DNA of 64,000 bases from Diadema antillarum (GCF_040938485.1 NW_027271213.1:744001-808000), one strand, 5' to 3'; shown: positions 1-64,000, counted from the first letter of the stretch. Notes: generated from the letters alone by a model not told the origin. Numbers and translations are program-made.

Positions 1-1843
1 ATGAGAATCAGAAGGGGGTCTTTTGATGAGCTCTCGTGTTTGACGACTTGTCATGGCTTTGAAACGTGGCGTTGATTTACACCCAAGGCCAAACAACACC
101 AATGCGGCTAGCTTTCACTGAAAGTCAGTATACACAGAGAATGGCGTGCGACAAAAGCGCGCCAACACTTACAGGGAATAAAAGCCTTGTTACCCGTTAT
201 TCAAGGCGCCACAGACGACAATTCGAGATCAGCCTTCTCCAAATTAATCCTTTTATTTTCTCACAGAAACACCAGTCGCCAAGCCCTTACACGCACGAAG
301 TGTGTTTTCTGTGAGCGAGAACACATAATCAAGACTGACAACAGTTCTGTAGTGAAAAGGCCAACACAATGTCGTAATGATTAGTGAATGGACGTTTTGA
401 CAAACAGGTAACTTTCGGGGTGGTCTACCACGCAGTGAAGTAGGGCTGATGTAGACGCGTAGTCTCGGCTGGAGAGGCGGGTAAGACAGTGTAAGTTGGG
501 CATGTCGGAGCCCAGAAGTGTAGGCCTGAGTGCCGCTGACGAATCGATGGGGTATACGAGGAGGCGCCAAAAACAAGACACTTACACCGCGCTGGCATCA
601 ATACCAAAACTCATTACGTCGAAACTGTAATTTCTTTCGCGGGAAAACAGAATGATTACCACCACGCCTGTGTACTCAAGCCTGCCTGCAAACAAAATGT
701 CTCTCTTCAGCGTCTCTTCGAACAAAACTTTACACTTTCATTTTTTCTCTTTGCTTTCTGCTAATAGGTTCTACTTAAAGGTACTTGCGATGTACTGATT
801 TAACGATATATCTTGCCTCTACGAATTTTGCTGTGACGTCTAAAATGACTCTGTCTTTCAAGGAACAGTTCAACGACTATGGCTTTTAAGGAGCATTGTA
901 AGAAGACATTTTTCAGGAGGAGAAAAAAAAATGTACGAGTTCAAATTAAAGAGTACACGCCATTCTAATCTCCACGATTTTGTAGCCATTCTTAAAAAAA
1001 AAACAACCAAATAATATAGTGACATTGAACGTCATTGTTAAAGCTCCGATATTCAAGTAGAAATTGCATCTCGTCTGACAGACCGTGGCTTGGTTTTGCA
1101 TGACTTTTACTTCAAAGATACATTTCCTCGTTCTTGCACCATCATATATCACAGGTTTTAAAATGCTTTCAATATCTAGTCAACTGGGTCAACAAAACAG
1201 AACAAAGAATTAAGAAAACTACATACGTGTCTTGATGGTTCTTCTATTTAACCATTTGGCCAACAAAATTATCATTATGTACACAATATGATCATATATA
1301 ATACATTATACAGATATTTATGATATCATTATACCCTTATACATAAAATCTATGAATGAAATATCTAAACTGGGCCGTACATAACTCGTATCAACACGAT
1401 GTTAGAGTCTAAATATGAGTGAAAGTCTGATTGAGTACTTTGATATTAGTAACGTTTAAAATGTCAAACGAAAGAAAATGGCCTGTAATAATGTGCAAAC
1501 ACATAACAGAGAAATGGATCTTGAATTGTTGTACTGAGGGTCAGTTAACAGCCGGTTGAGGAGAGTTGAATCAATAATATTCTCTTCAATACGATCGTTG
1601 AATCGTAAATGGCAATATAATTTCTCCTTCTATATGCAAGCCCTTTTCTTCGTGTCTGCCTGAGTGCGCACATACAGCACTTGAAAGACTACATTCATTC
1701 CGTACCATCATGCAACTATTTACATTTTTGTGTGTCCCTGCCCTATAATCTGAAAAAAATCACCAGACATATAACATAACATAAAAACTGGAATTAAGAC
1801 TTTTATTTCCGATTTTTTTCCTCCAACTCCAAACATCTTCCAG

Positions 1844-4800
1844 GCACCTGTGAGTTCGGAGGGCGCATGTACAGTCTCGGGGACAGCTGGCACCCATTCC
1901 TCCTGCCCACCGGTCTCGACCGATGCACCACGTGCACCTGCGTCGACCACGACCACGTTACCTGCTTGCGAGACGAGTGTCCGGAGCTCGCGTGTACCGC
2001 GAAGAGGAGACTGCCCGGACACTGCTGTCCAGTTTGTGCTGGTAGGTTTTCAGGGGGAGGCAGAAGGGGGAGGGATGCTCAATCGAAAGGGAGTAATCAT
2101 TCTTGGAAGACATGCTTTCCTGGAACGAATTACGAGTTTTGAACTGATCATCAGCTTCTGTAAAAGTTTATGTACAAGCTGTCGTGTTGTTGATTTTATT
2201 CATTTATTATCATTTTCCTCGACATGACCGTCAGAGGTACCTTTATCTTTCCTTTCCTTTTGAAAAATGCATGTGATTCCTCCTGACGACCAAGCCTAAT
2301 CATTGCAATACCGTATGAACGCCACATTTCATGAGTTCCGGGAAGCAATTACATCAGAGTAGTAAAAACGAGATCACACACATCCTCACACCTCTTCCAA
2401 AATGTATTATTATGGATGTTGAGATATTACATGCCCTGTAACGCGGAAAAGTTACTTACTCAAAACGGTACGTGATCATTGTTCCTTTTTGTGCGCCAGC
2501 AATAACTGAATAAGAAAAAAAAAAGACACCACAATAAAAAAGACGATATTAGCTAAGCAACGTCGCGGTCACGTGACAAAAATATTGCATGGTGCCAATG
2601 AGACGCTATGTTGCATGACGACTGCATGTACTGACACTCAGATTATCATGACCATTGTGTCGTTAGAATGCTTTGCAAGAACGGTAAAATTCCTTTTTGT
2701 CGTCCTTTGTTTTTATTCCTTCACTCATTTCTCCTCAACGATCTACCCCCAAGATCAACTACACATCAGACACTTTTCATGTTCTTATCAATCATTATTG
2801 CGAGATATTTTGAATCCCATCAGTCCTATGAGCCAATAAATAATGAAGAAATTAGATAATGATCAGATAAACTTTCGTCACACATTATTTCATATAGGAA
2901 ATATTTAGATCACATTCCATCCCCATTGGAAATGATTTCTGCATCTGTCTTAAATCATTTCCAAATGTACAACGCAGACGATAATCTTTACCAGACGTTT
3001 TGTGATAGTGTGAAGACGTTTTGCACTGTTCCTTCTTTTCTCATATCATATGAGGCACTAAGAATGTTATGACTAACATGTCACGCTGTGGTCTGGTCTC
3101 CTATTCCATCGTTTTGATTTGGCTTGCTTTGTTTCGCTTTGTGATGTCAGGGGCATAAGAATCAACAACATTCATTTCCCTATATTGATGTCATGGTTCG
3201 TACTGAAAATTTGTCTTGAAAGAGGATGCCACTTTCACCGATGCTCCGTTGGTGGCGCCCCAGGACGGCATGTCTATCCCAGACTGCGAGTACAAGGGCA
3301 AGCGACTGCAGCACGGCGATTTATTCAGCGTGGATGACATCTTTACGTCCAGGAGGCTGGACCAATGCGTCCAGTGTGGCTGCACGGTGAGTAGGCCACG
3401 CCCACTGGTAGTAACCCTCTTTTTCAAATCATTATTTCCACGCCCATGTTCACTGAGTTTCCTCCTGATTTATGTATTACAAATTGTGTGAAAAATACGT
3501 TCAGTTTGAAAAAAAAAGAGTTATCGAAGAGGGAATAAAAAGAAACATATTGATAGAACTACTCCTTATTTCAGTTTAACATCAATTAATCGAGTAAATT
3601 GTAGCCTGACATGGTTTCTGACAACTATGATGTAAGAACTAGGTATCTATTCCGAGAATATACTCTCTAAAAAAAAATCGAGTGAAAATATTCACTTTTA
3701 AAGGAGTGAATACAAAAAAGAGTGAATTTAGAGTGAAATTGGAGTGAATTTTGAGTGAAAATGTTCATTTTCACTCATTTTGGAGTGACCTCAGGGATCA
3801 TTCGAAGATTTTGGAGTGATCCCTGAGGTCACTCCAAAACGAGTGAAAATGAACAATTTCACTCAAAATTCACTCGAAATTCACTCTTTTTTTGTATTCA
3901 CTCCTTTAAGAGTGGATATTTTCACTCGATTTTTTTTTTAGAGAGTAACGATGAATTGAAAATTCTAGCCTGCCATCTTTAAGTTGATCAAAGAACAGTT
4001 GAAACATCAGAAATTTGAAGGAACTGCGGTGGTAGACTTTTGCTTGTAATGCTTGACGCATTAGGAGATTGAGCTACAACTTGATAGATGGCACGATAAT
4101 ACCAGGAACTTTAGTCAGACAAATAATTTTGTAGAATTTGGAGCAATTTGCAAAAGAGACCAATTTTCGCGGAAGCCTATTGAAACCGCGGTAACACGGG
4201 GCTGTAACGAGAGGCGTCGTTCAACTTTCACTCGTCACTTACAATGTCACTAAGCACAACTTTCACTGGAAAGTTGGTGATCTTTAAACCGAAATCACTT
4301 CAATAAGTATTATTATGTGTTAACCCAAGCATGCTATTCAGCAGAATCTAATGATGGTGGTCCATGATGTTGTGTAGCAGCTTGCCTCGTTATAAATACT
4401 AAGAAATAGGCACGGGTTGCTTTGTATCGGAATAGCGCAGAAGCTGATTTCACAATAGTAGTGATACTTGACTTTGGGTGAGGATTGTTCTAGTATTTAT
4501 AATCATGAAAAGGGCGTTACATCTGCAACGACTTATCCTAGGCCTATCATATTTTCCAGACTAAAGGACGTACAATATGTATGTAATAATATATTAATGA
4601 AATAAAATACCTTCTCTTTTTCGTTATCTATTTTAGCTGGGAAGAATTTACTGCGCCTTAAAAACCTGCCTACCGTTGACTTGTCCGGAAAACGAACAGG
4701 TCATGTTTCCCGATTCATGCTGTCCAGTCTGTTTATATGCAGGTAACATCACATCACGCATTTTCTCCGCCCTGATTCACAGTGTCTGTTTGTGTGTGTC

Positions 4801-7800
4801 ATTCCATTCCACTCTCACATTGAAAGTGTATTATGTAATTTAAGCATGAAATCTCAAAGCGTCTTTTCCTTTTTCTTCTTCTTCTTCTTCTTCGTTTTCT
4901 TTTGTTTGTAACAGCCGTTTAAAATTTCAAAGCTAAGCTGGCAGTGACCTGTATTCATTTTTCATTTAACGATACTATATACCTATATTGTTTGAACGAT
5001 ACATCTTTATAATGTAATGTAATATTATACAATATAATATAATGTAATATAATATGATATAATATAATATGATATAATACAACATAATATAATATGATAT
5101 AATATAATATGATATAATATGATTTTATATAATATGTATATATTTATTGTTTATGTTTCATATTTATATTTGATTGTTGACGGCCTTCATCAGTAAGCCA
5201 TTTAGATTACATGAAAGTACATTCAAGTGACCAAGGGCACTGTAGTATCGTGTGTGTAGGATTTTGTATCAAACAGCTTTCCTAGTTCGCGGAGAGCGTG
5301 TTTTTTGTTTCCGAGTTTGTTTTTTGTTTTTTGTTTTTTGTTTTACTCCCATCATCTGCCCTAATAGACGTATATGGCGAAACTTTCCATTAGCCCGTTG
5401 TAGTGTTTCAGTAATCGGCAACTTTTCGCGTTGTAAATATCATCTGATATAATTTTCTGGGTCAGATGTCGTGGAAGACGAAGAAAGCGACGATGAGGGT
5501 GGCGAAGATGCTCCGGCTTCGAACGGCCTCGACCTCCAAATCAACCCCAATGACCTCCTCGAGATCAATGACCTCCCCGTCGTCAACAACTTCCCTTCTG
5601 TGCCCGTCGAGGGTGTCGACGTCACAAGTGGCAACGTCGAAGAACCGACGAGTTATTTGGGTCAGTTTGATTTGATTTGATTTGATTTCTGCATTCCTTT
5701 TTCGTACAAGAATCTGACAGAAAGCCAATTGAACAAAGTTCCTGAGTAATATTTGAACAGTGAATTACATGGACATTGGTTGATGGTTGACAATAGTATT
5801 TCAAGCGAGTTTCTTTACGCATTAAATGGAAATAAGATTTCACGTACCAGCTGTTCAGAAGACAAATTAAACAAATCTAGGAGTAGCAGGAATGCAGGAG
5901 ACCATTATCGTAAGCTCATGCTTGACGAGGATAATGGCCTCACATAAACACGTAATAATAATACAATCAAAGATAATCCGGTCACCACTCATTGAGCAGA
6001 TTCTGAATGGTTAAACAGTACAGCATGAGGCAAAATGTTCACTCCCGTACCTAAGAAAATACTAATTAATGACTCAAACCAAAACAATGAGATCTAGACA
6101 CGAGATTACTCCATAACTCCATTCCTCACTTTTATCTTATTTGCCACAAATGCTGGGAAGAAATCCCATTTTCATTTGTACCTAAATGATTTGCATTCTT
6201 CATTTCATACTTGTTAATACATGACAGTCGATTTCTGCCAAAATGTTTCAACGTGGGACTTGAAATTTGTTCCTCAACTCGACTTATGTCTGATTCTAGA
6301 CACAAGAGGGTATATAAGTGGTCCGTATATTTCCTCTTCCTATCGACAAACTACAAAAAAAAAAACCCAGAGGGTAAGATATGATATTCTCGACAAACGT
6401 GATCTGCTATGAAGAATGTAGCTAACTAGAATAGCTGTAGAAAGAAAGAAATTTTAGAGGTCGCATTATTTACAGCAGGCAACACGCGTTATTTTTTCAT
6501 GCTTGTCATGATTGTGACAAAAATAAAAAAGAATTCCATGGAATAGCGAGTAAAGTTATACAAAGATTTTCTGTACTTTTGCAATCTTCCCGAGTGTGTG
6601 AAATTTCTATAACCTCAAAACCCTCCACCTAGAAATATAAGACTATGAAAATCAAGAACAAGTTCATTTTCATAAACGGCGGCTTGAGGAGGATTCCCAC
6701 AGCTAATATTAAAATTATATTAGTTGAAGTAGTCAGGGAGGCAGTTTCCATGGCAACACCAGAAAACCGCCCTTCCTCATATCACTAATTTCTTACAGGT
6801 ACTTCATGATCCAAAAATTCCAGCGAACTGTGATCAAACTATTCATCCTTCTATCTGACCGGCATAGAACTAAAGTCATCTTCTTTAAGGAACCTCTTGC
6901 AAATTTATCATACGGCAACAATAACAAGGTCATGGATACAAAAACATCGAGTAAAATTCATAAAATCTGTTCTCTGTAAGCACTGCTTTACTTCATTGGT
7001 TATGTTGCACCCTGTCAAAATTTGAAGAACAGTTTCGGAAAATGTTTTCATTGCTTTATGGGCAAGACGTGAGACAGACGATCTCAGTTTAAAACACAAC
7101 CGCGAAAGCTCCGTCCCCCCCCCCCCCCCCCAAAAAAAAAGAAAGTATAATGAAAATAAATGCCAGTGCACCATGTTTTTGATCTCTTCTGCTTCTACAA
7201 AGATTATGGACGTTGCCAAAATGAGGCAGCGGTCTGGGATACCCTCTAACATAAATACACACAGTCTGGAAGTGGTTAATTCCAAATCCTCGTCTGTTGG
7301 TTGCCATGGTAACGGCTTCCTCTTCGGACCAGGAGGTTTTCATATAACAGGGTGAATGTGACTCTAGAAGCCATTCCCTTCACCTCAAGATTTGCCCGCG
7401 CAGATCTATCCCAACAGTGCAGGATGAACGACTGCAATTTTGTCCATGTATATTTTGCCTCGGTGGTCCAATGGAGGGAAATCCGATGATCACTCTCTGA
7501 TCCCGTTCCCACGCCCGGGAAAATTGATGCCAGTCATGCGCGTCCGGAACATTCAAAAGTTGACTGAAAGACGTGAGCTCACTACTGCTTAGCATGATGT
7601 CCGGCACATTTTCTATTCCCGACTTTTTGTCCGTCGGAAGTGTAAAAAATGCTATAGAATACAAAATAAATAGCGACAATAACAAGAAAAAAAGTACGGC
7701 TAACCCAAGATAGGCTTTTGTGGAAATGCTCGAAATAATTCTGAATAGATTCGGCATGGATTTGAAATCACTGTCAACGAATAAGCGCTTGAAGATGCGT

Positions 7801-9068
7801 GTGGACACTATCATTGCTATAGAGTCATAGAAGAGCGTAATAATTCCTTAAATTCTATTATTTACACTGATAAAAGACGATTTTGGCCACAAACTCGCTG
7901 TAAAAGACGTGAAAATAGAGTGACAATCGGATTCATCTGAGAGAAGAATTTACAAAATTATGCACTGGTGAAAATGCGGCTGCAATACGAAAGAGCTATT
8001 TATACATGAATCTTGAAACTATCCAGGAGTTTCTCTTCAAGATATCTTAAAAATTCCGAACACACCCAGTGAAAATAATTAGGAAGTAGTGATACCACAT
8101 CATATCAACAAATCAGCCTGGTATTCCAACTGCTGGACATCAGAGCTTGCGCAATGACAAATATGTATTTTTCATCGAATTCACGCCACATCATTGATAA
8201 CGTAATCTAAAGTTTCGAAGTTTTTTTTTCATTCTTGCTCTCTTAAGTAGTATAGTCGGACAAAAGAGCTCGCAGTTTTTGTCTTTTTTTACGAGAGTGC
8301 TGCGAGGTTAAAGGGCTGTATACCGAAATAGTTTCAATAATGCAAAGTCATTACTATAATGTAGTCCGAAGTTGCTGTTCAGAACACCAGATATCACACG
8401 AACAGCTATACATCAGTCACGACACCAACAAAAGTAAAAGTAATAATAGTAAAAACAGAAACAAAATTTGTAATAACAAAGGCATTCCCATTAGCGAAGA
8501 TAACTACAATCACATAAACAATATTTTGTAACTTTTCGTGAAAATGTTTGTAAGATTTCAGAATGTGAATTTAATCGATATGAAATGTTATTATATATAT
8601 TTTGCAGCCTGCGAATCGAACGGACATACGTATTACCACGGCCAGACGTGGCACCCTGTGTTAAACCCGTTCGGTCGGATGGACTGCATTCTGTGCCAGT
8701 GCGAGGTTAGTAGCAGGATCATGGTTACGTGATTGTCTCGTGGAGGAGAAATTATATTTTGGCTATTAAAGGAAACCAACGTCCAAATATGAATGTCGAT
8801 TGAGTGAAAGCAACAATATTAATTCAACACATCAGTGAAAGTTTGAGGAAAATTTGACAACCCGTTCTAAAGTTATGATTATTTTTTAAAGTTCGGATGC
8901 CGCCATTGCTTGATGAGAAAGCTGCAAAAAGAAAATTTCAGGTGGAAACGGCTCAAACAGAGTATTTTATTCAAACGAGATATCAATCAGAGTATAATCA
9001 TTATTGTTGGTATAATTGTTGTTGTTGTTGTTATTATTATTATTATTATCATTATTATTTTTATCATT

Positions 9069-9100
<32 letters not shown>

Positions 9101-11594
9101 CCACAGCATTTGTAAAGGGAAGACAAGGTATCCTTGGACCCGACCATACTACTCGTGTATACCCGAGTTGCCATGGTTACTGCGCGTAAGGGGAAGTGGA
9201 ACCAAGAGTCATCTTTTTTCTCTCTCTGTGTATTTCCTTTTTCTGTGTGTAGAATGGCGAGACGAGTTGTAGCCGGCTCACATGTCAAGCGGACAGCGAA
9301 CTACCGTGCCGAAATCCCCAGTATATACCCGGTCAATGCTGCAAAGTGTGCACAGGTATGCATCCAAGATAACAACGGGAAAGGTTTCTGATAATCCATG
9401 CATTAAAAATGAATGTGAAAACTAACTGGAAATGAGAAGGGAATTAAAACGGACGGATATAATGGAGTTAGAAAAGAAATATAATCTGTTGGTGGAAAAC
9501 GGAATTGATATTACGCATATTCTGGGTTTAAACAACGATTTGATTCTAGTGGTATGAATGCCATTTCTGTTTTGAGTTTGGGCTTTAAGTGTCCAGATGT
9601 TCAATGGGTTTGTTCGTTTGGGGACAACTTGATATTTTCTGCGGGTTTTACTATCACTCGGCTGGGCGTAGATACGCTAGAAATATTCTCATGTACTTTC
9701 ATGTTTGCACAGAACGGCACTGGAATTTATGTATAGTTTTCCGACTGATTGATCTTCAAGCAGTAAGATCATGAACTTTATATGAATCATTACATACATG
9801 AGTCTGTGTGTGATAATTGTATAATCTGTATATGATTCGTAGATTCATCGGATGCGCCCTCAACGCTCGTGCCGCCGCTATGTCTCCGGGGAAGAGAGAC
9901 CACACTCCTCTATAGGTACCAGCCGGAGCTGGTAGAGGGATCGGGCGGTGTCCAAACCTTTATGTACGCCCTGGAAAACCTACCGATGAGCGTTGTACAA
10001 ATTAGAAAATGGGATTTCATTAATGGTAAGTTTAATTGAACGTTTTAAGTGGAAAACTGTAATAGTGCCCCTCCGCCTCCTAAAAGAAAAAATAAATGAA
10101 TAAATGACTACTTGGTAGGAAGGAATTGGGCTTCAGTATTTGAAGTATAGATTGATATTTCCTATTGTTATCTTTCGTTGACTAGAAAGATTTGTACTAT
10201 GATGCTTCTAGTATCTGTACCCTAAACAAACATTACTGTTATGAATCGATGTCGGTTGCGCTTTTTATGAAGTGAAGTAAGCCCACATAATATTTTGATT
10301 TAGATATCATGCAATGTAACTATGATTAGTCCACAGATTTTGCTTGTTCATCTTACTAATCATAATCTAACAGTTTACAGATGTACGATGAATATTTCAA
10401 CTTCGCAAGTAAATGAATGATCATGATAGTCCAAAGAGGTCACGATTATTGGAATAGAACTCAGACTACTTGGACTGCTGACTTCACCTGAGAAATGTCA
10501 TTATGAATAGATATGGTTTGGACTCCTGCACGGATTATTGCAGTAAAGAAGAAAAAAAAAAAAAACGAAGAAAAGACGTCACAAGGATTAGGGCAAGAAA
10601 GAATGAATTGAAAAAAGTTATGTCTAATCAAGTGTGAGAAAAATGTGTGGACTGATCATACATGTATTTATCATTCCTATGGCTTTCTTTAACCTACAGG
10701 TGAATTTCAAAACTTTATGGTGGAAGAACTTTCTTCAGACCGATTCCAGAGGGCGCTCGGCCAGAATCGGGAAGGCCGATTTCATCTTATGGGCGCCACG
10801 ACAATGCGTAAGTCTTATGTGTGGTTGTTTCAACTTATTTGTGCTTCCAAACAAGCATAAGGAAGTACACTCGTAACGTTCTCCATGCAGCAAAGTGTTC
10901 AACAGTATATGAGAATTTTCGAAGAGAGTAATTTCGCTTCAAAGACTGCATGGGAGAAAGACAAACACGTTAGTAAAAGTCTGAGCAAAGAGTGGTGATT
11001 CTTTAAAGTTGTTGAGAATTTCATTTTATTTCATTTCATTTTATTTTATTCTATTTCATTTCATTTCGTTTATTTCATTTCCAACAAAGCAAAACATTTT
11101 CATACACAAAATAACACAACATCAAGACATGTATACAATATCAATACATGTGCTTTCAATTCCATGTGCCCTCTTCTCAGGAATGTGAACAATTAATCAA
11201 TATCAAGATCAGTATCAAGAAAATGTCTCAGACTATGAAACTCTATGAAAGTCTCGTTATGGTAAATGAATAGTGCAAATCTATTACAGTCTCTTCTACT
11301 TGCGGGTACCATATTCTTCACAGTCCATCTCGTAAGTTTGTTTGTTTGTTTGTTTCGTCTGTATTCAGCCACGTTGTATATCTTTTTTTTTCCCACATCA
11401 AAATCACAGGGAGAGTTCACAAGCTGGAAGGCAAAGAAGCAAAGCTACAGAGGCGGTGTTCCCCGCGATGCCTACGAAAGGTCGTAAAGCTGCCGCGCAC
11501 GCTCGACGTGCGGCCGCTCGAGAGATCACATGACTGTGACGTCAGAACAAGATGGCAGACGAGACCGAAGAGGGAAACAAGGACTGTCGTTTGA
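1844..11594 (+). CDS. CHRDL1: Chordin-like protein (CHRDL1/2 family, 3 VWC domains + C-terminal domain), 5'-partial. Exons 1844-2041, 3223-3386, 4637-4742, 5466-5660, 8608-8705, 9253-9355, 9843-10025, 10700-10807, 11410-11594
   Basis: All nine exons have AG/GT boundaries, and phases chain 1-1-0-1-1-0-1-1-1 into one frame (1340 nt, stop TGA ending 11594). VWC1 [37 protein letters not shown]; VWC2 CEYKG..CVQCGCT|LGRIYC..SCCPVC; VWC3 [23 protein letters not shown]|NGETSC..GQCCKVC. The C-terminus ([34 protein letters not shown]) resembles the vertebrate CHRDL1/2 tail as I recall it. The signal-peptide exon was not identified. The symbol is a family-level call. Confidence 0.88.
3663..3945. mobile_element. 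Palindromic MITE flanked by TA (EnSpm/CACTA-like non-autonomous, CTCTC termini)
   Basis: ta|ctctctaaaaaaaaatcgagtgaaaatattcact ... agtggatattttcactcgattttttttttagagag|ta. The whole element is a near-palindrome with a central ggagtgacctcagggatca/tgatccctgaggtcactcc hairpin. Confidence 0.8.
7089..7814 (-). pseudogene. Candidate nested antisense type II membrane protein ORF with one in-frame TGA (7380-7382); product unknown
   Basis: Track ORFs 7380..7814 and 7089..7343 are in the same frame, separated only by a TGA and 12 sense codons. The N-terminus has a short tail, a ~25-residue hydrophobic segment ([26 protein letters not shown]) and a polar stem. No family motif was recognised. Confidence 0.3.
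8770..8935 (+). mobile_element. Truncated Kolobok-like DNA transposon end
   Basis: Starts ttaa|agga; shares gattgagtgaa and cagtgaaagtttgaggaa motifs with the element at 11814-12360. No second terminus seen. Confidence 0.4.
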
Positions 11595-11813
11595 TCTTTT
11601 TAAATAATTCATTTCCATATATTTCTTCCTCTTTTTTGTTTTGCAAATAAAGCGAAAGCCTTTTGTAAATTCTATACATAGATCTATCAAATTATTTTGA
11701 TATTGAAGAATGATATGAGACACCTTATAATTTTAGTTGGTGTTTGTTGAGAGTGTTTTCGGCTCCATTGAAGTGATCATAAAACTGTAGGTGATGTGCC
11801 TGAAAAGGCTTAA

Positions 11814-12360
11814 ACGAGAATGAAACCAAAATATTTATGCAGATTGAGTGAATGCGTAAATATTTGATAGCAGATTACTTCAGTGAAGTTTGAGGAAGAT
11901 TGGACAATCTGTTCAGAGGTTATGAATTTGCAAAGTTTCAAGACCGCGCCGTCACTGGATCTAAAACTGCAGCAGTTTCTTATGCCACATTTGGACGATA
12001 TCAGGAAAAGCTAATTTAACTTTTTTTTTTTCCATTTTCTAGCATAGTGAGAGAGCACTTGACTAACCTCTTTCCGAAGGGATGGGGAATTATTGAACCC
12101 TCTAGGTTTGTCAGTAAAAAGTGTAAGAAATGTGTACCTTTTACAAAAGACGAACATTGGTAAAATTTTCTTCATATATTTTTGATATCATTGTCCGACT
12201 GTAACATCACGAATTATTTTAGCCTATAATCCGGCGGCAACGGTACCGAACTTCAAAGACTCCTATATTTGTGAACGGATTGTCCCAATTTTCTTCAAAC
12301 ACTGATGTGTTCATAATGTTTTTGCATTCACTCAATCCACAATGTGTTTTATTCTCCTGT
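11814..12360. mobile_element. Kolobok-like non-autonomous DNA transposon, degenerate
   Basis: The left end ttaa|acgagaatgaaacc..gattgagtgaatgcgtaaatatt is the imperfect inverted match of the right end aatgtttttgcattcactcaatcc..ttttattctcctgt. Confidence 0.5.
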
Positions 12361-13511
12361 ATAAAGTGAAAAATGTTAAAAATCTAAATCGTAGAGTACT
12401 ATGAAATAAACATATATACATGTATTACCATGATATATATGGTATATGACTACACTTTTATCTGAAGACAAGTTTTCTTGTCTGTTCATGCCTTGGTTGA
12501 TATATTTGACTTGATGTCTCGGAGAGGACATTGTTGCATACAAAGATATGTGCTCTGGTAACATCCACATAGACACTATTGTCAGTCGGGATGATCGTCA
12601 CGCTTGCAAATTAACAATACCTTAAAATTAAGAGTAGTTTTGTTAATAAGGAAGTTGAAGATGAGGCGGCAAAAATTAGTGCCAAATTAGCGCCAAATCC
12701 TGCAACTCAAAGTAACACTGTCTTCATCTTTTTTTTGTTTAAATGCCATAGATCATTGTTGCATCAAATTCCAAAAAGTTAAAACAGAAACAACTGTAAT
12801 GGAGCTTGCGTGGAATCGGGGGGGGGGGGGAGGGAGTAGAAATGTATGTGCTGAATCTGTTGTTTTCAGTTCTGACTAAAAGCTGTCCCACTTTTGTATA
12901 GAACTTTTGGTTAAAGAAAGCACCAAATAATGGGTTCGGATGGAGAAGGTGTACCATGTCATAATTGCTATGCATTATGACCATTTCTTCGAATTGATGA
13001 TATATTTTACATTTCGTTATTTTTGTAGAATTTGCATTTTGTGATGCAAAATCGCAGAGAATGCTGAACACAGTTGATTCATTCAAAGAATCTGATCAGC
13101 ATGCGAGTTTATTTATTTGCCATCCGGCTTTATTACACATGTATTGGGAATACATATACTTAGTATGCCATGGAGGTCCCTGTATTGTATAATTTTGATC
13201 ATGCCAAAGATATTGTGTATAGTGTTATGCATGTGTATACGTGATTTTGATATTTTGTGTAGTGTTTTTTTCCAATCAATGGGTAAAGGAGAATTGTTTG
13301 AATTGAAGTTATATAAAGGCTGCGTAGCAAAAGAGTAAACCATGAGTCGGAAGAAAGGCTATTTGAGGGGCCGAAATATTTCCTTATGGAAATGTCGGGG
13401 ACAATATTAAAAGGTCGCTCGGTAATCTACAACTCATCGATGCTGCTACAATTGGGTGGTGTACTAACTTCGTAAATATTGACTTCCATTTTATTATTGT
13501 TAATATTATTA

Positions 13512-13640
13512 NNNNNNNNNNNNNNNNNNNNNNNNNNNNNNNNNNNNNNNNNNNNNNNNNNNNNNNNNNNNNNNNNNNNNNNNNNNNNNNNNNNNNNNNN
13601 NNNNNNNNNNNNNNNNNNNNNNNNNNNNNNNNNNNNNNNN
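13512..13640. other. Assembly gap (N run)
   Basis: Run of n, flanked by ATT/TTA-rich sequence. Confidence 0.99.
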
Positions 13641-13976
13641 TTACTACTACTTCTATTATTATCATCATTATTATTTCTGTTATTTAATGGGCCTTAGCAG
13701 TGTTAGCTATTCTTAATGGAAACGGTTTGCATGTGTTACCCCGTTCTATGACTCTGACATGGCCTATTATACTGAAAAGCTTTCTTACTCTATACAATCG
13801 CCACGGAAGCAATTTGCGTATGAATGGTGTTGATTATGGTGGCTTAACCGTATTTTCAGCCAGTCTTCCTTAAAAAAATCATACCCATTCTCGACTCAAA
13901 CCTCATTCTGAATCATTCTTGTCATGGGGGGGGGGGGGGGGGTTGGCGTGTAATGCCTTGGATAACTTGTGTGGTA

Positions 13977-14157
13977 CTCTCTTTAAAAAATCGAGTGAAA
14001 ATATTCACTCTTGAAGGAGTGAATACAAAAAAAAAGTGAATTTAGAGTGAAATTGAAGTGAATTTTGAGTGAATATATTCTTTTTTACTCGTTTTGGAGT
14101 GACCTCAGGGATCACTCAAAAATCTTCGAGTGATCCCTGAGGTCACTCCAAAATGAG
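13977..14157. mobile_element. Second, 3'-truncated copy of the 3663-3945 MITE family
   Basis: ta|ctctctttaaaaaatcgagtgaaaatattcact and the same central gagtgacctcagggatca hairpin; the right terminus is missing. Confidence 0.75.
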
Positions 14158-15954
14158 AGCACTCAAATGGAACGTATGAAAATATAATATAGTGAATATA
14201 GATTATAATTATATATATAATTATATACTGATTTCTGGAAATGAAATAAGTGGACTGCCGGATATAACGTATAGCCTTACAGCTATGAAACTGACGGACA
14301 ACTTACAAATGCCATTGGTACTTTTATGATTGTAACCGAAAATACCCATAGGGTAATTGAGGATAGTTGTACTAATGATATAATTACTATTGGGAGAAGG
14401 ACAAATGAGATATGGCTGTGGATATGATGGTTATTATGGTAATAATGATTATAGTTACCAAAACGAAAATCTCCTTTGCTACGTATGTCATTAATCTCAT
14501 TATCACGGTGAAATGCAATACTATTCGTATTTCTATTTTCACGTCATCAAAGATGTCTTCAATTTGCGAACAAAAGAAGAAAAAGCTGGGAAGAAAGGAA
14601 AAGAAATTTATGAAGAAGAAAAGGAAAATATTGCAGATTCGCGCTCTTTGAATGGTGCAGATTAATGTGACACTATTCTGAAGGTGCACGTTGATGGCGC
14701 TATTGCAGCGAGTTTGATAGCGCTTGACTGCAAGCGAAGAGTGAGAGTTTACGTTGATTATTTTGCGCTTTTTTATGATTACTATGCTGTAAATATCTCG
14801 GCTTTCTTGGATAGGCCCGTAATTTATCCAAATCATTTTTATAATCCTGCCAACTTTTGATCTTGATAAACTGCCATATCATAGAAAAGGTATATTTATA
14901 TTCAGTTTGCGGCGAGATACCGACTGGAATTAGTAAAACTAGTTCCAGATGGCTCAGCCTGCATCAGGTTTGTATAAAGGACGTTGTTGTTGTTGTTTTG
15001 TTCCCATCATTTTATAAAGTGTACAGTGTACATATTGCTGAATCAAATAATCACGTGGCTAAATTCATTGTTATGATAATTTTATGTGTCATTAAACCAT
15101 TGCACAAACAATTTATTCGTATACGTTTTGTCGTGTGTTTTAAAGAATTTTGTGAAGTGATATGCTTTCCGTATTATACTGGAGTTCTGAGAAAGAATGT
15201 GAGAAAATATCGTATTGTGGTAATAATCTAATGTGTGATAATCAGTGAGTACGCACATAGGGAAAACAATTGACCATTATCAGTGCAGGGTTTTCTTCGT
15301 GAACAAAATAGCAATTATGAACTTATGAAAAGTAATTTAACCTTTTTTTTTTAAACAATCACTTCAAAATATGTACAGTGATGGCTTCGTTGATTATTTT
15401 CCAGTCTTTCAAAGTCATCTCACACGATATCATTAGTACACTTTGCATACACTATAGCATAACAGATATTATAACTGTCATCGGTAAAAAGCAGTGAGTG
15501 GTTTCTAATGAAACTACACCAATTCCACCTAGCAGCTATGTTAAATTGGGATATTTTCGCATAAACCCCAACCGTGTGACCCTGTGTTTGTTCCGTAAGG
15601 GCTAGCCATTCCACCGAATCACAAATGTATAATAATATTATTTTGGTTAACCAAGCAAACAAACAAACAAACAAACAAGCAAGCAAACAAGCAAACAAAC
15701 AAACAAATAAAATAAAATGTGTGGTGCACCTGTGATGTATTTAATGTTTATTTTGTTGTGATATCCAATGTACACAGAATTTCCAGAGTGGACAATAAAG
15801 TTATCAATCAATCAATCAACACTGAAAGAGAGAGGAAGAGAGAGAGAGAGAGGGAAGGGGGAGGGTATAATTGAAGACTTTAGTTTTTAGAATTGCCAAG
15901 TTAAATTACAGGCCAGATTTTTTTTTTATAAACAATGGATAGCTTATCTCAAAG

Positions 15955-16120
15955 NNNNNNNNNNNNNNNNNNNNNNNNNNNNNNNNNNNNNNNNNNNNNN
16001 NNNNNNNNNNNNNNNNNNNNNNNNNNNNNNNNNNNNNNNNNNNNNNNNNNNNNNNNNNNNNNNNNNNNNNNNNNNNNNNNNNNNNNNNNNNNNNNNNNNN
16101 NNNNNNNNNNNNNNNNNNNN
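15955..16120. other. Assembly gap (N run)
   Basis: Run of n. Confidence 0.99.
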
Positions 16121-16749
16121 GGTAGTGTTAATCTGCACAAAAAACAAAAGCAAAGAAGAGGTAGGGAGGAGAGAGAAAAGTGACATCACAAGGAGAGAAG
16201 GGGATGGGAGAAGATAGGGTTGCCTTACTACACGGTATGCACTCAGTACATAATAGCCACAATGGGTCGGTTTTTGTTTATCTATAGTCGCCATTGACAT
16301 ATTTTATTATCATAGCAGAGTCTTTATAGTAGCGTCTACACTGAGTCTTGTTGCACGAAAGAATCGTCCAAAGTTCATAGAACAACAGGTCTCTTTCTAT
16401 ACGTTTCGTATGTAGGGCAGACAAATCGCTGCAAATAGCGTTTACAAAAGCTCTCGAGCTTCCCACGTGTTTTACACACATACAAAATCGTCAATACTCC
16501 CTTTTCATTAATTGTTGGTATCGCTCTAGAGTAAGATCTAGATTATGATTATTATTATCATACCCGTAATGGTCAAGAGGGGATAATATTGACTAGCTCC
16601 GCGAAGTATGTACAGGTGTGACTTTTGCTTTTCTGCATTGCCTTGAGAAACTGAGACGCATTTGAAGCTTGGATACCGTACTCACGTGTGAATTCCATCT
16701 GTGTGAGACATCTTATTATTGAGCAGGAAAAAATTGGCAGATAAACACA

Positions 16750-17991
16750 ATGAAGACCAAGACCATTCTTTTCGTATTCCTTGTACTGGGTATCGCATTT
16801 GCCTACGTGCTCTACAAACCTGTACCTGACGGATTTCCCGAGCCGTGGAAGTACCGCGCCACGGTCACCGCTGCACAGACGATATCACTACTCGTAAGTT
16901 CCGGTCACTATGGATATGTCTGTCTCAGTTTCCTCGTAATCATCACGCTTAGAGATCTGAAAATGGCTGTTCATGACGACACAAGATAAGGGAAGAACGG
17001 TCGGTGCACTAGAATACCTGCATGAATTTAGCGTTCATTTGGCCTCTGTAAAATCGATAATAGCTTATATTCTTTGCCCAAATTTTCATGTGTTTTTTTA
17101 ATGATTAAGGTTCAGAGTTCTTTTTTTTTTTCAAGTCTTGCTTTTAGAGCTCGCTCCTTGTTTGGTTTTGTTGTTGTTGTTGTTGTTTAGAACACGATGA
17201 GGATGTGCGCCCGGGATATTCGGTGCCCAAACGCATTTGAAGAGGCGCGCGAATTCTTTCGCATCATGTCGACTTTGGTTCAGCAACCACCGTCTGAGGT
17301 TCCTGGCTCGAACATCAGGTCCCGATTGGACACCTTTGGTGGGGTCAGGGTGAGAGTGTACGAACCAAAGGTCAGAGGTCGCGAGGAGCCACTTCCGGCC
17401 TTCATCTTCTTCCATGGAGGCGGGTTGGCGATGGGAAGCATAGGTGATAATCTGTCTGATTCAATTCCCTCGATCTGTCTGTTGATTAGCAAACATTAAT
17501 TAAATTAGGTGTCATAATATTCCCTACATTTTTGGAGAAGAAAGTTGTGTTGCTTTAATAGAAAGTAGAAGAAATAAAAGGCATTATGAAACAGTGCTTG
17601 TGTCTTTTCCTATGGAAGGACATACAACTTGAATAACATATTAGCCAGCTCACATCGCAGAAAACTGGAACCAAGTTAATGATCGTTTTCTGGTCTTTAG
17701 CAATTTAGTGAAACCCAAATTGTAACATCAACGTTACCGCAACTGCCATGTCAATTTTCAATTTAACGGACCAGAGATGCATGCATAAGAAGGTCATGAT
17801 TCGATCACATAAGTTATAGTGCTCACAATTTTCATTTCAGTAACTTCAACCCCTAAAATCCATTTTGATCAACGTTAGGATGCTTTTTGTACTCATTGAG
17901 AAAATCAGTTACCTTCGTGGCTTTCGGTGACGATTCAGACGTCAAACCAACTGCTGTACAGGAACTTTAAAGCTAACGGCAATGAAAAAAA

Positions 17992-18027
<36 letters not shown>

Positions 18028-19055
18028 ATATAATAAACATATATGTATGTATATATATACATACATACATATACATATCTATATATATTTGTGAATATAT
18101 ACATATATATATACAATATGTATATATACATATCTATACACATATATATGAATATATGTATATATATATTTATATATATGTATATATTGTCGATTCTTCC
18201 GCTTCTCATTATTTCCTACGATCATTATTGATATATACACGAGAAAAAGTTAAGTACTCATTGAAAAGATTATTATCTCTCTTTTTTGGAAACATTTTGA
18301 TTTTCAGAGTTTTACGACCCAGCTGTTCGAATGATATCCGAGCGACTTGGAATAGTGGGAGTTGCTGTCGGGTGAGATCATTGTTCTGTACCCGATTATG
18401 ATTTTATTACTCTTTTGAAAAGCCACAAATAACGATTTTATCTGCATTCCTTGTACTGTTGTAGCCCATTTCTTATTCCATATACACATTAATAATGAAA
18501 CGTGGTCAGTATGCTCCTGTTCCAGACATGTGACTTTTCAATGCATATTTTAAACTGTAAGGAACGCTAAAGAATTTAGGGGCATTCCTGAATTTATTCA
18601 GTTCCCACTGAAATTTGAAACTAATGTCCTGATTAACTTCAAATCATTAGACAGAGAAAGCAAGCAATTTAGATAGAAATATTTGAATATAGTATGCTAT
18701 AAAAACCTTAATTTTCATGCCATTTTAGGTTTTTATCAAACATATCAAAATATCTCTACCTATCTATCTCTATCTGTATAAATTATCTATAATAAACGTA
18801 CACACACAACATGTTAATGATATTCCATCTATCAAGTAAAATTATGCCGTGGCGCATTATGACACAGGAGAATAAATGCATTGTGCTACAGACAATTAAA
18901 AACTTTTGTCGGCTTTGTAGTGCATGTATGCTTTTATCTTTCTTTTTAGATCAGTTTTCAGGTAAGCTTTGAAAGAATCCACAATTACACCTTGGAAGGC
19001 TTAGTCTACAAGTGGTGATGACTTTGTTCTCGAAGTTACAAGTAAGGTCTTACAT

Positions 19056-19142
<87 letters not shown>

Positions 19143-19988
19143 GCATTATCGCGAATGTCATTGGGTTTTTTTTTCTACAGATACAGACTTGCTCCAGCCC
19201 ATACGTTCCCTGCCGCCCATGATGACGCCATCACCGCCACCAAATGGTTGCTCACCCATGCCAAGGAGATGGCTGTTGATCCGAGGAGAGTTGCAGTGAT
19301 CGGCGACAGCGCCGGTGGTCATCTCGCCGCCGTCGTCTCGGCCGCCATCGCCGATGACGCCACTTTACCCGATATCAAGCTCCAGGTCCTGCTCTACCCA
19401 TGGCTGCAGAGCCTCGATCTCAACACGCCCTCTATACAGAAAATGAGGTGCAATGCATTCCACGGTCCCATGCCGGTTCTAGAACTCGCTCCTTACTTTA
19501 CCACCGCTTACACACTTGGCTACACAGATGACGATAATGATATTGGGCGACAGATTTACGCCAACAATCACACATCAGCAGAATTTAAACAATCTGCAGC
19601 CTACCAGAAATATTTCAATCACGACCTCGTTCCAGCCGACATGAAGATCGACTGCTACAAGCGATCACTCTCGTTCGATTTCGGGAACGACGACCTCTGG
19701 AGGAGCTTGAAAAGTATCTGGATGTCGGAGAAATTTTCGCCGCTTTTGCGAGATGACATGTCCTCGCTGCCTCGCACCTTTGTCGCCACGTTTGGCTATG
19801 ATTATTTACGCGATGACGGGATATTCTACGTGGAAAGGCTGAAGGCTGCGGGAGTGCCGGTCAGATGGGAAAATTATGAACTTGGTTACCATGCCATTCA
19901 GTGGTTTGGTGACGTCACATTCGAAATAGGGCGACAAATGGCGGATGACTTTGTCAGCTACATTAGAGAATACCTATGGTCGGAGTAG
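16750..19988 (+). CDS. AADAC: Arylacetamide deacetylase-like lipase, paralog A (422 aa). Exons 16750-16893, 17191-17443, 18308-18371, 19181-19988
   Basis: Exons sum to 1269 nt with phases 0,1,2. N-terminal signal-anchor, P-x-P-x-G-F-P-E-P-W-K, [28 protein letters not shown]. The symbol denotes the AADAC/NCEH1 family, not strict orthology. Confidence 0.92.
17990..18190. repeat. Compound (TA)n / AT-rich microsatellite
   Basis: Degenerate TA, TACA and TATG repeats in intron 2 of paralog A. Confidence 0.9.
19057..19141. repeat. (CA)n(TA)n microsatellite
   Basis: Visible directly; ends ~40 bp upstream of the exon 4 acceptor of paralog A. Confidence 0.95.
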
Positions 19989-20560
19989 GCTCTGCATGTC
20001 AGCTTTGAAAATACAGATGAGGCTTTGATCTAAGGAGCTGCGTTTAAAAAAAATGAATAAATAAATAAGAATGACATTAATTTGGCGAATTACGCAGTGC
20101 AATATACATGTACATCACCAAGCTTGCCATACATTATAATTTGTACCACAAAATATAAAGGTTATCATGACGGGAAAAAAAAATGAGCTAAGAAAATGAG
20201 ATTCCATTGGAAAGACAGAACTCCGGATTGCAAGGCCGATGCTCTTACTTAATTTGGAAAGCCCTAATAGCGTGGAGCCTTAATTTGGAAAGCCCTAATA
20301 GCGTGGAGTTGATCCCAGGAACTCCATAAATCCCTGTACCTGTATAGTGTACATACTGTAGAAACCCGACATAAACCAACAAGATAGAAATAAACTTGGA
20401 GATAGATGCAAGGGATCACCTTAGTAATGTAGCTCTGGATATCCTGGTCAATTTCCCTTTGTTGACAATACTCTCACGTAACCCATAAAATTTTGTTGTT
20501 ATTGAACTTCGTCTGAAAGCATCACTTTTTATTGATCTGACACACAGCGGAGTATACAGT

Positions 20561-23500
20561 CAACGGCGTAGCCAGGATTTCATCTTAGGGGGGGGGGGGC
20601 GGTTAGTCTGCGAGGGAGCGAAGCGACCGAGGCCGAGCGAGCGGAGCGAGCGAGGGGGGGAGGGTGCATGTGGGAGGGGGTGTCCCCCCTCTCACGGTAA
20701 GAACTTTTTTTCATTTTGATGTTGTAAATGGTGCAATTTGATGCATGTTTTTGCGCGTTTTATCGACGTGAAACAGTCCCACTTGTTTAAGGTAGCAGTA
20801 TATTTTGATGTAGATTATCATTGAACAGTTTGCCTATAAAATGCTATCATTTAAATATACTTCTTGTATTAATTCTTTTCACTGAATATCATGAACGCGA
20901 CTGAACCCGAGAGAGCGGAGCGAGCGAAGTTAGAGGGGAGGGTGTGGGAGGGGGTGTCCCCCCTCTCACGGTAAGAACTTTTTTTCATTTTGATGTTGTA
21001 AATGGTGCAATTTGATGCATGTTTTTGCGCGTTTTATCGACGTGAAACAGTCCCACTTGTTTAAGGTAGCAGTATATTTTGATGTAGATTATCATGGAAC
21101 AGTTTGCCTATAAAATGCTATCATTTAAATATACTTCTTGTATTAATTCTTTTCACTGAATATCATGAACGCGACTGAACCCGAGAGAGCAGAGCGAGCG
21201 AAGTTAGAGGGGAGGGTGTGGGAGGGGGTGTCCCCCCTCCCACGGTGAGAACTTTTTGCATTTTGATGCTGCAAATGGTGCCATTTGATGCATGTTTTTG
21301 CGCGTTTTATCGACGTGAAACAGTCCCACTTGTTTAAGGTAGCAGTATATTTTGATGTAGATTATCATTGAACAATTTGCCCATAAAATACTATCATTTA
21401 AATATGCTTCTTGTATTAATTCTTTTCACTGAATATCATGAACGCGACTGAACCCGAGAGAGCGGAGCGAGCGAAGGGGGAGGGGAGGGTGTGGGAGGGG
21501 GTGTCCCCCCTCCCACGGTAAGAACTTTTTGCATTTTGATGTTGCAAATGGTGCAATTTGATGCATGTTTTTGCGCGTTTTATCGACGTCAAACAGTCCC
21601 ACTTGTTTAAGGTAGCAGTTTATTTTGATGTAGATTATTATTGAACAATTTGCCTATAAAATGGTATAAGTTAAATACACTTCTTGTATTGATTCTTTTC
21701 ACTGAATATCATGAACGCGACTGAACCCAAGCGAGCGGAGCGAGTGAAGGGGGAGGGGAGGGTGTGGGAGGGGGGTGTCCCCCTCCCACGGTGAGAACTT
21801 TTGCATTTTGATGCTGCAAATGGTGCAATTTGATGCATGTTTTTGCGTGTTTTAACGAGTTGAAACAGTCCCACTTGTTTAAGGTTGCAGTATATTTTGA
21901 TGTAGATTATCATTGAACAATTTGCCTATAATATGGTACAATTAAAATACACTTCTTGTATTACTACTTTTCACTGAATATCATGAACGCGACTGAACCC
22001 GAGCGAGCGGAGCGAGCGAGGGGGAGGGGAGGGTGTGGGAGGGGGTGTCCCCCTCCCACGGTAAGAACTTTTTGCATTTTGATGTTGCAAATGGTGCAAT
22101 TTGATGCATGTTTTTGCGCGTTTTATCGACGTGAAACAGTCCCACTTGTTTAAGGTAGCAGTATATTTTGATGTAGATTATCATTGAACAATTTGCCTAT
22201 ATAATGGTATAATTTAAATACACTTCTTGTATTAATTCTTTTCACTGAATATCATGAACGCGACTGAACCCGGGCGAGCGGAGCGAGCGAGGGGGAGGGG
22301 AGGGGGTGTCCCCCCTCCCACGGTGAGAACTTTTTGCATTTTGATGTTGCAAATGGTGCGATTTGATGCATGATTTTGCGCGTTATATCAACGTGAAACA
22401 GTCCCACTTGTTTAAGGTAGCAGTATATTTTGATGTAGATTATCATTGAGCAATTTGCCTATAAAATGCTATCATTTAAATACGCTTCTTGTATTAATTC
22501 TTTTCACTGAATATCGTGAACGCGACTGAACCCGAGAGAGCGGAGAGAGCGAAGGGGGAGGAGAGGGTGTGGGAGGGTGTGTCCCCCCTCCCACGATGAG
22601 AACTTTTTGCATTTTGATGTTGCAAATGGTGCAATTTGATGCATGTTTTTGCGTGTTTTAACGAGTTGAAACAGTCCCACTTGTTTAAAGTTGCAGTATA
22701 TTTTAGTGTAGATTTTTATTGAACAATTTGCCTATAAAATGGTATCATTTAAATAATCGTCTTGTATTAATTCTTACACTGAATATCTTGAACACTGTCT
22801 GTTCAGCAGTCAAACAGAAAAAGCATGCACACGAGGGTGTAGATAGGGGCATATCCCCTCCCACACGAAGGTGATTTTGCGTTTTCACACCTGAAATTCA
22901 GCGATCTGTTGCAAATTTTTGGTGCAATACTTTTTCATCGAAGTGATAAAATCACGGGATTTAGCTCTTATTCCGAATGTGCACCATCTGTGTGTATGTA
23001 GAAAGTCTAGTGAGGTAGAGCTTAGGGGAAGGGGGAATCCTCCCGCTCGCGGAGCTTTTGCGTTTTTAGAATTGAAATAAAGCGATCTGGGTATAGCCAC
23101 AGTCTACTTCTATGCATGGCGGAAGGGGGGGGGGGAGGGGCGGGCGAGCAGGGAGAAGGCGTGGGCGAGTGTTATCCCCACCCTTCCCCACCCTTGGAGC
23201 TTTTGCCTTTTTAAGGTTGAAATTGAGATATCTCGTCTACGCATATTTGATGGAATCAACATTTGGGAAAAATCACACACACAAAAAAAAAAATGATTGG
23301 GGGAGGGGGGGGGGGGACTGAGGGAGGAAAGGGTCGATTAAAAGGGGAAATTCCCCTTATACAATGAGGGAACCTTGAGTTTTCGGAATATAAGTGATAA
23401 GTCTTGTGCACTCAGAATTATTCATAATTTTTTTTTTGTAAATCTAAAAAGTGTACTAAGCTGGGGAAAGAGGCACAGAGGGGGAGGGTTTGGGAGGGGG

Positions 23501-23752
23501 TATCCCCCTCCCAAGCACGAGAGATTTTGCATATTTTGAATTGAAATTCAACGATCTGGTGCACACTTTGAGTGAAATATTCAAAAAAAAATCTTATTTG
23601 ATGAAAGGTTGCAAAGGAGACCCGCTTCATGTGCATGCATACAGTATACACGCATTTTTTTTTCCGCCTCCCAAATCCCCGGTCCAAATCTTAGGGGGGG
23701 GGGGGGGGGCGATCGCCCCCATCGCCCCCCCCCCCCCCTGGCTACGCCAGTG
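20561..23752. mobile_element. Non-autonomous hAT-type DNA transposon (3192 bp) carrying an internal satellite
   Basis: Perfect 8 bp TSD tatacagt at 20553-20560 and 23753-23760; TIRs caacggcgtagccagg / cctggctacgccagtg. No transposase ORF. Confidence 0.85.
20636..22790. repeat. Tandem satellite, ~272 bp unit x8
   Basis: The anchor gaatatc(a/g/t)tgaac recurs near 20885, 21158, 21428, 21704, 21975, 22246, 22508 and 22781. Confidence 0.95.
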
Positions 23753-25166
23753 TATACAGTGTACTTTTGATAGATGAGACATTACATATACCCAACGCTA
23801 TTAGTATTACGCTATTGGTTCAGAATTCAGTATACAGTGACTGGTTTCAATGTGTCGTTTCCTCACAATACAAATAGAAGTACTTCAACCACTAACGACA
23901 GAAATATTAGCAACAAAAAGTAATAAGCCCTACAGAGATACAACAGAGATATTTATTCTTTCTGTTGCATCTCTCACTAAATTACTGCACCTTGAGAAAC
24001 TGAAGCAGACATTAAAAAAGAATGTCGGTTTCAGTTTCTCAAGATGCAGTGATTCACGGAGAATGACATCTACCGCTGCCAAAAGGTGGACATGTTATTC
24101 AGTTAAAAAAAAATAAAACAACGCTTAACAACACAGAGTACAAACAGTAAAATAACAAATCAAAAACATCCCCTCGCTATATTGTGTTGGTAAGCTATAG
24201 CCGTGCTTGACAATGAGAGACTACAGTATTATTCGTGATTCACATGAGTGTACAAGTGGCGTTTGGCAGGGTTGTGAAGGGAGCTTGGAATGAAAATGAA
24301 ATGAACGGCTCGTTTTGTTCTGTTTACATGATAGACTGCAATGCACTAATTGTACCGGGAAGAGGTGTTTCCACACTTGTGGATATGTTGGTGACTTTGC
24401 TTAATACATATGATAGGCCTAAAGGTAGTAATCAACGCAACATAGGAGATATAAATGCTACCATGTAAAGTTCCATAAAGTTAAACTGTGTAGTCCAAGA
24501 TGGGCAAAATTAAAACAGAAAAAGATAACAGTTGTTTCTTGTGGTATTTTGAGGAACTCGGGATGTGATTCAAATACGTAAACCAGCTCTCTTTGCTCCT
24601 TCTCATACAAATTATGTATATTCGTGACAAATTTTAACGCTTTTAAAGACTATAGTGTGATTGAAAGGCCGTGGTTAAATAAAAGCATAACAATTAAAGA
24701 TACATTCTATGTTTATGAAAGACCATCTAGTAGGCATTCGGATGACGGATATACTCTACCTCCTTCATGCAATTTGACGTTTGTATTTTCATAGTTTAAT
24801 GTTTTTGTAGAAGGACATACGAAAATATTCAACCGTTAACATTTGCTGTATTCTTCATACCGTCGGTAGGCCAAATTAGGGCAAGTAAGGCATAAGTCTC
24901 AACGGGGCACAGTATAATTATGAAAATGGTCACTTCCCTACAAGCAGTAAAAGAATGCTCGAACGCAAGATCACAAAGGCATTCAGGCACAATGATAGCA
25001 CTTCCTTTTGAAATCACTTTGGTTACATTTTTTTTTGGTGAAAATCATTGTCCATGACATTTCACATCTCCTTAATTAAACAATCGTATCATTACGCAAA
25101 TAAAAGACGACTCGTTTTTGACATTCACGTGTCCATGCATTCGTATAGGAGGTATCAATGTAGGTA

Positions 25167-25382
25167 CACTCTATAAAAATAAAATAGGCTCAACTTTGCA
25201 CTTTTAACAGTGTCACACTGGGAGCACCTTTACGGGTGCAGCTTTGCACCTCTCAGACCACTATGAAAGGTGCAACTTTGCACCTTTCAGGTCTGAAAAG
25301 TGTAAAATTGCACCCGTAAAGGTGCTCCCAGTGTGACACTGGATGGTAAAGGTGCGAAGTTTAACCTATTTTTCTTTGAGTG
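25167..25382. mobile_element. EnSpm/CACTA-like palindromic MITE, TA TSD
   Basis: ta|cactctataaaaataaaatagg ... cctatttttctttgagtg|ta; internal inverted cagtgtcacactgggagcacctttacgggtgca / tgcacccgtaaaggtgctcccagtgtgacactg. Confidence 0.8.
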
Positions 25383-25530
25383 TATAGTGCGTGCAAAATG
25401 TAAAGAGCCACTAGAATATTCTAAATCCAAGCTCTGAGGTCAAAGCCAATCCACGCTGCGATGGTGTGTGAAATCATGCCAACACCCTCGGAAAAAGTTC
25501 CTGGGTCAAAGATCGGGAGGGGAGGGGGGG

Positions 25531-25668
25531 GGGGGCATTTCATGAAGCGTTTTGGTCGGATATTTTTCTGAAAAATTGTTACAAGCTGCTGAAATCCTTG
25601 CATCTGATTGGTTGAGAGCAAATTTGTCCGACAACTTTGTCAGACAAAGTGCTTCATGGAATGCCCCC
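25531..25668. mobile_element. Short MITE (~138 bp), superfamily uncertain
   Basis: Imperfect TIRs gggggcatttcatgaagc / gcttcatggaatgccccc. Confidence 0.6.
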
Positions 25669-25959
25669 AGGTCTCACCTGACGTTGATTGACGAGGGTAA
25701 TAAGGACAGGGTGTAGTGGGCTAACGAATAACAGCAAAGACGTACAATATTACTGCTGATCATTTATTGTCTTAATTGGAGAAGGCTTATTATGAGGAAA
25801 TGTAGATTGAGGAACCTTTTAAAATCAACTCTGCATGATATACACCACCATCAGACCAAACTATGCCTTCACGAACATTGGTTGCAGCTTGCTACGATTG
25901 ACAAATTGCTCTACATCGACGTCAATAAGCATCATTAACAGTGTTTCAGAAGAAGCCAT

Positions 25960-25960
25960 G

Positions 25961-26021
<61 letters not shown>

Positions 26022-26022
26022 A
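25960..26022. repeat. (CAA)n microsatellite
   Basis: Visible directly. Confidence 0.95.
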
Positions 26023-26099
26023 TCATGGTTGCACTTGTTTATTTCATTTTCTCAATGGCTTTGCATTGACTACTTGCAGGTAGGCCCTATATTATTCTG

Positions 26100-26506
26100 G
26101 TTCAAGTTACGACGTACCACTTGATTGATTAGTGTCATTTAACTGTTTGGTTCCTATTTCTAAACTGCAATCTTGTCCGCAATTTTGCCAATCAAAAGGC
26201 TTATTTATTATTGAAAGAAACCAGCTCCTCCATCGATCTTATGTAAGGACTAATGTTTCTTTGATTTCTTCCAGAACCACTTGGAGCAAAGAATGGAATC
26301 AATTGTCAGTTGATATCAGGAACAGTATGGGCCTACATCATTCTCTAGGGTGAAATCTCGACGTAAAATACCCACTTGACAATTTGAAACGAATTACTTA
26401 CGCCAGTGTTAAACACTTGGAAAGATTTACGAAAATTGGCAAGCATTATAGTCTTCTATGTTCTCTGTGGCGTGTATGTGTGTGTGCATGTGTATGTGTG
26501 TGTGTG

Positions 26507-26549
<43 letters not shown>

Positions 26550-26955
26550 ATATAATAGTCAATTCATTTTCCATGTAGTTTACCTTTTCCATTGTATATG
26601 CTTTCGGGTTTGTCCTCATTTACACTTGCCATAATTATTGTACACTTAATGTGTGAACTTGCGTGGCATTTTGGTCTGCAGTCGGTGGTTTCAGCGACTG
26701 ATCCTATTGATTAATATTATAACATAATTTTTCTTTTCCTTGTCACTTGACATCATTGTCTGTTGCCCATTGTGCCACCAAGTCCCAACTTACTTGCACT
26801 TTTTATAGAGCCCAAATCACAAGCCCCCATGCTTCAGAGGCCCTAAAACCATTACTTAACTCATGCATTTTCTTTTTATCTGTGATTAATGTAAGCTTAA
26901 AGTCTTTGGTTTTGAATAAAGTTTAAGTTGAAGCTAAAGTTGGATTGAGTTGTCC
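26100..26955 (+). mobile_element. Degenerate CR1/L2-clade LINE 3' end (interrupted by (GT)n at ~26470-26547)
   Basis: The remnant peptide YVRTN..KEWNQLSVDIRNS resembles the CR1/L2 ORF2 C-terminus. It is followed by an acaagc-containing stem-loop and aataaa plus a short-repeat tail. Confidence 0.45.
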
Positions 26956-39370: not shown

Positions 39371-42300
39371 ATGAGAACAGGTTTGCTTCTATTACTGGTA
39401 CTGGGAGTCGTGGGCAGCTATGGGTTGAACCAGCCGGACGCAGCGGGTTTCACAGAAGCCTGGATGTCTCGTATCGCTACAGTGCTTTTCCAATGCCTGT
39501 GCCTATTTCTGGGCTTTGGAATCATGTGCATCTATGTACTCTACCAGCCCGTCCCAGCCGGTTTTCCAGAACCCTGGAAATATTGTATGTTCACCGTGCT
39601 TTTCCGGTGGTTTAGACTCAAGGTAGGTCTAATCAAGACGAAGTGCTTGTCTATCACCAGGGGCAGATCAAGGAACCCCAGCAAGCTCAAGCTTCGGTTC
39701 CTCTAGTGCCCTGGTTATGGCCCACCATTTTCTAATTTTCTTTCCAACTTTCTTGTCCCTTTCGGACTTACTACCTTCCTCGCTACCTTCCTCACTACCT
39801 TTCTCACTAATCTTTCCACCTACCTATCTTTTCTTCCCTTACAAGAGAGCTGCCTCGTCATTGTTAATGTGCGTCCTTGTTTGTGCATGTACATTGTGTG
39901 TGTTTATTGTCTGTCTTTTTTTTCTATCTCTTAAAGGCAAATTGTCCTTTTTTATTACAATTTGATTTTTTTCCCTTTTTCATGAGGGAACTGCATACTA
40001 CAAGCTCTTCTTTTTAGCGGTGCCCTCCATTTCCAGCAAAATTCTTTTGACTTTACCATAACGATATAACATTTATTTTTATCTTTGTTGCTAATTTACC
40101 TGTGTCTTTACTTTATGTTGTTATGTTCATCACATTGTTGTGCCAATTTTGTGACGTTATTACATGTGGCAAAAAAAAAAAAAAAACTGCTGAAAACTGC
40201 TTATCCAATAAGGCGAGCCAATGGAGTAAAATGGAGTCAAAAGGGGCCTGAGCTTTCGATCCTAGCAGAATCTTCGTCAGAGGCAAAATGACAAACAAGC
40301 AGGGAAAGCACTCACATATAAGGACTTCACACAAGAACAGACAGGTACAGGCTGGGTACACAGAACAAAGAAAACAAAGGAGAGGGTGGGAGTTCATGGG
40401 CAAGGAGCCCAACAGGTAAAGAGAGGGGGGATTAGAGCAGGAGGGTGGACAGACAAAGGGCAGAGGAGAGTGGACAGACAAAAGGCAGAGGAGGGTCAGT
40501 GCTCATCATGAGGATCACGGGGGCAACCAATGTAGGAAAGGGATGAATAGGGAGGCAACATCAAAGAAGATAAGGAACACCAGAGGGATAAAGAAAGGGA
40601 AAGAGTGAAAAGGACAACAGCAAGGGGAAGGGGGGGGGGTGGGGCTGAGCAACCAGTGAACCCTGAAAACCAGTGAACTCCTTTCAGGGTTCACTGGTTG
40701 CTCAGCCCCACCCCCCCCCCCCCCTTCCCCTTGCTGTTGTCCTTTTCACTCTTTCCCTTTCTTTATCCCTCTGGTGTTCCTTATCTTCTTTGATGTTGCC
40801 TCCCTATTCATCCCTTTCCTACATTGGTTGCCCCCGTGATCCTCATGATGAGCACTGACCCTCCTCTGCCTTTTGTCTGTCCACTCTCCTCTGCCCTTTG
40901 TCTGTCCACCCTCCTGCTCTAATCCCCCCTCTCTTTACCTGTTGGGCTCCTTGCCCATGAACTCCCACCCTCTCCTTTGTTTTCTTTGTTCTGTGTACCC
41001 AGCCTGTACCTGTCTGTTCTTGTGTGAAGTCCTTATATGTGAGTGCTTTCCCTGCTTGTTTGTCATTTTGCCTCTGACGAAGATTCTGCTAGGATCGAAA
41101 GCTCAGGCCCCTTTTGACTCCACGTTATTACATGCGAACATTTAATTGCATACCTAATTATTTTGTTGGATATGAAATAAATCAATTTCAGCTTAAACTT
41201 AATTGAACCGTAAAGAGGGGGCGCCTACGAAATTAAGGGGGACGGCGTACGAGCCCAACCAATTTTTCCTTTTTATTTATTTTGTTAAAAAAATAAAGAC
41301 GGGGTAGGGACGTGACCGGTGCCCGCCAACCTGGATCTGCTATTGATTAAAATGCTTCTTTACCTGTTTTTCTGACATCACTTTTGCCTGTCATTTGACG
41401 TGAAATAATGAAAGCTACATAAATCTGATACAATTATATAATTCGGGGTTAAATAGTGTAGTATTATTTCATTTCATCATGGACAACATGGCGTTAAAGA
41501 TCAGATGTATCACATCAATCATCCACCTTAAACTTTAATGTTAATTCTTCATGTCGTAGACTTCTATAAAACTGTTCATGAGACATCGCCAGAGTCCTTC
41601 GGAGCTTCAAATCTTGAAAGAGATGATGAAATCGATGCTCAACAACAAGCCGGAGCTCCCGGAAGAAGTTCCTGGCTCAAACATCAGGTCTCGTCTGACG
41701 TCATTCGGAGGCGTGAAAGTCAGAGTGTATGAGCCAAAGAACAGGGACCCGGAAGCAACTCTGCCAGCTTTGGTTTATCTCCATGGGGGCGGTCTCGTGA
41801 CAGGACACTCAGGTCAGTGTAGGTATGGGACCGTACAGTCCTTATCATTATGTAGTCAATAAACTCTCTACCAATGATTATGTTACATTTCTTACGTTCT
41901 ATCGTTGTGGAAAAAGATAGAAAGATACCCATTTCATAGCCAGCAGCAATCGTTAAATCACATGGTCATCATCTGCATCATTTTCTGGAAATGTCTATTT
42001 ATGCATATTTTTTTTCCGTTAACTCTGCAGATATGTGCGATGGAGACCTGCGCATGCTCAGTGAACGTCTGGGAGTAGCCGCAGTGGCTGTGTCGTGAGT
42101 TTCTTACGAGTTTCTTATTTTGTCAAATGTTCGAATTCATCAATGGCTTATAATACATATTTCATGCATAAAATAATTTGTGTGGGTTTCGCAATGACAC
42201 AAAGACAGTCACACACGCACACACATGCGTACATAATGTACTCACAGGTTATATAAGACACGTAAGTGAATATAATATGCACTGTAACATCAAGATAAAC

Positions 42301-44853
42301 GATCTAGGTCACTGTGGAAGTTTTTCAGAGCTATGATTTGTTTCCTCGACTCGTGTCGTGCCAGTGCGCAAACTAATCGTAAACTGGCGTGAAGTGTGCG
42401 GAAACCCGTCGTGACTGCGTGCCATGTCGGGACGAGAATTTTGAAATGTTCAAAATTTTTGTCACGACAAAATTTCGCGACCGGGTCGTGAACTATGCGC
42501 AACACTGTTCGTGAACTCGTCGTGAACTCGTCGGGACGATGCGTGCCAGTGCGTGGCAGTGCGCGCCATGCCACGATTGTCACGAACTGCCACGAATAGT
42601 TCACGAACAGCTCACGTCGAGTTCACGAGTAGTTCACGACATTTTCACGAATTGGTGCGCGTCGCAGCGTTGCCGTGCCTTCCCGCTGACACGGTCATGT
42701 GGCACGAGCAGTTCTCGACTAGTTCACGCACTTCACGAACAGTTTGCGCATGGCATGAGCAGTTCACGACGAGTTCACGACTACTGCGCAACAGTGGCGC
42801 TCGCGTCGGTGCGGGGGTATATATAGGGCAAGAAACGCAAGAAAGTCCCCTCACCCACCCCCCCCCAAAAAAAAAAGAAAAACCAAAAACAAAACAAAAA
42901 CAAAACAAAAAGAAAAAAGAAAAAAACAAACGAAATCTTTCGTTTCTTGCGTTTCTTTTCCGTTTCTCTTTCTTTTCGTTTCTCTTTTCGTTTACTTCCA
43001 TTTCTTCATTTATTTTTTCTCGTTTTTTTTGGTGAGTGGGGGAGGGGACTTCTTTTCTTTTATTATTCGTTTTCATTTCTCCTTTTCTTTTTCTTTTTTC
43101 CCTTTCCTTTTTCCGTTTCTTTTTTCATGTCTTTTTTTGTTTCTTTTTTTGTTTCTTTTTTTAGTTTCTTTTTCTCTTTTTCGTTTCTTTTTCTTTTTTT
43201 CTTTTGTTTGTTTTCGTTTCTTTTTCTTTTTTCGTTTCTGTTTCGCTTTTTTTGTTTCCTTTTTCGTCTCTTTTTTTTTGGAGGGGGGGGGTGGGGGAGG
43301 GGAGTTTTGTTGTTGTTTTTTTCTTTGTCCTTTATTTTTTCGTTTCTTTTTTTTTTCGTTTCTCTTTAACTTTATTTTAAGGTTAAAAAGAAAAAGAAGC
43401 GTTTTGAAAAAAGATAACAATTTATTAACATGAAAACAGCAAACAACAAATTCAGCATGCTGTCTCTTCCACAGCAGATCCAAAAATGGCCAGGGGTTGG
43501 GGAGGCCCCCTTTTTATATGGCGTGCCCAAGTCGGCACGACACCGTCCAAATTGCGCAAACTCGTCGTGATAATGCGGGAAGTGCGTAAACTATGCGCAA
43601 ACTATGCGCAAACTATGAGTGAACTCGTCGTGCCACGACTTGCCACGACAAAATAGTGGCCAAAAGTCGTGCAAGTTTACGCACGTGTCCTATGCCAAGT
43701 CCTAAGGAGTCCGTTGAGGGTTTGGTAGTCCGTTGAGGGCCATTTTGATCGCGCCATTTTGATCGCGTTATAGCCATCATAACAGTGAGAGGGCCTTGAC
43801 AAAGGGATAGGATCCTGTAAGCTAGAAAGCACAGTGAGAAAACACTTCGATGTGTACACTCTGAATGTAAAGCCCAGCAACTTCCAGAAGCTATCTGAAG
43901 TCATTATTACATAGGTCCTATATACTTCTGTCCTCACAATCCTATCCATGATTAACAATACACAAAATCACATTATAATGTCACATGTAGCTTTCTCTTA
44001 TCAGAAAGTGTGTTCCATTTATTTTGTTCTAATCAATCCTATTTCTCATCCCCACTGCAGATATCGGCTAGCACCAGAGCACCCCTACCCAGCAGCCTTT
44101 GACGACGCGTTCGCAGCGACTAGATGGCTGCTCACACACCCCGAAGAGATTGGAATCGATCCTCACAGAGTAGTGGTGTCGGGAGACAGCGCTGGTGGAC
44201 TTCTCACGGCGGCAGTCTCTGGAGCGATTGCAGACGACCCATCTGTTCCAGACATCAAGCTCCAGGTCCTGTTCTATCCATGGCTGCAGAGCCTGGACCT
44301 GAACACGCCATCGTACCAGAAAATGAGGTCCGAGAGCTATGGAAGGATTTTCCGTTTGGTAGAGTCGATGCCAATTTTCATCAGCGCTGCTGTGCTTGGT
44401 AGTGCAAATCAGTCTGTCGTACAACAGATCTCAAGCAACAACCACACGTCTGCAGATTTCAAGCGCTCAGCACCTTATCGAGACTACATCAGCCATTCCC
44501 TTATCCCAAAAGACATAATACCAGAGAGCTACAAGCCTCCCGAATCTGACGACTATGGTAACGAGGAACTTTGGGATAGTATGAAGACCGCGCTGACGTC
44601 TTGGAAACTTGTGCCCCTCATTCGCGATGACTTGTCCAAATTGCCCAGGGCTTTTGTCGCAACATGTGGCTATGACGTATTGAGAGACGATGGGATAATG
44701 TATGTAAAAAGACTTGAAAAAGCTGGGGTTCCCGTAGAATGGGTAAATTATGAGACTGCTTTTCACGGTATTCCACGGTTTGGACCACTATCGTTCGAAA
44801 TAGGGCAAAAGATGTACGATGATTCCATTGCATTTATCGAGAAATATCTGTGA
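39371..44853 (+). CDS. AADAC: Arylacetamide deacetylase-like lipase, paralog C (453 aa, duplicated N-terminal module). Exons 39371-39622, 41560-41812, 42031-42094, 44061-44853
   Basis: Exons sum to 1362 nt with phases 0,1,2; same motifs as B; exon 4 differs from B at 11 residues. Family-level symbol. Confidence 0.9.
40246..40284 (-). ncRNA. Minimal type I hammerhead ribozyme (mirror copy)
   Basis: Exact reverse complement of 41070-41108. Confidence 0.8.
41070..41108 (+). ncRNA. Minimal type I hammerhead ribozyme
   Basis: gcct-CTGACGA-a-gattc(tgcta)ggatc-GAAA-gc-TC-aggc: stem I gcct/aggc, 5 bp stem II, palindromic AGCU stem III; predicted cleavage after C41104. Confidence 0.8.
42347..43676. 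mobile_element. Terminus-less Harbinger-like MITE remnant with internal A-rich/T-rich low-complexity block (C intron 3 only)
   Basis: Repeated cacga/tcgtg/gcgca motifs and the palindrome gaattttgaa-atg-ttcaaaatt as in Z. It replaces ~490 bp present in B (33279-33771). No TIR or TSD found. Confidence 0.5.
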
Positions 44854-45239
44854 GGAATAGCCACGTACGTTGACCAATGCTCGTTGATCTAAATAGTAGA
44901 GTATAAACTTCATAATGATGAATGTTCGGGATTCGTTGTAATTAGCATTACATTTACAACTGGAAATTCTTTTGATACATGTATCAATAGATGTAAATCT
45001 CTGTATATGGTGAGTTTATGCTCTTACATCGTGCATTAATTAGATAAAAAGCAAATATGTGTATTTTCTGACACTAACTAACTTACATCACGTCAATTCT
45101 GACTGTTTGAAATGTAATTATTTGCCATCAATTTTTAACAATGCTGTAATCGCACGTTATCAATTTTACAATTTAGACTTGATCGTGCATCAGAGTTTCC
45201 TGCAGAGTTTGTATTTGTTCAGAATAGTGATCAGATAGA

Positions 45240-45556
45240 TACTCCAGTATACGAGGATTTGAGCCTCAGGCATAATTGCGTTTGAATGAAAAACTTGAAA
45301 TTTCACAATATTATGTACTAACTATAAGTTGTAACGGAATGACATGCTCAAATTGTCATTTGCAAATGCATATTGACTGCACAAGAACTGTTTCCCCCAA
45401 AATAGCAAAACTTCAAAATATCATATATGATACTATGAGGAACTTATAAGTTTCTTATTTTCCATCCGATTTCGATCAAATTTATACCGTTAAACTCGTA
45501 GCATTTCACTCTTTCTTATCATACTAACTTATATTTGGACTGAATTTCTAATTTAA
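45240..45556. mobile_element. Kolobok-like fragment (downstream of C only)
   Basis: Absent from the homologous region after B; ends atatttggactgaatttctaatttaa, similar to the fragment at ~47265-47405. Confidence 0.4.
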
Positions 45557-46320
45557 GAACGGTATAATAATACATAAGATGTAGATAGCAGAGAAATGTG
45601 AGGAGAAAATGTACCAAACAACAAACAAGGGCGTAAGTGTATATATGAGGTGTAAATGCTGAAGGTTCAAAGTTATATAATATTCAATTCATATACTCCA
45701 GCTGATCTGGAAAGGAATTACTCTTTTTCAGTGAATGTGACAGTAAGATTATTGATCTTGAATTGTACATCGATGATATCATTTATATTCAGTATATGAG
45801 AGTCAGTTTTAGTGAAGCCTATAATGAGGGGATGAATATTTCGGCAGTCATTGTGAGCAGGTTAGAGAACATCTCTGTTTGTTAAAGTGGCATGACCTTG
45901 ACATGCACACTATTGTGAGAAAAAGTAGGCCTATGATATAGGACAATGTCTGCCACGTATCACGTCTGTGGTAGGATTACATTTCTTTAATACTTTCTGT
46001 ACCAGGAACTTAGACCAGTGTGTACAACGCTATGGGGTTCTCTTTGTCAATCAGCACTCAGAAAACACAAATGGTTAAATAGAAGATCCGCTCATGAAAT
46101 CTTCAAAACTTGACCCTTGTGGATCTCCAGGAAGTATATTCTTGTATTTATGTAATTGATTTTAGTTCATATGCTGAAGTTGATAACTGTATATTTGAAC
46201 ATGTATTATAATGTTATTCGACATGCTACACTATAAACACTAATGATGTGGTCGTGTCTCCTCTGACTGCAAATATTCATTTACAGTCGAATCACTAAAT
46301 TCATACATGTTTGATCATAA

Positions 46321-46705
46321 AGGGACTGTACAGTACTGGTTGAGGTGGGGTTTCATGTTTTAAACATTCCTATAGGCGAGATAATGAGAAACCTCTTATG
46401 AAATATGAAAGAGCATGTAATCTTAAGAATGATTCAATGTTTATTTGACGAAAATTGGTTTTCAAATGGCTGAGATATCCAAAATGTGATAATAATAAAA
46501 GGCGATAGGCGACGCCTTTTATTAGGGTATCTTTGTTTCACCTTGATTTTGGATATCTCAGCCATTTCCACACAGATTTTCATCAAATAAACTTTTGATA
46601 CCCCTTAAAATTGCATGCTCTTTGACATCTCATAGAGTGGTTTCTGAATATCTCGCAAAACGTTAAAATCTAAATCCTCACCTTAACCAGAACTGTACAC
46701 ACCCT
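46321..46705. mobile_element. Kolobok-like non-autonomous element (385 bp)
   Basis: ataa|agggactgtacagtactggttgaggtg ... caccttaaccagaactgtacacaccct|ttaa; empty site at ~38025 in the B unit. Confidence 0.75.
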
Positions 46706-48278
46706 TTAAAGTCGTATGATATGGTATACGGGAAATAGTGAAGAGGTAATACATGTGATAGGCCAATATCTCTTATGAATGATAAGTCATACGTTTATTT
46801 GAGTGTCGCACTGACTGTGGCTGTAACACAAATATATCCTATAAACCTATATTTAATTCTTCTTGCGTGTATTAATTTCATCTCTCTTCTACGTGCGAAT
46901 ATGAGAATCTTGACAACGTATAAAGGATTTTTACGAGACAAACTCAGCATGTTATATCAGAATGAATGAAACATAGGCAGACCATGATATCTTAGCCTAT
47001 TATACATATGCAATTGAAAGTAGGTGTATAAAAAAGTTAGATATCATGGGACGCCTTAGAATAATAAAACCGAGCAAATTATCATATTATCCTTATAAAT
47101 ATCACAAGCACGGAAACACGCATCTAAATATTGAATCTTAAAACACAAGAAATTACTAAATTTCCTTTGTTTTTTTTTTGTACACAATCAATGGAAAGTT
47201 GTGAGGGTATGACAGTAGCTGACTCATTTGCACATCCATATTTACTGTACAATAACTGTTTTGCAGGAATTTGCAAAACTTCAAACTGTTATAACTTCCT
47301 TGTTTTTCATACGATTTTAGTCAAATTTTTACCGTTGAACTTGTAAGATCTTACTCTCTCTTATCAGAATAACTTTGATTTGGACTAGATAAGTTTCCCC
47401 TGTAACGTTCGCAGGAATTCTACTGGGATGACTTGCAAATTATAGAGTACAGTAGTCTGTTGAGTGGATTACATGCTCTTTCATTGGTTGTCTGAAGTTC
47501 AAGATGTATTGACAAATCGGTGTAAGTGTATCTTGGAATATAGTGAAGTGTGCTATGTTGAAGATAGTGGAGTAGCCGTACAGCCTACATTTCGACCCTC
47601 ACGGAATGACACAGCACATGCGTGTGTTTACTATCTATAGTAAGGGATACTCGGAATCTGTGCGAATACGAACACGAGCACATGGGGATATGCAGCCTTA
47701 TTCCCTCACCCCATCCCATCCCTGAATAAATACACTGATTTTGCACCTTTGGACCATGAGACCACACATCATAGCTGTATGTTAAGATCAAGGAGATATC
47801 ACGTGACAGTTCCTTGTTTGGAGCAACCATCTGGTAACTGAACGCCATAGTGTGACATGCAACATATTACTCTTCATGTCGTCTTAATAATTGCATGCAC
47901 TTTGGATAGTGTCATTCGACATTTTGTTTTCTTTTTGAAGGCAAATAATACGATACAACTGCGCGTTTGAGGTTAACCCATGAAAAAAGCCCAATGCAAT
48001 GAAAGGAACGTCTTTCATCGAGCTCGATAGCATTTTACTGTGTATACTCATTGCTCTGAGAATAACTGTGCGTTCCTCTCATCTGCTATGGTTCAATGGC
48101 CATAGAACGATTAGTAGAACGTCGTGGAGTACACCCGTTACGATATTACACGACGCACGACCATATCATCTAAACTGTATTTTATTATATATAGTAATCG
48201 AAGGTTCTATTCGCACAAGCTGGCTACAGCCCGTGACTCTGTGAACTTGGCAAAACCTCGAGCGAGTCAACAATAAAC

Positions 48279-49080
48279 ATGGCGGTCTTTATGCTTATGG
48301 TGATAGGACTCGTAATGCTCTGCTGCTACTTCCTCTACAAGCCAGTCCCATCTGGCTTTCCAGACCCATGGAAGTATCGACTGACCGTGGCAGCAGCTGA
48401 AGTCTTCATGAGTCTAGTAAGTATACATAGAACTTTATTTATACCTACTGCACAATGACCTATCGTATCCGGGAAGACTCACTAGTCCTGCGCATGGGGG
48501 TTCATTATCCCTTCAGCACTATACACTGTCTAACAAATCCTGACTATATACCCGTATACGTGTATTATCACTCATTCACGTGGCTTGTGTAAAAGAGCGT
48601 AGACCACAACACAGAGCTTCTTCATCCGGGGGCTTCATACACAATTACATGTATACATGGGTAATATCTAACGCACGTGCGTAAAATGGTTCGAGAAATA
48701 ACGCGCACAAAGCCACAGCACATCGACATCTGTGTACATCGTATAGAATTCAACTGATTGTTAGATTCCCGTATACTGTACTAAGTACATCAGTGCACAT
48801 AGTGACGTATAGCCGAAAGCTCTATGAAATTCAAGTGCATGCTTTGAATCGTGGGCAAACAGTAACACCAAGTACGTGTTCTTGATATGTAAATAATATT
48901 CAATTATTATACAGATATACATGTATGTATCCACACATACTATGATTATTGTAGTATAAAATCGTCTGTCTTTGATAGGATTCGCTTATAGCCATCAAGG
49001 TATGATTTTTTTTTGTATATTATATACATTTATATTATACAATGTATGCTGTATGTAAATCATTTATTTACATACCTGCA

Positions 49081-49124
<44 letters not shown>

Positions 49125-52100
49125 CTAGTATATTTATAAAACGATATAAACACAAGGAAAAGTAGAAATTACGCGGTGCGTAATATATGTCCCCGCCGGA
49201 AGTAGCATTTAGTAGAAAAATGTACAATATAGGTAAAAAGATGAAGGTCAAAGGTCAAAGGAGTCAAAGGTCAAAATTCTATGTAGAAGTTTTGAAGCCC
49301 TCACCTAGTGCCATCACATAGAGCAAACGGAATCGAAATCGGGATAGAAATGGCGAAGGAGTAGCATTTTGTAGCCAATGTACAATATAGGTAAAAAAAT
49401 CAAGGTCAAAGAAGTCAAAGGTCAAAATTCTGTGTAGAAGTTTTGAAGCCCTCACCTAGTGCCATCACATAAAGCAAACGGAATCGAAATCGGGTTAGAA
49501 ATGGCGAAGGAGAAGCATTAGGTAGCAAAATGTACAATACAGGTCAAAAATCAAGGTCAAAGGTCAAAGAAGTCAAAGGTCAAAATTCTGTGTAGAAGTT
49601 TTGAAGCCCTCACCTAGTGCCATCACTTAAAGCAAACGGAATTGAAATCGGGTTACAAATGGCGAAGGAGTAGCATTTTGTAGCAAAATGTACAATATAG
49701 GTCAAAAATCAAGGTCAAAGGTCAAAGAAGTCAAAGGTCAAAATTCTGTGTAGAAGTTTTGAAGCCCTCACCTAGTGCCATCACATAAATCAAACAGAAT
49801 CAAAATCGGGTTAGAAATGGCGAAGGAGTAGCATTTTGTAGGCAATGTACAATATAGGTCAAAAATCAAGGTCAAAGGTCAAAGAAGTCAAAGGTCAAAA
49901 TTCTGTGTAGAAGTTTTGAAGCCCTCACCTAGTGCCATCATATAAAGCAAACGGAATCAAAAACGGGTTAGAAATGGCGAAGGAGTAGCATTTTGAAGCA
50001 AAATGTACAATATAGGTCAAAGGTCAAGGTCAAAGGTCACAACTGAAATTCTGTATAGAAGTTTCAAAGCTCCCATGTAGTGCTATCATATAAAGCAAAC
50101 AGAATCAAAATCGGGTCAGAAATGGCGAAGGAGTAGCATTTTGAACATTTTGATCACACACGGACGCACACACGGACGGACACACGGACGGACACACGGA
50201 CACACACACACATACGGAACCCGTTTCATAGTCCCTGCTCGAACTCGTTCGGCGGGGACAATAAGAATATTATATTATATGTATATACAGCTATAATGTT
50301 TATTGTATATGTATATTTGTCTAAATCTGCAGCTGAAATACATATTCGTGCTTGATTTCTTCTCGGTTGGATTTTTCGAATTCATTGTCGTGTAATCTTC
50401 AAAAAAAAAAAAAAAAAGATGTCACAAAACTTGAACGGTTGCAAAATTCTGCTGCCCGATTGTTAACTTTTGCTAATAAGTTTGATTCCATGTCACCAGT
50501 TCTCCGTTCCTTACATTGGTTATATGCTGTAGAAAAAAGGATTGTTTTCAAGATTCTGTTATTAGTACATCATTCAGTTCATTCTTTTTCCCCCGCACTG
50601 CAAAAAGTCCGGTGTTAAATAATGAACACCGAGCTGGTGTTAAATTTTCGGTGCTCATTTATAGTGTTAAATTAACACCTCCGGGTGTCATTTCCAAATA
50701 TAAAACTGTTTTTAAAGAGTTTGTTAGTAACTGCACTTCTTGTTGATTTTTAATTTAAACAAGACGATCAAGAATTTTACATTAAAATACTAGATTTTTG
50801 AAAAAAAAATGTGAAAATAAATTTACACCACAGTAACACCAACTGGTATGGTCTCTTATTGAAGCTGGACGGGTGTTAAACCATTGATATTAACACCAAC
50901 AAATATCAAATCAACACCACGTGGTGTCATTTTTTAATTAACACGCAGTACAGTGTCAAAATAACACCAGGTACCGTGTCAAATTAACACCACGAAGTGT
51001 CAGGTGAACACTTTTCAACACCATCATAGTGCATTTTCTACACCTGTAGGTGTGGTCCTCTACTGAAGTTTGATCGGTGTTAGATTTAACACCCATGGTG
51101 CTAAATCTAACACCGATGTTTTTATAGTGCGTATACATAAGTAATTCTGTTTAAAAATACAATCCGACACGAAGGCTACGTTCATCATCAGATACATTCT
51201 TACTCCAAACACCCAGAGTAAAACATGGGTATGGTGATCGTGCTTTTTCCGTTATGGGACCAAAATTGTGGAATCAGTTACCTCTAGAGTTAAGGGAACT
51301 GTCATCTACAGAGCCATTCAAATCCAAACTTAAAACTTATCTGTTCCTTTCATACTGAGGACTGTAATTGCTGTATGTCATTGATATTGGATCAATATTA
51401 TATTTTAATTGGTATATGTTGTATTCTTTATTTGGTATATATTTGTTTTTGTTTACCGTTTTCTTCTTTGTTGAAATGTTTGAATACATGTATGTATATA
51501 TATGCATGTGAATGATATCTTTTCATTTTTGAAGCGCCATGAGCACTGAAAAGTGGACCTGTGCGCTATACAAGTAGCCACTATTGTTATTATTACTATT
51601 ATTATAGATAAATGCATAATGGCACTTGAGTGTATAGGATATATGAACTTACGTGTAAATTTGCTTTGTTCATTCTTGAAATCCAGAAGCAGCAATGTTT
51701 TTGTGGGTTTTTTTTGTTTAGTTTGTGTACCACAGTGCGTTCCCAAACGTTATTTTTTTTCTTGCCACTCATAATGGTCAGCTTTATTTGAAAAGTATAT
51801 TTAGGCAACATCCCACAATCTGTTCTCGTTTCCTTTAATCTTTGTGATCGTGATGTGTCGTTATAGTATGGTCTCAAGATGCTCATACGTGACTTCCGGC
51901 GCCCTTCATCTTCATACGAAGTGATGATGGAGGCATGGAGCAAGAACATGACATCGACGCCGATTCCGCCAGCAGAAGTCCCCGGGTCGAACATCAAGTC
52001 CCGCCTGGATTCTTTCGGTGGGATAAAGGTCAGGGTTTACGAACCAAAAGACAGGGTGCCTGGCGTACCCCTTCCCGCTTTCCTGTACCTACATGGAGGA

Positions 52101-54982
52101 GGGTTAGTCATCGGAACCATAGGTACATTGTAGGCCTAACTCTAACTGTTTTTAGAGATTAACACAACACTATGCTCCGGTTTATGCTTTGCAGAGGCTA
52201 TCAGTTGAACTAGATTAAACAAAATTGGTATGGAATCCGCCTTGCAAATGAAAACGAAATGCATGCACCACGGCTCTGTGTGTTAAGCCTCCTTACAAGT
52301 GAAAACAAGAGTATTATATTTAGTGTTTGCAGTCACTCGGGAAAATGTACAGGGCTTTCAACAGTGTGACACGCTCCGCTGAATCTGTACAGATATCCGT
52401 CATAGCCTTATTTCAGCCTAAATTTAAAGCAGTCTCATAGCTTTTTTTGTGTGTGTCGGAAAATCGCTTCTCAATGAACCCATTGAAGACGAGTCACGAG
52501 TATACTCATGTAAAGATGTTAATGGGAAATGCTTGTTGTATAGCAAAATCAGCCCGTCCTTAACGATTAAGCTAAAGAGAGAGAACGTACGTAACCACTA
52601 TTCCTATTTAAATTGTGAGCATTTTAACTTTTTGAACTCCTTCCCGAGGTAAACCTTAATAGGCCTAAAGCACATTCGAGCACTTAGTGAACTGTATGGT
52701 ATAAGAGTAAATACGTATAAATGCATATATGTGACTGAATTCAAGACTAAGCACAATAAATTCGTCATAACATTCAATGCGTGGATTCTTTTGACGTGCG
52801 TAGAATGCGATTCTGTCTCACTACCATATGACTACGACATTCTTGTGCTCCTTATTTTTTATAGGGAGAGTTCACTTAGGCCCCAAATAATCAAACATTT
52901 AGCGTTTTATAGCACTCCTCTTTCTTCCTGTGCAATGTCTTCCAAATATTCTTCCAAATAATGAAACATTTCGTTTTATAGCACTCCTCTTTCTTCCTGT
53001 GCAATGTGAGATTACTCTGTCTAGCAAACGTTATTAACTATGTAATATGAGAGGTTTAATAGAATTGTTATGGGAACCTTTCATATAACTAAAGTAAATC
53101 CACCGTAATATCTTGACTACCTCTTATCTCTTCTTTTCCCCCTCCAAATATAGACTTTTATGACAGAGGTGTGCGCATGATCACCGAACGTCTCAACATC
53201 ATTGGAATTGCTGTGTCGTAAGTGATCTCATTAGGAATACGAAAGTATCAGAATGCTCTCTCCACAATAAGTGAAACAAAAGACTTCCTTTTCGGCCTCA
53301 GGTTTAGGAGATGCTAACTTCTATACCCCAAGTATACAAGAATTGCTGCTCTAACATACAAATTCCCTCACGTGATATGACTTCCGGTCTTGTAGAAGAA
53401 ATATTACGGGAGAGAGAGTTTGAAGGCTGATGTGCAATTTGAATGTTAACAATACAATTGGAAAATAATACTGTCTTACCGAAGTAGCTGGTATGTGCGA
53501 TGCCATAATCACACAACTCTTACGATGAATTCATAAAAGATCAAATTAATGTTCACATCGTGCTTCGAGGAAAAATCTCCAAACTGTGTTCGAGATTTTG
53601 TATCGATGTGTTTTGCTCAACCAGAGTCAGAGAAATTCAGAGGCAGTTGCCAGTATGCATTACTCTACTCTTGCAAGAATTCAGCAACATGTGTAAAGCT
53701 CTTCAGTCGCTTTGGAGAAGTTCCACGCTTTATCATCAAGTGAATAATGGAAACAGATCTAATGACATAAGTAATTGAATCTAAGTTGTGTCACATATAG
53801 GAGGCGCTGTACATAAAAGACTCCCGACTCCCAATTGGAGGACAGAGGACAAGAGTTCTATCGCGTCCTTGGACAAGATGTTTTTACCCATGAAATGGGT
53901 ACCTGGCAAAGCTAGGGTAATAATAATGGTAGGGCCCCCTTGGAGAGCAGTAGCAAAAATTATTGTTATTGTTATCATTATTATTATCATCATCATCATC
54001 ATCCCCATTATTATCACTATCATTATCATTATCATTATCTTTAGAGACTCGTGGTTTAATTGCCTTATGAAAGTGTTAAACACAGCGGTAGACCGTTCAT
54101 TACGAAAATTATATATGATCATAATGATCTCGGTATAATTTCTTCTTCTGTATCCTGTCTTTCTTTCCTGTCTTTTTTTTAACCAGATATCGGTTGGCTC
54201 CACAACACACTTTCCCTGCCGCCTTCGACGACACCTTTGCAGCAACGAAGTGGCTGCTTTCGCACGCGGAAGAAGTCGGCGTTGATCCCGGCAGGGTAGC
54301 GCTCATGGGAGATAGTGCTGGAGGGCTCCTCACAGCGGCTGTGTCGGCAGCGATTGCAGACGATCCTTCGGTGCCCGACATCAAGCTTCAAGTCATGCTC
54401 TACCCGTGGTTGCAGAGTCTGGACCTGAACACACCGTCGTACCAGAAGATGAGGCAAGCCAAGTTTGGCACGTTGATGGATGTCGTCAACCTGATGCCGA
54501 ACTTCATGAGCGCGGCAGTGCTGGGCAGCACGGACAAGTCCATTGTGGGGCAGATATCCACCAATCAGCACACGTCAAGAGATTTCAAACGTTCGTTGCC
54601 GTATCGCACATTTCTTGACCACTCCATCATACCATCGCACATGAAGCCAGCCTGTTATCGACCACCGTCGCCGGACGACGACGAGGGGAACGAGAAGACC
54701 TGGGAGAGCATGAAAGACGTGCTGACATCGTTAGAGTTTTCGCCGCTCCTGCGCGAGGACATGACAAAGCTACCACGCACCTTCATAGCCACATGTGGCT
54801 ACGATGTTCTTCGGGATGAGGGTATCTTCTACGCAGACAGGCTAAAGAAGGCAGGGGTGCCTGTCGAGTGGGTGAACTATGAAAATGGATTTCACGGCAT
54901 ACAGTGGGTCGGCGACAGCGCTTTTGTGATTGGACGACAGATGGCAAACGACTTCATAAAGTACACTAAAGAACATATCTGA
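48279..54982 (+). CDS. AADAC: Arylacetamide deacetylase-like lipase, paralog D (417 aa). Exons 48279-48416, 51867-52122, 53154-53217, 54187-54982
   Basis: Exon 1 (MAVFMLMVIGLVMLCCYFLYKPVPSGFPDPWKYRLTVAAAEVFMSL) was read by hand and is below the ORF-track cutoff. Exons sum to 1254 nt; YLHGGG, GDSAGG, YDVLRDEG, FHG. Family-level symbol. Confidence 0.92.
49158..50264 (-). mobile_element. Helentron-associated non-autonomous element (HINE / DINE-1-like) with ~150-158 bp tandem core x~6
   Basis: Read on the minus strand: subTIR tgtccccgccg, partial inverted repeat gcagggac, (GTCC/GTGT)n microsatellite, tandem core, second subTIR cggcggggaca, then the stem-loop attacgc-acc-gcgtaat and a T-rich end. 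Confidence 0.8.
50340..51606 (+). mobile_element. L2-clade LINE 3' portion (degenerate ORF2 C-terminus + tail), split by an EnSpm-like insertion
   Basis: ISSRLDFSNSL..KLERLQNSAARLL..SPVLRSLHWL..RIVFKILLLV, then YNPTRRLRSSSD..GDRAFSVMGPKLWNQLPLELR..FKSKLKTYLF*; agcgccatgagcac..gtgcgctatacaagt hairpin and (ATT)n tail. Confidence 0.85.
50596..51129. mobile_element. EnSpm/CACTA-like MITE, 2 bp TSD (CG)
   Basis: cg|cactgcaaaaa ... tttttatagtg|cg; many subterminal ggtgttaa/ttaacacc motifs. Confidence 0.8.
53800..54042 (+). mobile_element. Degenerate SINE-like fragment
   Basis: gagttctatc..tccttggacaagatg..aatgggtacctggc body followed by an (ATT/ATC)n tail; resemblance to tRNA-derived SINEs is from memory. 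Confidence 0.4.
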
Positions 54983-55631
54983 CTCAAAAACGAAAAGAAA
55001 ACGTCCGTGATAACTGAAAATATGTTGTAAGATATCTTACGTCCTTTTGGGTAGCCTTACGTCTCCCCATGCAGCCTTAACACAGGAATGATAAACAAGA
55101 TGCGCAATCTTCATCTTTAGAACAAGGCAAATGTAGAAGTAATGATGTAACAAATCTGAAATAATGTTTAAAGGGTTATGCACGAGACTGTCGAAGCTAT
55201 CGAACATGAAGACGACTTGGCAAGAATCGGAGATAGATTGAATTAATTGCCGTAGCTAGGAGATCACATTAATGAGATTTAGTGTCCCCAATGATAACGC
55301 AAATTGGGGTCCTGCGAGGCTATCATCTGACATGAGTTTTATTTCAACATCATATTTTTCAAGCACTTGAGCACTTTGATCAACAGTTAAAACCTTTTAA
55401 GCGAAAGCTTGAATATACAATATTCATGATATTATACAAAGTACATGTCCATCTTTATCTGATTCGTCAATAATTTGCGCTATGGTAGAGACCATAATAG
55501 GAATTCATGTAGTCGCAAGCAAGTCTGCAAACAAGAAAGTTTGAGTAACCAAAGGGTTAAATTGATAGATGAGCAAATATTATAGAGTGTTTCGATAAGC
55601 TGAAAAGAACTCATAAAAAGTCAGACAGGGT

Positions 55632-55905
55632 GGCCCGAATTCACGAAGGTGGTACAAATGAAACCATGGTTTAAACCATGGACAAAAACAATTCAGCACC
55701 AAGTGTCGCACGGAATATTTCGTTACGAAATTGGTCATTTCGTCGACAAAATGGCCGTTTCCTTAACGAAATTATCATTTCGTGGACGAAATGTTCATTT
55801 ATTTACAAAATGTTGTCCTTTCGTTGCAAAACAATCATTTCATCATGTTTTTTGTCCATGGTTTAAACCACGGTTTCATTTGTACCACCTTCGTGAATTT
55901 GGGCC
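55632..55905. mobile_element. Palindromic MITE (~275 bp), superfamily uncertain
   Basis: ~58 bp TIR ggcccgaattcacgaaggtggtacaaatgaaaccatggtttaaaccatggacaaaaa and its inverse; no clean TSD. Confidence 0.75.
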
Positions 55906-58900
55906 CAAGGGTCACGTATTAATGAACCATAGTACCACTTTTTAGTATTAGTGAATAGTGGGAAATGGAGGAAAGGAGGGAAAGAAAACGATGAAACAAG
56001 AAAAGGAAAGAGGGATGGGTCTAATAATTATTAACACAATAATGCTAAGGTAATGCATGCAGTAACAACACGGATATATAATGGCGTACTGCAGGGGTAA
56101 ATTAACTTTAAACGTTATTTTTAAACGCACCCACATGCTCAGTACATTAAACATGTACGTTACTGTACAATAAAGTCAGATGTGATTGTTGCGTATTTAG
56201 TTGCTTGCATAAAAGCGCTGTAGAGTTCATGTTGTCCCTATGTCCATTTTGCGTGTGAATCAGTGCGTGAAACTAACAAGACATCCAATTTCAGCCAATG
56301 GTGTATGAATTTACGAGTTATACCCGGTCGTGTGGGTTAATTTGCATATCAACACGATCCGCTCTGTTCTAAAAATTTGGTGAGGACAAACCATAATATC
56401 AAGAAGCCTATCGTCAAAGCTATAATGCTAAGCCGCACGGATTCATTGCGATAACACGCAGGCCACTGCGACATCGTCCCTTTCATTTGGATGCTAAACA
56501 TAAAAATGAATACATTTATCCTTTTTCATCAAATGATTTGTGTTTAATGACCACTTATGACCAGTGCTACTAGACAAGCCCGATTCTTCTAATATGGGCA
56601 AAGTCGTGACATAATAAGTATCCCATTGATATTTTCTCATGTGTGAACACGGACAGTCACATTCTGAATGGTGAGGTGTACGTGTCGGACTATTGACATT
56701 GATACTAGCTTCCCACTTTCGTGCGATTCGTTACAAAGGCCACCAATAGCCATTCGTATACATGTAGTTGATTGTGGAAGTTTGTTTACTTTATTGTGAT
56801 AAGTTGATCCTCTTTCTGGATGATATTTTTGAGCTTTTTCTCGAGAGGGGTTTATTTCTCATGAGGAACTGTACGATTCTGCCATTTCGATTTCTGGTAA
56901 AGACGATTAATTCACTTCTTTTGTTCTCTCGGCTTTTTAGCTAAAGTAAGTTCACAGTGAGGATATGCTCTCTTTAATCGTGGAATGAGGCGCACACATG
57001 GTTTGTCCGGTATATTGCGCGCGAGAACTCGAAACAGATCGTAAGACTCCGTGAAAAACAAAACAAAGCAAAACAAAACAAAAGCAAAAGCTAAAGCAAA
57101 AAAAAAAACCCAAACATTTCACTACTCCCTATCTACTCGTATCTACTCTTACCAACTCATGTCATCACGTGAGTCATTCTTGTCAGGTTGTGAGCAATGG
57201 TATACCCACCCGAGGGTCACTGATCGTGACAGATCGTAGATGATCGCGGCGCATATCAACAGAGCGATGTGATAACGATTTTGAAGCACGATTTGATGCG
57301 ATCTGTTGAGATCTATAAGTGGTGATCACGATTCACGTTTAACATGTTTAATCGTGTTGCTCGTGGAAATTTTCTGAACTGTGCAAAAGTATCCTACGAT
57401 CAAAACAATAGACATGAAAGACATCAAGTTCTTACAAGATCTGATAGGATCAACACGATTAATCTAAGATAAAGACCACGATTTCAGTCGTGGCGCGAAA
57501 CATAATAGCGGGAAAATAGCATAAACCTTCACCTTTGACAGAAATCCACCCAATGTAGACCGTAAAAGCAGGTAGATATAGAGTTGGAAGAACGTGATTG
57601 TAAATGAGAACTAAATAGACTGCTGGAGGAGAGAAGAAAGAAGTGAGAGAGCGTAGAGATGAATTGGGGACAGTTGAACGTCCACGACAGAATTTAGGAA
57701 ATAACACATCAGGTACCGGTTAGCAGTTACAGAGTAAAACGGTCTATTTATATAAATTTTGTAATAACTCTGGATTAAAATAAGCATTTGAGATGAAATT
57801 TTCTAAAACATTTCTTTTATGTATATATTTTCATAATACATAACAAGCACAAGCCATTCGCTTTACAAACACAAAAGGCAGAGATATAAATACATGTACA
57901 CCAAACTATCAGCCCGTTTTTCTACAAAGTAACATTTCTCAAGATAGACCCTTTTACCATGTGACGGCCGCGGTACCGCTATACTGATACTCATTCTACG
58001 GGTTATATTTCGAGACACACAAATATCATCAGAATCACAAACATAATTTTCTACACATCTGACATTATTATACCGAGATGATAAGCTGAGCCCAGCAGCA
58101 AAATTCACAGAAAAAAAGTACAATCGTCAACAGACGTTTATATACCATAGACAAGGGACGTAGAGGAATATCATAACCAATGTAACATGCCTTAGAGAAC
58201 AACAGCAATAACAACAGTAACAACAAAATAAGCAGAGTCAATTCTAAATTCATTTGAAGAGAAAAAAATCTTGTGAAAAATGCAATATCATCCTGACTGG
58301 AATAACGCTTATTAATATCAAATAAAATCATATATAGAAAAAAAAAACAGTATGACTTCCTAATAGGGCCTATATATACACGCCTACTTTTTTCCAGGAA
58401 AATTGTACCCCGGCACAATCCTAAAACAAAGGCTATTTGATCCCTGATGCCATTTTTATTCCACATTCACTATGACACTTTCATTTCAATAAAGCGAGCA
58501 TAATGATACATGTAATACGAAACTGAACATTAGCGATCCAAGCTAACCAGTGTGATATAACCTTGAGGATTTGACATTGTGAGTTATCATAAATCTAGGC
58601 CTTGTTTGCATTTTTCTTTTTTGACATGTGTCAAGTACCGTCTGACGTCACAGGAACAACAATAACCAAGCAAAGTTCCTCGACTCGTCTGCATGCTGTT
58701 CATGACCACTTTCAAAGTTCAGTGTACACAATATAAAAATTTGCTTGGTCTTTCTATTTGCGAGAGCACATTTTGAGTCTTGCTTCATGAACTTCAGACT
58801 AAACTATTCTAACACACACACACACACGCACATACACACATACACACACACACACACCCTGAATAATGCAAAAGTCTAAATTAAGAGTATCAAATCTGCA

Positions 58901-59631
58901 ATTGAATAGCTTGCTGCCAAAAGGCGCTCAGTCCATTGAAAATTATGGATTTAGGACCTTTAGGAAACAAGCTCTTCAATTATTATTGTTTGCAATGTCA
59001 TTCAGGTAGCACCAAAACGATATTTGACTTCACAGCAAGATAACACATTTTACGTTACTATTTTGACATAAAGATAGGTACATGAATCTTAAATACATTT
59101 CACATAGAGGTTTTTTGGCATGTTATTGGAAGAGACACGAATCTAAATAAAGTTTCTTTGATGTACACACAGTTGTGTACACACAGTTGTACCTCATTTT
59201 TCATTCATAACTGCGCATTATCATGTATTATTCATATACATTTTACGCATTCATATTATATACAAACATTCACACAAGTTCACACACACACACACATACT
59301 CTTGTACACACACTCACATACACACACATACACTCATACAAACACACATACACATATAAATCCGTGTCAAGCAACTGTTTCCAATCTTCCACATATACAT
59401 ACTGAGGTGAAATGTGAGTGATAAGACGGGAAGTGAACTTAGGCGTGTCATTATAAAGGTGGTCCTTCTCGTACACATTGATTTGCAGGAATTGATTTCT
59501 GCGCTGTTGTGAGTCCGCTCATTGGTACGGGTACATTGTCACGCTGCCACGTGTGACGATTTGGGTGGACGAATCTGCAGCCTTTCGGACATTCTTCTCG
59601 GTATATTACACTCTCAGTAACAACCTTTGAA

Positions 59632-62357
59632 ATGAGAATATCTAATTCAAAAGCGTTTGGGATTATCGTAATCATCACCCTCGTGGGTTGCCTCTGCCAT
59701 GTCCGCGTCCCTAACGACCTCGTGGATCCGTGGCACTACCGTGCCTCGATTGTGGGGTTTCGGTTGGCAAAAATAATGGTGCGTATAGATTTAAGTGTTT
59801 ACCTTCCTCACACTCATTTCTTATTTTCATCTCCCCCCCCCCCCTTTTTTTTTCCCTCTCTTTCATTGCATTCTGGGCGCATTTTTCGTCATTGAAACAT
59901 TAACGCTTATTTCATTATTATGGAGCCTACATCGTACAGATTTTGCTTTTTAGTGTAGGCTCCGCATTACACATTATCCATACATTGTAGATATTCATTT
60001 TTCTTTTCGGGCCTACATTTAACTGCCTTTTGTTAAACCTATTTCTCTATAGATCAAATGGAATGTAGAATGTACGAAAATGTGGAATATGGAACAATGA
60101 ATGAAACAAGAAAATCCTCCACTACGTCCCGTATAACTACCAAATATCATGCAATCATTTGTAGATAGTGGTAACATACTTGCATAATTTCCATTTGATT
60201 AAAAAAAAATAACTCGCTATATTTGGAGCACTATAATGACCACTATCCTTGACCACAACCACGACGACATTTGACTATGAGACCATCACGATTGACCGAT
60301 ATTGCTCACCAGATACACGGGTATTTTGTCTTTGACATGCATTCAGATGGGGACTTGCCGCTTATTCTATCCTCTGGATAACAACTACGTCTTCACGGCC
60401 CGTTTTCTCACGGAGGTGGCTATACCCGCTGCCGACTCGCAGGTTCGCGGTTCACACATCACCGCCCGCTACACCGAGTTTGACGGGGTGAAAGTTCTTC
60501 TCTACGAACCAGTGAGGCGCGGTTCCGAAGCACTGCCTGGGTTCGTCTTCTTTCATGGAGGCGGGTACATTGTCGGGAGCGCAAGTGAGTGTTGGGAGTA
60601 ACTGTTTGCGTATTAGCATTAGACATCCTGAACACAACTTATTTGTCTTAAAGTACGAGAAATATAAGAAATGTCATTTCATGCGTTGTTGTATAAATTC
60701 CATAAAGTACTATCAAGTAAGACAAATTCAAGGGAAATTAGAAAAGATTGCAAAGACTGAATTGATCGCACCCATCTACTCAGAAAAGAGAAATATTGAA
60801 AACCCCTTTGTCTCTTTTGGTAATATCCGTGGTTTTGAGTTTAATGATGCCGCACTGCAACGACTGCGGGTTGACAGGGAGCTTCGCATCACTATAGGGC
60901 ATTAACTAGGATTTGTCTCGTTTTTCCCCGAAGAATTCCATGGTCACGTGACTCGAAAGCTAGCGGAAGAGCTAGGAGCTGTGGTGGTTGCGATAGAGTG
61001 AGTATTTTCTTCTTTGTCAGTTGGATAAAGAGCAACAACCTGAACACTTCTTTCTTGCATCTTGTACCTGTAACCCCCAGCTGTAACCATGATGATTTGA
61101 ATCTCTTCTAACAAGTTTTTGGCATGTGTATTTCATGAGAGCAAATAAAGCTGCCCTTTGATCCCAAGGTTTTTAACCGGAAAGAAGGAGGCTATTTTAA
61201 GCATGGTTTGAAAATAATAATATTAGGGAATATGTTGCATGCGTTTGTAAAGTCTCTGGGCTGAGAAAAGAGAAGGTATGTACAATATAAAATTCAGCAG
61301 GTGTTTACATTGTAGTTACTGTTTTCTTGCTAATTGTGAAGTCCACGTCTTTGAAGCGTTTGTCAGGAATTGATAAAGCCCTACGCCCTACTGTAAGTAT
61401 AAATTTGGTGCAAAATTTACCATTGTCAGAATCTTCTTCTGGTTTTTTTTTTATACCTTCACTGCGCTGAAAATCTTTGAAAATATATTTTGCAGCTATC
61501 GCCTGGCTCCCGAACACGTCTTCCCGGCTGCCTTCGAGGACTCCCTGACTGTTACAAAATTCTTTTTAAATCATGCCCATGATTACGGCGTCGATCCAAG
61601 CCGAATAGTCGTCGGTGGTGACAGCGCAGGTGGCCAAGTCGCTGCAAGCATTGTGCAAGCCGTCTATGACGACCCCAGTTTGCCAAATATTAAGCTGCAG
61701 GTCCTTTTCTATCCCTGGCTCCAGTTTATCGACTTCAACACGCCGTCGTACCAGTACCACGATTATACGTTCAGCGACTCGCCGCGAAGGCTAATCACAC
61801 TTTTTGTGTCCGCATATTGCCTAGGAAGAATAGATGAGTCCTTCTTAGACCAGCTCATGGCAAATATGCACACCAGCAGTGAATTGAAACAATCGAACAC
61901 ATACCAGGAACTTCTCAACCACGACACCATCTTCAAAATGCTCGAAAAGATCCCCAAACATCCTAAATACAGCAATGTGCCTGTGCAGCCGACATCCGCC
62001 GCATTTTCTTTCGCGAAGTATCAGGCGTTTTATAAACCACAGAGTCACTTTGACGCCAGCAATGACACACTGTGGGAAGAGGTCCGTGGGTGTATCCTCG
62101 ACCCCCGCAACGCCCCTCTTTTAAGGGACAACTTTCGGGGCCTTCCAAAGGCCTTCGTTGTCACTGGCGACTACGACAGCGTACGGGATGACGGGATTTT
62201 CTACGTGCACGCTTTGGAGAAAAGCGGTGTCGAAGTGACCTGGAGAAACTATCTGGGGACTTGGCACGGTTTGATGGCATTGGGTCCACTGAAAATTTCT
62301 CCCACGGGTGTGGAAATGATAAAGGCTGCTGTTCAGTTTATCAAAGACAATATCTGA
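59632..62357 (+). CDS. AADAC: Arylacetamide deacetylase-like lipase, paralog E (436 aa). Exons 59632-59778, 60347-60584, 60934-60997, 61496-62357
   Basis: Exons sum to 1311 nt with phases 0,1,2; FFHGGGY, DYRLAPE, GDSAGG, YDSVRDDG, WHG. Family-level symbol. Confidence 0.92.
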
Positions 62358-64000
62358 TATGCATAATGCCTTTAGTTGTCTGTACATTGTACTTGGTTAC
62401 GAAAACAATCACAATCTACTTTGTTAAATGGAGAACTTTGTAAATCAAACGAATTGAATACGATGAAAGTAGACTCGACAACGATATTGAATTCCATAAG
62501 CACGAAGCTTTGTAGTGATGGATACTTTGCATTTTCAATATACTTTGTATTACATTTGGAGGTTGAAATACTATCAGAAGACAAGTAATGACTGTATTAT
62601 CATTTCGAAAAGTCATTATTGTTTTGAAATCTCGATTTTTTATTGCTCTTATTAATACTGCGCAAGACTCCGAGATTCCCGCTTTTGTTAGGGAATAAAT
62701 GTATGCGGAAATGGATGATAAAATAAATTAAAATGTATTATACGAGATTTTAAATCATTTAAGTAGCGATAAACTCGTGTGTAGACAATCACGAACATAA
62801 ACGAACGAACAAACAAACAAACAATTTTACAGAATGTGAAAAGTTAATGACAGGGAAACACGGTAACCATCATGGTCATCCTGATCTTCTGCAAACTTCA
62901 GAGATTAATGAATTTCATTTACCATCAACCCTGATTTATTTACTGATCATTGTGATCAATGTTAATGCCTTGCTTTCGAAAACATGAACAGCAGAAAAAA
63001 AAAAACAGATTCAAAAACAAATCCCCTTCCCTATCCTACCTTCCTGCCCCACGCACACACATTTCACTCATAGGGTACAGAACGGATTTTTGTTTGTCCT
63101 GGTTGACCAAACTAGCATTTAAAACACATTCTAGCAACACAGTCCAATCGTATTTCCTGCATTCGGCTACCTTGCTATTTGTTAACTCTGCTTAATTTCC
63201 ACGGTGACGGGCTATTAATACCGCCAAAACGGTGAGCAGTCCGGATAAAATATCAGCCACAGCGCATAGCGTGAAGGGGAGGTTGTATGAGCCACTGGCG
63301 TCGAAAACTGCACCTAGATTTTCGAAGATGAAACAATGGAATTAAACGAAATAAAAAAGGGTTAATATACATGTCCTCCTCTAATGTCATAACGTCATTC
63401 CTCATCTCCATGTTATCCATGCTTCTCCTTTTAATGACAACATAATGATGATATCATTAGGATTAATTCATTACACAGATAGAATTCATATATGAAATAT
63501 ATGATTGGGCAATTGCGGTAATTCAATCATGTTAACCCACTACGAAAAGCTTTATATACTGATACGTCATCGATTTCAGCCTTATAGATTACAGCTTGGT
63601 ATTTCAGAAGTATAATTCTATGAAATTCGGAATTCCATGTCATAACATGTAATTCTGCATGCATTATCCGAGGTATAAGATGAAAGCAAAACTCTATAAT
63701 CAAGGGAATATCCCCCCCCCAAAAAAAAAAAACAAAAAAAAACAAAAACACGACAGCAACAACAAACCAACAACAAATGGTAAATGATACGAGGCGGTTT
63801 TTGTTTGTTTGTTTGTTTGTTGTTATGTTTTTTACTCACTTTTTTAAGGGAGTTATGTGAATTATAATACGTTGTAACGTGATTACTATTCATACTGTAC
63901 TGCATTATCTATCATGCTTCATATCACCCCTTTGATTGGTGATGTTCGTTACTTCAAAGGTAATTCTTCATTCGGAAACCCACACATTCTCTACACATGC

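What the first reader, a model, noticed from the sequence alone, without database searches (positions are those of the whole stretch)
40154..41134. Young Penelope-like foldback insertion carrying two mirror-image hammerhead ribozymes
Seen: a 955 bp insert bounded by a perfect 13 bp TSD, with ~440 bp near-identical inverted arms and a 13 nt loop that repeats arm sequence. There is a 65 bp one-sided extension (tggc, A17, ctgctgaaaactgc..). Each arm holds a complete minimal hammerhead: CUGACGA core, 5 bp stem II, GAAA, palindromic AGCU stem III, CUC site, 4 bp stem I. Established: Penelope-like elements and animal retrozymes carry minimal type I hammerheads that cleave as dimers, and PLEs often show inverted pLTRs. 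Inference: a recent non-autonomous ribozyme-bearing retroelement, unannotated by any ORF, possibly a new family.
Basis: partly seen in the sequence, partly recalled or inferred. Interest (0 to 1): 0.82.

Follow-up and report, generated by a model that had tools for sequence, protein, structure and literature searches.

The report
Truncated head-to-head Penelope retrotransposon insertion
The 955-bp hairpin is a very recent, dead-on-arrival double insertion of the tail end of an abundant, protein-coding Penelope-like jumping gene of a sea urchin, and its two self-cutting RNA motifs are that element's usual equipment, so it is real but ordinary.

Summary
A 955-bp insert (40167-41121) sits between perfect 13-bp direct repeats. 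Its two inverted arms are identical apart from one homopolymer length. One side carries a 65-bp extension, and each arm holds a minimal hammerhead motif.

The insertion is real. Two other contigs of the same, haplotype-redundant assembly (by protein match and assembly statistics, Diadema antillarum) carry the empty site with a single 13-mer.

It is not a new non-autonomous family:
- The arms are 98-99% identical to the last 440-500 nt of a 4,076-bp tandemly arranged Penelope-like element. That element has an intact 908-aa RT + GIY-YIG ORF and more than 2,000 candidate copies.
- The foldback junction itself occurs only once in the genome.
- The 65-bp extension is the known one-sided PLE "tail". 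Copy ends fall into two classes 56-66 nt apart, and 12 of 12 independent head-to-head insertions have exactly one of each.

The hammerhead matches the published PLE min-HHR. Helices I and II covary across several PLE families of this genome, although Rfam models miss the motif. Here the two motifs lie on opposite strands, so they cannot dimerise in cis.

The scan has reported similar head-to-head stubs elsewhere in this genome. This is a known kind of feature, of low interest.

The parts
40154..40166 (.). Left copy of the target-site duplication (ACGTTATTACATG). The last 3 nt could also be the element's terminal CAT.
   Evidence: D5. The empty allele has a single copy. Element ends read GCCACAT in most copies.
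40167..40231 (-). PLE 'tail': the distal 65 nt of the element's 3' end (GCCA, T16, then on to the TTTTACTCC end), present on this arm only.
   Evidence: It matches reference-unit positions 4021-4076 of the full-length copy in L031, where the T-run is 7 instead of 16.
40232..40668 (-). Left arm: reference-unit positions 4020 back to 3584 of the parent PLE (3' UTR / pLTR region, no coding sequence).
   Evidence: 98.6% identity to the L031 unit.
40246..40284 (-). Minimal hammerhead motif on the minus strand.
   Evidence: Exact 39-mer, 243 copies in the genome. Descriptor hit.
40669..40676 (.). 8-nt junction filler ACCAGTGA, a copy of arm sequence 18 nt away.
   Evidence: Not aligned to the parent unit. 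The parent sequence at this point differs.
40677..41121 (+). Right arm: reference-unit positions 3579-4020, ending at the proximal ('short') 3' end GACTCCA, without a tail.
41070..41108 (+). Minimal hammerhead motif on the plus strand: helix I GCCU/AGGC, core CUGACGA, an unpaired A, helix II GAUUC/GGAUC, GAAA, palindromic GC, U, and C17 at 41104.
41122..41134 (.). Right copy of the target-site duplication.
39675..40153 (.). Older interspersed repeat that was the target of the insertion. It continues at about 41135-41200.
   Evidence: Hundreds of 73-89% matches run contiguously across the site in other contigs, for example C43:115675-116221.

Best explanation
The insert is one retrotransposition product of an autonomous, endonuclease-containing Penelope-like element (PLE) of this sea-urchin genome. 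It consists of two severely 5'-truncated copies of the element's non-coding 3' end. The copies are joined head-to-head, with their 5' ends at the centre and their 3' ends outward, and the whole is flanked by a 9-13-bp target-site duplication in an AT-rich site.

The most likely mechanism is inferred, by analogy with the in vitro behaviour of the Anolis PLE:
1. The GIY-YIG endonuclease nicked both target strands about 13 bp apart.
2. Each 3'-OH primed reverse transcription of RNA from the same source copy.
3. One priming event used the distal RT start site, giving the arm with the 65-nt tail. The other used the proximal start site, giving the arm that ends at GACTCCA.
4. Both cDNAs stopped about 440 nt in. 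Their ends were joined by a template switch that left an 8-nt templated filler.

The hammerhead motifs are standard pLTR equipment of the parent element and came along as passengers. In this copy they sit on opposite strands and have no protein partner in cis. They would be locked in a roughly 440-bp dsRNA stem if the insert were transcribed. The copy is therefore almost certainly inert as a ribozyme-bearing element.
For: Insertion shown:
- Contigs C142 and C70 have 96-99% identical flanks. They hold the uninterrupted site with one 13-mer.
- An in-window paralogue at 31566-32933 is also uninterrupted.

Parent element shown:
- C728 holds a tandem array of 4,076-bp units that are 99.8-100% identical to each other.
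- The ORF has 1,801 homologues at E<=1e-20, carrying RVT_1 and GIY-YIG Pfam domains, in echinoderms, amphioxus and other animals.
- The arms are 98-99% identical to reference-unit positions 3579-4076.
- There are more than 2,200 candidate copies of the arm and 243 exact copies of the 39-nt hammerhead.

Two end classes shown:
- Copies end either at about unit 4020-4026 or at 4076-4079.
- 12 of 12 independent head-to-head insertions have one end of each class (window, C890, C1172, C729, C26, C146, C273, C472, C475, C9:3467, C9:4968, C24:1772900).
- TSDs of about 7-13 bp, mostly AT-rich, were read at nine of these twelve loci.
- If the two ends were chosen independently, P <= 0.5^12 = 2.4e-4.

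Orientation: among neighbouring opposite-strand hammerheads less than 3 kb apart in the listing, 20 are -/+ (3' ends outward) and 1 is +/-.

Single event from one source: there are zero substitutions between the arms.

Literature:
- One-sided tail and adjacent inverted 5'-truncated copies: PMC8557442.
- Both DNA strands cleaved and extended, with the tail equal to the interval between two RT start sites, and an AT-rich target: PMC11167929.
- Min-HHRs in pLTRs, and dual motifs 100-700 bp apart on opposite strands: PMC4209133.

Hammerhead fold: helices I and II are 87% paired across 21 variants, against 15-46% for slid controls. Eight of 9 pairs show compensatory changes.
Against: - No read-level confirmation. 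The public runs are kept as short, fragmented contigs, and none spans a junction or the hairpin.
- Dual priming versus single priming followed by snap-back copying of the nascent cDNA is not resolved. The near-equal arm lengths here (unit 3584 versus 3579), the identical arms and the templated filler fit snap-back at least as well.
- About 4-5 of the 12 head-to-head insertions are similarly symmetric.
- In vitro, no strand difference in start site was reported (PMC11167929), which does not predict the strict one-tail rule seen here.
- The tail is 56-66 nt here, not the published 30-40 nt.
- Rfam hammerhead models give no hit, even on a 96-nt slice.
- Self-cleavage is untested.
Confidence: 0.88

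Rival explanations
1. Same identity, different mechanism. A single target-primed cDNA started at the distal site and included the tail. It then folded back on itself at about unit 3580 and was copied (snap-back template switch). This made a near-perfect palindrome, which was resolved at the boundary of the tail.
For: The arms are identical with zero substitutions, and their inner ends lie within 5 nt of each other. The 8-nt filler is templated from the arm. About 4-5 of 12 head-to-head insertions are symmetric within 5-33 nt, far more than independent truncation would give.
Against: Most head-to-head insertions have arms of very different length, and either arm can be the longer one. Tail-less ends cluster at the same 4020-4026 position in solo insertions that have no inverted partner. 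That points to a genuine second start site rather than a resolution product.
Confidence: 0.3
2. One reading: a new non-autonomous, ribozyme-bearing retroelement family (retrozyme-like or foldback), mobilised in trans and processed by dimeric hammerheads.
For: The insert has no ORF and carries hammerhead motifs. Elsewhere in the genome, a mini-arrangement with two same-strand hammerheads 314 nt apart exists (C137, L079).
Against: The foldback centre occurs once in 1.75 Gb. The arms are just the 3' end of the autonomous element at 98-99% identity. The two motifs are on opposite strands. There is no tandem array at the locus. Inner breakpoints differ among the other head-to-head copies examined, with TSDs of their own read at nine loci.
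Confidence: 0.03
3. The palindrome is an assembly or library artefact, either a chimeric inverted read or a collapsed larger structure.
For: Palindromes are a known failure mode. No independent read spans the structure in the data I could lay. The assembly is redundant and complex.
Against: The site is a precise empty site plus a 13-bp duplication. The same architecture, with one tail, recurs at 11 other loci, and TSDs were read at eight of them. The assembly comes from HiFi reads with a mean length of about 6.8 kb, which would contain the whole 955 bp.
Confidence: 0.04
4. The insertion has been co-opted, or acts by accident, as a hairpin-RNA locus that feeds small RNAs against the PLE family.
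For: The plus-strand transcript folds into a roughly 440-bp perfect stem with MFE -947 kcal/mol. A size-fractionated RNA-type run holds family-like contigs inside the arms.
Against: There is no evidence that this copy is transcribed. The RNA-type run may contain DNA, and its contigs could come from any of more than 2,000 copies. The insertion is heterozygous and very young, so it has had no time for selection.
Confidence: 0.05

Closest known systems
Canonical EN+ Penelope-like elements (Penelope/Poseidon, Neptune, Nematis clades), as described by Evgen'ev & Arkhipova and by Craig et al. 2021 (PMC8557442)
   Same: A single ORF with RT plus a C-terminal GIY-YIG domain. Tandem units forming pLTRs. 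Heavy 5' truncation. Inverted 5'-truncated copies joined head-to-head. A one-sided tail. A hammerhead in the pLTR. AT-rich targets with TSDs of variable length.
   Different: The tail is 56-66 nt in this family rather than the 30-40 nt quoted, and it contains a T-run that varies from 7 to 22. The clade was not determined. A C-x5-C-x2-C motif in the RT-EN linker hints at Neptune or Nematis, but no tree was made.
PAc (Poseidon of Anolis carolinensis) in vitro system, Frangieh et al. 2024 (PMC11167929)
   Same: Both target strands are cleaved and extended. There are two adjacent internal RT start sites whose interval equals the genomic tail. The target is AT-rich. The hammerhead is dispensable for insertion.
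   Different: In vitro, the start site did not differ between strands. Here every head-to-head insertion examined (12/12) has exactly one long and one short end. The hammerhead here lies about 530 nt upstream of the ORF start (by unit coordinates) rather than overlapping it.
PLE minimal hammerheads (min-HHR), Cervera & de la Pena 2014 (PMC4209133)
   Same: A 4-bp helix I. The CUGAYGA core. An unpaired nucleotide between A9 and G10.1. A G10.1-C11.1 pair. GAAA. A palindromic 15.2-16.2. No helix III loop. Occurrence as opposed pairs 100-700 bp apart.
   Different: Nothing essential. Helix II is 5 bp (7-8 bp in the Schistosoma families). Activity is untested.
Animal retrozymes (Cervera & de la Pena 2020, cited in PMC8557442)
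   Same: Non-coding, with a type-I hammerhead, and presumably dependent on PLE machinery.
   Different: Retrozymes are direct tandem repeats of about 170-400 nt with same-strand ribozymes that yield circRNAs. This locus is an inverted pair of opposite-strand motifs and a genomic singleton.
L1 5'-inversions by twin priming
   Same: Use of the second nicked strand as an extra primer, giving inverted segments within one TSD-flanked insertion.
   Different: In L1 the two segments are adjacent, non-overlapping parts of one RNA. Here both arms copy the same 3'-terminal region.

Membership tests
EN+ Penelope-like element (parent family of the insert) | Single ORF with a reverse transcriptase followed by a C-terminal GIY-YIG endonuclease | tested here: met
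   The 908-aa ORF L031:1957-4683(-) has RVT_1 at E=1.4e-9. GIY-YIG scores E=3.2e-4 (21.4 bits, just under Pfam's 22.6 cut-off). The motifs are visible. Homologues carry PF00078 and PF01541.
EN+ Penelope-like element (parent family of the insert) | Tandem or partial-tandem organisation creating pseudo-LTRs | tested here: met
   C728 holds 2 full units of 4,076 bp plus at least one further partial unit, head-to-tail. Other hammerhead pairs show 4,070-4,098-bp same-strand spacing.
EN+ Penelope-like element (parent family of the insert) | 5'-truncated copies, often with an adjacent inverted copy, and a tail at only one end | tested here: met
   12 of 12 head-to-head insertions have one long and one short end. 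The window copy has the same layout.
EN+ Penelope-like element (parent family of the insert) | RT groups with PLE/telomerase RTs in a phylogeny, and assignment to a clade | not tested
   No tree was built. There is no PDB sequence hit. A linker Cys motif was seen only.
PLE minimal hammerhead ribozyme (min-HHR) | Catalytic core C3-A9 (CUGANGA), G12-A14 (GAA), A15.1-U16.1, H17 | tested here: met
   CUGACGA ... GAAA-GC-U-C at 41074-41104.
PLE minimal hammerhead ribozyme (min-HHR) | [quoted passage not shown] | tested here: met
   All three are present here and in 21 of 21 aligned variants from this genome. The criteria are taken from PMC4209133.
PLE minimal hammerhead ribozyme (min-HHR) | Helices I and II supported by covariation | tested here: met
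   87.1% of cells are paired, against 68.6% in shuffles (0 of 500 shuffles as high) and 15-46% in slid controls. Eight of 9 pairs change on both sides. Caveat: I picked the variants by hand from a pattern listing.
PLE minimal hammerhead ribozyme (min-HHR) | Match to Rfam hammerhead covariance models | tested here: not met
   No hammerhead hit at E<=10 on 2.3 kb or on a 96-nt slice, and none at gathering score in the window. Presumably this is because the motif lacks helix III and the loops; I did not inspect the Rfam models.
PLE minimal hammerhead ribozyme (min-HHR) | Self-cleavage after H17 | not testable with these tools
   Published min-HHRs cleave poorly, and only as dimers or with protein (PMC4209133, PMC11167929).
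Animal retrozyme | Direct tandem repeats of 170-400 nt with same-strand hammerheads, present as a multi-copy non-autonomous family | tested here: not met
   The motifs lie on opposite strands. There is no tandem array. The junction is unique in the genome.
Foldback / TIR DNA transposon | Terminal inverted repeats mobilised as a unit, with a TSD of fixed length | tested here: not met
   The termini are asymmetric because of the 65-nt tail. The unit is a singleton. The arms are a retroelement 3' end, and TSD length varies from about 7 to 13 bp among sister insertions.

The most novel reading that the evidence does not exclude
The strict rule seen here is that every TSD-flanked head-to-head insertion carries exactly one tailed and one tail-less 3' end (12/12), while solo copies use either end. 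This may mean that in vivo the two nicked target strands are obliged to use different RT start sites, as expected for an asymmetric or dimeric PLE ribonucleoprotein. The published in vitro system did not show such coupling. On that reading, the window copy is an unusually clean natural snapshot of a PLE integration product: zero substitutions, both junctions intact, an empty allele, and a templated filler.
Probability: 0.3. Interest if true: 0.5.

Novelty: new member of a known kind. Interest (0 to 1): 0.22.

Why it matters
As an object it is ordinary: one more truncated PLE stub, of a kind described in 2014-2024 and already met repeatedly in this genome by this scan.

Three things give it modest value:
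- It is heterozygous and mutation-free. With near-identical tandem units and an intact ORF elsewhere, this suggests the PLE family is currently or very recently active in a sea urchin of conservation interest.
- The family gives clean in vivo support for the two-start-site explanation of the PLE tail. It adds a one-tail-per-insertion rule that integration models must explain.
- Rfam hammerhead models miss this whole class, whereas a core-pattern search finds about 1,500 matches in this genome.

Tried and rejected
- Rfam. There were no hammerhead hits. The many miRNA-precursor 'hits' at 40575-40779 are generic long-hairpin matches below gathering score and mean nothing.
- Public reads. Only fragmented contigs were available, with no junction-spanning record. 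A joint 40110->41158 seen in two runs may be the empty allele, but its intervening letters are unknown, so I did not use it. RNA-type contigs inside the arms cannot be assigned to this copy.
- Tail RNA structure. The z-score is 0.18, so there is no evidence for a structured RT-initiation hairpin.
- PDB sequence search of the ORF. No hits.
- Inverted tail fragments at the 5' ends of tail-less solo copies. None were found, so the tail is not simply relocated to the other end in solo insertions.
- Tandem repeat search at the same-strand hammerhead pair in C137. There is no array. It is a mini partial tandem of PLE end fragments.
- A shared 5' end hot spot near unit 3580. The window arms and one independent solo copy (C1458/C82) share it, but none of 11 further loci do. 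This is left unexplained.
A natural genomic copy (L031) served as the coordinate reference.

Full report
**1. The observation**

The sequence at 40154-41134 is as described.
- The repeat finder reports the perfect 13-mer ACGTTATTACATG at 40154-40166 and 41122-41134. It also reports inverted arms of about 440 nt.
- A gapped alignment of the two arms shows no substitution at all. They differ only in a C-run of 10 versus 14.
- The insert is 955 bp. The A-run is 16 long, not 17.
- The left arm, read on the minus strand, runs 65 nt further than the right arm (40167-40231).
- Each arm carries the same 39-nt motif, at 41070-41108 (+) and 40246-40284 (-). It reads: helix I GCCU/AGGC, CUGACGA, an unpaired A, helix II GAUUC/GGAUC, GAAA, GC, U, and C17 at 41104.
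- A minimal-hammerhead descriptor finds only these two sites in the window and none in 200 shuffles.

**2. It is a real, very young insertion**

The window is G000:C325:744001-808000. Searching the two flanks in the same assembly finds contigs C142 and C70, with 96% and 99% identical flanks. In them the left-flank match ends, and the right-flank match begins, on the same 13 bases. Printed side by side, they show the uninterrupted site with a single 13-mer. An older paralogue inside the window (31566-32933) is also uninterrupted.

The genome can be identified from two lines of evidence.
- The element's ORF has a 99% identical NCBI protein of Diadema antillarum, on a contig of 768,985 bp. That is the length of C728.
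- The assembly statistics match a preprint describing a 1,754,675,526-bp, 2,964-scaffold HiFiasm assembly. It has 84% duplicated BUSCOs and an estimated haploid size of 0.70 Gb.

The assembly therefore keeps both haplotypes, and the insertion is most simply heterozygous in the sequenced animal. Public short-read contigs were too fragmented to add read-level proof.

**3. What the arms are**

The 440-nt arm has more than 2,200 candidate matches in the genome. The best 41 are 94-100% identical. Three matches on C728 are spaced about 4.07 kb apart on one strand. That region (L031) holds two full head-to-tail units of 4,076 bp, 99.8-100% identical to each other, flanked by a further copy that runs beyond the fetched region. 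Each full unit has a 908-aa ORF.

[quoted passage not shown] It shows the YIDD and GIY/YIG-type motifs. It has 1,801 homologues at E<=1e-20 with the same domains in echinoderms, amphioxus and other animals. This is a canonical endonuclease-containing Penelope-like element.

I used a natural unit from L031 as the coordinate reference. Against it, the left arm is unit 4072->3584 and the right arm is unit 3579->4020. Both lie downstream of the ORF stop at about unit 3175. The insert therefore contains only the 3' UTR / pLTR region.

The exact foldback centre occurs once in 1.75 Gb. The foldback is thus not itself a mobile unit or a family.

**4. The one-sided extension is the PLE tail**

In tandem arrays the sequence runs ...CAGCAG-T7-GCCA-CAT... 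straight into the next unit. Across the copies fetched, 3' ends fall into two classes.
- A short class ends at GACTCCA, about unit 4020-4026.
- A long class ends at T(n)GCCA(CAT), unit 4076-4079.

The T-run varies from 7 to 22.

Twelve independent head-to-head insertions were examined: the window, C890, C1172, C729, C26, C146, C273, C472, C475, C9:3467, C9:4968 and C24:1772900. TSDs of about 7-13 bp, mostly AT-rich, were read at nine of these twelve loci. All twelve have exactly one long and one short end. If the ends were chosen independently, the probability is at most 0.5^12 = 2.4e-4.

In the listing of a relaxed core pattern, opposite-strand neighbours within 3 kb are -/+ (3' ends outward) 20 times and +/- once.

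These features are described for PLEs.
- Inverted 5'-truncated copies and a tail at only one end are in Craig et al. 2021 (PMC8557442).
- For an Anolis element in vitro, both target strands are cleaved and extended. There are two adjacent internal RT start sites, and the tail is the interval between them (Frangieh et al. 2024, PMC11167929).

**5. How this copy most likely arose**

The following is shown:
- one TSD-flanked event;
- a single source, given the identical arms;
- both outer ends being element 3' ends, one at each start-site class;
- an inner junction with an 8-nt filler (ACCAGTGA) copied from the arm 18 nt away.

The following is inferred. The endonuclease made staggered nicks about 13 bp apart. 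Both 3'-OH ends primed reverse transcription, one at the distal and one at the proximal start site. The two cDNAs were then joined by a template switch.

A variant remains open, in which a single cDNA snaps back and is copied. It is favoured by the near-equal arm lengths here and in about 4-5 of the 12 insertions. It is disfavoured by the many asymmetric pairs. It is also disfavoured by the use of the same short end in solo copies that have no inverted partner.

**6. The hammerheads**

Rfam gives no hammerhead hit, even on a 96-nt slice. Presumably this is because the motif lacks helix III and the loops; I did not inspect the Rfam models.

The motif nevertheless meets every criterion of the published PLE min-HHR (Cervera & de la Pena 2014, PMC4209133):
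- a short helix I;
- a nucleotide between A9 and G10.1;
- a G10.1-C11.1 pair;
- a palindromic 15.2/16.2.

That paper also describes pairs 100-700 bp apart on opposite strands.

A core-only pattern finds 1,490 sites in the genome, against 17 for the reversed control. Their helix II sequences differ between families but stay complementary. On 21 variants, helices I and II are 87% paired, against 15-46% when the partners are slid. Eight of 9 pairs show changes on both sides. The motif is therefore a genuine, selected hammerhead fold of the PLEs in this genome.

In this insert the two motifs lie on opposite strands. One transcript would hold one hammerhead plus its perfect antisense. The predicted fold is a roughly 440-bp stem (-947 kcal/mol) in which the whole motif is paired.

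**7. Comparison and verdict**

The Penelope and hammerhead assignment is right. The 'non-autonomous, possibly new family' reading is not. This is a dead-on-arrival stub of an abundant autonomous PLE.

Earlier notes of this scan describe the same kind of head-to-head stubs elsewhere in this genome. I reached the same conclusion from independent tests at this locus.

Novelty: a new member of a known kind. Interest is low. Three points add some value:
- the clean heterozygous state suggests recent activity;
- the one-tail-per-insertion regularity constrains integration models;
- Rfam does not detect this ribozyme class.

Noticed in passing
window 39675-40166 and 41135-41200: The PLE landed inside an older interspersed repeat of about 560 bp. 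That repeat has more than 1,200 candidate copies at 73-89% identity, and they run uninterrupted across the insertion point in other contigs (for example C43:115675-116221). Its type was not determined.
   Followed up: partly
window 28594-28926 and 31566-32933 versus 39300-42000: A local segmental duplication at 82-90% identity lies within the window. The spacing between the two paralogous segments is about 7.7 kb on C325 but about 12.0 kb on C142 and C70. The haplotypes therefore differ by a further indel of about 4.2 kb, which is roughly the size of a full PLE unit.
   Followed up: no
G000 contigs C142:3535435-3539299 (L036) and C70:2059097-2062961 (L037): Two contigs give identical scores and coordinate offsets against the window flanks, so the locus is present at least three times in the assembly. 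This fits the reported 84% duplicated BUSCOs and a haploid estimate of 0.70 Gb against 1.75 Gb assembled.
   Followed up: partly
L079 (G000:C137:596852-597260); the same 314-nt spacing occurs at C447:639431/639745: A mini partial tandem of PLE end fragments (unit 3923-4076, then 1-135, then 3918-4020). It has two same-strand hammerheads 314 nt apart, which is a retrozyme-like layout. It appears to be a single locus plus its haplotype copy.
   Followed up: partly
L015 / L018 (G000:C1458:60823-61254 and C82:1953274-1953704): An independent solo copy starts at unit 3582-3583, within 5 nt of the inner ends of both window arms (3584 and 3579). These ends lie about 25 nt beyond a C-rich homopolymer. 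This could be an RT stop or an RNA 5' end, but it was not seen in 11 further loci.
   Followed up: partly
L031:1401-1988 (-): A 195-aa ORF overlaps the end of the RT-EN ORF by 32 nt and runs about 150 nt into the region that forms the arms. It has no Pfam match and may be spurious.
   Followed up: partly
L076 (C10:1273540-1275290) and L077 (C24:508800-510990): Two complex PLE structures have one arm ending at unit 4004, 2 nt past the predicted hammerhead cleavage site, instead of at either usual end class.
   Followed up: no
window 40575-40779: The foldback centre produces dozens of sub-threshold Rfam miRNA-precursor matches (for example MIR1858 at 115 bits against a gathering score of 137). 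These are a generic long-hairpin artefact that could mislead automated annotation.
   Followed up: yes
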